Positions 1 through 64,000 of a stretch of 64,000 nt of DNA are shown piece by piece (the first letter of the stretch is position 1; every line of letters starts with the position of its first letter). Source of the DNA: Hemiscyllium ocellatum (taxonomy: Eukaryota). The notes under the pieces were generated by a model. The model had not been told where the DNA came from and did not search any database. It saw only the letters and a program-made list of their open reading frames with translations. Made by a program: the position numbers and the translations under genes. Where the stretch lies: NCBI RefSeq assembly GCF_020745735.1, contig NC_083435.1:45942498-46006497 (forward strand). The letters are read 5' to 3'.

Positions 1-1349
1 GGTTGTCCATCCTTGACGTGGTGATGAAGGGAGACCAGCTAACTGTCAATCTTCATGCTCAGGCTCGGCAGGTGGATGCTGATTGGTCAGGCTGTTGCCA
101 TGACAACACAGTGGGTTCGACTGTCCCGATCACTGTTTTTCTTTTGGAGAAGGTGCAATTCATGTACAAATTCCTTTCCTATACAAAACAGGGCCCTGAG
201 TGTTTATGGTTTAAAGCAAACGTATAATCTGGGCCAAAGGCAGGCATATTGCATTAGACCGCGGATCATCCATGATTGGTACCATTGAATGGTAGGACAA
301 GCTCAAGAGGCTGAATGGCCTCCTCCTGTTCCTACGAATGTAGCTTTCAGCATGTGCCAGTGTGTCACTCTGGGGCCCAACTGATCATCTTAAACTGGCT
401 TGTGGTGAGTCTCTGAACACAGTCTGGGTTATTTAATTAATCATGTCCAATAGCAGAGTGCACATCCAATGGTGGCTATCCTTTCAGAGGTTTGCGGCCC
501 TGGGCTGGTTATGCAGGATCAGACACTGTCCACAGCGAATGATAATCGGGCTACATTGTTCGATATGGTCGCCCCCTGTCATTGATAGATACAGCCTGCA
601 TACCTGGAATCGCTCGATCACTGAAACTCAAGATACCACCTTACTCATTTGTGTTTCTGGCAAAACATTAATAGCAATATGCTGTTAGTGGACACAACCT
701 ACTCATGGATTTATTGCTGAGTGAGGCAACTAGCTTCACTGATTGCTTGGATTTTCTGGGACTCCATTTCGTTCCAGGGTATTCTGAGCTAGACTGGGCG
801 CCATTCAGCCAGAGGTAGTGGACAGAGGCCCCTTTCATGAGTTTTCACTGTACAAGTGCTTGGTGATTGGTTCGGGTACCTGTTACTGTGCCGTTTCACT
901 GACACCTCTCCCATCTCAGCAGCAACCTCTCACAGTGAGCAAATGGCTCTGGCCCAATTCATGTCGTTCCCAATAAGACCAAACTTGTAGCATGCAACTG
1001 TGGGAATCCTGGTGTGGATATTGACCAGAGAGTGTGGGCCTTTGCTCGGTAAGGGTTAAGCAACCATTATATTGGTTGAGAATTCTGACATGGAGAAGGG
1101 TGGGCTCATTTGCGTGTTCCGTTTCAATGGTCAATGTGGGAGAAAGATGGCGTTTATTAAGCTTGCAGGCTGAAATATTCTGAATATGTCACTTACATAT
1201 CTGAAATATGCAAAGGCTTAAAGGTTTTTCTATCAAAGGAGATCTTCTAATGGAATTAGCATGAGCTGGACCTAGAGGGGATCCCAGGAAATGCCATCTC
1301 TCTGGTGTGTATACGTGAGCCTCTATTGACAACCACTCCAAAAACTAAA

Positions 1350-1569
1350 AATCTCACAGCACCAGGTTATAGTCCAACAGGTTTAATTGGAAGCACACTA
1401 GTTTTCGGAGTGTCACTCCTTCATCAGGTGATAGTGGAGGGCTCGATCCTAACACACAGAATTTATAGCAAAAATTTACAGTGTGATGTAACTGAAATTA
1501 TACATTGAAAAATTGATTGTCTATTAAGCCTTTCATCTGTTAGAATACAGTGATAGTTTCCAAATCATG
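1350..1569 (-). mobile_element. Penelope-derived short insertion
   Basis: Same arm family; TSD actcca(a/t)aaactaaa at 1335-49 and 1570-84. Confidence 0.72.
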
Positions 1570-1679
1570 ACTCCATAAACTAAACCTGTTGGAAACACAA
1601 CCACACCAGAAGCTTATTTAAGCTGAACTGTTAGCACAATTAACCTTCTGCTTAATAAACCTCGTTTCTGTCTGCTTGA

Positions 1680-2670
1680 GTACCCCAGGGGCCAGTGCTT
1701 GGACCCCAACTATTCACTGCTGATTTTGATGAAGAAACTCAATGGAATATCTCCAGATATGCAGCTGACTACGAGCTAGGTGGAAGGGTGAGCTGTGATC
1801 AGGATGCAGTGTAATCTGGACAAGTTGAGTCAGTGAGCAAATACATCGCAGATGAAGCATAACGTGGACAAATATGACGTTATTTACTTAAGTATCAAGA
1901 GCAGGAAGACGTATTATTGTCTGAACAGCGATCGTTTAAGAAAGGGGCAGATGCAATAGGACCTGGGTGTCCCTCTTGTACACCGGTCACTGAAAGTCTG
2001 CAGACACGTGCGGGCGCAGCAGCTGATGAAGAAACTGAATAAGATGCTTTCATTGTGAAAGAATTCGAGTCCAGGAGCAGGGTGGTCTTGCAATAATATT
2101 ACAGGAACTTGCTGAAACTACATCCGGAGTATTGTGTGCACTCTTGGTCTCCTTAGCTGAGGAAGGATGTTCTGGCTATGGAGGGAATGGAACAAAGGTT
2201 TTCCAGACTGATTCCTGGGATGGCAGGACCGAGGTATGAAGGTAGACTGCATCAGTTCGGACTACATTCACTGGAATTTAGAGGAATGAGAGAGGAGTCT
2301 CATAGAAACCTATAACCATTCTAACCAGACTAGACAGGGGAAAAGCAAAAAGGATGTTCCTGATGACCAGGGAGCCTGGACTCAGGGGTCATGATTTAAA
2401 GATATGGGGTAGGCCATTTTTAGGATTAACATGAGGAGAAATGTCTTCAACCAGTCATCAGCCTGTGGAAATCTCTATCATGGAAGGTGGTTGAGGCCAA
2501 AACATGGACTGTTTTCAAGATGGAGTCAGATATAGTTCTTGGGTTAAAGAGATCCAGTGTATGGTGGGAAAACGGGTACACAATTAGATAATCAGCCACG
2601 ATCGCACTGCATGAGGGAGCAGGTTCACAGGGTGAACCTCCAACTACTGCTCCTAGTTTCTATGTTTCTA
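1680..2670 (+). mobile_element. Degraded CR1 3' fragment
   Basis: PQG-VLGPQLF start, HLEYCV-type region, ctatgtttcta tail. Confidence 0.8.
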
Positions 2671-2870
2671 AATGTTGCATCCAGTTCTAGATAAGTTTTC
2701 CACAAACACAGGGAAGGACTCCTTCAAGTTTGCACAGACCACATACGAGTTCCAAATTGGCAGCAATCACATATTCCCGTTCTCTCTTTTGACGTTATGA
2801 TCTTACGTCCTGACAGATCACTCCGAATCACCAGTGGACAGTTAGACAGTGTCACTATTTTGTGGTGTAG

Positions 2871-3078
2871 TGATGGTAACGTGGTCAGCCAAGTGGATCT
2901 CAGAGATGGAGTTCCCTGATTGGACCAGCTGAACAGCCCCAATCAGGGAGCCCTGGCTGACCGTTAGAAATAGAAGCGTCGGAGTTCCTGTTCACTCGGA
3001 GGTAGCTGGAACAGTGTCTCAGACTTTCCGCAGGTAAATAAAGGGGAACTGGATACCAGCCTCTCTGAAGTTAGTTCA
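2871..3078 (+). mobile_element. Uninterrupted solo LTR-like element of the same family, in a TAP2 intron
   Basis: TG...CA ends, paired CTGATTGG/CCAATCAG, AATAAA near the 3' end. No clean TSD. Confidence 0.65.
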
Positions 3079-3387
3079 CGTGGCAGTCTAGGTGTACCAC
3101 TTCTTTCGAGCTCGGGTGTCTGAATCGGCAAGCATTGATTTCATGAAGTTAACAGTTCTGTTTCAATGAGTGCACCCGAGTAGGCAGCATTACCCAGCTC
3201 TTGTGGGTCACCATGAGAAACAGCTCTCCGATGGGAAGGCCGCTGCCCTTTCAGCTTCAGGCCTCCTTTTCAGCCGTTGCTGTGTGTCTGTGTGTTGTTG
3301 ATACATGCGCTGCTGTGTTTGGTCTGTCTTTGTGAGGACGAGCATGGACTTTGCCAAGGTAAAGCTGTTCTCTGTCTATTTAAACAG

Positions 3388-3576
3388 ACCCTGGTTCACA
3401 TGTACTCGGAGATGACCCACTCGGTGGGAGCAGCCCAGAAAGTGTTTGAGTATATGGATCGGAAGTCCAGTGTTCCCACGGACGGGAAGCTGGTAAAGGA
3501 GACTCTGAAAGGACATGTAGAATTCCAGAATGTATCCTTCTCTTACCCAACCAGACCTGACGTTCAGTCCTTAAAG
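3388..3576 (+). CDS. TAP2: TAP2-type transporter exon, 189 nt, end of the transmembrane domain into the NBD (TLVHMYSEMTHSVGAAQKVFEYMDR...YPTRPDVQSLK)
   Basis: Acceptor tttaaacag|, donor |gtaaga, phase 0/0. The peptide resembles recalled human TAP2 TLVYIYGDMLSNVGAAEKVFSYMDR more than ABCB9. Earlier exons lie upstream of the window. Confidence 0.9.
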
Positions 3577-3924
3577 GTAAGATTATAATCGAATCATCTC
3601 CTCTATCCTCTGAGATCAGGCATTGTAATGTTACAGTGGATCCCAGAGTAATCCTGGATTAGGCGTTGAGGGTAATTTTGCAGGCGATCTCACTGAGATC
3701 TGAATCCAATACTAAGACAATGATGTCAGTGAGAGCAGAATCATTTTGGGACAGAAGGAGAGATTTGCTCCATCGTTATGGGACAGATTTGTTCCATTGT
3801 GCCTGTACTGATTCTGTAACTATAATGTGTACTATTGGAGTAGGTCTCAGTTACATCATCGGTCAGGTACGGAGCATATTATTGCAGTGGATTACAGTGA
3901 GATCTTAGATCAGGGACCGAAGAC

Positions 3925-6240
3925 CTTAAGACAAAGGAGCAGATATTAGGCCATTCAGCCCAGTCAGCCTGCTCCACCATTCAGTCATGACTGAACCCCA
4001 TTCTCCTGCTTTCTCCCCAAAACCCTTGATCCCTTTGATTCTCAAGAACCTATCTATCTCTGTCTTAAATACATCCAATGACCTGGCCTCTGCAGTCTTC
4101 TGTGGCAATGAATTCCATAGACTCACCACTCTCTGGCTCAAGAAGTTTCTCCTTTTCTCCTTATCTCCATTCTAAAAGGTCTTTTCTCTAAGATAGTGCC
4201 CTCGGGGCTTAGTCTGTCCTATCAATGGGGACACTTTCCCAACACCTACTCTGTCCAGGCCATTCAATATTCCGTATGTTTCAATTAGATACCCCCTCAT
4301 CCTTCTCAACTCCATCGAATATAGGCCCTCAGTCCTCAAATGTTCCTCATCTGTTAAGCTTTTCAGTCCTGGGACCCTTCTCATGAACCTCCTCTGAACA
4401 CGCTCCAGGGCCAGTCCATCCTTCCTGAGATATGGGGCCCAAAACCACGCACAATACTCCAAATGTGGTCTGACCAGAGCCTCAGAAGTACTATCCCTGC
4501 TTATATATTCAAGTCCTTTCAAAATAAATGCCATCATTGTATTTGCCTTCCTAACTACCGACTCAACCTGCCTGGTAATCCCTGAGAGAATCTGACATTA
4601 TGATTCAGTGGATTTCTGGGAAATCTTAGATTAGCCAATGATGACCATCGATATAGGAGCTAGAGTAGGCTATCTGGCCCATTGAGTCTGCTCTGCCATT
4701 CAATAAGGCCATGGCGGATCCGCTAATCCTCAACTCCACTTTGTTCCCAGTAACTTTGGAATTCCTTCCTGATCGAAAATTTGCCATTCTCGGTGCCCGA
4801 TAATCATCTTGAGTGAGTCCATACCCAATCAGTTTAACATCCCCTTTTATGACGGTCTCTCCATATCTGGGATCAGCTGAGTGAACCTTCTCTGGACTGC
4901 CTCTGATTATCTTTCCTTGGTTACCCTTCCCAGTATTCCAGCTGTAGTCTGACTTATGTCTTATACAGTTTTAGCGACACCTCCCTATTTATATACCCCA
5001 CTCCCTTTGAAATAAAGGTCAGTGTTCTGTTTGTTTTCCCTATGATCTATTGACTTGGACACTCCTTTTGTGTAATTTATGGACAAGGACGTCCAAATCC
5101 CTCTTTCTGCAGTCTTTCTCCATTTAAATAATATTCAATTCCTTTATTCTTGCCAAAGTGTATAACATCACATTTCCCAGTATTGTGGCTATCTCCAGTC
5201 ATTTTTACTGCAGAGAGACAGACAGACTGACAGCTTGACATCGTCAAATGGTCATGACTGCCCTAACCAGTCAGCCCCTTATGCCTGTCCTTCCTTTCTA
5301 TAAAACCATGTCCAATCAGTCCTGGGCCTCATCTCTCTCTTGCCGCCTCTGCATAGCTGTCAACTCTGACATTAAGTAATATATCTATACAAATAATCCT
5401 CTTAAATTAAATCCTCTTAAACTTACAACGAGCCATCCTTACAACTCTTCAGGGTAGGGAAGTTCATACATTCTTTACCCTCTGAGAGCAAAATTTCCTT
5501 TCCATATCAGTCTTCAATGAGTGTGCTCTTTTCCCTAATTTGAGACTCTCCCATGAGTGGAAGAGTCTCAACATCCCCCCTGTCAAACCCCTCAGAATCA
5601 GCCTTTCAATAAAATCACCAACTTTCTTCTAAACTCTAATGAACAAAGACCTAATCTAGTTAGCAATTCTTCAGAAGTCAAGAATCACCTCGTGGGCTTC
5701 ATTTGAACTGTTCCCAATCCCAGTCATTCCTTTGTAAATACCGGATCAGAAGTGTTCCCAGTACTCCAGGTATGGCTTCACCAATATTGTGTGTAGTTGT
5801 AAGAAGACCCTTCTGTTTCTAACCTCGCCAGTCACAAAGCCCTAAATTCCATGTACTTTCTTCATTACTTGCTACACTTACATGCTAACTTGTCTTTCAT
5901 AAGAACACCCACATGCACTTTTTTTTGGAGTCTCGCTCCATTTAAAAATGATCCTTCCATTAAAGTACATGACCTCGCACTTTCCTACATTAAACCCATC
6001 TGTCCAGTTTTATCCCACTGTCTCCACCTATCTGTATTCACTTGCAGATTCCTTATGGTCCTCAGCACAAAGTGCCTTCATCTTATTTGCATCATCAGAA
6101 ACTGGCTCCCCTTCGTTATTCCCCCACCCCCTAACTGTTCACAACAATGTTCATGGAAAAGCTTCCAATAGTATGCCTTTCTCCCACATCCAAACTAACT
6201 TCTGTTTGAAAAAGAGTTCATTTGATTACCCATTCTTGAA
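3925..6240 (-). mobile_element. Cluster of degraded CR1 3' fragments
   Basis: Minus-strand ORF with [17 protein letters not shown] (4172-4537) and further decayed copies. Boundaries approximate. Confidence 0.75.
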
Positions 6241-7071
6241 TTGAAAAGTGAGTTTATTAGTTAGTGAAACCTAAAAAAACGTAGAAATGTAACACAGGCA
6301 CACAAAGTGAGTCCAAATATAAAGATAAAAGTGAGTAGATATATGGATTAGTCTCTGGGCAGTTGGGAAAGAGTGAAAGGGTAATAGTGAATGTAGCAGC
6401 CATTACATTGGGTGATAAAGTAGGGCCGATATTGGTAGTTGAGCAGTCAATTTTGAGATTCTTCTCTTTGCAATTTAACTGAAATTCTTTTGTCCTGTTT
6501 CCTTTCAGCAGTGAATAGCTTTCAGCAAAGTGAGGACTAGTCTTTATTTTTACCTGAAGTGCAAGGGTGTCTAGTAGCTGTCCTCAAGCTGTGACCTTCA
6601 CAGAATGCCAGTCCACATGATCTCATGTTGCTTTACAGATTAGGGACTGTACTCCGTGTATGTTTGTGGAAGGGTAAACCATAGAAATGTGGGCAAGAGA
6701 TGGCTTTCTCCTAAGGCAGTTTAGAAATGTAGGGGTGGAGATCCAGCCACTTATTAACTCTTCTTCTTCACTCTCTCTGTTAGACATGTCTGTGATATCC
6801 GTCAGTTGTAATTATCCATGGGTTCACACAGGTATATACCTGGGGGCCAGTGAATATACATCCACAACCATGTTCTGCCTGTGTGTCCTCTAGTAAAAAA
6901 AAAGACTTGTTGGAATTTATTAGTTCAATGTGACCATTAGTAATTTGGCTTCTGAGCCATGGTACAGTTGAACCTGCCTTCTCTGTTCTTTCCCACTGAC
7001 AGACCCGGATGTGTGGGTCCTGCCTTGCACTGTACTGACCTGCTCCTTCTCCCTGTCCTGTTCCTTTCCAG

Positions 7072-7245
7072 AACGTCTCCTTTGAGCTGAAGTGTGGTGA
7101 GATCACGGCCCTGGTGGGACCCTCCGGAGGGGGTAAGACGACGTGTGTGAACCTACTCGAGAGGTTTTATCGACCTCAGTCCGGACAGATCCTGCTGGAT
7201 GGCAGACCCATTGAGGAATATGAACATAAATATTACCACAACAAG
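7072..7245 (+). CDS. TAP2: TAP2 exon, 174 nt, Walker A (NVSFELKCGEITALVGPSGGGKTTCVNLLERFY...YYHNK)
   Basis: Polypyrimidine tract plus ttccag| acceptor, |gtgagg donor, open frame with GxxGxGKT. Not in the ORF track because it has no start codon. Confidence 0.93.
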
Positions 7246-8913
7246 GTGAGGGGCAGCTGTCCCCCTGTCCCTGGGGATAGAGTGAGTGAGTGAGTGGCTC
7301 ATATAACCCCCAGGGTCAGGGAGAAAATTCTGTAATGAATAAGGAGGTGCAGAGTGGCAATAGCACAAGCAAACTGGGCACATAATACTCCAGGGATTGG
7401 CATTCATTCTATTGCCCTGTACTCACTCACTCTCTGCAAATGCTGCATCTCAGCTCCCAGCTTTCTGTCCTTCAGGAGGAGGCCTTTCAGCCTGTTCACC
7501 ACAAAATAGCTTACATCTGATCCGCGCCTTCTCTAAATCTACCCAATTTGGTTCCATTTCCCTTGGCACGACTGACAAACAAAAAGCTCCAACCTTAGTC
7601 TTTATATTTGAACTAACTTCCATCCTGAGCCACCTTTTGGGACAGGGAAAAGCATCTACATTTGGATTGAAATGTGCCCATTGCCCATCACCCTGTGATC
7701 GTTGACCAACCCGAGTGGCCAATGTAAGTTATCCCCATCTCTTTGAGCAAGACCATTGCTGACTGTGGACTGACCACCCTCCCTCTCACCTCCCTCTGTC
7801 AGATTATCCCTGCTATAATGGGAAGAAACTGTTGTTTTTCCTCACTTGTGCCCAAAACCTGTCGACCCACCCTCCTGGGCTGTTCCTCCATGAATCTTTG
7901 GCTTGTTCACCTTGATAGAGTAATTCAGATGAACTGTGAGTTGTCTGATTGCTATGTTGGCTGTGAGAAAACTCAGGGCTCCTTGCTGAAGGAAATCAGG
8001 GGAGTTAACCTGACAAGCATTTACCCTCCAACCTGCACTCCCACTACATAAGGCAAGCATTTATTGTTATCGAGCTCTCCAGCACATCTACACTGGTCAA
8101 AAATAACCACCTAACTCATCCCATTTTCCAGCACTTGGCCCGTTGCCTTGTATGCCTTGGTGTCACAAGTGCCCACCTTGTTTAATGGGATGAGGGTTTC
8201 TGTGTCTATCGCCCTGACAGGCAGTGAGTTCTAGGCTCCCTCAAAGTAAAACAGTTTCCCTTCAAAGTGCCCTCTAAACTTTCCAGCCTGTACCTTAAAT
8301 CTGTGTTTCTGGTCATTGACCTCTCCACCAAGAGGAAGTTTCTTCCTCTCTATCCTATCTGTGCTCCTGAAAATTGTACAAATCTCAGTCAAATCCCCTC
8401 TGCTTTAGGAAAACAACCCCAGTATGTCCCATCTCTCTCGGTACTGAAACTCTACAGCCCAACTTCCTGGTAAATCTCCAGTGTTATAATGAGGATTCCA
8501 GAACAGCACACAATACTCTCGCTATGACCTCCCCAATGTTTTATACGGTTCCAGCATCATCTCCCTGCACTTAAAGCCAATACCTCAGTTAATAAAGGTA
8601 AGTCTATCACTTTACCAACTGCCTCAGTGGGGGATGTGCACATCAATTTCCATCTGTCCATCCCAAATTACACACAATATCGGTGTGTACCATAGTGACT
8701 ACACTCAGTATGTCCTTCTCGAGATGTGTGATGCTTTGAGCTGTGTTGAATGATGTTCCTTCATTGCCCACTCTCAGTCTGTTGGTGAGTACTGAGTACA
8801 GGTCTCACTATCCTGCCTGGTCCTCTCTCACCGACAGCATTTTACAACCACACTGGGGTCTGTCTCTGTCTGCTGGTGATTCTGAACAAAACTCTTGTGT
8901 TTTTGCTCCTCAG

Positions 8914-9073
8914 TTGGGTGTCGTGGGACAGGAGCCTGTGCTGTTTGCACTTTCTGTCAGGGACAATATCTGCTATGGCCTCCAGAACGTTCCGATGTCA
9001 TCGGTCACTGCAGCAGCTCAGAAAGCCAATGCCCATGAATTCATCGAGGGACTGGAGCGTGGCTACAGCACAG
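8914..9073 (+). CDS. TAP2: TAP2 exon, 160 nt, Q-loop (LGVVGQEPVLFALSVRDNICYGL...GLERGYST)
   Basis: ctcctcag| acceptor, |gtatca donor, ends in phase 1 matching the next exon. Confidence 0.93.
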
Positions 9074-9395
9074 GTATCATCAGAAACAACACTCTAAACC
9101 CAGCAAGACTGGCAGTGAGGGCAGGATGATCGGGACGGACAGTCAGGGACTTGGATGGAGTGTGACAGTGAGGGACTCTGTTATCGAGGGCAACTGACTA
9201 TCTGGGCTTTGTGTGTTTGGGAGTTACTCCCACTGATCTCTGTGGAGGGCTACACCAGTGGGGAGCTCACCTCCGTCTCCGAGAGAAGCCACATGAGGAG
9301 CTGCTCAGGTCACTGAGCTGCCCCCACTGTATGGAGAAGGGGAAAGGGATCAATACGATGTGACCATCACTGAAATATTCCACTCTCCCATTCAG

Positions 9396-9532
9396 ATGTC
9401 GGAGAGACGGGAGGACAGCTTTCTGGTGGAGAGAAACAGAGAATAGCCATTGCTCGAGCTCTCATCCGACAACCTCAAATCCTCATCCTTGACGAAGCAA
9501 CCAGCTCCCTCGATGTGGAGAGTGAGCACACG
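9396..9532 (+). CDS. TAP2: TAP2 exon, 137 nt, signature and Walker B ([46 protein letters not shown])
   Basis: cccattcag| acceptor, |gtgagg donor, phase 1 in and phase 0 out, ABC motifs intact. Confidence 0.94.
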
Positions 9533-9649
9533 GTGAGGGAGCAGCCTCAGGGTTCACAGAAACTCTTATTACAGAGCGTTATTACACTGTGTTAGGGTGT
9601 AGATTGGTAGGGTTTATTACCGGTGTAACAGATTTCTCACAGTGACAGA

Positions 9650-12600
9650 ATTGTTATTCTGCAAAAGGAGTCCATTCAGTGCATTTTGCCTGCACTGACT
9701 CTGAGAATATGAATTTTGGTCTAACCTCCAGCCATTTCCCTGTACATCCTGTGTATTTATGTAACCGTTCAATTCCCTTTTGAATACCTGAGTTGAATCT
9801 ACCTTCCCCATATTTCCCAGATGCTGGGTGGGAAGCATCCTGCACCTTGCATTCGCTTCACCTGCAAAACACTTCAAATCTGGGCCTTTGGCTCTCAATC
9901 CAATTATGAGCAGCAGCACTTTCTTACTTGTGTACTTTTTCAGACACTTCATGATTTAAAAACTTCTCTTTCATCTCCACTTAGCTCTCTCTTCCTCTCG
10001 GAGATCAGTCAAATTTTCCCCACTCTCTCTTAAAAGCTAAAAATCACACAACACCAGGTTATAGTCCAACAGGTTTAATTGGAAGCACTAGCTTTCGGAG
10101 CGACGCTCCTTCATCAGGTGGTTGTGGAGTTTAACATCATAAGACTCAGATTCTGTGTCTCACAATCTTATTCTCCACAACCACCTGATGAAGGAGCGTC
10201 TCTCCGAAAGCTAGTGTGCTTCCAATTAAACCTGTTGGACTATAACCTGGTGTTGTGTGATTTTTAACTTTGTACACCCCAGTCCAACACCGGCATCTCC
10301 ATATCATCTAAAGTGTCTCATCTCTGGACCCATTCTTGCAAATCACTTCTGCACTCTCTCTTATACTTTGACCTACTTCCTATAAAATGGTGCCCACAGC
10401 TGTCCACAATACTCCAGCCGAGGCTGAAACAAGTATGCAGTGTAAGTTCATCAGAAACCCTCTGGTCTTATAATCACTGCCTTAATGAATGAAGCCTGGA
10501 GTACTCTATGATTTATTAATAGCTCTCTCCCTCACACTTTTCATGACTTGTGTATGTTTGCCTGTAGGAACCCCTGCTCCTGTACAACATTCAGAATCAT
10601 ACTCTTTATTTTATACTCTTTTCATTTTCTTTGTACTAAAGTCCATCAGCTCCAAGTTTTTCCACATTGAACCCTAAATGCCCCCGCTTGCCCAGCCCAC
10701 TGTTTGTCAATGTCCTTTTGGATTTCCACACTGATCCCTCATACTTTACGATTCTTCTAAGTTTTGCATCATCTGCAAATATGGACGTTGTTCCCAGCAG
10801 ACCAAGTTCCAGATTATTTGTACATAACAGGAAAAGCAAGGGTCTCCTACTGACCCCGAGAGATCTGCACTACAAATCCTCTACTCTCTGCAGAAAACAC
10901 CCATTTATCATCATCCTACTATCTTATCCAAGACTGAGTCTATCTTGTATCCATGTTGCTGCTGTCCTTTTTAAATCTCAACCATCCATTCTATGGCACT
11001 CTCTCTCCCACACCTCTTGGAAATCCAGATAAACCACAGCAACAGCATAACCCTCATTAAGCCCTTTCTGTTACCTTTTCAAAGAACTACAGCAAGTTCG
11101 TGAGATACATTTTTCCCGTAAGATATTCATACTGCCTCTTCCAAATCATTAATATTTTACCATGTGACTATTAAACTTCCCCGAAATAGTTTTCTTTGAC
11201 GTTTCCTTGCCAATGAGAGTATACTGAATGGGCTGTGATTTCTCAGCCTCTCTGTACAATCTCTTTGAACATGGCTATAAATTTTGCAATTGTCCAGTCC
11301 TCTGGCAATCCTCGACCACTTCAAATCCTGGGAGGATTGCAATATTGTGGCTTATGCCTCTGCATTTTCCACGTTCGCTTCCTCTATATCCTTGGATGCA
11401 TCTCCTCTGGCCCTGATTTAAGTACAAACAGTTTATCCAATGCTGCATCTTTATCAATTTAAAAGTCTTCTAACTGACTGGGTTTACTCCTCTGTCACAA
11501 TTTCCTTCTGAATATTCAAGGCTGAGACAGACGGGTATTTCCTCATTGAGGGAATCAAGGGTGAGGGGGAAAAGGCAGGAAAGTGATGTTGAGGATGATC
11601 AGATCAGTCATGATCTCACTCGATGGGCTGAATGGCCTGACATGTGGTCTTGTGACCCAGGCAGCACCTACATTGTAGGGAAAGACAGATGCAAAGTATC
11701 CCATGAACCCCTCTGAGTTGCCTCTTACCTTCATGTGTACACCCCCTTTTTGATGTCTGATCAGCCCTCTTCCCCTGTTTCCCACCTCTTACTGTTCATG
11801 TCCATATTGGAGACTTGGGCATTGTCCCTTGATGTTAGCTGTCAGCCTTCTCCCATAATTTCTCTTTGTTTCACTTATTTCCTCACCTTCCCACCCAAAC
11901 CTTCAATATTCCTCCTCACTCTCAATTGTATTCTCTGTCTGACACCTGTCGAAAGCAGACTTTCTCTACATTATCGAAATGTCTATCTCCTGGCCATCCA
12001 TGGAGCTCTCGGTTTGATGGTCCCACCTTTCCTTTTTGAGGGAATATACCTTGACTGTACCTGGACCATCCCCTTCCCGTTGTTCAGCTGCTGTTTTTCC
12101 CACCAACCTTTAGTTCCAGTTGATCAGGCCAGCTCTGCTCCTGTCCCTTTAACATCCTCTCTCTGTCATTGATTATTCTTGCTCTGGATTGACCCCTGAC
12201 ATTTCCCACCGTTGTCTAGAACCGTTTGATACAATGATCACTGATCCCTAATTCCTCCTCCTTCACTTGGCCAGCCTCACTCCCAGAAGCCTGCTCTTGC
12301 AGACCCTCCTTCCTTGTTAGACTGGACACACATTGCTGCTGGAATCTCTCCTGGATACAGTCTAGGAAGACTTGTCCCTCCCTGTCCCTTATACCACACT
12401 ATCCCAGTCTGTATACAGCTAATTAAAGTCCTCCATTATAACTATTATATGATGTTTACACCTCTCTAATTCCCCTGCAGATTTGCTCCTCTTCATCCTC
12501 TCCACTTGCTGCTGTTCTACAGACTATACTGAGCAATGTGTCTAAACCTTTATATTAGATTGATTCTGCCCTTTAACCTTCTGAAATGTTCTATTTCCTC

Positions 12601-12950
12601 AGAACTACAATGGTCTCCTTAACTACAAAGCATCACCCTTGATCCCTTTTGTATTTTCCTGAATACCTTCTACTGAGGAATAGTTAACACCACCTTGCTC
12701 TCCAATGAGTCAGAACTCCGTCACCACCAACACATTGTAATTCTAATTCAAAATCTGCATCTGTACCTCCCTCACCATATTCCCTAATCTCTGTGTATTC
12801 ACCAACATGGTTTAGATTTTGACTCCGCTGAATAACTTCTTATTCTCTCATTGGTGCGAGCTGACATTTCAGGAACCCTAGTCTTCTCTGTTAGTTTCAC
12901 TTGATCCTACACTCCTGCCAAGTTAGTTTAAAACCCTCACCGTGACACTA
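9650..12950 (-). mobile_element. Degraded CR1 fragments (RT and endonuclease parts) in the last TAP2 intron
   Basis: FADDAKL at about 10760, GYFASVF at about 11700; interrupted by a palindromic insertion at 10038. Confidence 0.7.
10038..10300. mobile_element. Palindromic Penelope-derived insertion with a hammerhead motif in each arm
   Basis: About 92-bp inverted arms (10038-10129, 10173-10266) around a 43-bp spacer. Confidence 0.8.
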
Positions 12951-13017
12951 ACAAAACACCCTCAAGAAGCTCAGACCCAGGTGGAACCATTCTGGCTTGG
13001 GGCCATCTTCCCCAGAG

Positions 13018-13299
13018 CAGTGGTTAGCACTGCTGCCTCACAGCACCGGGGACCCGGGTTCGATTCCAGTCTCGGGTGACTGTGTGGAGTTTGCACATTC
13101 TCCCCGTGTCTGTGTGGGGTTTCCTGCGGGTGCTCCGGTTTCCTCCCACAATCCAGGGCTGTGCCAGTCAGCTGAATTGGCCATGCTAAACTGCTAATAT
13201 TGTTAGGTGCATTAGTCAGAGGGAATTGGGTCTGGGTGGGTGTGGACTGGTTGGGCCGAAGGGCCTGTTTCCACACTGTGGGGAATCTAATCTAATCTA
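13018..13299 (+). mobile_element. HE1-type tRNA-derived SINE
   Basis: TGGTTAGCACTGCTGCCTCACAGC head, GGTTCGATTCC B box, CR1-derived tail ending (ATCTA)n. Confidence 0.88.
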
Positions 13300-13943
13300 G
13301 AAATCTCCTGCTCCTGCAGTATCGTTCCAGCTATGGTGACACTTCCTGCACACGGGCTTGCATGTGACATTGGAAATGACCCTGACTGCCCACTGACACA
13401 CTTGGCTGAGCTGTTCTACACTTCTAACCTGAAACTTTTAAATCTATTTCCTCCTCTAATTTACTTTAGCCTCAGTCTCATAATATTAACAATACAATGC
13501 CATACAATAAATTGCTTCTCTCCCCTATGCTTATAAACTCTCACTTTCCCTGTGCTAGTTTACACATTTATATTTTCTAAATTATTGGAGTTGAAATACA
13601 GTCCCCAACATCAACTGGTCAACAACCAATAAACTTGCAAATGTCCTGCGATCACCTTGATCCTCCAGCTTAGCTCCGGGTAGGTGTTCCAGGGCAGGTC
13701 TGCCTCCTCTCACCCTGGAAAGGAAGGGTGTTGATTGGTTGGGTTTCTTACTGATGTCATGACGGTTTCCCACAGTCTAATAGAGGAGATGGTGATGGGG
13801 ACATGGGCAGCACTGTCAGATTTACACCTCCAGATCCCCCAGCCCAAAGAGGTTCCTGCATTAGGCGACACTGACTCTATGTGCCTGATGTTAATTCTCT
13901 CTCTCTCACTCTCTTTGTCTCACTCTCTCTCTGTCTCTCCCAG

Positions 13944-14159
13944 ATCCAGCAGGCATTATCGAAGGACACGGGACAAACCATCCTGGTCATTGCCCACCGT
14001 CTGAAGACTGTGGAGAAGGCTGACAAGATCATTGTGATTGAGAGAGGGATGGTGGTGGAGGAGGGAAAGCACCAGGAATTAATGGAGAGAAAAGGCTGCT
14101 ATTTCCACCTGCTCCAGAGACTGACTTCTAACGGGGAGCAGAGCGTGACTGAGTTTTAA
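13944..14159 (+). CDS. TAP2: TAP2 terminal coding exon (IQQALSKDTGQTILVIAHRLKTVEKAD...QSVTEF*)
   Basis: (CT)n tract plus cccag| acceptor, H-loop IAHRL, stop TAA at 14157-14159. Confidence 0.93.
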   Translation: MQQALSKDTGQTILVIAHRLKTVEKADKIIVIERGMVVEEGKHQELMERKGCYFHLLQRLTSNGEQSVTEF

Positions 14160-15329
14160 CCAGACTTTGGAATGGAGGGCATGGAGCCACAACCCAAATC
14201 ACTCCTCCCTGAAAAACACACTGTCTTCATTTTAATATGATAGTAGTTTGTATTTTGCTTCTGTATATATTGAACTGAGCTTTTGGTGTAATCACTGTCT
14301 CACACAGCAATGTGAGGTTTGTAATTAGGTTCAAACGCGTTTGATTAAAACATAAAAATGCTGGAAATGTGAAATAAAAACCGAAGGTAGACGAACTCAG
14401 CAGGTCTATGCAGAGAGAAACAGCATTCATGTCTCTGGTGACAATTCTTCAGAAGTGATAGGAGCTGGGAAAAGCTAGGATAGATTGCTAATGAGAGGGG
14501 TTGAGGGGGTGCAGAGTATGGGGAGGAATTATCAGATAGATGGAGAGTGAGCCTAGAGGAATAGAGAGGGAAATGCTTACGTAGAAAGGTTAGCGAGGTA
14601 ATAATGGTTTTGCTGTGCTGCACCTGGAGTATTGTGTACAGTTTTGGTCCCTGCACACTTTTTGTAAAACGGATAAGCTAGCGTTAGAGTCAGGTCAAAA
14701 GCTATCCTTGAGTCTAATTCCTGGGATGAAGGGACTGACTTAGCAAGAGCACAATGACCAGGTTAGAAGAATGAAGGGTGATCTTGTTGAAACGATGACT
14801 CTGAGGAGGTTTGACAGGGCAGAGATCCCCCAACGGGGGGGGATCGTGAACAAAGCAACAAAAAGAAGGGGCCATTCATTTAAAACTGAGCTGCAAATGA
14901 ATATCTTCTCCCAGAGGGTTGTGAATATTTGTAACTCTCTGTAACCCCAGAGAATTATGGAGGTTAGCTCACTGAAAGTATTGAAAGAGGAGGTTGATTT
15001 ATGAAGTATTGAGGTATGGGACATGCTGAGAGAGGCCAAATGGTCCCCATCAGTTCCAGTTTCTCACATTCTTATTGTGCTAGTGAATAAACAAAATTTA
15101 ATATCCCATACCATATGCGGAGCTTATATATGGTAGTGAGTGAGTGAGATATTATAGAGAATACAGTAGGATGGCTGAACGAGATATTAAAGAGAGATCA
15201 TTTAGCCACTGGAACCGCTTGCATCCTGTTGGGATTTAGGGTGGCTCTCAACTCGTTTATCTGATGGGATTTATTCACGGGAAGGGCAATGGAATTGCCA
15301 GCAGATTTGGTGATTGATGGGAGGGACGG

Positions 15330-16920
15330 AGGCTTGGTAAGTTTACTTTAGCAATGGAAAGAGATAGGTATATACCACAGGGCAAGAGTTACAGCTGAGG
15401 AAAGGCAATTATGATGTGATTAGGAAAGATTGGGATGGGGAGGAAAACTGCAGGGGATGGGCACAATTGAAATGTGGAGCTTATTCAAGGAACAGCTACT
15501 ATGTGCCCCTGATAAGTATGTACCTGTCAGGCAGGGAGGAAGTGGTCGAGCGAGGGAACTATGGTTTACTAAAGAAGTTGAATCTCTTGCCAAGAGGAAG
15601 AAGGCTTGCGTTAGGAAGAGATGTGAAGGCTCAGTTCGAGCGCTTGAGTGTTATAAGTTAGCCAGGAAAGACCGAAAGAGCGAGCTAAGAAGAGCCAGGA
15701 GGGCGTGTGAGAAGTTGTTGGCAAATAGGATCAGGGAAAACCGGAAGGCTTTCTAAAGGGATATTGGAATAAAAGAATGACTAGAGTAAGATTAGGACCA
15801 ATCAAGGACAGAAGTGGGAAGTTGTGTATGGAGTCTGAGGAAATAGGAGAGGCGCTGAATGAATATTTTCCTTCAGTATTCACGCTGAAAAAAGACAACG
15901 TTGTCGAGGAGAATACTAAGATACAGGCTACTAATCTAGACAGGATTGAGGTTCACAAGGAGGAGGTGTTAGCAATCCTGGAAAGTGTGAAAATAGATAA
16001 ATCCCTGGGTCAGATGGGGTTTGTCCTTGTTTTCCCTAGGAAGCAGGAGAGGAGATTGCAGAGCCTTTGGCTTTGACCTTTATGTCGCCATTGTCTACAG
16101 GAACAGTGCCAGAAGAGTGGAGGATAGCAAATGTTATCCCCTTATTCAAGAAGGGGAGCAGAGACAACTCTGGTAATTATAGACCAGTCAGCCTTATTTC
16201 AGTTGTGGGTAAAGTGTTGGAAAGGGTTATTAGAGATAGGACTTATAATCATGTAGAAAGTTGTTTGGGGATGTGTCCATGCATACAGATTCCTGAAAGT
16301 TGCCACCCAGGTTGATAGAGTTGTTAAGAAAGCGTATGGTGTGTTAGCTTTTATTAGTTGAGGGATTGAGTTTCAAAGCCATGAGGTCATGTTGCAGCTG
16401 TACAAAACTCTGGTGCGGCCGCACTTGGAGTGTTGTGTACAGTTCTGGTCACCGCATTATTAGAAGGATGTGGAAGCTTTGGAAAGGGTGCAGAGGAGAT
16501 TTACGAGGATGTTGCCTGGTATGGAGGGAAGGTTTTCTGAGGAAAGGCTGAGGGACTTGAGGCTGTTTTTGTTAGAGGGACGAAGGTTTAGAGGTGACTT
16601 AATTGAGACATATAAGACAATCAAAGCGTGAGACAGAGTGGACAGTGAGGGCTTTTTCCTCAGATGGTGATTTCTTGCATGAGGGGACACAGCTTTAGAT
16701 TGAGGGGTGATAGATATAGAACAGATGTCAGAGGTAGTGGCTGTACTTCGAGAATAGTAGGGGCATGGAACACACTGTAGTAGACTCACCAACTTTAAGG
16801 ACATTTAAATGGTCATTGCATCAATGTGTGGGTGAAAGTGGAATAGTGTAGGTTGGATGGGCTTCCAAATGATTTCACAGAGGGCCGAAGGGCCTGTACT
16901 CCGCCATACTGTTCTATATG
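15330..16920 (+). mobile_element. CR1 ORF2 fragment with an internal deletion
   Basis: GEALNEYF, VPEEWRIANVIPLFKKG and NYRPVSL, then a jump to the C-terminal part at about 16260. Confidence 0.85.
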
Positions 16921-17351
16921 TGGCGGAGGTAAACAATTTGTGAAAAAGCTATGCAAGAGGTTGTATTGAATAAGCCAAGATGCTGAGGATCAGCAGGTCA
17001 TGTACCACAGAGAAACAGAAGCAGGAATGGAAGAGGATGTGGTATCCAGCTGTGGTAACCTGTGAGTGCTAAAGTGAAATAAAAATCATTAAGAAGAGAA
17101 AGCTAGAAATACAGCACAAGAGCTGAAGTAAACACAGCATAAACAATGTCCAAGCTGTGCTGGGAATGTCTGAGCCAAAACAATTTGGCCTCAGGTCAAG
17201 TCCTCGCGAGATTCAAACCCAGACAACTGAAAACCAGAGAGGCACAAGCATGTATCAACTGGTGTGAAAGGGCATTTCGATATTTTCTGACAAACAAAAC
17301 ACCAGATCGATGGGGCAGATGCCTCAGTAGGACCTGCTATGTATTCTGGGA

Positions 17352-17758
17352 AATAAGCCCTTCTTCAGGAAGAGGGGGTTGGGTCGGAGAGGTCGGGAAG
17401 AAGGTTGCAGGTCAAGCAGGCAGTGCTGAGTCCGAGGGTTGGGACTGAGGTGGGGGGAGGGGAAATGAGGAAGCTGGAGAAATCTGAGTTCATCCCTTGT
17501 GGTTTGCCTAGGAACCCTCCAGCCTATCACCCTCCCCTTGACCTCCTTCCACCTATCGCATTCCCAACACCCCTCCCCCAAGTCCCTCCTCCCTACCTTT
17601 TATCTTAGCCTGCTTGGCACACCCTCCTCATTCCTGAAGAAGGGCTTATGCCCAAAATGTCAATTCTCCTGCTCCTTGGATGTTGCCTGACCTGCTGCGC
17701 TTTTCCAGCAACACATTTTCCAGCTCTAATCTCCAGCATCTGCAGTCCTCACTTTCTC
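17352..17758 (+). mobile_element. Penelope-derived insertion with an inverted 5' stub
   Basis: 15-bp TSD ctatgtattctggga at 17337-51 and 17759-73; decayed hammerhead core at about 17635-17665. Confidence 0.78.
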
Positions 17759-18299
17759 CTATGTATTCTGGGACCAAACCAGACTCAAGGATTGTTGAGA
17801 ATCATTAGCTCCATTCTGAGGCTCGCTGCCTCTGATTGGCCAAGTTCTCAGAACGTTCCATTCCAGGGTTCAACCCTGGCCCTGGCAAGGATCGACCTGA
17901 CCCCACTCTCCAGCACAGACCGAGACGCAGTTGTGGACACGGAACCGTGCAGTTACTACTAAAATTGTTAAAGCTGTAAAAGTTTATTTCAAATAACACT
18001 GGGGCCCTGATTTACCACCTCATGCTGTATTGTCACTTCTGGAAGGCACCTGGGTGATGTTGTATTGTGTACACTGCCTGAGTAGTCCACAGCATCTGAG
18101 ATTCCAAACAACTCAGTCCAAGAAGCAAGGTTGGAGCTGGTACTCATTACAATGGATGGAATATTATGCCATGATTGTAAGCAAGTAATACGTCTGCCTG
18201 TACAGACATAAGAAGGAAAGGGATATCAGATTCAATGGTCACAGTTGGAGCAAGCAGTCACTCATTGATTTATGCTTTTCAGAAAATTGAGTAATTCTG

Positions 18300-19020
18300 T
18301 CATGGAGATGTACAGAATGGAAATAGACCCTTCAGTCCAACTCATCCAGATATCGTAGATAAATCCAGTCTCACTTGTCAGTCCTTCGCCCTACTGAAAC
18401 ACTCCTACTCATATACCCATCTAGATGCCTTTTAAATACTGTAATTGTACCAGCCTCCACCACTTCCTCTGGCAGCTCATTCCATACAACCTCTGCATGA
18501 AAAGGTGTACCTTCGGCCCCTTTAAAAATCTTTCCTCTCTCGCCTTAATCCTATGCCCTCTAGTTTTGGACTCTCCCATCCTGGGAAAAAGACCATGACA
18601 ATTTGCCCTATCCATGCCCCTCATGATTTCATAAATTTCTATAAGGACACCCCTCAGCATCCGATGCTCCAAGGAAAATAGCCCTAGCCTATTCAGCCTC
18701 TCCTGAGAACTCAAACCAGGCAACATCCTTTGGTGAACACTTTTCTGAACTCTTTCAAGTTTCACTACACCTCCCCTATGGCAGGGAGACCAGAACTGCA
18801 CACAGTATTCCAACAGCGGCCTTAACAATGTCCTGTACAGCTGCAACATGACCTCCCAACTCCTGTACTCAATACTCTGACCAATAAAGGAAAGCATACC
18901 AAACGCCTTCTTCATTATCCTATCTACCTGCGACTCCACTTTCAAGGAGCTCTGAACCTGCACTCCCAGGTCTCTTTGTTCAGCCACACTCCCCACTGTC
19001 ATGTTAACCACGGGGATGGC
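18300..19020 (-). mobile_element. CR1 3' fragment
   Basis: [19 protein letters not shown] frame (18421-19041). Confidence 0.85.
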
Positions 19021-19163
19021 CCTAGTCAACAATGTCCACATTCCATTAGTAACCTTTTAAAAAATGCTGTATACAGTTCTTCAGCTGAGGTTGGGCAATC
19101 TTCCCATATCAATTCAATCTATGAGATGTGGTAGTGTCCCTACCTCTGAGCCATGAGATACAG

Positions 19164-19288
19164 TGAAATAATTCCACATAGACCAGTATCACCAAGTCAC
19201 CCTTTATTCACACATGCAAAGTACATCATACAGATGCACTTAGCTCAGAGATGGCTTCTAGTGACTAGAAGCACGACTCTCCTGTTTA
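19164..19288 (-). mobile_element. 3' half of the split solo LTR
   Basis: Minus strand reads TAAACAGGAGAGTC...AATAAAGGGTGACTTGG...TTATTTCA and aligns to the second half of 2871-3078. Confidence 0.75.
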
Positions 19289-19289
19289 G

Positions 19290-19445
19290 AAGATCAAAGA
19301 ACAAAGAAGATTTACAGCCCAGGCCCTCCAAGTCTGACCCGATTAAAATCTACTGTCTAAACCTATCGCCGAATTCCTAAGCATCTGTATCTGCTCCCCA
19401 CCTATTCATGCATCTGTCCAGATGCATCTTACATGAATAGACGTC
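19290..19445 (-). mobile_element. Short CR1 3'-end fragment inside the split LTR
   Basis: CR1-type 3' UTR with a TTCTTTG repeat tail abutting the last 13-nt TSD copy. Confidence 0.65.
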
Positions 19446-19449
19446 AGGT

Positions 19450-19634
19450 TATATTTTACCTTTTTTCCTTTTTTTATTCTATATTGTGCGTGTGCAGGTG
19501 TGAGACACAGTGAAAGACAACAGGTCTTTCTTTCTTTATATTCCACCACCAGGAGGGAAGGCCCTCCACTGGGGATCCCCACAGCCCGGTGACAAATGGG
19601 TACGCCAAGGTGTGTCCGGGCGGTGGATGAGGGA
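19450..19634 (-). mobile_element. Internally deleted Tx1 copy (unit A)
   Basis: The 3' UTR piece is joined directly to the ORF2 piece near 19560; same 5' break; A-rich tail. Confidence 0.78.
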
Positions 19635-19647
19635 ACCCTTCTGTTTA

Positions 19648-21595
19648 TTTTTTTTTCCTTTGTCTTATTTTTAAAATTTTTTTTTCTCTTTTTTACTTTT
19701 TATAAACCCCCCACACTCCCGCCTAACTGCGGTAGTGCTTATTTTTCCCCCAGCACCCATGTTGTGTGTGTGCAGGTGTGAGACACAGTGAGAGATACAA
19801 GGTGTATGAATCTTTATTCAGTTTCCGCCACCAGGAAGACAGAAAAACACCCGAGTGGCCTGTGACAAGCAGTGCCCTTCACATCAAAGGGCAATGCTGT
19901 GTGATCAAACAGTGAAGGGGAGGGCAGGGACTAAATCAAAATAGAGTTCGAGGAGGAAATAATGGACTCCAGTCCCTGCGGCGCCCACCTCTCCCTGAAC
20001 AACTCCATGGTGTTGGTGGACACCATGTGCTCCTTCTCCAAGGACACCCGGGCCCTAACGTAACCGCAGAAGAGGGGCAGGCAGTCGGCCCTAACAACCC
20101 CCTCCACGGCCCGCTGCCTGGACCTGTTTATGGCTAGTTTGGCCAGGCCCAGGAGCAGACCCACGAGGAGGTCTTCAGACCTGCCCTCCCTCCTCCGTAC
20201 CGGGTGCCCGAAGATCAGGAGCGTGGGACTGAAGTGCAATCAAAAACAGAGAAGGAAGTTTTTTAAGAAAATCAAAGAGGGAGTGCAAACGCCCACACCC
20301 AATATACACATGGTCCACGGACTCCACAGCATCACAGAACAAGCAGTTGGGCTGGGAGTCCATGAACCACCGCAATCTGCGGTTGCAGGGGACCGCTGCA
20401 TGCAGCACCCTCCTCCCCAGATCCCCGAGAGAAAGGGGGAGGACTCCCGCATAGAGGGCCCTCCACTGGGGATTCCCTCCGCCCGGTGGCAAATGGCGAA
20501 ACAAAGGGGAGTGATAAACGGCTCCATTTCGGAATGGCAGGCAGTGACCAGTGGGCTACCGCAGGGATCAGTACTGGGACCGCAGCTTTTTACAATATAT
20601 ATTAATGATATAGAAGTTGGTGTTAGTAATAGCATTAGCCAATTTGCTGATGATACTAAGCTGGGTGGCAGGGTGAAAAGTGATGAGGATGTTAGAAGAT
20701 TACTGGGTGACCTGGACAAGTTAGGTGAGTGGTCAGATACATGGCAGATGCAGTTTAATGTGGATAAATGTATGGTTATCCACTTTGGTGGCAAGAACAG
20801 GAAGGCAGATTACTACCTAAATGGAATTAATTTAGGTATAGGGGCAGTACAGAGAGATCTGGGTGTTCTTGTACACCAGTCAATGAAGGCAAGCATGCAG
20901 GTACAGCAAGTAGTGAAGAAGGCTCATAGCATGCTGGCCTTCATAACAAGAGGGATTGAGTATAGAAGCAAAGAGATTCTTCTGCAGCTGTACAGGGCCC
21001 TGGTGAGACCACATCTGGAGTACGGTGTGCAGTTCTGGTCTCCAAATTTGAGGAAAGACATTCTGGCTATTGAGGAGTGCAGTGTAGGTTCACAAGGTCA
21101 ATTCCTGGATTGGAGGGAATACTTTACACTGAAAGAATGGAGCGACTGGGCTTGTATACCCTTGAGTTTAGAAGACTGAGAGGGATCTGATTGAGACATA
21201 TAAGATTATTAAAGGATTAGACACTCTGGAGGCAGGAAACATGTTTCAGCTGATGGGTGAGTGCCGAACCAGAGGACACAGCTTAAAAATATGGGGTAGA
21301 CCATTTAGGACAGAGATGAGGAGAAACTTCTTCACCCAGAGAGTGGTGGATGTGTGGAATGCTCTGCCCCAGAGGGCAGTGGAGGCCCAGTCTCTGGATT
21401 CATTTAAGAAAGAGTTGGATAGAACTCTCAAGGATAGTGGAATCAAGGGTTATGGAGATAAGGCAGGAACAGGATAGTGATTGAGGATGATCAGCCATGA
21501 TCATATTGAATGGTGGTGCAGGCTGGAAGGGCAGAATGGCTTAGTCCTGCACCTATTGTCTATTGTCAAGGTGTGTCCGGGCGATGGATGAGGGA
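19648..21595 (-). mobile_element. 5'-truncated Tx1 copy (unit B), interrupted by a CR1 fragment
   Basis: Tx1 sequence breaks at 20496 and resumes at 21568; same 5' break as units D and E. Confidence 0.88.
20497..21567 (+). mobile_element. 5'-truncated CR1 LINE nested in Tx1 unit B
   Basis: GLPQGSVLGPQLF and FADD RT motifs, CR1 C-terminus, (TATTGTC)2 tail. Confidence 0.92.
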
Positions 21596-21855
21596 ACCCT
21601 TCTGATAATTTTTTTTCTGATGTCCAAAACTCCAATTTAATTTTTTTTCTTTTTTTTCCTTTTCTTTCTATTTATTTAGCACCCATGTTGTGTGTGCAGG
21701 TGAGAGACACAGTGAGAGACACAAGGTATATGAATCTTTATTCAATTTCCACCACCAGGAAAAGGACGAAAACACCCGAGTGGCCTGTGACAAGCCGTGC
21801 CCTTCACATCAAAGGGCAATGCTGTGTGAACAAACAGTGAAGGGGAGGGCAGGGA

Positions 21856-24800
21856 CTAAATCAAAATAGAGTTGGAGGGGGAAATGATGCACTCCACTCG
21901 CTGTGGCACCCACCTCTCCCTGAACAACTCCAGTGTGTTGGTGGACACCGCGTGCTCCTTCTCCAAGGACACCCAGGCCCTAACGTAACCGCAGAAGAGG
22001 GGCAGGCAGTCGGCCCTAACGACCCCCTCTATGGCCCGCTGCCTGGACCTGTTTATGGCCAGTTTGGCCAGGCCCAGGAGCAGACCCACGAGGAGGTCTT
22101 CAGACCTGCCCTCCCTCCTCCGCACCGGGTGCCCGAAGATCAGGAGCGTGGGACTGAAGTGCAACCAAAAGCAGAGGAGGAGGTTTTTAAGAAAATCAAA
22201 AAGGGAGTGCAAATGCCCACACCCAATATACACATGGTCCACGGACTCCACAGCGCCACAGAACAAGCAGTTTGGCTAGGAGTCCGTGAACCACCGCAAT
22301 CTGCGGTTGCAGGGGACTGCTGCGTGCAACACCCTCCACCCCAGATCCCCGAGAGAAAGGGGGAGGACTCCTGCGCAGAGGGCCCTCCACTGGGGACCCC
22401 CACCGCCCGGTGGCAAATGGGCACGCCAGGGCGTGTCCGGGCGGTGGATGAGGGAGAAGAGGTGGACGGTGTGCAGCAGCAGTCTGTACAGGACCCGCCT
22501 TTTAACGTCCTTGAACGGGACAAAACTAAAATGACGGAGGCGGCTCAGGTTGTGGGGCACAGGCTCCCGCGGGAAGTACGGGACCTTGGGGCCGATGTGA
22601 AATTCCGTCCGGGCAGGGGTGAGCGCGGACGGGATCCCACCGCACACCTGAGCGTCCTCCAACTGGTGCACTACGTCGGGTCCGAGCACCGCCGTTTTAA
22701 GGCGTCGGATGCCGGTGGCCACGTACCGGACGTCTACCGCTGCCCTGCTCGCTATGTCTTGCGGCAACGTCCAGCCCAGCCCCCCGGCACCCAGCACGTC
22801 CCCGACCCTGGTCACCCTCGCCGCCACGGCCCTCCCCTCCGACAGCCACTCGAACCCGCGGGCACGGAGGTGCGGATTCCTGAGCAACGGCTCCCTGACG
22901 ACAGCCGCTACTCCTGCCGGAGGGTAGGCGCGACGCGATTCGACTATGTTCCAGACAGTGATCAGGTCCTGGTAAAAGACAGGCAGCACCTTGAGGGCGA
23001 CCTCCAAACCGTCACGGTCGACGAACAAGAGCTGCGTGTCGTAGTTGAGGTTACGCACCTGGCGGAAAAAATACGTCGCCAGGGCGCACCACCTAGGAGG
23101 AGGCTCGACGTAAAGGTATCGCTGCAAGGTCTGAAGGCGGAAGGTCGCGACCTGGGTGCGGACGCACACCAGCGACTGACCGCCCTCCTCAATGGGGAGA
23201 CTCAGAACCTGCGCAGCGACCCAGTGCATCTTTTTGTCCCAGAAGAAGTCGACCAACGTTCTCTGGATGTCAGCGACAAAGCCAGGAGGAGGGACCAAAG
23301 TGACCAGCCGGTACCACAGCATGGTGGCCACCAGCTGGTTTATGACCAGCACTCGGCTCCTGTAAGATAGCACTCGGAGCAGTCCTGTCCAGCGGCCTAG
23401 GCGAGCCGAGACTTTGGCCTCCAGCTCCTGCCAGTTGGCCGGCCAGGATTCCTCGGTCGGGCTGAGGTAGACCCCCAGGTAGAGGAGATGGGTGGTACTC
23501 CAGCTGAACCCCTGAAACTCCTCCGGCAGGGAGTCCACCCGCCACGGACCCACCAGTAGCCCGGAACATTTGGCCCAGTTGATCCTGGCGGAAGACGCCG
23601 CCGAGTACACGGCCTGGCACTCGCGCATCCTCCCCAGGTCAGCCGGGTCGGTGAAAGTGAGGAGCACGTCGTCGGCGTAGGCCGAGAGGACCACCCCCGC
23701 ACCCGCGCCGCGCAGAACCAGCCCCGACAACCTCCTCCGCAAGAGGCGCAGGAAAGGCTCCACGCACAGGGAATACAGCTGGCCGGACAGGGGGCAGCCT
23801 AGACGCACTCCTCTCCCGAAGTGAAGGGGCGCCGTCAGGGACCCGTTAACTTTAACCAGACACTCTGCGGCGGCGTACAAAAGTCGGATCCGGGCGACGA
23901 ACTGCGTCCCGAACCCGAACGCCCGCAGAGTCCCGAGCAGGTACTCGTGATCGACCCTGTCGAACGCCTTCTCCTGGTCGAGAGACAGGAAGGCGCTCGG
24001 CAGACCAGCCCGTCGACAGAAATGGATCAGGTCCCGGACCAGATGGACGTTGTCTTGTATCCTCCGGCCCGGGACCGTGTAGGACTGGTCCGGGTGAATC
24101 ATGTGGGCCAGCACGGAAGCCAGGCGAGAAGACAACACCCTGGCAAAAATTTTGTAGTCCGTGCTGAGGAGGGAGACCGGACGCCAGTTCTTCAAGGAAC
24201 GAAGGTCCCCCTTCTTTGGCAGCAGGACGATGACCGCCCTGCGCCAAGAAAGGGGCAGCTCTCCGGCATTTAGACACTCCCCCAGGACCTGTGCGTAGTC
24301 GCTCCCCAGGACGTCCCAGAACGCCCTGAAGAACTCCACAGTCAGCCCGTCCAGCCCCGGGGATTTGCCCCTCGAGAGCGCCGGTCAGCTCCTCTAAGTT
24401 GACGGGAGCGTCGAGCCTTCCGGCGCCCTCCGGGCTGAGCTGCGGCAGGTCCTCCCACAGAACTCTGCGAGCATCCTCGCTGGACGGATCCGGAGAGAAC
24501 AGGGCCGTGTAATAGGATCGGACGTGGGCCCTGATACCCTCCGGATCCGAGACGAGGGACCCGTCGTCGGCCAGCAGCACAAGGAGCTGCTGACGGGTGC
24601 CGCGCCTTTTTTCCAGCGAGTAGAAGAAGGGGGAGCCGCGGTCCAGGTCCTGGAGGAGCTGGAGCCGCGACCTCACGTACGCGCCCCGAGCCCCGACGAG
24701 CTGCAGGTCCCGGAGCGCGGCCTTCTTCTCTTCGTACACCCCGCGCAGGGCCGGGTCCGCGTCGGGCTGACCGAGGCGTGACTCCAGGTCGAGCATCTCC

Positions 24801-25741
24801 CTCTCCAACTCCCCGATCCTGGATTTCCGCCTCTTCGTCGACCCCCTCGCGTACTCCTGACAGAAGACGCGGACGTGAGCCTTGCCCACGTCCCACCATA
24901 GCCTCAGGGAGGGGAAGCTTCCCCGCTTCCTTCTCCAGCCGGCCCAGAAACGACGAAACGAGTCCCGGAACCGCTCGTCCTCCAGCAGCAGGTTGTTAAA
25001 GTGCCAGTACGCGGAGCCCAACCTGGCGCCGAACGGAAGGAGTTCCGCCCACACCAGGTGATGGTCCGTGCACGACACCTGCCGCGTGGAGGCCTTCGGA
25101 AAGCAGGAGGCGTACGCCCGCGAAACGTACAGGCGGTCGATTCTGGACGCTCCGACCCCAGGCCTCACGAAGGTGAAGGCGATGGAGTCAGGATGGAGAT
25201 TCCGCCAGACGTCCACCAGGTCCAAGGACTTGACCAAGTCCCCCAACCTCCTCCCCGACGTCGAACTCGTGCGGGCACCGCCGTGGTCCCTGTCCTCGAG
25301 GACGCAGTTAAAATCTCCCCCGAGGACGACGCACTGGTTCTCGTCGATGGAAGCGAGATGAGCGGACACTTCTTCGAAGAAGCTCGCTTGCCTCGGCCCG
25401 GCCAGGGGAGCGTAGACGTTCACCAAGTGAAGCACCGCGCCCCCCAGCCGAACCGTCAGGTGAAGCAAACGGCCTGGCACTGGCTCCCTGACCCCCAAGA
25501 TCTCCGGCTGAAAATGCGGGGCCAACAAGATAGCCACCCCGCCAGATCTGCGGGTGAGGTGACTCATGTAGACCCCCCCTCGCCACTCCAGGAGCCAGGT
25601 GGCTTCGTCTCCCGGGGTAGTGTGGGTTTCTTGCAGGAAGCACACCGCATACCTCCCGTCCCGAAGGACCGAGAGGGTCTGGAATCTGCGCTGTGACTCC
25701 CTGCTGCCGTTGATGTTGAGGCTGGCTATAGTTGTCTCCAT
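21856..25741 (-). pseudogene. Tx1 ORF2 (APE endonuclease, RT, zf-RVT), disrupted
   Basis: Motifs SLNINGS, FLQETH, GGDFNC, TDHH, GVRLGCPLSG, YADD, CGAVESVDHVYIGC. One frameshift near 24372 and an in-frame TAG at 22276-78. Confidence 0.9.
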
Positions 25742-25795
25742 GTCGGAAGTATAGTGCAACCACCACCAGTACACACAGTTAAACTATGTACATAT

Positions 25796-28048
25796 TTACT
25801 GGGAGGACGAGAGAGGGGCACAGAAGTCCCTCGCCCTCACCAGGAGTGCTCCCAGGAAGTTCCTGACTCGCTTTCGCTCATTGACGTCAAGCCCGGGCGC
25901 CTGGCGCGCAGCGTGGGCCGACCAGTAGATTCTTTCGAAGGAGCTCCAGCGGTCGAGCGCCAGTTGGGCTCTATCCCGGCGACTCCGAGTTTCCTCGACA
26001 AATTCCCGGAGTTCCTCGAGGGGGATGAGGGGGAGATCGGTGGGGGGCACCTGGGACTCGAAAATGTCGCTGGAGACGGACTCCGCGTCGTCCCCGGTGT
26101 CCGCCACCGATCCAGAACCCTCCTCCGGGAGGTCGCCTTCGGTCACCGACCCCTCCCCCACCGAGAGGATGGGGGCTGGTCCGGCACCGCCAACTGGCCT
26201 CAAACCTCCAGTGACCCCACCCCCAGGGTCACCTTCCGTATCTTCCTCGGCGCACCCCTTCCCGGAACGCCCCGAGTTCGGGTCGCCGGGCGGCAGAGGC
26301 TCGGGGCCCCGCTCCTCTCCCGACACCGGGACGCCCGGCTCCTCGGGGAAAAGGTCCTCCCCCAGGGCCAAGGCCCCCGGAAAAACAGTCTGGGAGGGAG
26401 GAGCGAGGATAACACCTTCCTCCCCTCCACCGCTCGACGACCCAATGTTAAAAAGAACACGGCCGCCTGCACCATGGCCCACGTTGTTATTAAAATCCTC
26501 CCCAGGGGCTGGAGGAGTTATGGCGGTGGAAGGCCCGGCTGTCGCCCCTGGGGGTTTGGGCAGGTCAGGCCATGGTGCAGGACAGTGGGGGGGCACCGTC
26601 GGCTCATCCCCCGGAGAGGGGAAGCGCCGCCGGCGCGCTGATGGGATTTCTCCCCCCTCCAAGGGCCAGTGCCTCTTCCCCAGAGAGACAGGGGGGAGTT
26701 TATGAGCCTTCTCCTCCCCGCCCGCCTTGGTGGTCATGGGGCCCGAGGTCCCTCCCCCCCGCCTTTCCCGGAATACGATTGGCTGGGGGAAGGCAGGGGG
26801 CGTGGCCAGGGTGGGGAGGGTCAGCCGTGTCACTTCCTGCCCCGCCCCTGGTATATCAGGTGATGGCGGGCGGGGCAGGGGCCCAGTTCCCTCACCGGGG
26901 CCCAGAGACACGGTCGCTGCAGGAAGTGGAGCAGCGGTGGTTCCCCTCAGGTTAGTGTCAGGGGGTGTATGGGTGGGGCGGGGCTCGGTCTCCGGAGGAG
27001 GGGTTGAAGCCTCAGGTGTTTCTGTAACGGGGTCGGGGTCAGTGGGACCGGGATCAGGTACGGGTTTGGGGGTTCGGGGGTCAGGGTTCCCGCGCCGGGG
27101 CGACGCTGGCACGGCCGCAGGGGCATTGTCGTGCCGGGGCGGGGCAGGTCGTGGGCTACGTGGAGGGGAAGGGGAAGGGGATGGGGATAGGGTGGTCTCC
27201 CCGTGGGCGGGCTTGACGCGTTGCGTCTTCCTGAGCGCCTTCTGTCCGGTCGGACGCTCACCCCCCTCCCTGCCAGAGGCTGAGGTATTAGGAGCCTCCG
27301 GCTTAGCCCCCGGAGCCAGGGCTTGTGGTGTTGGCTTTGGGGGAGGGGGAATGGGTGCGGCGGCACCACCCGCAGCCGTTGTTGTGGGCTGGGCAGCTTT
27401 CTGGGTGGGGCAGTTTTTTCTAATATGCCCCACCTCGCGGCACAGGTGGCACCGCACGCCGTCCGCCGTCCAGAAGGCGCGGTATGCCGCGCCCTCGTGG
27501 AGGATGGTGAATGCGCCCTCCGTGACCTCCTCCCGGGCCAGGCAAATGAATACCTGGCGTCGGAAGGAGTATACGTGGCGGAGGGTGGGGTCCTTAAGAC
27601 CGAGCAGGAGCGGTTGAACACCTGACCGGATCTCCCCCAAGGTGTTGAGGTGGGGAAGAAGGAGCTCGCTGGCAATGAAGGGCGGGACGTTGGAGATCAC
27701 GACTCTCTGGGCCGTGACCTCCAAAGGGTCGACTGGCAAATATGTCCCGCCCACAGTGAGCCCCCTCTCCACGGCCAGGTGGACCGCCTGCTCGGTCTTA
27801 AGAAAGAAGACGGCCTTCCCGTACATGCGGGCCGCAGCGACGATGGCCAGTGGGCCGACCACACTAGCCATTGCCTTACTGCAGGCCTCGATGGTCATGT
27901 TGGGATGGGGATAGGCCTTGACCCCCAGGCGTTTGGTCAGGTGCCTGAAGGGGGATGCGGTTGCGGCCGGGGTTGGGCCAGCCGAGCCCAAGGCAGCGGC
28001 TACCCCGGCGTATGTCCGGCTGGGCCCTGCGACCTTCGGGCTCGCCAT
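25796..28048 (-). CDS. Tx1 ORF1p, 750 aa, one CCHC zinc knuckle and a Pro-rich C-terminal half
   Basis: Uninterrupted ORF containing CHLCREVGHIRKNC (C-x2-C-x4-H-x4-C), directly upstream of the APE-RT frame. Confidence 0.88.
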   Translation of the reverse strand: MASPKVAGPSRTYAGVAAALGSAGPTPAATASPFRHLTKRLGVKAYPHPNMTIEACSKAMASVVGPLAIVAAARMYGKAVFFLKTEQAVHLAVERGLTVGGTYLPVDPLEVTAQRVVISNVPPFIASELLLPHLNTLGEIRSGVQPLLLGLKDPTLRHVYSFRRQVFICLAREEVTEGAFTILHEGAAYRAFWTADGVRCHLCREVGHIRKNCPTQKAAQPTTTAAGGAAAPIPPPPKPTPQALAPGAKPEAPNTSASGREGGERPTGQKALRKTQRVKPAHGETTLSPSPSPSPPRSPRPAPPRHDNAPAAVPASPRRGNPDPRTPKPVPDPGPTDPDPVTETPEASTPPPETEPRPTHTPPDTNLRGTTAAPLPAATVSLGPGEGTGPLPRPPSPDIPGAGQEVTRLTLPTLATPPAFPQPIVFRERRGGGTSGPMTTKAGGEEKAHKLPPVSLGKRHWPLEGGEIPSARRRRFPSPGDEPTVPPHCPAPWPDLPKPPGATAGPSTAITPPAPGEDFNNNVGHGAGGRVLFNIGSSSGGGEEGVILAPPSQTVFPGALALGEDLFPEEPGVPVSGEERGPEPLPPGDPNSGRSGKGCAEEDTEGDPGGGVTGGLRPVGGAGPAPILSVGEGSVTEGDLPEEGSGSVADTGDDAESVSSDIFESQVPPTDLPLIPLEELREFVEETRSRRDRAQLALDRWSSFERIYWSAHAARQAPGLDVNERKRVRNFLGALLVRARDFCAPLSSSQ

Positions 28049-28049
28049 A

Positions 28050-28930
28050 CTCCGTCGGCCCCTGGCAGCAGCGGTGGAGGTGGGCCTCTGGCAGTATTAG
28101 CAGTGGAGCCCTTGGGGAGGTGCCCGAGGCCAGTCACCTGAGGCGAGTCCTGGGCAGCGGTGGTGTAGGCAGGCCTCAGGCAAGTCCTCGGCAGGCCCTC
28201 AATTGCAGTGTTGGGGGCAGGCCTGTTGGGGGGGTCCCCAAGACAAGTCCCAGGCAGCCCCAAAATTATGTCCTGGGCAGCAGCAGTGGAGGTGGGCCTC
28301 AGGTCACAGCAGTGGTGGAGGCTGCGGGGAGTGGCCTCAGGCAAGTCCCAGGCTGCAGTGGTGGAGGCAGGCCTCTGGCGAGCCCCAGGCAGGCCCTCAG
28401 TTGGGGAGGGACTCCCAGGCAAGTCCCAGGCAGCGCTGGTGGAGGCAGGCCTCAGGCAAGTCCTCGGCAGGCCCTCAGTTGCAGTGTTGGGGGCAGGCCT
28501 GTTGGGGGGGTCCCCAAGACAAGTCCCAGGCAGCCCCAAAATTATGTCCTGGGCAGCAGCGGTGGAGGTGGGCCTCAGGTCGCAGCAGTGGTGGAGGCTG
28601 CGGGGAGTGGCCTCAGGCAAGTCCCAGGCTGCAGTGGTGGAGGCAGGCCTCTGGCGAGTCCCAGGCAGGCCCTCAGTTGGGGAGGGACTCCCAGGTAGCG
28701 CTGGTGGAGGCAGGCCTCTGGCTGCAGCAGAAGTTGAGGCAGGCCTCTGGCGAGTCCCAGGCTGGCCCTTGGTCCCAGCAGTGGAGGTAGGCCTCAGGTC
28801 ACACCAGTGGAGGAGGTTGTGGGAAGGGGCCTCAGGCGAGTCCCAGGCTGCGGTGGTGGAGGGCAGGCCCAGGCGGGGTCCCAGAGACCAGCAGTGGGAG
28901 TGGGCCCCAGGTCAGCTCAAACACAGGGCC
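28050..28930 (-). repeat. GC-rich tandem repeats in the Tx1 5' UTR (276-bp higher-order unit of about 40-bp monomers)
   Basis: CAAGTCCTCG recurs at 28181 and 28457; the monomer is like gcagcggtggtggaggcaggcctcaggcaagtcccagg. Confidence 0.85.
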
Positions 28931-29046
28931 CAGAACACACAGCTCTCACCTCCTTCCTCCACCTCCTCCTTGGTCTTCTCTTTCTCCTTCTTTCTTCTTC
29001 TCCTTCTTCAGGCACAACACTGCCACTGGTCCAACTCTTAACAGGC

Positions 29047-29733
29047 AAAACACCCGAGTGGCCAGTGACAAGCAGTGCCCTTCACATCAAAGGGCAATGC
29101 TGTGTGTACAAACAGTGAAGGGGAGGGCAGGGACTAAATCAAAATAGCGTTGGAGGGGGAAATGATGCACTCCACTCCCTGCGGCGCCCACCTCTCCCTG
29201 AACAACTCCAGGGTGTTGGTGGACACCGCGTGCTCCTTCTCCAAGGACACCCAGGCCCTAACGTAACCGCGGAAGAGGGGCAGGCAGTCGGCCCTAACGA
29301 CCCCCTCCACGGCCCGCTGCCTGGACCTGTTTATGGCCAGTTTGGCCAGGCCCAGGAGCAGACCCACGAGGAGGTCTTCAGACCTGCCCTCCCTCCTCCG
29401 CACCGGGTGCCCGAAGATCAGGAGCGTGGGACTGAAGTGCAACCAGAAGCAAAGGAGGAGGTTTTTAAGAAAATCAAAAAGGGAGTGCAAACGCCCACAC
29501 CCAATATACACATGGTCCACGGACTCCACAGCACCACAGAACAAGCAGTTGGGTTGGGAGTCCGTGAACCACCGCAATCTGCGGTTGCAGGGGACTGCTG
29601 CGTGCAACACCCTCCACCCCAGATCCCCGAGAGAAAGGGGGAGGACTCCCACGTCGAGGACCCTCCACTGGGGATCCCCACCGCCCGGCGGCAAATGAGC
29701 ATGCCAAGGCGTGTCCGGGCAGTGGATAAGGGA
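29047..29733 (-). mobile_element. 5'-truncated Tx1 copy (unit D) with no poly(A), fused to the 5' end of unit C
   Basis: Nearly identical to unit E and has the same 5' break; its 3' UTR stops just after cactcgggtgtttt. Confidence 0.88.
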
Positions 29734-29746
29734 ACCCTTCTGTTTA

Positions 29747-30614
29747 TTTTTTTCTTTTTTTTTTTTTTTTTTTTTTTTTTCTTTAACCCCCCACACTACC
29801 GCCTAACTGCGGTAGTGCTTATTATTTTTATCCCCAGCACCCATGGTGTGTGTGTGCAGGTGTGAGACACAGTGAGAGACAAGGTGTACAAATCTTTATT
29901 CAATTTCCACCACCAGGAAAAGTAGGAAAACACCCGAGTGGCCAGTGATGAGCAGTGCCCTTCACATCAAAGGGCAATGCTGTGTGATCAAAACAGTGAA
30001 GGGGAGGGCAGGGACTAAATCAAAATAGAGTTGGAGGGGGAAATGATGCACTCCACTCCCTGCGGCGCCCACCTCTCCCTGAACAACTCCAGGGTGTTGG
30101 TGGACACCGCGTGCTCCTTCTCCAAGGACACCCGGGCCCTAACGTAACCGCGGAAGAGGGGCAGGCAGTCGGCCCTAACGACCCCCTCCACGGCCCGCTG
30201 CCTGGACCTGTTTATGGCCAGTTTGGCCAGGCCCAGGAGCAGACCCACGAGGAGGTCTTCAGACCTGCCCTCCCTCCTCCGCACCGGGTGCCCGAAGATC
30301 AGGAGCGTGGGACTGAAGTGCAAACAAAAGCAGAGGAGGAGGTTTTTAAGAAAATCAAAAAGGGAGTGCAAACGCCCACACCCAATATACACATGGTCCA
30401 CGGACTCCACAGCACCACAGAACAAGCAGTTGGGTTGGGAGTCCGTGAACCACCGCAATCTGCGGTTGCAGGGGACTGCTGCGTGCAACACCCTCCACCC
30501 CAGATCCCCGAGAGAAAGGGGGAGGACTCCCACGTCGAGGACCCTCCACTGGGGATCCCCACCGCCCGGCGGCAAATGAGCATGCCAAGGCGTGTCCGGG
30601 CAGTGGATAAGGGA
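29747..30614 (-). mobile_element. 5'-truncated Tx1 copy (unit E)
   Basis: ORF2 C-terminus, full 3' UTR with hairpin and long poly(A) (T-run on +). Confidence 0.9.
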
Positions 30615-30725
30615 ACCCTTCTGTTTATATCTGTCAGCCAGACCTCCCTAATAGGACTAGGTTAACAACCCCAATCAGGGAACGTTTATACTTTGAGGTC
30701 CTCTTGGCTGACCTTGTCGCTAACA
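30615..30725 (-). mobile_element. 5' half of a split solo LTR (about 220 bp family)
   Basis: Minus strand reads TGTTAGCGACAAGGTCAGCC...CTGATTGG...GCTGACAGATATAAACAGAAGGGT and aligns to the first half of 2871-3078. Confidence 0.75.
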
Positions 30726-31164
30726 TGACATCCAGGTTCAAGTCCCACCTGCTCCATTGATGTGTAATTACATCTCTGAACCGATTGATAAAAAAATGAC
30801 TTTGCTTTCACAACCATCTATCTTCTTGCTCTTGTATTCCATGCACCTTGGAATGATGACCAGGAGATTGGCATGCTTTCTTCACAGCTCTCAATCCCTG
30901 TATCGTCAGTGATTTGCTCATGTACACACTGCCCAGGTCCTCCTTGATGTGGAGAAGCTAGGAGTTTACGTTGTCCTGTATTTCTGCACTTGCCTATTTG
31001 TCAGAGAGAACCACAAAATAATGATTGCTCCTGCAGATAATAGTGAAGCCAGGGACAAGCTGACAAAAACAAGACCAAGAATGTTTGGAAGCTGGTTAGT
31101 TTTTTGCTACGTATATATAAAAACTCTTGCTGACTGCATTTGAATAAGAAGTTGAGAGGGACTT

Positions 31165-32045
31165 CAGAGAAGACCATAAGGTATAGGAGCAGAATTAGGC
31201 CATTCAGCCCTTTGAATCTGCTCCACTGTTCAGTCATGGGTGATATCTTTTTCAACCCCATTCTCCAGCCTTCTCCCAGTAACCCTTGATCCCTTTACCA
31301 ATCAAGAACCTATCTCTCACTAACTTAAATACACTCAGTGACTTGCCTCCAACATCTCCTGCAGCAAAGTCTTCCACAGATGCACCCCCTCTGGCTGAAA
31401 TTATTCCTTCTCAATTCAGATCTAAATGTCAAGGTTGTGCCTCAGGTCCTAACCTCTCCTGCTAGAGAAACATTCATCTTGTCCACATCCCAGGACTTTC
31501 AATATTCCATGCATTTTAATCAGATCTCACCTCATCCTTCGAGTATAGACCCAGAGACCTCAACTGCTGCGCATATGACAAGCCTGTCATCCTGCGATCT
31601 TTCATGTCAATCTCTGGACCCCCTCCAAGAGCAGCACATCCATCTGTAGGTACGGAGCCCAAAACTGCTCACAATATTCCAAACGTGGCCTGATCAGAGT
31701 CTTATACAAGCACAGCAGTACACCTTTGCTCTTGTATTCTGGCCGTCTTGAAATGAATGCCAACATTGCATTTGCCTTCTTAACCGCCAACTGAACCTGC
31801 ATGTTAACCATAAGAGAATCCCGAAATAGTACACCCAGGTCCCTTTGTGCTTCAGATTTCCAAAGCTTTTCCTAGTTTAGAAAATGATCTGTATCTTATT
31901 CTTCCCATCAAAGCGCATAATCTCACAATTCCCCACATCATATTCCATCTGCCACTTCGTTGTCCATTCTCTCAGTCTGTCCAAGTTCGTCTGCCTCCTG
32001 TTTTTCTCACACTACCTGCCCCTCCACTTATCTTTGTGGTGTCAT
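31165..32045 (-). mobile_element. CR1 3' fragment
   Basis: LYKTLIRPRLEYCEQFWAPY frame (31602-31811). Confidence 0.82.
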
Positions 32046-32549
32046 CAGTCACAAGAGAAAGGGAGAACTGCAAATGCTGGAGATCAGAGTCAAAAAGTGT
32101 GGAGCTGGAAGAGCACAGCCAATCAGGCAGCATCCGAGGAGCAGGAGATAGGGGAAGACGATTGCCTTGTTGTTAGATTATTAATCCAGAAACTCTGCTA
32201 AAGTTCTAGGGGTTTGGGTTCAAGTCCTGCCATGGCAGATGGTGGAATTAGAATTTGTTTTTTTAAGTCTGTAATTAAGAATTGACTGATGACCATGAAA
32301 TCATTGCTGAAAACCATCTTCAGGGAAGTGCCGAAATTGTTGACATTTGGAATAATTGGTGACATTTGGAATAATGTGTGAGATTCTGGTCATCCGACCA
32401 TAGAAAGGATATTATTAAACTAAGAAAGAGTGCAGAAAAGATTCATTAGGATGCTACCTGTACTGAGTTATAAGGAGAGGTTATAGTCATCGTCATAGAG
32501 TCATGCAGCATGGAAACAGACCCTTCAATCCAAGTAGTCTGGGTAATCC

Positions 32550-33320
32550 AAGATGGAGGATGGGAAAAATTTCTAGCTGTAACAGGCCATCATTCTTTGG
32601 GGTATTTTAGGTGTTGGAGGTGATTTCCTCAAATTCCAGGAACAGCAATTACTGTTTTGTATGCTGTTGCATTGTTTTGGAACTTTGGAGAACAAAAAAA
32701 GTCAAAACAATGGCACTTTTAAAAGGGAGAGGAACAGACAAAGCAAGCACATGAGCACATGCTGAGGTCAGTGCAGGAGAGAGAGAGAAACCCACACTGC
32801 TAACTAATACAGCAGTGAACCTGGGTAGTTACAACCTTTGCTGTTGAATTCGTGTATTGCAGGACATCGGAGTGCATCTGGGAAAATTAACAAACAGTGA
32901 ACTTCACAACTAATCTTGGAGGAACCTGTTTGGGAGAAGTCAAAGCACAGAAGCAGATAAGTGAATAGTTTTAAGTGTAGCCCAGCTGTAAGTCTGCAGT
33001 TGTGATTGGAGTGGGTTCTTTCTTGTTTTATTGAGGTATGTCTCTTGATTAAACTTAAAAATATAAGTATAAAGTTAGCCTGGAGCAGTGTTTTGTAGAG
33101 GAATAAGACAGTGGTATTTTCTGGGTCTGAAGATTGAAAGAAGCAAAAATGGCCTTTAGTAGAGTGGTACGCTCTTCTTTCGGATGTGGGAGTTTAGGGA
33201 GAGTTTACAGGATATTGAGGATTATATCTGCAATAAATGCCATTGGTTATGAATCCTATCAGATCGAATGGATCCGTTGGAAAAGCAGTTAGAAGCAATG
33301 AAGAATCTTATTGAAAAGTA
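32550..33320 (+). mobile_element. 5' UTR and ORF1 start of a CR1 family, decayed
   Basis: ATG 33149 reads MAFSRVV...MWEFRESL...YICNKC...LEKQLEAMKNL, parallel to the zinc-finger ORF1 start at 60009. Confidence 0.6.
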
Positions 33321-33434
33321 CAAGATTCTGAGAGGTTTGGCAGGGGAGATTTTGAGAAGATATTTCAACCAATTGGGGAATCTCTTAGGGTACATTGTTA
33401 CAGAATAATGGAACAATTAGAGCATAAGAGGTAC

Positions 33435-34343
33435 AGTTAGTAAGTTTTTAGATGACACCAAAATTGGAGGTGTAGTGGACAGTGAAGAGGGTTACATCAG
33501 ATTACAACAGGATCTGGACCAGATGGGCCAATGGGCTGAGAGGTGGCAGATGGAGTTTAATTCAGATAAATGCGAGGTGCTGCATTTTGGGAAAGCAAAT
33601 CTTAGCAGGACTTATACACTTAATGGTAAGGTCCTAGGGAGTGTTGCTGAACAAAGGTACCTTTGGAGTACAGGTTCATAGCTCCTTGAAAGTGGAGTCG
33701 GAGGTAGATAGGATAGTGAAGAAGGTGTTTGGTATGCTTTCCTTTATTGGTCAGAGTACTGAGTACAGGAGTTGGGAGGTCATGTTGCGGCTGTACAGGA
33801 CATTGGTTAGGCCACTGTTGGAATATTGTGTGCAATTCTGGTCTCCTTCCTATTGGAAAGATGTTGTGAAACTTGAAAGGTTTCAGAAAAGATTTGCAAG
33901 GATATTGCCAGGGTTGGAGGATTTGAGCTACAGGGAGAGGCTGAACAGGCTGGGGCTGTTTTCCCTGGAGCGTCGGAGGCTGAGGGGTGACCTTATAGAG
34001 GTTTACAAAATTATGAGGGGCATGGATAGGATAAATAGGCAAAGTATTTCCCTGGGATCGGAGAGTCCAGAACTAGAGGGCAAAGGTTTAGGGTGAGAGG
34101 GGAAAGATATGAAAGAGACCTAAAGGGCAACTTTTTCACACAGAGGGTAGTATGTGTACGGAATGAGCTGCCAGAGGATGTGGTGGAGGCTGGTACAATT
34201 GCAACATTTAAGAGGCATTTGGATGGGTATATGAATAGGAAGGGTTTGGAGGGATATGGGCCGGGTGCTGGCAGGTGGGACTAGATTGGGTTGGGATATC
34301 TGGTCGGCATGGACGGGTTGGACCAAAGGTTCTGTTTCCATGC
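33435..34343 (+). mobile_element. 5'-truncated CR1
   Basis: RT C-terminal frames 33475-34284 and an (ATGACTCT)-like tail. Confidence 0.9.
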
Positions 34344-35886
34344 TGTACATCTCTATGACTCTAATTATTTAAAGGAAGCAAAGGAATTTCTTCTCCCAGA
34401 CAGTAGTGAACAGCTGGAATTCTGAGAGTTGTGGAAGTTAGATGACTGAAGTACTGAAAGGATTAGATTTACAACATATTGAGACATTGAAGTACAGTGC
34501 AGGCTGTAAATCTTCTCCCATCCACACTATTTAGGTCTCAGTTAGCTACCCCCTTCATCCTTCTATACCCCATTGACAACAGACCCAGAGTCTTCAACCA
34601 CTCCAACTATGGAAAACCCTTTATGGCTGGGATCATTCTTGTCAGCCTCCTCTGGACCCCATCCCATGCCAGCACATCCTTCCTTCGATACAGGGCCCAA
34701 AACTATTCTCAATATTCTAAATGCGATCTGACCAGACCCTTGCAGCCTCAGCAGTCAAGCTCTGCTGTTGTTTTCTAGCCCTCTTGAAATGAACACTAAC
34801 ATTGCATTTGCCTTCCTAACCACCAGCTGAATCTGCTTGATAACCTTAAGAGAATTTTGAATTAGACTCCCAAGTCCCTTTTTGTTCAGATTTCCAAAGC
34901 ATTTCTCTACTTAGAAAATCGTTTCCGCCTCTATTCTACTGACCGAAATGCATAGCCTCATACTTTGCCACATTGTATTCAATTTAATCACTCTTCTAGC
35001 CTGTCCAAGTATTTGTGCAGGCTTCCAGCTCCCTCCCAGTCCAGGGTGTAGGTTTGATAACCAGATGTTTCATTACCTGGCTAGCTTCACTTGGAGGTCG
35101 CCACTGATGATGTTACCTAGCCAGGTAATGAAACGTCTGGACATCAAACCTACAGCTCAGCGAGCAAACCTACACCCTAAACCTCAACCTGAGCTACAAA
35201 CCTTCACAAACCTTACCTCCCAGTCCCTCCACCTATATTTGCGTCATCTGCAAACTTAACAGCAATGCCCTCAGTTCCTTTGTCTGGATTGTTTATGTAT
35301 ATCATGCATTGTTGTGCAACACTGACCCCTGCAGGACTCCCCACTCTCTAACTTCTGCCAATTAACCAATCCTGTATCCATTCCAGTACCTTGTCCCTTG
35401 TCACATGGACCATTATCATGGCTGAGACCATCTTCATGGGTAGGGGACGAGGCTGACAAAGGAGCTTGTGATTTCAAATAAACCTGTTGGACTATAACCT
35501 GGTGTGGCCTGACTTCCAATGTTATCTTATTTAGCAGCCGCCTGTGAGGCACCTTATTAGAGAGAGGCAGATTGAGCAGAAAACTTTGAGAAATGTTCAG
35601 AGAGGGAATTAGGGGTTTGAATCTTTTATCGTAAAAGATAACTGAGTGTAGCATTGTTCCTGGACCCCTTGTAGATTCAGAATGGAGAAACTTTTATCTG
35701 TCCCTGTGCTTTATTTCCCCTTCCCCGCCAACCCCATGCCACTGGTGACCCTCCCAGAGAGGACACTGGCCTCAATCCTGCCCCTTTTCTCTCCCCTCCT
35801 CATTCTCCAGTGAGGAGTCCCCCTGCAAATCCCCTTTTGCCCACACGAGGGCGGCAGAACCTGGCCGTCCGCTCGAAGATTGGAAA

Positions 35887-36009
35887 CAAACCTGAAATCA
35901 AGGACTTTACCCGGCAACAGATGGCGTCACGTCACGCACAAACTCTTTAATCTGATTGGTCTATGTGCCAACTGGGACCCACCCCATTCAAGGATTTTCC
36001 AGAAATCCC
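35887..36009 (+). promoter_or_regulatory. Orphan S-X1-X2-Y module with kB/STAT-like sites
   Basis: CAAACCT 35887-93; 16 bp spacer; CCCGGCAACAGATG 35910-23; GCGTCACGTCA 35924-34; CTGATTGG 35952-59; AGGATTTTCCAGAAATCCC about 35991-36009. Local CpG cluster in non-repetitive DNA. Confidence 0.65.
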
Positions 36010-36967
36010 TGAGTTTGAGGAGAGAGGGTGGAGACTGCATTTTAACCATCCCTCAATAAGAATCAACCCACCTTGGTCTTAAACAAAACTGAAAGACTGT
36101 GCACAGGGAGAGTTGTAAAGACTCATGACCCTGTGAGAGAACAGATCTCTCCCCAGGATCAGTGACCAACTGCAGGATGGTGCAGATCTGAAACAGAAAC
36201 AGATTACTGGGGAAACTGGGCAGCTCATGTACGCTGCCAGATCTACTGAGTATTGGCCGCAATTGCTGTTTTTGTTTCAGATTTCTCCCCATCTCTGTTT
36301 GAAATACTGTCTTAGATTCGTACAGTTACATTGCACAAACACAGATCTTTTGGTCTAATTCATCCATGCTGACCAGTCTTCCCAATGTGACCTCATCCCA
36401 TTTGCTGGCACTTGGCCCATATCCCCCGAACCCTTCCTGCTCATGTATCCATCCAGATGCTTTTTAAATGCTGTAATTGTACCAGCCTCCACCACTTCCT
36501 CTGGCAGCTCATTCCATACACGCACCACCCTCTGTGTGAAAAAAATTGCCGATTAGGTCCCTTGTAAATCTTTCCCCTCTCACCTTAAACCTATGCTCAC
36601 GAGTTCTAGATTCCCCCACCCCGGTGAAAAGACCTTGTCTGTTTATCCTATCAATGCCCTTCATTTTATAAACCTCTGTGAGGTCTCCTCTCAGCCTCTA
36701 ACACGCCAGGGAAAATAACCCCAGCCTATTCAGCCTGTCCCTAAAACTCAAATTCTCAAATTCTGGTGACTCCTTGTAAATCTTTTTAAAGCTCTTTCAA
36801 GTTTAACAACATCCTTCCTACAGCAGGGAGACCAGAACTGAACACAGTATTCCAAAGGTGGCCTAACCAATATCCTGTACAGCTGCAACATAACCTCCTA
36901 ATTCCTGTACTCAATGTACTGACCAATAAAGGTAAGCATACCAAATGCCGCCTTCACTATCCTGCCC

Positions 36968-37095
36968 GGAGAAAGTGAGGACTGCAGATGCTGGAGACCA
37001 GAGTTGAAAAATGTGGCGCTGGAAAAACACAGCAGGCCAGGCAACATCCGAGGAGCAGGAGAATCGACGTTTCTGGCATAAGCCATTCTTCAGTG
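36968..37095 (-). mobile_element. Penelope-derived short insertion
   Basis: TSD tcctgccc at 36960-67 and 37096-103; CTGAAGA...GAAACGTC core on the minus strand. Confidence 0.75.
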
Positions 37096-37142
37096 TCCTG
37101 CCCAACAATATCTCCACTTTCAAGGAACTATGAACCTTCATG

Positions 37143-37440
37143 GGTGGCATGGTGGCTCAGTAATTAGAGCTGCCGCTTCACAGTACCAGGGACCTGGGTT
37201 CGATTCTACCCTCGGGCGACTGTCTGTGTGGTCTTGCACATTCTCCCCGTGTCTGTCTGGGGAGTTCAGTTGGATTGCCCATAGTGTCTCAGTGTGTGCA
37301 GGCTAGGTGGATTAGCCAGGGTTACAGGGATGGGGTAGAGAGGGTGGGTATGGGTGGGATGCTTTGCAGAGGTTCAGTGTGGACTCAATGGGCCAAATGG
37401 TTCTGCTCCTGCATTATAGGGATTCTATGCTGTGATTCTG
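37143..37440 (+). mobile_element. HE1-type SINE
   Basis: A box and B box head, same tail. Confidence 0.85.
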
Positions 37441-38648
37441 CACCATTAAGTTTCTTCGCTCTTCAAGACCAGGAACCTACTGCTCAGTGTATAATGACTT
37501 GCCTTACCAACATGCAACACCTCACATTTATCTCAATTAAGCTCCATCTGCCTCCTTGGCCCACCGACCCATCTGATCTGGGCCCTGTTGAACCTCCTAC
37601 CCTGTCCAGTGCACGCCTATTTTGATACCATCTGCAAACCTATTAAATTGGGGCGATCCTTGAGTTTTAAGCAGTGACCCCTGATCTGGATTCTCCCACA
37701 AGTAGAAATCGGGACAGGGTTCGGAGATTTGGGCTGAGGGAAGGGGAGATCGGAGTAGTGAGGGGATGACAGAACCTAAAATTGTCCAGAGTGAGAAAGG
37801 CAGAGAGAGGAGCAACAGGGGAGAGATTGAGGGAGGGAAGAGAGGTGAACTGTCCTGTAGGAAAATGCTCTGTCCCTTATTTTGAGCAGAAATGGGTGAC
37901 AAAGTGGACAGTGTCAAGGCTGGGAGAGAGGTCCTGTTGCGTCAGGATTTGAGTGGGTTCTGAGATCTGAACCACCTCAAAGATCAGCGGGATGTTTTCA
38001 ACAATTAAACTGATTCTCCCTCACCCCTCATGCACACAAGAATCAAAACCATCCTTCTGTATTCACCTGCACCCTATTACCAGTCCCCTTTCCCCATCCC
38101 AGACCCATGATCAAACCCTAAAATGTCAGCCCCACCAAGAGAGTGGGGGAAATGGAAGACAATCAGTGAGATCAGGACAAGAACCCCAAAACACCAACCC
38201 CTCAAAAGGGAGAGAGAGCAGGGGATCAATATATCTCAGTGTGGAGGTATGGGTGTTGGACAGAGGTGGACAATGTTAAAAATCACACAACACCAGGTTA
38301 TAGTCCAACAGGTTTATTTGTAAGGACTAGCTTTCAGAGCACCGCTCCTTCATTAAGTAGCTGTGGGGCAAGATCCTGTATCCTATGATCCTGTCCTACT
38401 AGCTACCTGACGAGCAAAGAAAATTACAGCACAGGAACTAGCCCTTCAGCCCTCCAAGCCTGCGCCAATCCAGATCCTCAATCTGAAACTGTCGCCAATT
38501 TTCAAAGGGTGTGTTTCCCCCTGCTCCCTGCTCATTCATGTATCTGTCTAGATACATCTTAAATGGTGCTATCGTGCTCAACTCTGCCAACTCTGCTGGC
38601 TACGCATTCCAGGCACCCGCCACCCTCAGCATAAAGAACTTACAGACT

Positions 38649-38890
38649 CAGTGGTTAGCACTGCTGCCTCACAGCGCCAGGGACCCAGCTTCCCTTCCTG
38701 CCTTGGGTGACTATCTGTGTGAAGTTTGCACGTTTTGTGTGGATTTCCTTGGGTGCTCCGATTTCCTCCCACAGTCCACAGATGCTCAGGGTAGGTAAAT
38801 TGCCCATAGTGTTAGGTGAGTTATTTTTCAGAGGGTCGGTGTGGACTTGTTGGGCCGAAGGGCCTGTTTCCACACTGTATGGAATCTAAT
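38649..38890 (+). mobile_element. HE1-type SINE
   Basis: Same head and GGGCCGAAGGGCCTGTTTCCACACTG tail. Confidence 0.85.
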
Positions 38891-39556
38891 TTAAACTTTC
38901 CACACATATCACCCTTAAACTTTTCCCTCTCACCTTGAACTCGTGACCCCTAGTAATTGAGTCTCCCACTCTGGGAAAACGCTTCTTGCTATCCACCCTG
39001 TCTACACCTCCCATGATTTTGTAGGCCTCAATCAGGTCCCCCCACAACCTCCTCCTTTCCAATGTAAATAATCCTAACCTACTCAACCTCTCCTCATAGC
39101 TAGCACCCTATACCAGGCAACATCTTGGTGAACCTCCTCTGCACCTTCTCCAAAGCATCCACATCCTTTTAGTAATGTGGCGACCAGAACTGTACACAGT
39201 ATTCCAAATGTGGCCGAACCAAAGTCCTGTACAACTGCAACATGACCTGCCAACTCTTATACTCAAAACCCCATCCAATAAGGAAAGGATGCTGAATACC
39301 TTCTTGACCACTCTATCCACCTGCGTTGCCACCTTCAGGGAACAGTAGACCTGAAACCCAGATCTCTCTGTACATTAATTTTCCCCAGGACATTTCCATT
39401 TACTTTATAGTTCACTCTTGAATTAAATCTTCCAAAATGCATCACCTCGCATTTGCCAAGATTGTACTCCATCTGCCATTTCTCTGAACACTTTCCAATC
39501 TACCTTTATTCGGCTGTATTTTCTGACAGTCCCCTTCACTATCTGCTACTCCATCA

Positions 39557-39781
39557 TTTGTAGGTGCCGATGTTGGACAATGTTAAAAATCACACAACAC
39601 CAGGGTATAGTCCAACAGGTTTAATTGGAAGCACACTAGCTTTCGGAGTGACGCTCTTTCATCAGGTAATAGTGGAGGGCTCGATCGTAACACAGAATTT
39701 ATAGCAAACATTTACAGTGTGATGTAACTGAAATTATACATTGCAAAATTGATTGTCTGTTAAGCCTTTCATCTGTTAGAA
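39557..39781 (-). mobile_element. Penelope-derived short insertion
   Basis: 13-bp TSD tgctactccatca at 39544-56 and 39782-94; close relative of 1350-1569. Confidence 0.78.
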
Positions 39782-40149
39782 TGCTACTCCATCAATCTTA
39801 GTGTCATCTGCAAACTTGCTAATCAGACCACCTCTACCTTCTTCCAGACCATTTATCTGAAATTTGTACTTCCAAATAAACCTGTTGGACTATAATATGA
39901 TGTAGTGTGATTTTAAACTAAATATACCTTGATGCATGACACTGAGAGAATGGGGGCGTTGGGAATCAGTCTCTGTACCTGTGAGTGCGATCCTCCTCAA
40001 TCTCCCTCTCTCTCTCTCTCTCCCTTTCTCCAAGAGAGGACACAGGGAGATGGGACTGAGGGGAGAGCTCTCTCACAGACTACACTGTTAAACACTCCAC
40101 ATTTTGGAATCAGCTATATTGGACTTTGACCCTGTGTACTGTCTCCGTC

Positions 40150-40277
40150 CACTTTCAGTTTCTCAGTCTGGTTCAATCTGGTTTTCCCCTGGCAGTTACT
40201 GTGCTCCCTGCCCCTCCCTGGTGTTTGTCTCAGTTGGAAAGTCCCTGACGTAAGTGTGAAGCTGTTGATCAAATTGG
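40150..40277. promoter_or_regulatory. ISRE, NF-kB, CRE and CCAAT cluster
   Basis: CACTTTCAGTTTCTC 40150-64; GGAAAGTCCC 40236-45 (reverse complement of GGGACTTTCC); TGACGTAA 40246-53; ATTGG 40273-77. Confidence 0.62.
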
Positions 40278-40439
40278 CGTCCGTACAGCATTCACAAACA
40301 GAAGATGCTGCAGAGACTGGGGATTATGGAGAGCTGTGTCACTGATCCGGTCTACAAGTACATAAACTGAACAGCAGTTCAATTAGAACAAGGGCTGCCA
40401 TTCAATCCAATGATATCAGCACAGTGTAGTTACATTCCA

Positions 40440-42260
40440 GTTGTAAGATCATAAAATACAGGAACAGTATTAGGCCATTCTGCCCATTGGGTCTGTTCTA
40501 CAATTCAATCACCGTAGAATCCCTCCAGTATTGTCCCTTCGGCCCAACAAGTCCACACTGCCCCTCCAAAGAGTAACCCACCCAGATCCATTCCCCTACC
40601 CTATTACTGTATATCTTCCCCTGACTAATGTACCTAACCTACAGATCTCTGAACACTATGGGGCAATTTAGCACGGCCAATTCACCTGATTGTAGGAGGA
40701 AACTGGAGCACCCGGAGGAAACCCACGCAGACACGGGGAGAATGTGCAAACTCCATACAGACAGTCACCTGAGGCGGGAATTGAACCCGGGTCCCTGGTG
40801 CTGTGAGGCAGCAGTGCTAACCACTGAGCCATCGTGCTGCCCCAAAACTGAAATATATGTCCAATCCGTTCCCCTGACTTCTCTCCATAACCCCTGATCT
40901 CCTTACCAATCAAGAACCTATCCAGTCTGTCTTAGATACAGTCAATGACTTGGTCTCCATAACTGTTTGCAGCAATGAGTTCCACAGATTAACCTCTGGC
41001 TGAAGAAATTCCTCCTCACCTCAGCCTTCACGCTGAGGCTGTGCCCTTGAGTTCATGTCTCTCCCATTAGTTGGAAACATCTCCGCTCATCCAGGCATCT
41101 CAGAATAGCAGTCTCCCCCTTAACTCCATTGCGTACAAACAGAGTCCTCAATCGCTCCTTGTATGACAAGCCTGTTTTCCCTGCAATCATTGTAAACCTG
41201 CTCTGGGGCCTTGTATGACAAGTCTGTTTTCCCTGCAATCATTGTAAACCTGCTCTGGGGCCCCCCTTCCAATGCCAGCACATCGTTTCCTAGATACAGA
41301 GCCCAAAACTGCTCCCAGTCTTCCAAATGCAGTCTGACCAGAGCCTTATACAGCCTCAGCAGTACAGGTCTGCTCTTGTATTCTACCCCTCTTGAAGTAA
41401 ATGTTAACATTGTACTTGCCTTCCTGACTGTCAACTTACCCTAGATGTTAATCTCCAGAGAATCCTGATTTAGGACTTCCATTTACATTTCAGATTTCTG
41501 AAGCCTTTCCCCATTTGGAAAATAGTCTCTGCCTCTATTCATCCCACCACAGTGCATAACCTCACACTTTCCCACATTGTATTCCATCTGCCCTTTTTTT
41601 GCCCACACTCCTAGCCTGTCTAAGTACGACTGCAGCCTTCCAGCTTCTTCAACACTACCTGTCCTCCACTTACCTTTGTGTCATCTGCAAGCTTAACAAC
41701 AATGTCCTCAGTTCCCTTGTCCAGATCAATAATATGAGGTAAATAGTTGTAATGTCAACACTATCTCCTGTGGAAATCCACTGGTCACCAGCTGCCATCC
41801 TGAAAATGAACCCTTTATCCCTACACTCTGCCTTCTGCCAGTCAGCCAATCCTGTATCCTTGCCCCGAACACCTTGAGCTCATGTTTTTTTTAGCAGCTT
41901 CCTACGAGGCACCTTGTCAAAAGCCTTCTGGACATCCAAGTACATTATTTCTATTGGTTCTCCTTTGTCCAACTTTGTTGTCACCTCCTCGAAGGATTCT
42001 AACGTTTGTTAGTCATCGTCTCCCCTTGCTGAAGCCATGCTGACTCAGCCCTATTTTACCGTGCACTTTCAATACTCAGTGACCTCATCCTTTCTAATGG
42101 ATTCTAAAATTTTATCTAACTGGTCTGTAGTTCCCTGTTTACTGCCTCCCTTCCTTCTTAAACAGGGGTGTTCCATTAGCCCATCTTCCAGTCCTCTGGG
42201 ACCCTCACTCAAAAATCACCATAATGCCTCTACAATTTCCTCAACTATCTCCTTTGAAAC
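40440..42260 (-). mobile_element. Degraded CR1 with a nested SINE and a 52-bp tandem duplication
   Basis: LYKALVRLHLEDWEQFWALY frame; duplication 41157-41208 / 41209-41260. Confidence 0.78.
40514..40842 (-). mobile_element. HE1-type SINE
   Basis: Reverse-complement head ending ccactgagccatcgtgc. Confidence 0.85.
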
Positions 42261-42782
42261 TGTGCACCCAGCCAGGGCGATTTATCCGACCTCTCAGCTA
42301 CCCAATTAAAGAGATAGCAAAGGAATTGAACAGGCATTTTGCAGTGAAGTGCAGTCTCTCCAGCTTTAATGCGATAGTTGCATTCTTGTACGACCTTGCG
42401 CTGTAGAAAATCGCACCATAAAAATAACGCTTAAAGTATTGGGGGTGAATTCGCATCACAGCCAACACATATCCAAACAAATAGCATTCACCTACTCATC
42501 AATCACATTATAGCCGATCCGTGTTGATGAAACCTTGCTATTGACCCTTTGACTAAGGGGAACAGCGGCTCTGCATTCACCCTCTGCATGGTCCTCTTAA
42601 TTTTCAGGTCCCAGCCTCCCTTCATTGCTGGAAAGCTCCATCTCAGGGAATCTCCTCCGTACACTCTCCAATGCAATCACATCCTTCCTATAATGCAGTG
42701 ACCAGAACTACACACAGTACTCTGGCTGTGACCTAACTAAAATAAAATGGGTGCAAAACATCAGCTCTGATGAAGAATCATT

Positions 42783-42817
42783 CCTTTTGGCTAAGATCAA
42801 GTGTCTGTTCTGATCAG
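42783..42817 (+). ncRNA. U2 snRNA 5' fragment (about nt 13-52, 5-nt deletion), non-functional, heading a Tx1 element
   Basis: CCTTTTGGCTAAGATCAAGTG-TCTGTTCTGATCAG versus recalled U2 CCTTTTGGCTAAGATCAAGTGTAGTATCTGTTCTTATCAG. Confidence 0.85.
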
Positions 42818-43131
42818 GACTGGTGTTGAGTTGCGAGTCACCAGAGCTAGTTGGGGATCATTGCTGGATCATGATTGGACTTTGGAGGATGGTTTGGTTG
42901 CACTGACCTGCTCTTGGTGGATCTTCATGCTGGCTTCAGCCTAACGCCAATTCAGGGACCAGCCAACCTCAAGAGCTATGGCCTCAATAGCTGCCTGCAG
43001 CCCTGGACAGGGGGTTCGAAACACAGACAGGGTGACTGTGAAGAAGGTCGAGGGTCATACACCAGTTAATCGAAGCCTGCTTATTAAGAAAGTGTTGTTG
43101 AGATGCTGTGGGTTTGCTGCAGTGGATGTGT

Positions 43132-44443
43132 GTGGGAGGAGTGTATCAGTAAAGTGAGGCAGAAACTGGGCAGATGGAAGCTACAGTCGCTCTTCATCGT
43201 GGGAAAAAACCTGGTCATCAGGTGTGAGGCACTGTCATTGCTGTTGTACGTGGCACAGGTCTGGCCTATTCCCAGAACCTGCGCCACTGCAGTCACCCGG
43301 TCCATCTTCCAGTTCATATGGAGTTCAAGGATGGACCGGGTCCGAAGGGACTCACTATACAAAGATCTGGGCAACGGGGGAAAAAATACACCCAATGCCA
43401 CCCTCACCCTGATGGCCACCTTTGAGTGCGGCTGCATCAAGCTGTGCGTGGATCCCCGGTACGCAAACACCAAGTGTCACTACGTACTGAGGTTCTACCT
43501 GTCCCCGGTGTTGTGAAGGATGGGCCTGGCCTCGCTGCCGCGGAACGCTCCGAGTAGTTGGACCGTTCCGTACCACCTGTCCTTCGTGGAGAAATTTTTG
43601 AAGAAAAACACCTTTGACCACAAGTCCATCAGGAAGTGGTCAGCACGTAGCGTCCTAGGGACCCTTCGGGAAAAGGAGAGGGCGGATCCTATCGGGTGGT
43701 TCCTTGAGCAGACAGTCAAAGCAATTTGGCAGAATGCCTCATCGCCAGAACTTTCCAACAAGCACCAAGACATGGTTTGGCTGGTGGTGAGAAGGGCTCT
43801 GCCTGTGAGATCCTTTATGCACGCCCGGACTCTCAGCCGCACCGCACGCTGCCCTCGAAGCGGCTGCGGGGGGAAGAGACTGTCACACACCTCCTTCTGG
43901 AATGTGCCTGTGCAGAGGAAGTCTGGAGAGGAATGCAGTGGGGTTTGTCGAGGTTCGTCCCGAGCAGTGCCGTGACACGGGACTCTGTGCTCTACGGCCT
44001 GTTCCCCGGGACGCACAGCGAGACAAACATCAACTGCGCCTGGAGGATCATCAACTCGGTGAAGGATGCTCTCTGGGTGGTCTGAAACCTGTTGATCTTC
44101 CAGCTGAAGGAGTTGATCCCGACTGAGTGTTGCAGACTGGCACATTCCAAGGTCCAGGACTACGTGTTGAGGGACGCGCTGAAGCTTGGGGCAGCTGCCG
44201 CCAAGGCGCGGTGGGGAAAGACCGCCCTGTGACATCTGCCTGTCTAAAGAAGATCAGGGGGCCCTGCAGTCATTTGGGCTCTGCTGACGCCTCAGCTCAA
44301 TATGTGAGTGAGAAATGCACAGATCTGTATGTAATAATGAAAATTCTGAGGTGTGTATGTAAATGTTGACATATGTATGGCATTACCAAATGTACAGTGT
44401 ATCAAATATTTTATGAATAAAGTATATTTTTGAAATAAAAAAA
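43132..44443 (+). mobile_element. 5'-truncated Keno-like copy 1, nested in ORF1
   Basis: Starts at WEECISKVRQ, ends AATAAAGTATATTTTTGAAATAAAAAAAA; TSD AGTGGATGTGT. Confidence 0.9.
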
Positions 44444-44459
44444 AGTGGATGTGTACTGC

Positions 44460-47272
44460 TCTGGGAGGGACTACGCAGGTTGGAGAACCATGAAGCCCCT
44501 CTTTGAGTCTCCAGCAGACTGGTGGGAAACAGTTAAAGGGAACATCAAGAGGTTCTTCATCCTCAAAGGTGTTCAGGAGGCGAGGGAGAGGTGGGGAAAA
44601 CTGTCCCAGCTCCAGGAAAGTATGCAGAACCTGCTCCTGCTGCAGACGATGGGGGTCGATGTCACAGAGGACCTCCAGGAGGTGAAGGGCCAGCAAGCCT
44701 CGCTCTTTTTCTCGGAGGCCTCCAAGATAATCTTCCGGTCCAGGGTCCGCTCGGTGGAGCAGGACGAGACGTGCTCACGTTTCTTCTTCCAGAAGGTGCA
44801 CAAAGAGAGCTCCGTGCTCAGCAGCCTGAAGGAAGAAGATGGCTCGATATCGTCATCTCAGGCTGACGTCATGAGGATCAGTAAATCCTTCTATGCCAGT
44901 CTGTATGACGCGAAGCCGACCGACAGCACGGCCTCCCAGTCATTCCTGTCCTCTATCACGGAGGTCTTAGACGACAGAACATGCGAGAGGCTGGACCAGC
45001 CGCTATCTCTGGACGAGCTGATCAAGGCCCTCGAGTCCTTCGAAAAGAATAAAACTCCCGGAAGTGATGGCTTACCGGTCGAGCTCTATTCCGCTCTGTG
45101 GGACTTGATTGGCCAGGACCTGCTGGAGGTGTGTGTCAGTATGCTTCAGGCAGGTACCATGAGTGAATCCATGAGGAAAGGCATCATCACCCTCATCTAC
45201 AAGCGGAAGGGGGAGAGGGAGGAACTCAAAAATTGGAGACCGATCACACTGTTGAATGCGGATTACAAAATCCTGTCAAAGGTAATCGCCAACCGGGTCA
45301 GGTCTGCTCTGGGGTCGGTGATTCACCCTGACCAAACCTGTGCTGTGCCGGGCAGGAAGATCACGGAGAGTCTCGCACTCCTCAGAGATACGATCGCCTA
45401 CGTGCAGGACAGAGGGTTGGACAACTGCCTTATCAGCCTGGACCAGGAGAAAGCCTTTGACAGGATATCACACAGGTATATGAGAGATGTTCTCTCCAAA
45501 ATGGGCTTTGGAGAGGGAATCTGCAATTGGATCAGACTGCTCTACACCAACATTGTCAGTGCAGTCTCAATCAATGGGTGGGAATCAGATAGCTTCCCAG
45601 TCAGATCTGGAGTCAGGCAGGGCTGTCCTCTCTCTCCTGCCTTGTTTGTGTGCTGCATAGAGCCATTTGCCGAGTCCATCAGGAAGGATGCGAGCCTGAG
45701 AGGGGTGACTATTCCGGGCAGCGGGGGCCTGCAGGTTAAGGCCTCCCTGTACATGGATGACGTCGCCGTTTTCTGCTCGGATCCGCTGTCCGTGCGCAGA
45801 CTCATGTGCATATGTGACCAGTTCGAACAGGCCTCGGGGGCCAAGAGCGAGGCCATGCTCTTCAGGAACTGGACCGACCAATTCTCGATCCCTTTCACCG
45901 TCAGGACCAACCACCTGAAGGTGCTGGGTATTTGGTTCGAGGGGGTGGGGCTGGTGCATGCGCCAAGACCTGGGAGGAGTGTATCAGCAAAGTGAGGCAG
46001 AAAATGGGCAGATGGATGCTACGGTCGCTCTCCATCGCGGGAAAAAACCTGGTCATCAGGTGTGAGGCACTGTCATTGCTATTGTACGTGGCACAGGTCT
46101 GGCCTATTCCCAGAACCTGTGCCACTGCAGTCACCCGGGCCATCTTCCAGTTTATATGGAGTTCAAAGATGGACCGGGTCCGAAGGGACTCGCTGTACAA
46201 AGATCTGGGCAACGGGGGAAAACATACAACCAATGCCACCCTCACCCTGATGGCCACCTTTGTGTGTGGCTGCATCAAGCTGTGCGTGGATCCCCGGTAC
46301 GCAAACACCAAGCGTCACTACGTACTGAGGTTCTACCTGACCCCGGTGTTGCAAAGGATGGGCCTGGCCTCACTGCCGCGGAACGCTCCGAGTAGTTGGA
46401 CCGTTCCGTACAACCTGTCCTTCGTGGAGAAATTTATGAAGAAAAACACCTTTGACCACAAGTCCATCAGGAAGTGGTCAGCGCGTAGTGTCCTCGAGAC
46501 CCTTCGGGAAAAGGAAAGGGCGGTTCCCTGAGCAGACTATCAAAGCCAGAATGCCTCATCGCCCGAACTGTCCAACAAACACCAAGACATGGCTTGGCTG
46601 GTGGTGAGAAGGGCTCTGCCTGTGAGATCCTTTATGCACACCCGGACTTTCAGCCGCACCGCTCGCTGCCCTCGAAGCGGCTGCGGGGGGGGACGAGACT
46701 GTCACACACCTCCTTCTGGAATGTGCCTATGCAGAGGGAGTCTGGAGAGGAATGCAGTGGGGTTTGTCGAGCTTCGTCCCAAGCAGCGCCGTGACGCGGG
46801 ACTCCGTGCTGTACGGCCTGTTCCCCGGGACGGACACCAAGACGAACATCAACTGCGCCTGGAGGATCATCAACTCGGTGTAGGACGCTCTCTGGGCGGT
46901 CCGAAACCTGTTGATCTTCCAGCTGAAGGAGTTGACCCCGACTGAGTGTTGCAGACTGACACATTCCAAGGTCCAGGACTACGTGTTGAGGGACGCGCTG
47001 AAGCTTGGGGCAGCTGCCGCCAAGGCGCGGTGGGGAAAGACCGCTGTTTAACATCTGCCTGCCTAAGAAGAACAGGGGGCCCATGCAGCCATTTGGGCTC
47101 TGCTGACGCCTCAGCTCAATATATGGGCATATGAGCGAGAAATGTACAGACCTGTATATAAAAATGTTAAATTCGGATCTGTGTATGTAAATGTTTACAT
47201 ATGTATGGCATGACCAACTGTACAGACCATCAAATTATTTTATGAATAAAGTATATTTTTGAAATTAAAAAA
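44460..47272 (+). mobile_element. 5'-truncated Keno-like copy 2, nested in ORF1
   Basis: Carries most of the RT (516-aa frame), same 3' end and poly(A); 16-nt TSD with 13/16 identity. Confidence 0.9.
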
Positions 47273-50200
47273 CGCAGATGTGTACTGCCTGCAGGATTTC
47301 CCTGGGGCAGGCTATTTCGACGTCACTTTCAGGAGCATGAAGCATTGTGAGCAGCTCCTGAAGGTCTTCAAGGAGAAGGAAGGGGAGCCTCTGTTCTCCA
47401 TCTTGTCGGCGGTCCCGTTGTGTGTGCTACCTGTGCAGAGGAGTCAGGTTGTGACAATCCAGATGTACAACCCTTACGTCCCAGCAGTGGATGTCCTGAC
47501 CTTCTTGAGAAGATATGTCCAGCTCGAAGGAGAAAGCACCGATGTGGTCGATCCTTTCGGGATCTGGACCAGCAAACGACAGGACAGGGTGACCCTGATG
47601 GTCGACGCCAGTGGGAATATCCTCCACCCACCCTCCAGCTTTGCCATCAGAGGAAGCAGAGGCTACCTGACATATGCAGGGCAGCCGAAGGTGTGCCGAA
47701 CCTGCGGGAGGTCAGGCCACATGGCGGCGGATTGTAAGGTGACCGTCTGCTGAAACTGCAAACAGGAAGGCCACCCGACCAAGGAATGTAAGGAGGCCAA
47801 GAACTGTAACCTGTGCGGAGAGGCAGGCCACATGTACAAGGCCTGCCCAAGACGAGGAGCCGCCACCTACACACAGATGGCCGGAGGTGGCAACACGAGC
47901 CGTGGACCGACTAAGACCAGCAAGGCACACAAAACAGCACAGGGACGGTGCCTGGAGGCACCCAGAATGAAGGGCAGGCTGTAGCGGAGCAGACGGCAGA
48001 CAGCGGGGAGGTGCAGCAGCCGATCCAAGCTCCTTCAAAACAAACTGAGGAAATGGAAGAGGAGGGAACAAAGGAGCAGAGGATTGGATTACTGTCAAAA
48101 ACAGGAAGAGGAAACCTCCCAAGGCCCCAAAGCCACCCGGCAAAGGGGGAAGCGACACCTACGCAACGAGGATACAGGCAGCTCTTCCGACGGTGAGGAC
48201 GGGCGCAAGGAGGGTCATCACCAGAGGAAGAGACAGAGCGCCGTGGGGAGAAAGGAGGGCAGCACCGTCCAAGCAGAAAAAGACGATCCCTCTGTGGGGA
48301 TGGGTAAAGGCCTCCCCCTACCCGGTGAGAACCAAGAGGTGTCCACCGGCCCACAGCTCCAGGTAACTGGGAGCAGCGGTCCTGTGACAGCCCTGCTGTC
48401 AGATGGAGAACTGGACGGTGCGGACCCTGGGCTCGACACAAAGACACCAGAGCGGGGTAATGGCTCCAGCGTGGAGCCGGACAGCTACCTCAGCCCTGGG
48501 AGGGTCCAGCAGTTTGCCGTCACCACGGGGATGCACACAGCTACCGCAGAGGGGCAAGACCAGCAGCAAATGGACATTGTTAACCTCGTAAACTGTTAAA
48601 ATGGGGTTAAAAATAGCCAGCATCAATGTGCGTAGCATCAAATCAGCTACACGATGTGTTTCTACGATGGCCTTCCTGGCCAGCGTTAAAGCCGACCTCC
48701 TGTTTCTGCAGGAGTGTGGGATACCGCACCTCAGCAGCTACAGGAGATGGTTGAGCTTGTGGGCCCATGGGCCGTCAGTTTGGTCGGGGGCAATGATAGC
48801 CGTGCCTCCGGCCTGGGTATCCTGTTGCGGGGAGGCAGCTTCACCATCTCCGAGGTTAAGGAGGTGGTGGGCGGGCGCCTCCCTGTCACCGACATTATGT
48901 ACAAGAATGCTCCCCTGAGACTAATCAATGTGTACGCCCCAGTGGGTAAGAGTGAACGGTTGGCTATCCTGCAGCAGCTTCCACTGTTGCTGGCTGCGTC
49001 CAGGCCGGTCATTCTGGCCGGAGACTTCAACTGTATCATTGATGCAGATGGACGATCCGGCGGGTGAGGGGACAGTAAACTGGACGCCACGTCCAGAGCC
49101 CTGATGGACACGGTAAAAGATGCCAAGCTGCACGACGTATTCAGCACCCCTGCAGACGGAGCGCAGCGTAGATACACCTGGTCACGGGCAGACGGGTCTA
49201 TCCGCTCAAGGACAGATTACCTGTTTGTGTCCCGAACGCTCTCGGTCAGATCCACCGATGTCAAGCCGGTGTTCTTCTCTGACCACTGCCTCCTGCTGGC
49301 TGACTGTCACCTACAGGACGAGCAGCGGGCGGGTAAGGGAACGTGGAAGCTGAACACAAAGCTGTTGACCCCGGGAAACATTGAGGAGCTCAAGAGGGAC
49401 TACGCAGGTTGGAGAACCGTGAAGCCCCTCTTTGAGTTCCCAGTGGACTGGTGGGAAACAGTAAAAGGGAACATCAAGAGGTTCTTCATCCTCAAAGGTG
49501 TTCAGGAGGCGAGAGAGAGGCGGGGAAAACTGTCCCAACTCCAGGAAAGTATGCAGAACCTGCTCCTGCTGCAGACGACGGGGGTCGATGTCACGGATCT
49601 CAAGGAGGTGAAGGGCCAGCAAGCCTCACTCTTTGCCTCGGAGGCCTCCAAGATAATCTTCCGGTCCAGGGTCCGCTTGGTGGAGCAGGACGAGACGTGC
49701 TCACGTTTCTTCTTCCAGAAGGTGCACAAAGAGAGCTCCGAGCTCAGCAGCCTGAGGGAAGAAGATGGCTCAGTAACGTCATCTCAGGCTGACATCATGA
49801 GGATCAGTAAATCCTTCTATGCCAGTCTGTATGACTCTAAGCCAACCGACATCACGGCCTCCCAGTCGTTCCTGACCTCTATCACAGAGGTCCTAGATGA
49901 CGGAACACGAGAGAGGCTGGACCAGCCGCTATTTCTGGCCGAGCTGATCAAGGCCCTCGAGTCCTTCGAAAGAATAAAACTCCCGGAAGCAACGGCTTAC
50001 CGGTTGAGATCTCTTCCGCTCTTTGGGACTTGATTGGCCAGGACCTGCCAGAGGTGTATGTCAGTATGCTTCAGGCAGGTACCATGAGCGAATCCATGAG
50101 GAAAGGCATCATCACCCTCATCTACAAGCAGAAGGGGGAGAGGGAGGAATTAGAAATTGGAGACCGATCTCACTGTTAAACATAGACAACAAAATCGTGT

Positions 50201-52384
50201 CAAAGGTCTTCGCCAACCGGGTCAGGTCTGCTCTGGGGTTGGTGATTCACCCCGACCAAACCTGTGCTGTACCGGGCAGGCAGATCGCTGAGAGTCTCGC
50301 ACTCCTCAGGGATACGATCGCCTACGTGCAGGACAGAGGGTTGGACACCTGCCTTAGCAGACTGTACCAGGAGAAAGCCTTTGACAGGATATCACACAGG
50401 TATATGAGAGATGTTCTCTCCAAAATGGGCTTTGGAGAGGGAATCTGCAATTGGATCAGACTGCTCTACACCAACATTGTCAGTGCAGTCTCAATCAATG
50501 GGTGGGAATCAGATAGCTTCCCAGTCAGATCTGGAGTCAGGCAGGGCTGCCCTCTCTCTCCAGCCTTGTTTGTGTGCTGCATAGAGCCATTTGCCAAGTC
50601 CAACAGGAAGAATGCGAGCCTGAGAGAGGTGACTATTCCTGGCAGTGGGGTCCTGCAGGTTAAGGCCTCCCTGTACATGGATGACGTTGTCGTTTTCTGC
50701 TCGGATCCGCTGTCCGTGCGCAGACTCATGTGCATATGTGACCATTTCGAACAGGCCTCGGGGGCCAAGAGCGAGGCAAGAGCGAGGCCATGCTCTGCAG
50801 GAACTGGGCCGACCAATCCTCGATCCCCTTCACCGTCAGGACCGACCACCTGAAGGTGCTGGGTATTTGGTTCGGGGGGGCTGGGGCATGTGCCAAGACC
50901 TGGGAGGAGCGGATCTGGATGATGAGACAGACACTAGGCAGATAGGAGCAACAGTCACTCTCCATTGCCAGGAGGAACCTGGTCATCAGTTGTGAAGTAC
51001 TCTCAGTATTGTTATATGTGGCACAGGTCTGGCCTATCCCCAGAACCTGTGCCACCTCAGTCACCCGGGCCATCTTCCACTTCATGTGGAGATCAAAGAT
51101 GGACCGGGTCCGAAGAGACACAATGTACAAAGCAATGGGGGAAGAAATACTCCCAATGCCACCCTCACCCTGATGGCCACCTTTGTGTGTGGCTGCATCA
51201 AGCTGTGCGTGGAGCTCCGAGTAGTTGGACCGTTCCGTATCACCTGTCCTTTGTGGAGAAGTTTATGAAGAAAAACACCTTTGACCACAAGTCCATCAGG
51301 AAGTGGTCAGCATGTAGTGTCCTTGAGACCCTTCGGGAAAAGGAGAGGGCGGATCCTATCGAGCAGTTCCCTGAGCAGACTGCCCAAGCTATTTGGCAGA
51401 ATGCCTCATCGCCAGAATTTTCCAACAAGCACCAAGACATGGCTTGGCTGGTGGTGAGAAGGGCTCTGCCTGTGAGATCCTTTATGCACGCCCGGACTCT
51501 CAGCCGCACCGCACGCTGCCCTCGAAGTGGCTGCGGGGGGGACGAGACTGTCACACACCTCCTTCTGGAATGTGCCTATGCAGAGGAAGGCTGGAGAGGA
51601 ATGCAGTGGGGTTTGTCGAGGTTCGTCCCGAGCAGCTCCGTGACGCGGGACTCCGTGCTCTACGGCCTGTTCCCCGGGACGCACACCGAGATGAATATCA
51701 ACTGCGCCTGGAGGATCATCAACTCGGTGAAGGACGCTCTCTGGGCTGTCCGAAACCTGTTGATCTTCCAGCTGAAGGAGTTGACCCCGACTGAGTGTTG
51801 CAGACTGGCACATTCCAAGGTCCAAGACTACGTGTTGAGGGACGCGCTGAAGCTTGGGACAGCTGCCGCCAAGGCGCGGTGGGGAAAGACCACCGTGTAA
51901 CATCTGCCTGCCTAAGGAAGAACAGGGGGCCCATGCTGTCATCTGGGCTCTGCTGACGCCTCAGCTAAGTATATGGGCATATGATTGAAGTCTGATCTAT
52001 ATGTAAATGTTTACATATGTATGGCATGACCAACTGTACAGACCATCAAATTATTTTATGAATAAAGTATATTTTTGAAATAAAAAAATCATTGGACTTG
52101 AAATGTTAAGTTTGCTTTGTTCCCTACGTCCTGAGTTTCTCCACCAATTTCTGTTTGTTTTTGTGGCCTGTGGACAGGCAACTGAACATTCTTCTGATCT
52201 TCCTAGTGTCCCTTGAGGACTTCTTTATCTTGTTTGTTGTAAGTGCTACACCTCACATTTTTCAGGGTTAAGTTCCATCTACCTCTGATCTGCCAATCTG
52301 ACAAATTAATTTATATCCTCCTGTACCTATCACATTCCTCCTCACTGTCAACTACCCGGTCAATCCTCATGTCATCCCCAAACT

Positions 52385-53560
52385 AATTGAATTTATTGTC
52401 AGGTGTACTGAAGCACAGTGAACAGCTTTGTCTTGCGAGCACTACAGACAGATCACTTAGATCAGTAGCATCGATCGGTAAATAATAGGTAAACAGCCGC
52501 AAAAACAAAACCACAGGTACAGGTGAGTGTTAAGAGTTTGTGAGTCCATTCAGTATTCTAACAACAGGAAGTAGAAACTATTTCAAAACCGGCTGGAGCG
52601 TGTGTTCAGGCTTCTGTACCTTTCCCCTGATGGTAGAGGTTGTTGAAAAACATTGCCAGGGTGGGGTGGATCTTTGAGAATGCTGGCGGCCTTTCCCTGA
52701 CAGTGGGCCTGGTAGATGGATTCTATAGATGGGAGGTTGGCCTTTGTGATTGTCTGGGCTGAGTTCACTACTCTCTGTAACCGTCTCCGATCTTGAATGG
52801 TACAGTTGCCATTCCAGGTAGTGATACATCCAGACAGAATGCTCTCGATGGCGCACCTATAAAAGTTGGCAAGGGTATTCACCGTCATGGCAAATTTCCT
52901 CAGCTGCCTGAGGAAGAAGAGACATTGGTGGGCCTTTGTGACCAGTGCGTCCACATAAAGTGTCCAAGAAATCTTGAGGATGACCACTCCCAGGAGCTTG
53001 ACACTCTCCACTCGTTCCACCTCTGTGCTGTTAATGTGTAGGGGGACATGAGTAACATCCCACCGAAAGTCAATAATGATTTCCTTGGTTTTGCTGGCAT
53101 TGAGAGCTAGGTTGTTCTCAGTGCGCCATTTTTCCAGGTCTTCCACCTCCCATCTGTTTCGTTGTCTTCTGAGATTCGACCGACTATGGTGGTGTCATCA
53201 GCAAAGTTGTGAATGGCATCAGTCTGGTATTTGGTGACGCAGTCATGGGTATACAGTGAGCACAGTGGGGGCTGAGTACACACCTCTGGGGAGCTCCAGT
53301 GTTGAGTGTTAGTGAGGATGAAATATTGTTCCCAATCTTCACTGATTGTGGGCCTGTGGATCAGGAAACTGAGGATCCAGAGTGGGACTTAGTCCAAGAT
53401 CACTCGGTTTTTAAAATCAGTCTTGAGGGGATAATAGTGTTGAAGGCTGAACTGTAGTCAATGAGTAGGATTCTTAGGTAGCTGTTCTTGGTGTCAAGAT
53501 GTTCTCAGGAGGAGTGAAGGGCAAATGATATAGCATCTGATGTGGACTTGTTGGTCCTAT
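52385..53560 (-). mobile_element. Rex1/Babar-type LINE, 3' part
   Basis: SLYTHDC, NNLALNASKTKEIIIDFR, LFFLRQLRKF and LPSGERYRS motifs. Confidence 0.85.
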
Positions 53561-53562
53561 GG

Positions 53563-54185
53563 TGATGATACTATGGCTTTAAGAGGTGTATATTGTCCTT
53601 TTTTTGAATAAAGAAATGTTAAGACAGAGGCACTGAACTGTCTGCTCCAAAGCCAATAAAATAAACAGCTTGTGAGGCCTTGGGTATTTTGTTTTTAAAA
53701 GTTGAAACAATAAACGCAACCTGGCTGAGTGGGGTCAAGCTCTGACAGACCGAGGATTGTTTTAGTTTTAGCTTTCAGAAGCAGTTGCTGTGATCTTAAA
53801 GCTAGATGTAGAAGCTGTTATTCCTCTGTTACAGCTAAAAGCTGGGATTCTCTTCTTGCTGCTAGAATTGCACGTGAGACAATCTGTTTTACTGAATTTG
53901 CCTTTGCCAATGGTGTGTTTATATTAGAACAGTTAATGTTTAACATTAAAAAATTATATTAATTTGTTAAGCTTTCCAATAGAGTTGAGTTATTCTCATT
54001 CTTTCTTTTGTTGTATTTTAACTATAGCGTAGGCATAGAGTGTGTTTTATTTCAAGACAGGTAGCTTGACCAATAGGATCACATCCAGAATGCACTGACT
54101 GCCTCTTGCCTCTAAAATAAGAAAATGTTAGGGTCGAGGCTGTCATCTTCAGCTATTTTGAGGGGGTTTGGTCTGCTCCATGACA
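53563..54185 (+). mobile_element. Possible solo LTR (about 620 bp)
   Basis: TG start, CA end, AT-rich with internal AATAAA, sits between two LINE fragments. No TSD seen. Confidence 0.4.
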
Positions 54186-55605
54186 TCATCAGCCCAAACC
54201 CATTCCCCCCCCCCTTTCCTAATTTCTGAATATCACAAATAAGTAGGGACCCAGTATTGATCCCTGTGGTATCCCACTGCACACTGGGCTCCAGTCACAC
54301 AAACAGTCTTCAACCACCAACCTCTGTCTTCTATAACAAAGCCAATTTTTGGATCAATCTTGCGAAGTTGCCATAAGCTTTTCCCTCCTTTGTCAATCTC
54401 CCATGTGGGATCTTGGCAGAGGCCTTGCTAAAGTCCATACAAACGACATCAATTTGCCATATCCTCATCAACATCATGGTCAACTCCTCGAAAACTTTCA
54501 CCAGAATTGCTAGGCATGACCTCCCTCTGACAAAGCCAAGCTGTCTCTCCCCGATCAAACCTTGCCTCTTTAAATTTCTCCTTCAGTGTTTTCTCCAGTT
54601 GCTTCCCTCCCTCTGATGTGAGACTCCCTGGTCCCCTGATCTACCTATACCACCCGCTGTGTAAAGAGGAACCACTTTAGCTGTCCTCCAGTCCTCGGCA
54701 CCTCTCCTGTGGACAGAGACAATTCATAACTTTGGGTCAGGGCCACAGATGCTGCCAGATCTGTTGAGTTTCTCCAGCAATTTCTGTGTTTGTATTAGGT
54801 TTCCAGCCTGCATAGTATTTTATACAGTCTTAGAGATGTACAGCATGGAAACAGACCTTTCAGTCCATATTGTCCATGTCAACCAGATATCCTGACCTAA
54901 TCTAGTCCCATTTGCCAGCACTTGGCCCCTATCCCTCTAAACCTTTACTGTTCATATAGCCTTCCAGGTGCCTTTTAAGCGTTGTAATTGTACCAGCCTC
55001 CACCAATTCCTCTGGCAGCTTATTCCATACACGCACCACCCTCTGCGTGAAAATGTTGCCCTTTCAGTCTTTTTTTTAATTTTTCCCCTCTCACCCTAAA
55101 CCCATTTGCTTTAATTAGTAGTTGATTTGTTGATTTTGCTTCTCTAAAATTCCCTAGATTTGGGAAAGTCCTGATCAATTGTAAGATAGCACACGTATCT
55201 CCTTTATTCAGGTGAAGCAGGAACCCAGAAAACAGGAAACTACAGGCCAGTCAGCTTCACTTCGGACATCGGGAGATGTTTGAAATTATTATTAAAGATC
55301 TGCTGTGGATAAAGGAACCAGTGGATAAATTGTACTTACGTTTCCAGAAGACATTTGATATGAAGCCACGTGAAAGATTATTGAAAAAAATAATAGATCA
55401 TGGTGCAGGTGGTAACAGATTGGCCAGGGTAGAGGATTGGCTGCCTGATAAGAAGCAGACAGGAGCAATAAATGGGTCACTGTTCGGTTAGCAAGATGTA
55501 ACAACTGGTGTGCCACAGGAAGCAGTGCTACAACCTCAACTGTTTGCAAATAATAGAAATTACTTAGAAGGTATGATAGCTAAATGTAGAGATGATACAA
55601 TGATT

Positions 55606-55881
55606 GGGTGGCACTGTGGCTCAGTGGTTAGCACTGCTGCCGTGTAGCGCCAGGGACCTAGGTTTGATTCCTGCCTCAGGCCACTGAATGTGTGGAGTTT
55701 GCACACTGTCTGCATGGGTTTCCTCCCCCAATCCAAAGATGTGCAGGCCATACTAGATAGCATTAGTCAGGGATAAGTGTAGGGGAATGGGTTTTTGCGG
55801 GGGGGGGGGGGGGGTTACTCTTCGGAGGGTTGGTTTGGACTTGATGGGCCAAATGGCCTGTTTCTACATTATAGGGAATCC
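55606..55881 (+). mobile_element. HE1-type SINE with an internal G-run
   Basis: GGTGGCACTGTGGCTCAGTGGTTAGCAC head. Confidence 0.85.
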
Positions 55882-56405
55882 CAGTCATGTTCATAACTTA
55901 AGGTTTGATTTAAAAGAAAGTGACATTCAGCTCAGACAATGCCTTAAAGGTGTGAGGTTACAGTCTCTCTGTATTCCAATCTTAAGTCAGACTGGTTCTA
56001 ATTCCAAAGTAGGAATTTATAAAATGTCACATGGATTATAAAAGAAGTTCTGTGATTTACATATTAATGGATTGAAACCTGCAGCCCATTCTAAAAAATG
56101 TAAGATTTAACAGCAGTCTAGGTTTGTTCAATATATTGCATCAGTTTATGACACTGACCTTTTGCTATAAATTCTGTGTCCTATGATCCTGCCCCACTAG
56201 CACCTGACAAAGGAGCAGCGCTCCGAAAGGTAGTGCTTCCAAATAAACCTGTGGGATTATAACCTGGTGTTGTGTGATTTTTAACTTTGTCTCACATTAT
56301 GAAGTATGAACTCAGTTTCCCAGAGTGTAGACTGTCGGGGATGATCTAAACAAATTGTCTGTCATGTTCACTTGGATTCAATGGGTCAGAGATAGACACA
56401 GAGTG

Positions 56406-56482
56406 TAGATTAGAGTGGTGCTGGAAAAGCACAGCAGTTCAGGCAGACAAACTGCTGTGCTTTCCAGCACCACTCTAATCTA
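56406..56482. repeat. Near-perfect 34-bp inverted repeat (deleted Penelope-type palindrome)
   Basis: tagattagagtggtgctggaaaagcacagcagtt and its reverse complement with a 1-nt indel, about 10-bp spacer. Confidence 0.8.
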
Positions 56483-56769
56483 GACTCTGGTTTCCAGCAT
56501 CTGCAGTCATTGTTTTTACCCAGAGATAGATACAGTGTTTTTACACCCAGGATTACAGCTATCAATCACTGTCTCCCTCAGGAGACTGGGCACATTGGGG
56601 CAGAGGGAGAGTGGAAGACGGAGTGGGATTAATTTTTAGTGGGTTAGGGTCTGAGGGGAATCAGGATAAAGATGGGAAAATGGGTCTTATACTGAGCAGC
56701 CAGGATCAGCTGGAAAGGTGCAGCAGGGCCTGAGGGGCTGAATGACCTCCCCCTGTTCTGTATCAAATC

Positions 56770-56990
56770 ACTTTCAGTTTCTCCTTTGATTCTCAAACCT
56801 GCCTCTGTTTATTCTCCCTGGTAACTGGTGATGTATATTTACTGCATTTGTCTGATTGGATGGTTCTCTATACTTTTCAAGTTTATTTCGAGACAAACTC
56901 AACCTGCCCAGGAGTGTTCTACCCGGAGACTGCTGACCTAGAGGCTGTTCCTATTCTCATTGGCCCAGTGGGTGAGCAGTGTCCAATCAG
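56770..56990 (+). promoter_or_regulatory. MHC-type promoter: ISRE, S box, X1, Y box, plus paired CCAAT boxes
   Basis: ACTTTCAGTTTC 56770-81; AAACCT 56795-800; 16 bp spacer; CCTGGTAACTGGTG 56817-30; CTGATTGG 56852-59; ATTGG 56959-63; CCAATCAG 56983-90. The ATG is about 155 bp further on. Confidence 0.78.
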
Positions 56991-57144
56991 TGAGGAGGAT
57001 TTGATGTTAATTTCACCAGCTCTGGGTCAGAGCACAGACAGACAGGGGCAGAGCAGGAGACTGGCAGCATCTGTCCAGTTCCAAGATCAACTCTTCCAAA
57101 AGTAGTGACTACAGACTGTTCTTCAACCTCGGAGACGGAAGATA

Positions 57145-57196
57145 ATGATGATGAGACTCATACTTCTCGCCCTCCTGTGTGGAGGGGCATCTGCAG
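57145..57196 (+). CDS. Signal-peptide exon 1 of a probable MHC class I heavy chain (MMMRLILLALLCGGASA-G)
   Basis: Hydrophobic leader ending A-S-A, then a phase-1 donor cag|gtgggt. Resembles recalled shark class I leaders of the ...LLxLLxGGVSAG type. Lies behind an ISRE-SXY promoter and next to TAP2. No exon 2 in the window, so identity is inferred. Confidence 0.72.
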
Positions 57197-58265
57197 GTGG
57201 GTAATGGGCATAGAGGGGTCTCAGTAACAGTCTGGGTATTGGAGCATTAACACTTGGTCAGTGGGTAATGGGCACAGAGAGGGTCTCAGTGTCAGGCTGT
57301 GTACTGACCATTAATCCCAGGTCAGTGGGGTCAGAAAGGGTCTTAGTGCTGGAGTGGGGAAAGAAACAGACCATAAACTGGTTGGGGGTAAGTTGACACT
57401 GGGATCAGGGGCTGGTGAGAGAGACTGGGAGACTGTGTGGGTGACTGAGGGACAGAGTGATGAGGCTGGAGGGAGAGCGATGGTGTGTGGGTGAGGGGCT
57501 CAGGGTGATGAGACAGTAGAAAGAGAGTTGACGTTAGGGTCTGAGAATGAGTGTGTTGAGGGTGGAGAGAGGGGTCAACAAAGGTTCGTTCCCTCCAGTC
57601 AGTCCCACCAATCTCCTATTAGATCAGAGCTGGTCTGTTGCTCAATCCCAAGCTTTGCTAGGTCTCCTGATTTGTTCAATATATCATTTCAGCTGCATGA
57701 CACTGTAACCTTTTGCTATAAATTCTGTGTCTTCTGACCCTGCTACACAACTACCCGATGAAGAAGCAGCGCTCTGAAAGCTAAGTCTGTTGGACTATAA
57801 CCTGGTGTTGTGTGATTTTAACAGTGTCCACCCCTGTCTTACACCGACTCCTCCACATTATAGCGAGGGAGCAGCAGTCACAGGCTGATCACCGATCATT
57901 GCCCAGAAATACCAACTGCTTTTCTATCTACACCGACAAACAAAGCTACTGGGGATTTCCAGCACTTTCAATTTAGATTCAGATTTCCAAAATCCGCAGG
58001 TTTTTTTTTTGTAAAAGCCTATATCGTTCTGTACCAAAAACTGCAATTATCCCCCAGTATCTACAGCTTTGTGAGGAGAATGTGTGAGAATCTGTTTCCT
58101 GGTTTCCCTCCTGAACACTCGAGGGTTAATGTTCAGATTATGTCACTGGTTCTGTCTGCTCCCAGCAGGGGGAGCAGTTCCTCTGGATCTGAAACCTGTG
58201 TTGAAAGTTCCTCACAGGATTGTTATAAAGTCTAACATTGAGCAATGTGAGAAGATGTTCAGACA

Positions 58266-58600
58266 GGTTGGCATGGTGGCTGAGTGGTTAGCACTGCTGC
58301 CTCACAGCCCCAAGGACTTGGGTTTGATTCCAGCCCTGGGTGACTGACTGTGTGGATTTTGCACATTCTCCCCGTGTGTTCCTGTTTCCTCCCACAATCC
58401 AAACATATGTGGGTTAGGTGAATTGGCCATGCTATATTACCCATAGTTTTCAGGGATGTGTAGGTTAGGTGCATTGGTCAGGGGCAAATATTGGAGTAAT
58501 ACGGTAGGGGAATGTGTGTGAGTGAGTTACTCTCTGGAGGGTCGGTGTAGACTTGTTGGGCCGAAAGGCCTGTTTCCACACAATATGGGATTCTATTCTA
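58266..58600 (+). mobile_element. HE1-type SINE
   Basis: Typical head and (ATTCT)n tail. Confidence 0.85.
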
Positions 58601-59059
58601 AGGTAAAGAGAGGAGTTGATTGAAGGGTCTGAAAGGTGGAAGGTGAGCTGGAGAGACGGAGAGGTTTAGGGAAGGAATTCCCCAGACTGGGCCTTTGATA
58701 GCTGAGGGTGCAGTAAGAGTGAGAGTTGTTGAGGTGGTCTCTGAGAGGGTTGTGGGTTTGTAAGAAATGCTAGAGATTGGGGGGAAAGATCACAAAGGGA
58801 TTTGAAAACAAGGATAAAAATATAAAATGGTGTTGTTGTTTGACCAGGAGCCAGTGAAGGTCAATGAGCAGGGGATGGGAGATGGGGGAGCAGTTGGTGA
58901 TTTAAGACTGGAGTTGGGGTGAAACGTGAGATTCCAGTCAGGAGGCCATTGGAATAGTTGCCTCCGGAATGAAGGTTTCAGTAGCAGGTGGAGGTGAGAT
59001 GGAATAAAGTTAAGTTGGAATAACATGCTCAGTTGTTCACTTCAGTTTTGGGAATTTTT

Positions 59060-59382
59060 TTTAGATTATTTACAGTGTGGAAACAGGCCCTTCGGCCCAA
59101 CAAGTCCACACCGACCCACCGAAGCACGCCCACCCAGACCCATTCCCCTACAGCTAACACTACAGGCAATTTAGCATGGCCAGTTCACCTAACCTGCACA
59201 TCTTTGTGACTGTGGGAGGAAACCAGAGCACCTGGAGGAAACCCACACAGACATGGGGAGAACATGCAAACTACACACAGACGGTCACCTGAGGCGGGAA
59301 TTGAGCCCAGGTCTCTGGTGCTGCGAGGGAAGCAGTGCTAACCACTGGGCCACCGTGCCAGCCACTGGGCCACCGTGCCACC
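59060..59382 (-). mobile_element. HE1-type SINE with a duplicated 20-nt head
   Basis: gccactgggccaccgtgcca occurs twice in tandem at the head. Confidence 0.85.
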
Positions 59383-59834
59383 CATGGTATCATTCATATT
59401 TTAACCCCTTCCATTCATTCACCCCAATCTTCTCAATGAAAGGATTACAGGCCAAGTTAAAATAATCTCCCCTCCAAACTTAACCATTTAATTTCCAAGC
59501 ACATTAAGGTGACTGTACGCTGCACTCCCTCCCAGGCCAGCACCTCCTCCCTGAGCTGCAGTGTGCAGAACTGAACGCGGTTCTCCAGCTGTAGTCTGAA
59601 CAGGGTCTGTACAGATGGAATATAACTCCATCCCGTTGTATGCTGTCCCTGGAGATAAATAACACCATTTCATCAGGACAGTGGTTCCCAACCTTTTCCT
59701 TATCGAGGCACATGTTACAAACAGTTCCCTGGCTCACCCACTGTCTGCAGCTGAATTGGTTGCTCATACCCATCCCACTTACTTGCCTTTATTCTGGTTA
59801 TGGCCTGGCAAGAGGGATTTGCTACATCGTACAT

Positions 59835-62800
59835 ACAGCAAGTTAAAGAAGGATCAAAAACGTTCACGTTTCAAACCCATTGTGAGGAGGCCCTACGAAG
59901 TAGGGCCTCCCTCCCATCCTCCTCCTCTAACCTAACTTTAAAGTCCACAGGTAAGCGACTCAGTGTTATTGATTCAGTGTTCTTGTTTTGGAGACAAAGT
60001 GTACAGTCATGGCAGCGCAGGCAGTGGAATGTTCCTCCTGCAGGATGTTTGAGGTAGGGGTGACCACCGATACTCCTGCCGACTTCACCTGCAGGAAATG
60101 CAGTCAGATCCTGCTCCTCACCGAACGAGTTAGGGAACTGGAACTGGAGTTGGATGAACTGAGGATTATTCGAGAGGCTGATTGATAGAAGCTACAGGGA
60201 CATAGTTACGCCGGAGAACAGAGGTAGCTGGGTAACAGTTAGAGGTGGGAAGGGGAAGAAGCAGGCAGTGCAGGGTTCCCCTGTGGTCGTTCCCCTAAAC
60301 AATAAGTATACAGCTTTGGAAACTGTTGGGTGGGACAGCCTTGCAGGTGTAAGCTGCAGTGAAGGGGTCTGTGGCGTGAGGTCTGGCTCTGAGACTCAGA
60401 AGGGAAAGGGGGAGAGCAGGAGAGCGCTAGTCATAGGAGACTCTCTAGTTAGAGGGACGGACAGGCGGTTCTGTGGACATGGGTGAGACTCTCAGATGGT
60501 TTATTGCCTCCCGGGTGCCAGGGTCCGAGACATCTCGGACCGTGTCTTCAGAATCCTTAAGGGGGAGGATGTGCAGCCAGAAGTCGTGGTACACATTGGC
60601 ACCAACGACATAGGTAGGAAGAGGGGTGGGGAGGTCATTCAAGATCTCAGGGAGTTAGGCTGGAAGCTAAAAGCTAGGACAGACAGAGTTGTCATCTCTG
60701 GGTTGTTGCCGGTGCCACGTGACAGTGAGGCAAGGAATAGGGAGAGAGTGCTGTTGAACACGTGGCTGCAAGGATGGTGTAGGAGGGAGGGCTTCAGGTA
60801 TTTGGACAATTGGACTGCATTCTGGGGAAGGTGGGACCTGTACAAACAGGACGGGTTGCACCTGAACCAGAAAGGCACCAATATCCTGGGGGGTAGGTTT
60901 GCTAGCACTCTTCAGGGGGGTTTAAACTAATTTGGCGGGGGATGGGATACGGACTTGTAGTCCAGCAAGTAAGCTAGCTGTGTGTCAGGATGTCCAAGAA
61001 TGTAGGGAGGCTGTGGAGAAGGTAGCACTGACAGGGAATACTTGCGGACACAGAGATGGGCTCAAGTGCGTATACTTCAACGCAAGGAGTATCAGAAATA
61101 AGGTGCGTGAACTTAAGGCGTGGATCGGTACCTGGGACTACGATGTTGTGGCCATCACGGAAACATGGATAGATGAGGACAGGAATGGCTGTTGGAGGTT
61201 CCTGGTTACAGATGTTTCAGTAGGATTAGGGAGGGTGGCAAAAAAGGAGGGGTGGTGGCATTGCTAATTAGAAATGGTTTAACGGCTGCAGAAAGGAAGT
61301 TTGAGGGGGATCTGCCTTTGGAGGTAGTATGGGCTGAAGTCAGAAATAGGAAAGGTGCATTCACCTTGTTGGGTGTTTACTGTAGGTCCCCCAATAGCAG
61401 CAGAGATGTGGAGGAACAGATTGGGAAACAGATTTTGGAAAGGTGCAGAAGCCACAGGGTCATAGTCATGGGCGACTTCAACTTCCCAAATATTGATTGG
61501 AAGCTCTTTAGATCTAGTAAATTGGATGGGGCGGTGTTTGTGCAGTGTGCCCAGGAAGCTTTTCTAACTCAGTATGTAGATTGTCCAACCAGAGGGGAGG
61601 CCATATTGGATTTGGTACTCGGTAATGAGCCGGGACAAGTGATGGGCTTGTTAGTGGGTGAACATTTTGGTGATGGTGACCACAATTCTGTGACTTTCAC
61701 CTTGGTTATGGAGAGAGATAGGTGCACACAACAGAGTAGATTTTACAATTGGGGGAAGGGAAATTACGATGCTGTAAGACAGGATTTGAGGAGCATGAGT
61801 TGGGAGCATAGGCTGTCAGGAAAGGATGTGGTGGAAATGTGGAACTTTTTCAAGGAGCAGATACGACGTGTCCTTGATATGTATGTACCTATCAGGCAGG
61901 AAAGAAATGGTCGTGTGAGGGAGCCTTGGTTGACGAGGGAGGTTGAATGTCTAGTAAAGAGGAAGAAGGAGGCTTACATCAGGTTGAGGAAACAGGGTTC
62001 AGACAGAGCAGTGGAGGGATACAGGATAGCCAGAAGGGACCTGAAGAAAGGGATTAGGAGAGCTAAGAGAGGGCATGAAAAATCCTTGGCGGATAGGATC
62101 AAGGATAACCCCAAGGCATTTTATGCGTATGTGAGAAACATGAGAATGACGAGAACGAGGGTAGGTCCGATCAAGGACAGTAGTGGGAGATTGTGTATTG
62201 AGTCGGAAGAGATAGGAGAGGTCTTGAACAAGTACTTTTCTTCAGTATTTACGAACGAGAGGGACCGTATTGTTGAAGAGGAGAGTGTGAAACGGACTGG
62301 TAAGCTAGAAGAGATACTTGTTAGGAAGGAAGATGTGTTGGACATTTTGAACAACTTGAGGATAGACAAGTCCCCCGGGCCTGACAGGATATATCCTAGG
62401 ATTATGTGGGAAGCAAGAGAGGAAATTGCAGTACCGTTGGCAATGATCTTTTCATCTTCACTGTCAACGGGGGTGGTACCAGGGGACTGGAGAGTAGCAA
62501 ATGTTGTGCCCCTGTTCAAAAAAGGGAATAGGGATAACCCTGGGAATTGCAGGCCAGTTAGTCTTTCTTCTGTGGTAGGCAAAGTAATGGAAAGGGTACT
62601 GAGGGATAGGATTTATGAGTATCTGGAAAGACACTGCTTGATTAGGGACAGCCAGCACGGATTTGTGAACGGTAGGTCTTGCCTTACAAGTCTTATTGAA
62701 TTCTTTGAGGAGGTGACCAAGCATGTGGATGAGGGTAGAGCACTGGATGTAGTGTACAAGGATTTTAGTAAGGCATTTGATAAGGTTCCCCATGGTAGGC

Positions 62801-63899
62801 TTATGCGGAATGTCAGGAGGCATGGGATAGAGGGAAATTTGGCCAATTGGATAGAAAACTGGCTGACCGGTCGAAGTCAGAGAGTGGTGGTAGATGGTAA
62901 ATATTCAGCCTGGAGCCCAGTTACAAGTGGAGTTCCGTAGGGATCAGTTCTGGGTCCTCTGCTGTTTGTAATTTTTATTAATGACTTGGATGAGGGAGTT
63001 GAAGTGTGGGTCAGTAAATTTGCAGATGATACGAAGACTAGTGGAGTTGTGGACAGTGAGGAGGGCTGTTATCGTTTGCAAAGGGACTTAGATATGATGC
63101 AGAGCTGGGCTGAGGAGTGGCAGATGGAGTTCAACCCTGCCAAGTGTGAGGTTGTCCATTTTGGAAGAACAAATAAGAATGCGGAATACAGGGTTAACGG
63201 TAGGGTTCTTAGGTGGAGGAACAGAGGGATCTTGGGGTCTATGTATATAGATCTTTGAAAGTTGCCACTCAGGTAGATAGAGCTTGTAAGAAGGCCTATG
63301 GTGTATTAGCGTTCATTAGCAGAGGGATTGAATTCAAGAATCGTGAAGTGATGTTGCAGCTGTACAGGACTTTGGTTAGGCCACATTTGTAGTACTGTGT
63401 GCAGTTCTGGTCGCCTCACTTTAGGAAAGATGTGGAAGCTTTGGAGAGGGTGCAGAGAAGATTTACCAGGATGTTGCCTGGAATGGAGAATAGGTCGTAC
63501 GAGGATAGGTTGAGAGTTCTCGGCCTTTTCTCGTTGGAACGGCGAAGGATGAGGGGTGACTTGATAGAGGTTTATAAGATGATCAGAGGAATAGATAGAG
63601 TAGACAGTCAGAAACTTTTTCCCCGGGTACAACAGAGTGTTACAAGGGGACATAAATTTAAGGTGAAGGGTGGAAGGTATAGGGGAGATGTCAGGGGTGG
63701 GTTCTTTACCCAGAGAGTGGTGGAGGCATGGAATGCACTGCCAGTGGGAGTGGTAGAGTCAGAATCGTTGGCGACCTTTAAGCAGCAATTGGATACGTAC
63801 ATGCTTGGGTGCTTAATCTAGGATAGATGTTCGGCACAACATCATGGGCCGAAGGGCCTGTTCTGTGCTGTATTGTTCTATATGTTCTATCTATCTATA
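59835..63899 (+). mobile_element. Near full-length CR1 LINE in intron 1 of the class I-like gene
   Basis: ORF1 from ATG 60009 (CSSC...CRKC zinc finger, coiled coil, GDS/SGNH esterase) and ORF2 APE-RT to 63821, with frameshifts and stops (GVP*GSVLGP at 62938), microsatellite tail. 5' boundary approximate. Confidence 0.93.
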
Positions 63900-64000
63900 T
63901 AGCAGCCAGATTTTCAAATTCAACTCAATTCAGTGATTTCTAATTATTCACAATTTGAAATCTGTTCCACATACCTCACTCACTTGAAAGGGTCTGAATT

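What the first reader, a model, noticed from the sequence alone, without database searches (positions are those of the whole stretch)
35887..36009. Orphan SXY enhanceosome module between TAP2 and class I, with no gene attached
Seen: the same CAAACCT S box and 16-bp S-X spacing as the class I promoter at 56794; X1 CCCGGCAACAGATG, close to recalled HLA-DRA CCTAGCAACAGATG; a doubled CGTCA X2; a perfect Y box 42 bp from the X start (35 bp in the class I promoter); then overlapping kB-like and STAT-like sites. No coding exon follows. Known: SXY binds RFX5, CREB and NF-Y and recruits NLRC5 or CIITA; distal S-Y modules act as enhancers in mammalian MHC class II. Inference: a distal MHC enhancer in a cartilaginous fish, or the promoter of a lost or non-coding gene.
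Basis: partly seen in the sequence, partly recalled or inferred. Interest (0 to 1): 0.72.

Follow-up and report, generated by a model that had tools for sequence, protein, structure and literature searches.

The report
Shark MHC SXY module, one of ten
The motif cluster is real and is one of at least ten related copies of an MHC-type "SXY" control element found only in the 0.8 Mb that holds this fish's antigen-processing and class I genes, so it is most likely a regulatory element rather than a chance match or a repeat, but whether it works as an enhancer, a hidden promoter or a fading relic is untested.

Summary
Observation confirmed. All the boxes are present at 35887-36008.

The module is not a unique orphan. 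Whole-genome DNA and pattern searches find 10 paralogous copies, called m1 to m10 here. All lie on one chromosome between 45.70 and 46.48 Mb, interspersed with two proteasome (PSMB) genes, a TAP-type ABC transporter gene, the class Ia gene and a class Ia-like gene. No copy lies elsewhere in 3.98 Gb.

Evidence for constraint:
- S-X1 spacing is 16 nt in all ten copies.
- X1-Y spacing is 36-37 nt in eight copies.
- The S-to-Y core keeps 74% mean pairwise identity, while the flanks fall to 26-46%.

The window copy (m8) and its 92%-identical twin (m10) each sit 14-21 kb upstream of a class I leader exon, inside one duplicated block.

m8 is among the more derived copies:
- a 5-bp CGTCA duplication gives the 42-nt X-Y spacing;
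- it has four changes in the S-X spacer;
- it has lost the canonical STAT site that four other copies keep.

I saw no coding exon directly after m8 or m10 (about 20 kb and 14 kb examined), nor in the few kb I could read after the other copies.

Best reading is a distal RFX/CREB/NF-Y platform for class Ia-region genes (about 45%). Rivals are an unannotated promoter and a decaying relic. The scan also noted the m10 copy independently (s1-203584).

The parts
35658..35846 (+). Upstream part of the repeated unit, alignable in 6-7 of the 10 copies. It includes a conserved CTGCAGATCC-like stretch.
   Evidence: Pairwise blastn limits; family alignment.
35847..35857 (+). Conserved GC box, GAGGGCGGCAG (family consensus GGGGGCGGCAGAGGCTG). 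It looks like an Sp1/KLF site and loosely like a CTCF site.
   Evidence: GGGCGG is conserved in 9 of 10 copies. The factor assignments are my inference.
35887..35894 (+). S box CAAACCTG.
   Evidence: ACCTG is present in all 10 copies and in the class I promoter.
35895..35909 (+). S-X spacer. Counted from CAAACCT it is 16 nt in all 10 copies, and its sequence is nearly invariant in the family. This copy carries 4 private substitutions here.
35910..35923 (+). X1 box CCCGGCAACAGATG, an RFX-type site.
   Evidence: It matches 12 of 14 positions of the DRA X box probe quoted in PMC4806502.
35922..35934 (+). X2 / CRE, TGGCGTCA plus a duplicated CGTCA. The 5-bp tandem duplication is shared only with m10.
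   Evidence: The other copies have a single (T)GACGTCA.
35952..35959 (+). Y box CTGATTGG (inverted CCAAT, an NF-Y-type site), 42 nt from the X1 start.
   Evidence: ATTGG is present in all 10 copies. The spacing is 36-37 nt in the 8 copies without the duplication.
35992..36008 (+). Near-palindromic GGATTTTCCAGAAATCC (kB-like / STAT-like). It is conserved in m1, m2, m7, m8 and m10, and weakly in m4.
   Evidence: The canonical GAS (TTCCCGGAA, TTCCGGGAA or TTCCCAGAA) that lies just upstream in m1, m2, m4 and m7 is degraded here (ATTCAAGGA).
36112..36300 (.). Block that is 97-100% identical in m7, m8 and m10, even though their SXY cores differ by about 27% between m7 and m8. It contains a 19-bp-stem hairpin with arms at 36183-36202 and 36266-36284. 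The 36233-36286 part resembles a dispersed repeat.
   Evidence: Its relation to the module is unexplained.
40140..40245 (+). Possible decayed copy of the class I proximal promoter: ISRE 15-mer, weak S, X and Y. It lies 4.2 kb downstream and is partly present after m10 too.
   Evidence: BLAST alone does not link it to the promoter at 56769, so this is tentative.
56769..56859 (+). Proximal class Ia promoter module (ISRE, S, X1, Y). The leader exon ATG follows at about 57146. This is the likeliest target of the distal module.

Best explanation
The stretch is a genuine SXY-type cis-regulatory module: GC box, S, X1, X2/CRE and Y, followed by a kB/STAT-like palindrome. It is copy m8 of a family of at least 10 paralogous modules that exists only in the MHC class Ia region of this genome.

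I think it most likely works as a distal platform. An RFX complex would bind X1, CREB/ATF would bind X2 and NF-Y would bind Y. That complex would recruit an NLR transactivator (NLRC5 or CIITA) and loop to the class Ia promoter 21 kb downstream, and perhaps to the neighbouring TAP and PSMB genes. The ten copies together would give the region coordinated, interferon-linked expression.

Shown here:
- the motifs and their spacing;
- the family, its restriction to this region, and the conservation of the core against decayed flanks;
- the shared synteny of m8 and m10 with a class I gene.

Inferred, not shown:
- factor binding and enhancer activity;
- the target genes.

This copy is derived: it has a 5-bp duplication that shifts X-Y by half a helical turn, changes in the spacer, and has lost the canonical GAS. 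It may therefore be weaker than its relatives.
For: - Motifs read directly from the sequence.
- Low copy number and strict localisation: every full-module match is on C113 at 45.696-46.475 Mb. A relaxed X1-Y scan of 194 kb of local sequence returns only family members and the class I promoter.
- Constraint: S-X1 is 16 nt in 10 of 10 copies and X1-Y is 36-37 nt in 8 of 10. Mean pairwise identity is 0.74 in the S-to-Y core against 0.26-0.46 in the flanks. The limits of homology vary from copy to copy.
- The S-X distance of 16 bp, and an X-Y gap of about 22-23 bp after a 14-nt X1, are close to the 16 bp and 20-22 bp reported for NLRC5-occupied mouse modules, where spacing is critical (PMC4374748).
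- The window block 35666-59879 is collinear with the block upstream of the class Ia-like gene: module, then the 40001-40162 segment, then the leader exon.
- That paralogous gene has no proximal SXY within about 500 bp upstream of its 5' UTR; a repeat-like sequence (recognised by eye) sits there instead. No copy of the proximal promoter was found in the 26-kb block, so m10 is the only SXY found near it.
- There is a local CpG peak on the module (observed/expected 0.62-0.68, with 0-0.2 beside it).
- Distal S-Y enhancers and X-box-like sequences are known in the human class II region (references 36 and 37 cited in PMC2278383).
Against: - There is no functional, chromatin or expression evidence.
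- Two small runs of the same species, guessed to be RNA, hold none of 35995-36178.
- In mouse T cells NLRC5 was found essentially only at promoters (PMC4374748).
- This copy is the second most diverged from the family consensus.
- Its X-Y spacing is off by 5 bp. By my recollection of the class II literature, a half-turn shift can abolish function.
- Core conservation may be partly inflated because the alignment was anchored on X1.
- Whether RFX5, RFXAP, NLRC5 or CIITA exist in this genome was not tested.
- Genes next to m1-m7 and m9 were only partly inspected.
Confidence: 0.45

Rival explanations
1. It is a promoter, not an enhancer. A transcript starts about 60-100 bp after the Y box, has a short, mostly non-coding first exon, and splices to distant exons. 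It could be an alternative upstream first exon of the class Ia gene or an unannotated non-coding RNA.
For: - The orientation S to X to Y points towards the class I gene in both m8 and m10.
- NF-Y boxes usually sit 60-80 bp from a start site (general knowledge).
- A donor-like CT|GTGAGAG lies at about 36141. It is identical in m7, m8 and m10, and a similar one follows m1.
- In mammals SXY modules bound by NLRC5 are promoter-proximal (PMC4374748).
Against: - No ATG-led exon or Pfam domain follows this module or its twin m10 in the 14-20 kb examined, nor the other modules in the 1.5-10 kb I could inspect.
- m3 and m4 face each other about 130 bp apart, and m7 and m9 point into the 3' ends of neighbouring genes. 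This is odd for promoters.
- No RNA run holds the putative exon, though the two candidate runs are tiny.
- Splice-like motifs are common by chance.
Confidence: 0.25
2. This copy is a decaying relic: the leftover upstream region of a former class I gene unit that is no longer used. The family as a whole may be functional, or may once have been.
For: - m8 is the second most diverged copy. It has 4 private changes in an otherwise near-invariant spacer, a 5-bp duplication in X2 and a lost canonical GAS.
- A possible decayed class I-type proximal promoter lies 4.2 kb downstream with no exon after it.
- About 10 kb of LINE insertions now separate the module from the working promoter (scan notes s1-207208 and s1-207236, not checked by me).
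- Identity between m8 and m10 in the core (93%) is no higher than in class I intron 1 (89-97%).
Against: - All four boxes are still intact.
- The S-X spacing is unchanged.
- The same derived duplication is retained in m10, so it is old and has been tolerated in two copies.
- CpG-containing motifs have survived in a CpG-depleted setting.
Confidence: 0.22
3. It is a chance cluster of short motifs, or part of a transposable element that happens to carry them.
For: - The surrounding region is rich in transposons.
- 36233-36286 and 36300-36963 next to the module are dispersed repeats.
Against: - The module itself has no copy outside the 0.8-Mb class Ia region.
- Copies have variable limits of homology rather than fixed ends.
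- Five of seven genome-wide pattern hits falling within 0.02% of the genome cannot be chance.
Confidence: 0.04

Closest known systems
SXY (W/S-X1-X2-Y) enhanceosome module of MHC class I, class II, B2M and related promoters
   Same: - Same four boxes in the same order.
- X1-X2 is almost the human DRA X box (12 of 14 positions in X1, and the CRE directly abuts it).
- The Y box is CTGATTGG.
- S-X spacing is 16 nt, as in mouse NLRC5 modules.
- The family X-Y gap is close to 20-22 nt (PMC4374748; PMC4806502 for the probe sequence).
   Different: - It is not next to a visible first exon of an MHC gene.
- This copy's X-Y distance is 5 nt longer.
- The X1-X2 sequence is class II-like, although the neighbours are class I-pathway genes.
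- A conserved GC box lies upstream and a kB/STAT-like palindrome downstream.
- Factor binding is untested.
Distal S-Y enhancers and X-box-like (XL) sequences of the human MHC class II region (Krawczyk 2004; Gomez 2005, as cited in PMC2278383)
   Same: Intergenic SXY-like modules lie kilobases from promoters, inside the MHC. In humans they are bound by RFX and CIITA and act at a distance.
   Different: - Here they lie in the class Ia region (antigen processing plus class I), not the class II region.
- There are at least 10 copies that are clear paralogs of one another.
- Activity is unknown.
The proximal class Ia promoter of this same genome (window 56769-56859)
   Same: Same S box, same S-to-GGYAAC distance, same Y box, similar X1-Y distance (35-36 against 36-37 nt).
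   Different: - The promoter has an ISRE directly before S, a different X1 (CCCTGGTAAC) and no clear CRE.
- It is CpG-poor and is followed by CCAAT boxes and the leader exon.
- Outside the boxes the two are barely alignable.

Membership tests
SXY enhanceosome module | S, X1, X2 and Y boxes in that order on one strand | tested here: met
   all 10 copies.
SXY enhanceosome module | Constrained S-X spacing (16 bp in NLRC5-occupied mouse modules, PMC4374748) | tested here: met
   16 nt in 10 of 10 copies.
SXY enhanceosome module | Constrained X-Y spacing (20-22 bp gap; helical phasing) | tested here: inconclusive
   The family norm is 36-37 nt from the X1 start, a gap of about 22-23 nt. This copy and m10 have 42 nt because of a 5-bp duplication. 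The functional tolerance is unknown.
SXY enhanceosome module | Lies just upstream of the transcription start of an MHC or antigen-presentation gene | tested here: not met
   The nearest class I leader exon is 21 kb downstream. Only transposon ORFs lie between.
SXY enhanceosome module | Occupied by RFX5/RFXAP/RFXANK, CREB/ATF and NF-Y, and recruits NLRC5 or CIITA | not testable with these tools
   This needs ChIP or reporter assays.
Distal MHC S-Y enhancer | SXY-like module at a distance from promoters but inside the MHC, kept by selection | tested here: met
   Location. Core against flank conservation and invariant spacing among 10 paralogs.
Distal MHC S-Y enhancer | Enhancer activity and looping to target promoters | not testable with these tools
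   This needs ATAC or H3K27ac data, 4C or Hi-C, and deletion or reporter tests.
Promoter of a transcribed gene | Transcript starting downstream of the Y box | tested here: inconclusive
   No run on record as RNA holds the stretch. Two small runs guessed to be RNA hold none of 35995-36178.
Transposable element or dispersed repeat | Many copies spread over the genome, with fixed ends | tested here: not met
   There are 10 copies, all within 0.78 Mb of one chromosome. The limits of homology vary.

The most novel reading that the evidence does not exclude
The class Ia region of this cartilaginous fish may be wired by a set of at least ten class II-like SXY sites placed between, not at, the promoters of the TAP, PSMB and class I genes. 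That would be region-wide co-regulation of antigen processing and presentation by one RFX/NF-Y/NLR-transactivator system. It could be close to the ancestral state from which the separate NLRC5 (class I) and CIITA (class II) promoter modules of bony vertebrates descend.
Probability: 0.3. Interest if true: 0.8.

Novelty: new variant of a known kind. Interest (0 to 1): 0.6.

Why it matters
How the tightly linked antigen-processing and class I genes of early jawed vertebrates are switched on together is not known. SXY modules have been studied almost only in mammals, and there mainly at promoters.

A conserved family of intergenic SXY modules confined to a shark's class Ia region would give concrete, testable sites for asking two questions. 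Did the RFX/NF-Y/NLR enhanceosome already control the whole region about 450 million years ago? Did the class I and class II types of module share an origin?

If this copy proves inert, it still marks the old 5' region of a class I gene unit and helps date the duplication of the two class I genes.

Tried and rejected
- **Read evidence.** After it, the whole window sequence, which contains them, served as the subject of local BLAST runs in my own scripts.\n- **RNA runs.** None is on record as RNA. Two small guessed-RNA runs hold nothing of the putative first exon. This is not evidence of silence.\n- **Rfam.** Nothing at gathering threshold, and only a chance-level miRNA hit (E = 0.42) at the relaxed threshold.\n- **Class I exon relics.** None next to the modules.\n- **TAP-like exons.** None in the fetched loci.\n- **Pfam on the 79-aa minus-strand ORF over 36056-36292.** No hit.\n- **Mapping all neighbouring genes.** The C1-set search was swamped by immunoglobulin clusters. 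MHC_II_beta found nothing, and its own control also failed. A search by genus is not possible for this genome.\n- **Repeat origin of the conserved 36112-36232 block.** Only 36233-36286 is repeat-like.\n- **Cross-species conservation.** Could not be tested with the collections offered.\n- **Literature.** I found no paper describing shark SXY modules.

Full report
**What is there**

At window 35887-36008 the sequence reads, in order:
- S box CAAACCTG (35887-35894);
- a 16-nt spacer;
- X1 CCCGGCAACAGATG (35910-35923);
- an X2/CRE, TGGCGTCA, immediately followed by a second CGTCA (35922-35934);
- Y box CTGATTGG (35952-35959);
- the near-palindrome GGATTTTCCAGAAATCC (35992-36008).

The class I promoter at 56769-56859 has the same S box, the same distance from S to the GGYAAC core, and a Y box 35-36 nt from X1. 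The observation therefore stands. Two small corrections apply. TTCCAGAA has 2-nt spacing, so it is not a canonical GAS site.

**Setting**

- The window is C113:45942498-46006497 of a 3.98-Gb assembly.
- Plus-strand ABC-transporter nucleotide-binding exons lie at 3217-14156 (Pfam ABC_tran). TAP2 against TAP1 was not tested.
- The class I leader exon is at about 57146. Its alpha1, alpha2 and alpha3 exons lie 18-26 kb further on, outside the window.
- Between the module and the class I promoter I saw only transposon ORFs.
- Proteasome-subunit exons lie at 45812713 and 45842589-45845598, plus strand.
- A second, diverged class I gene lies at 46455144-46460730, minus strand. Its amino-acid identity to the first is 55% in alpha1, 70% in alpha2 and 90% in alpha3.
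- This matches the compact class Ia region described for elasmobranchs, with extra class Ia-like genes nearby (PMC10751288).

**Not an orphan: a family of ten**

A DNA search of the whole genome found paralogs of the module only on this chromosome. Hits elsewhere were confined to a 54-nt repeat piece at 36233-36286. Further DNA and pattern searches brought the count to ten.

| Copy | Start on C113 | Strand |
|---|---|---|
| m1 | 45696108 | + |
| m2 | 45698431 | + |
| m3 | 45702098 | + |
| m4 | 45702261 | - |
| m5 | 45762757 | - |
| m6 | 45782038 | + |
| m7 | 45850524 | - |
| m8 (this one) | 45978285 | + |
| m9 | 46043376 | - |
| m10 | 46474592 | - |

- The composite S-X1-Y pattern occurs 7 times in the genome against 4 for the reversed control, and 5 of the 7 are here.
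- The exact X1X2 20-mer occurs 3 times, all here. Two of the eleven one-mismatch hits are also here, and none is in the class II region.
- A relaxed X1-Y scan of the 194 kb of local sequence I held returned only family members and the class I promoter.

**Signs of constraint**

- S-X1 spacing is 16 nt in all ten copies. X1-Y is 36-37 nt in eight copies, and 42 nt in m8 and m10.
- Mean pairwise identity is 0.74 from S to Y and 0.61 over the GC box. It is 0.26-0.46 in the 60-110 nt on either side.
- Three copies (m5, m6, m9) share nothing recognisable with the others beyond about 100 nt.
- The limits of homology differ from copy to copy, from 35658-36042 at most to 35871-35959 at least. This is what old duplicates with decayed flanks look like, not a mobile element.
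- Upstream, a GC box (GGGGGCGGCAGAGGCTG) is conserved.
- Downstream, m1, m2, m4 and m7 keep a canonical GAS (TTCCCGGAA, TTCCGGGAA or TTCCCAGAA). Most copies keep the TTTTCCAGAAATCC element.
- The module is a small CpG peak in a CpG-poor setting.
- One caveat: the alignment was anchored on X1, which favours the core somewhat.

**Fit to the known module**

In mouse, NLRC5-occupied modules have S and Y at 16 bp and 20-22 bp from the X box, and spacing is a critical determinant (PMC4374748). The family's 16 nt, and its gap of about 22-23 nt after a 14-nt X1, fit well. The X1-X2 sequence, however, is closer to the class II (DRA) type than to this genome's own class I promoter.

**This copy in particular**

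- m8 and m10 are 92% identical over the module. They head two collinear blocks: module, then the 40001-40162 segment, then the class I leader, intron 1 and the gene. The module has therefore travelled with a class I gene unit.
- The class Ia-like gene behind m10 has a repeat-like sequence (recognised by eye) directly before its 5' UTR. There is no proximal SXY or ISRE within about 500 bp, and no copy of the proximal promoter in the 26-kb block. m10 is the only SXY found near it.
- m8 is also the second most diverged copy. It carries the 5-bp CGTCA duplication shared with m10, which adds half a helical turn between X1 and Y. It has four private substitutions in the otherwise near-invariant S-X spacer. 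The canonical GAS is degraded to ATTCAAGGA.
- By my recollection of the class II promoter literature, half-turn changes between X and Y can abolish function. I did not verify this in a paper here.

**Enhancer, promoter or relic**

- No ATG-led exon or Pfam domain follows m8 or m10 in the 14-20 kb examined, nor any other module in the 1.5-10 kb I could inspect.
- m3 and m4 face each other about 130 nt apart. m7 and m9 point into the 3' ends of a PSMB gene and the class Ia gene. This is hard to square with ordinary promoters and easier with orientation-independent enhancers.
- Distal S-Y enhancers and X-box-like elements are known in the human class II region (cited in PMC2278383). NLRC5 in mouse T cells, by contrast, was seen essentially at promoters only.
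- A promoter with a short non-coding first exon cannot be excluded. A donor-like CT|GTGAGAG at about 36141 is identical in m7, m8 and m10.
- No RNA data could be brought to bear.

My estimates are distal enhancer 0.45, unannotated promoter 0.25, decaying relic (for this copy) 0.22, and chance or transposon 0.04.

**Unexplained**

The block 36112-36231 is 97-100% identical in m7, m8 and m10, and 36262-36291 is 97% identical. The SXY cores of m7 and m8, by contrast, are only about 72% alike. The block is not a dispersed repeat except for 36233-36286. It folds into a 19-bp-stem hairpin with a large loop (z = -3.6) and matches no Rfam family. Gene conversion or a constrained transcribed element are both possible.

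**Limits**

The whole window also served as subject in later local BLAST scripts.
- N runs in the class I intron were left as they are.
- The 45.71-45.94 Mb interval could not be fetched.
- Cross-species conservation, chromatin state, factor presence and expression remain untested.

Noticed in passing
window 36112-36300; also L026 (m7) and L025 (m10): A block of about 190 nt, lying 150-340 nt after the Y box, is 97-100% identical in three module copies whose SXY cores differ by about 27% (m7 against m8). It holds a 19-bp-stem hairpin. Only its 36233-36286 part is a dispersed repeat. Gene conversion or a constrained element could explain it.
   Followed up: partly
window 40140-40245: An ISRE 15-mer identical to that of the class I promoter is followed by weak S-, X- and Y-like stretches, a kB-like site and a CRE. 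It looks like a decayed copy of the class I proximal promoter, 4.2 kb after the SXY module. The segment 40001-40162 is also present (83%) after m10. BLAST alone does not link it to the promoter.
   Followed up: partly
C113:46460420-46461000 (L013), minus strand: The class Ia-like paralog keeps a leader exon region 95-96% identical to window 57018-57329. A repeat-like sequence, recognised by eye, lies directly upstream of its 5' UTR. No ISRE, S, X or Y motif lies within about 500 bp. Its alpha1 exon hit carries a TGA.
   Followed up: partly
C113:45702098-45702509 (L028/L029): Two module copies (m3 and m4) form a large palindrome. Their Y boxes face each other about 130 nt apart around a TTCnnnGAA-like centre. 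With m1 and m2 they make four modules within 6.4 kb.
   Followed up: no
C111:39699449-39699468 and C620:45660-45679: An identical X1X2-like 20-mer, CCCAGCAACTGATGCCGTCA, occurs at two places outside the MHC chromosome. It may be the X box of another antigen-presentation gene, possibly assembled twice.
   Followed up: no
L019:2100-2300 (C113, about 46018600): A run of N lies in the alpha2-alpha3 intron of the class Ia gene, inside a very long low-complexity (Pro/Ser/Leu-like) repeat stretch.
   Followed up: no
L018-L019 (C113:46007222-46017677), i.e. 725-11180 nt beyond the window's end: Class I intron 1 holds about 10 kb of a tandemly repeated unit. The class Ia-like paralog has less than 1 kb of it. 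This accounts for much of the 18-kb against 4-kb difference in intron 1 length.
   Followed up: no
   Followed up: no
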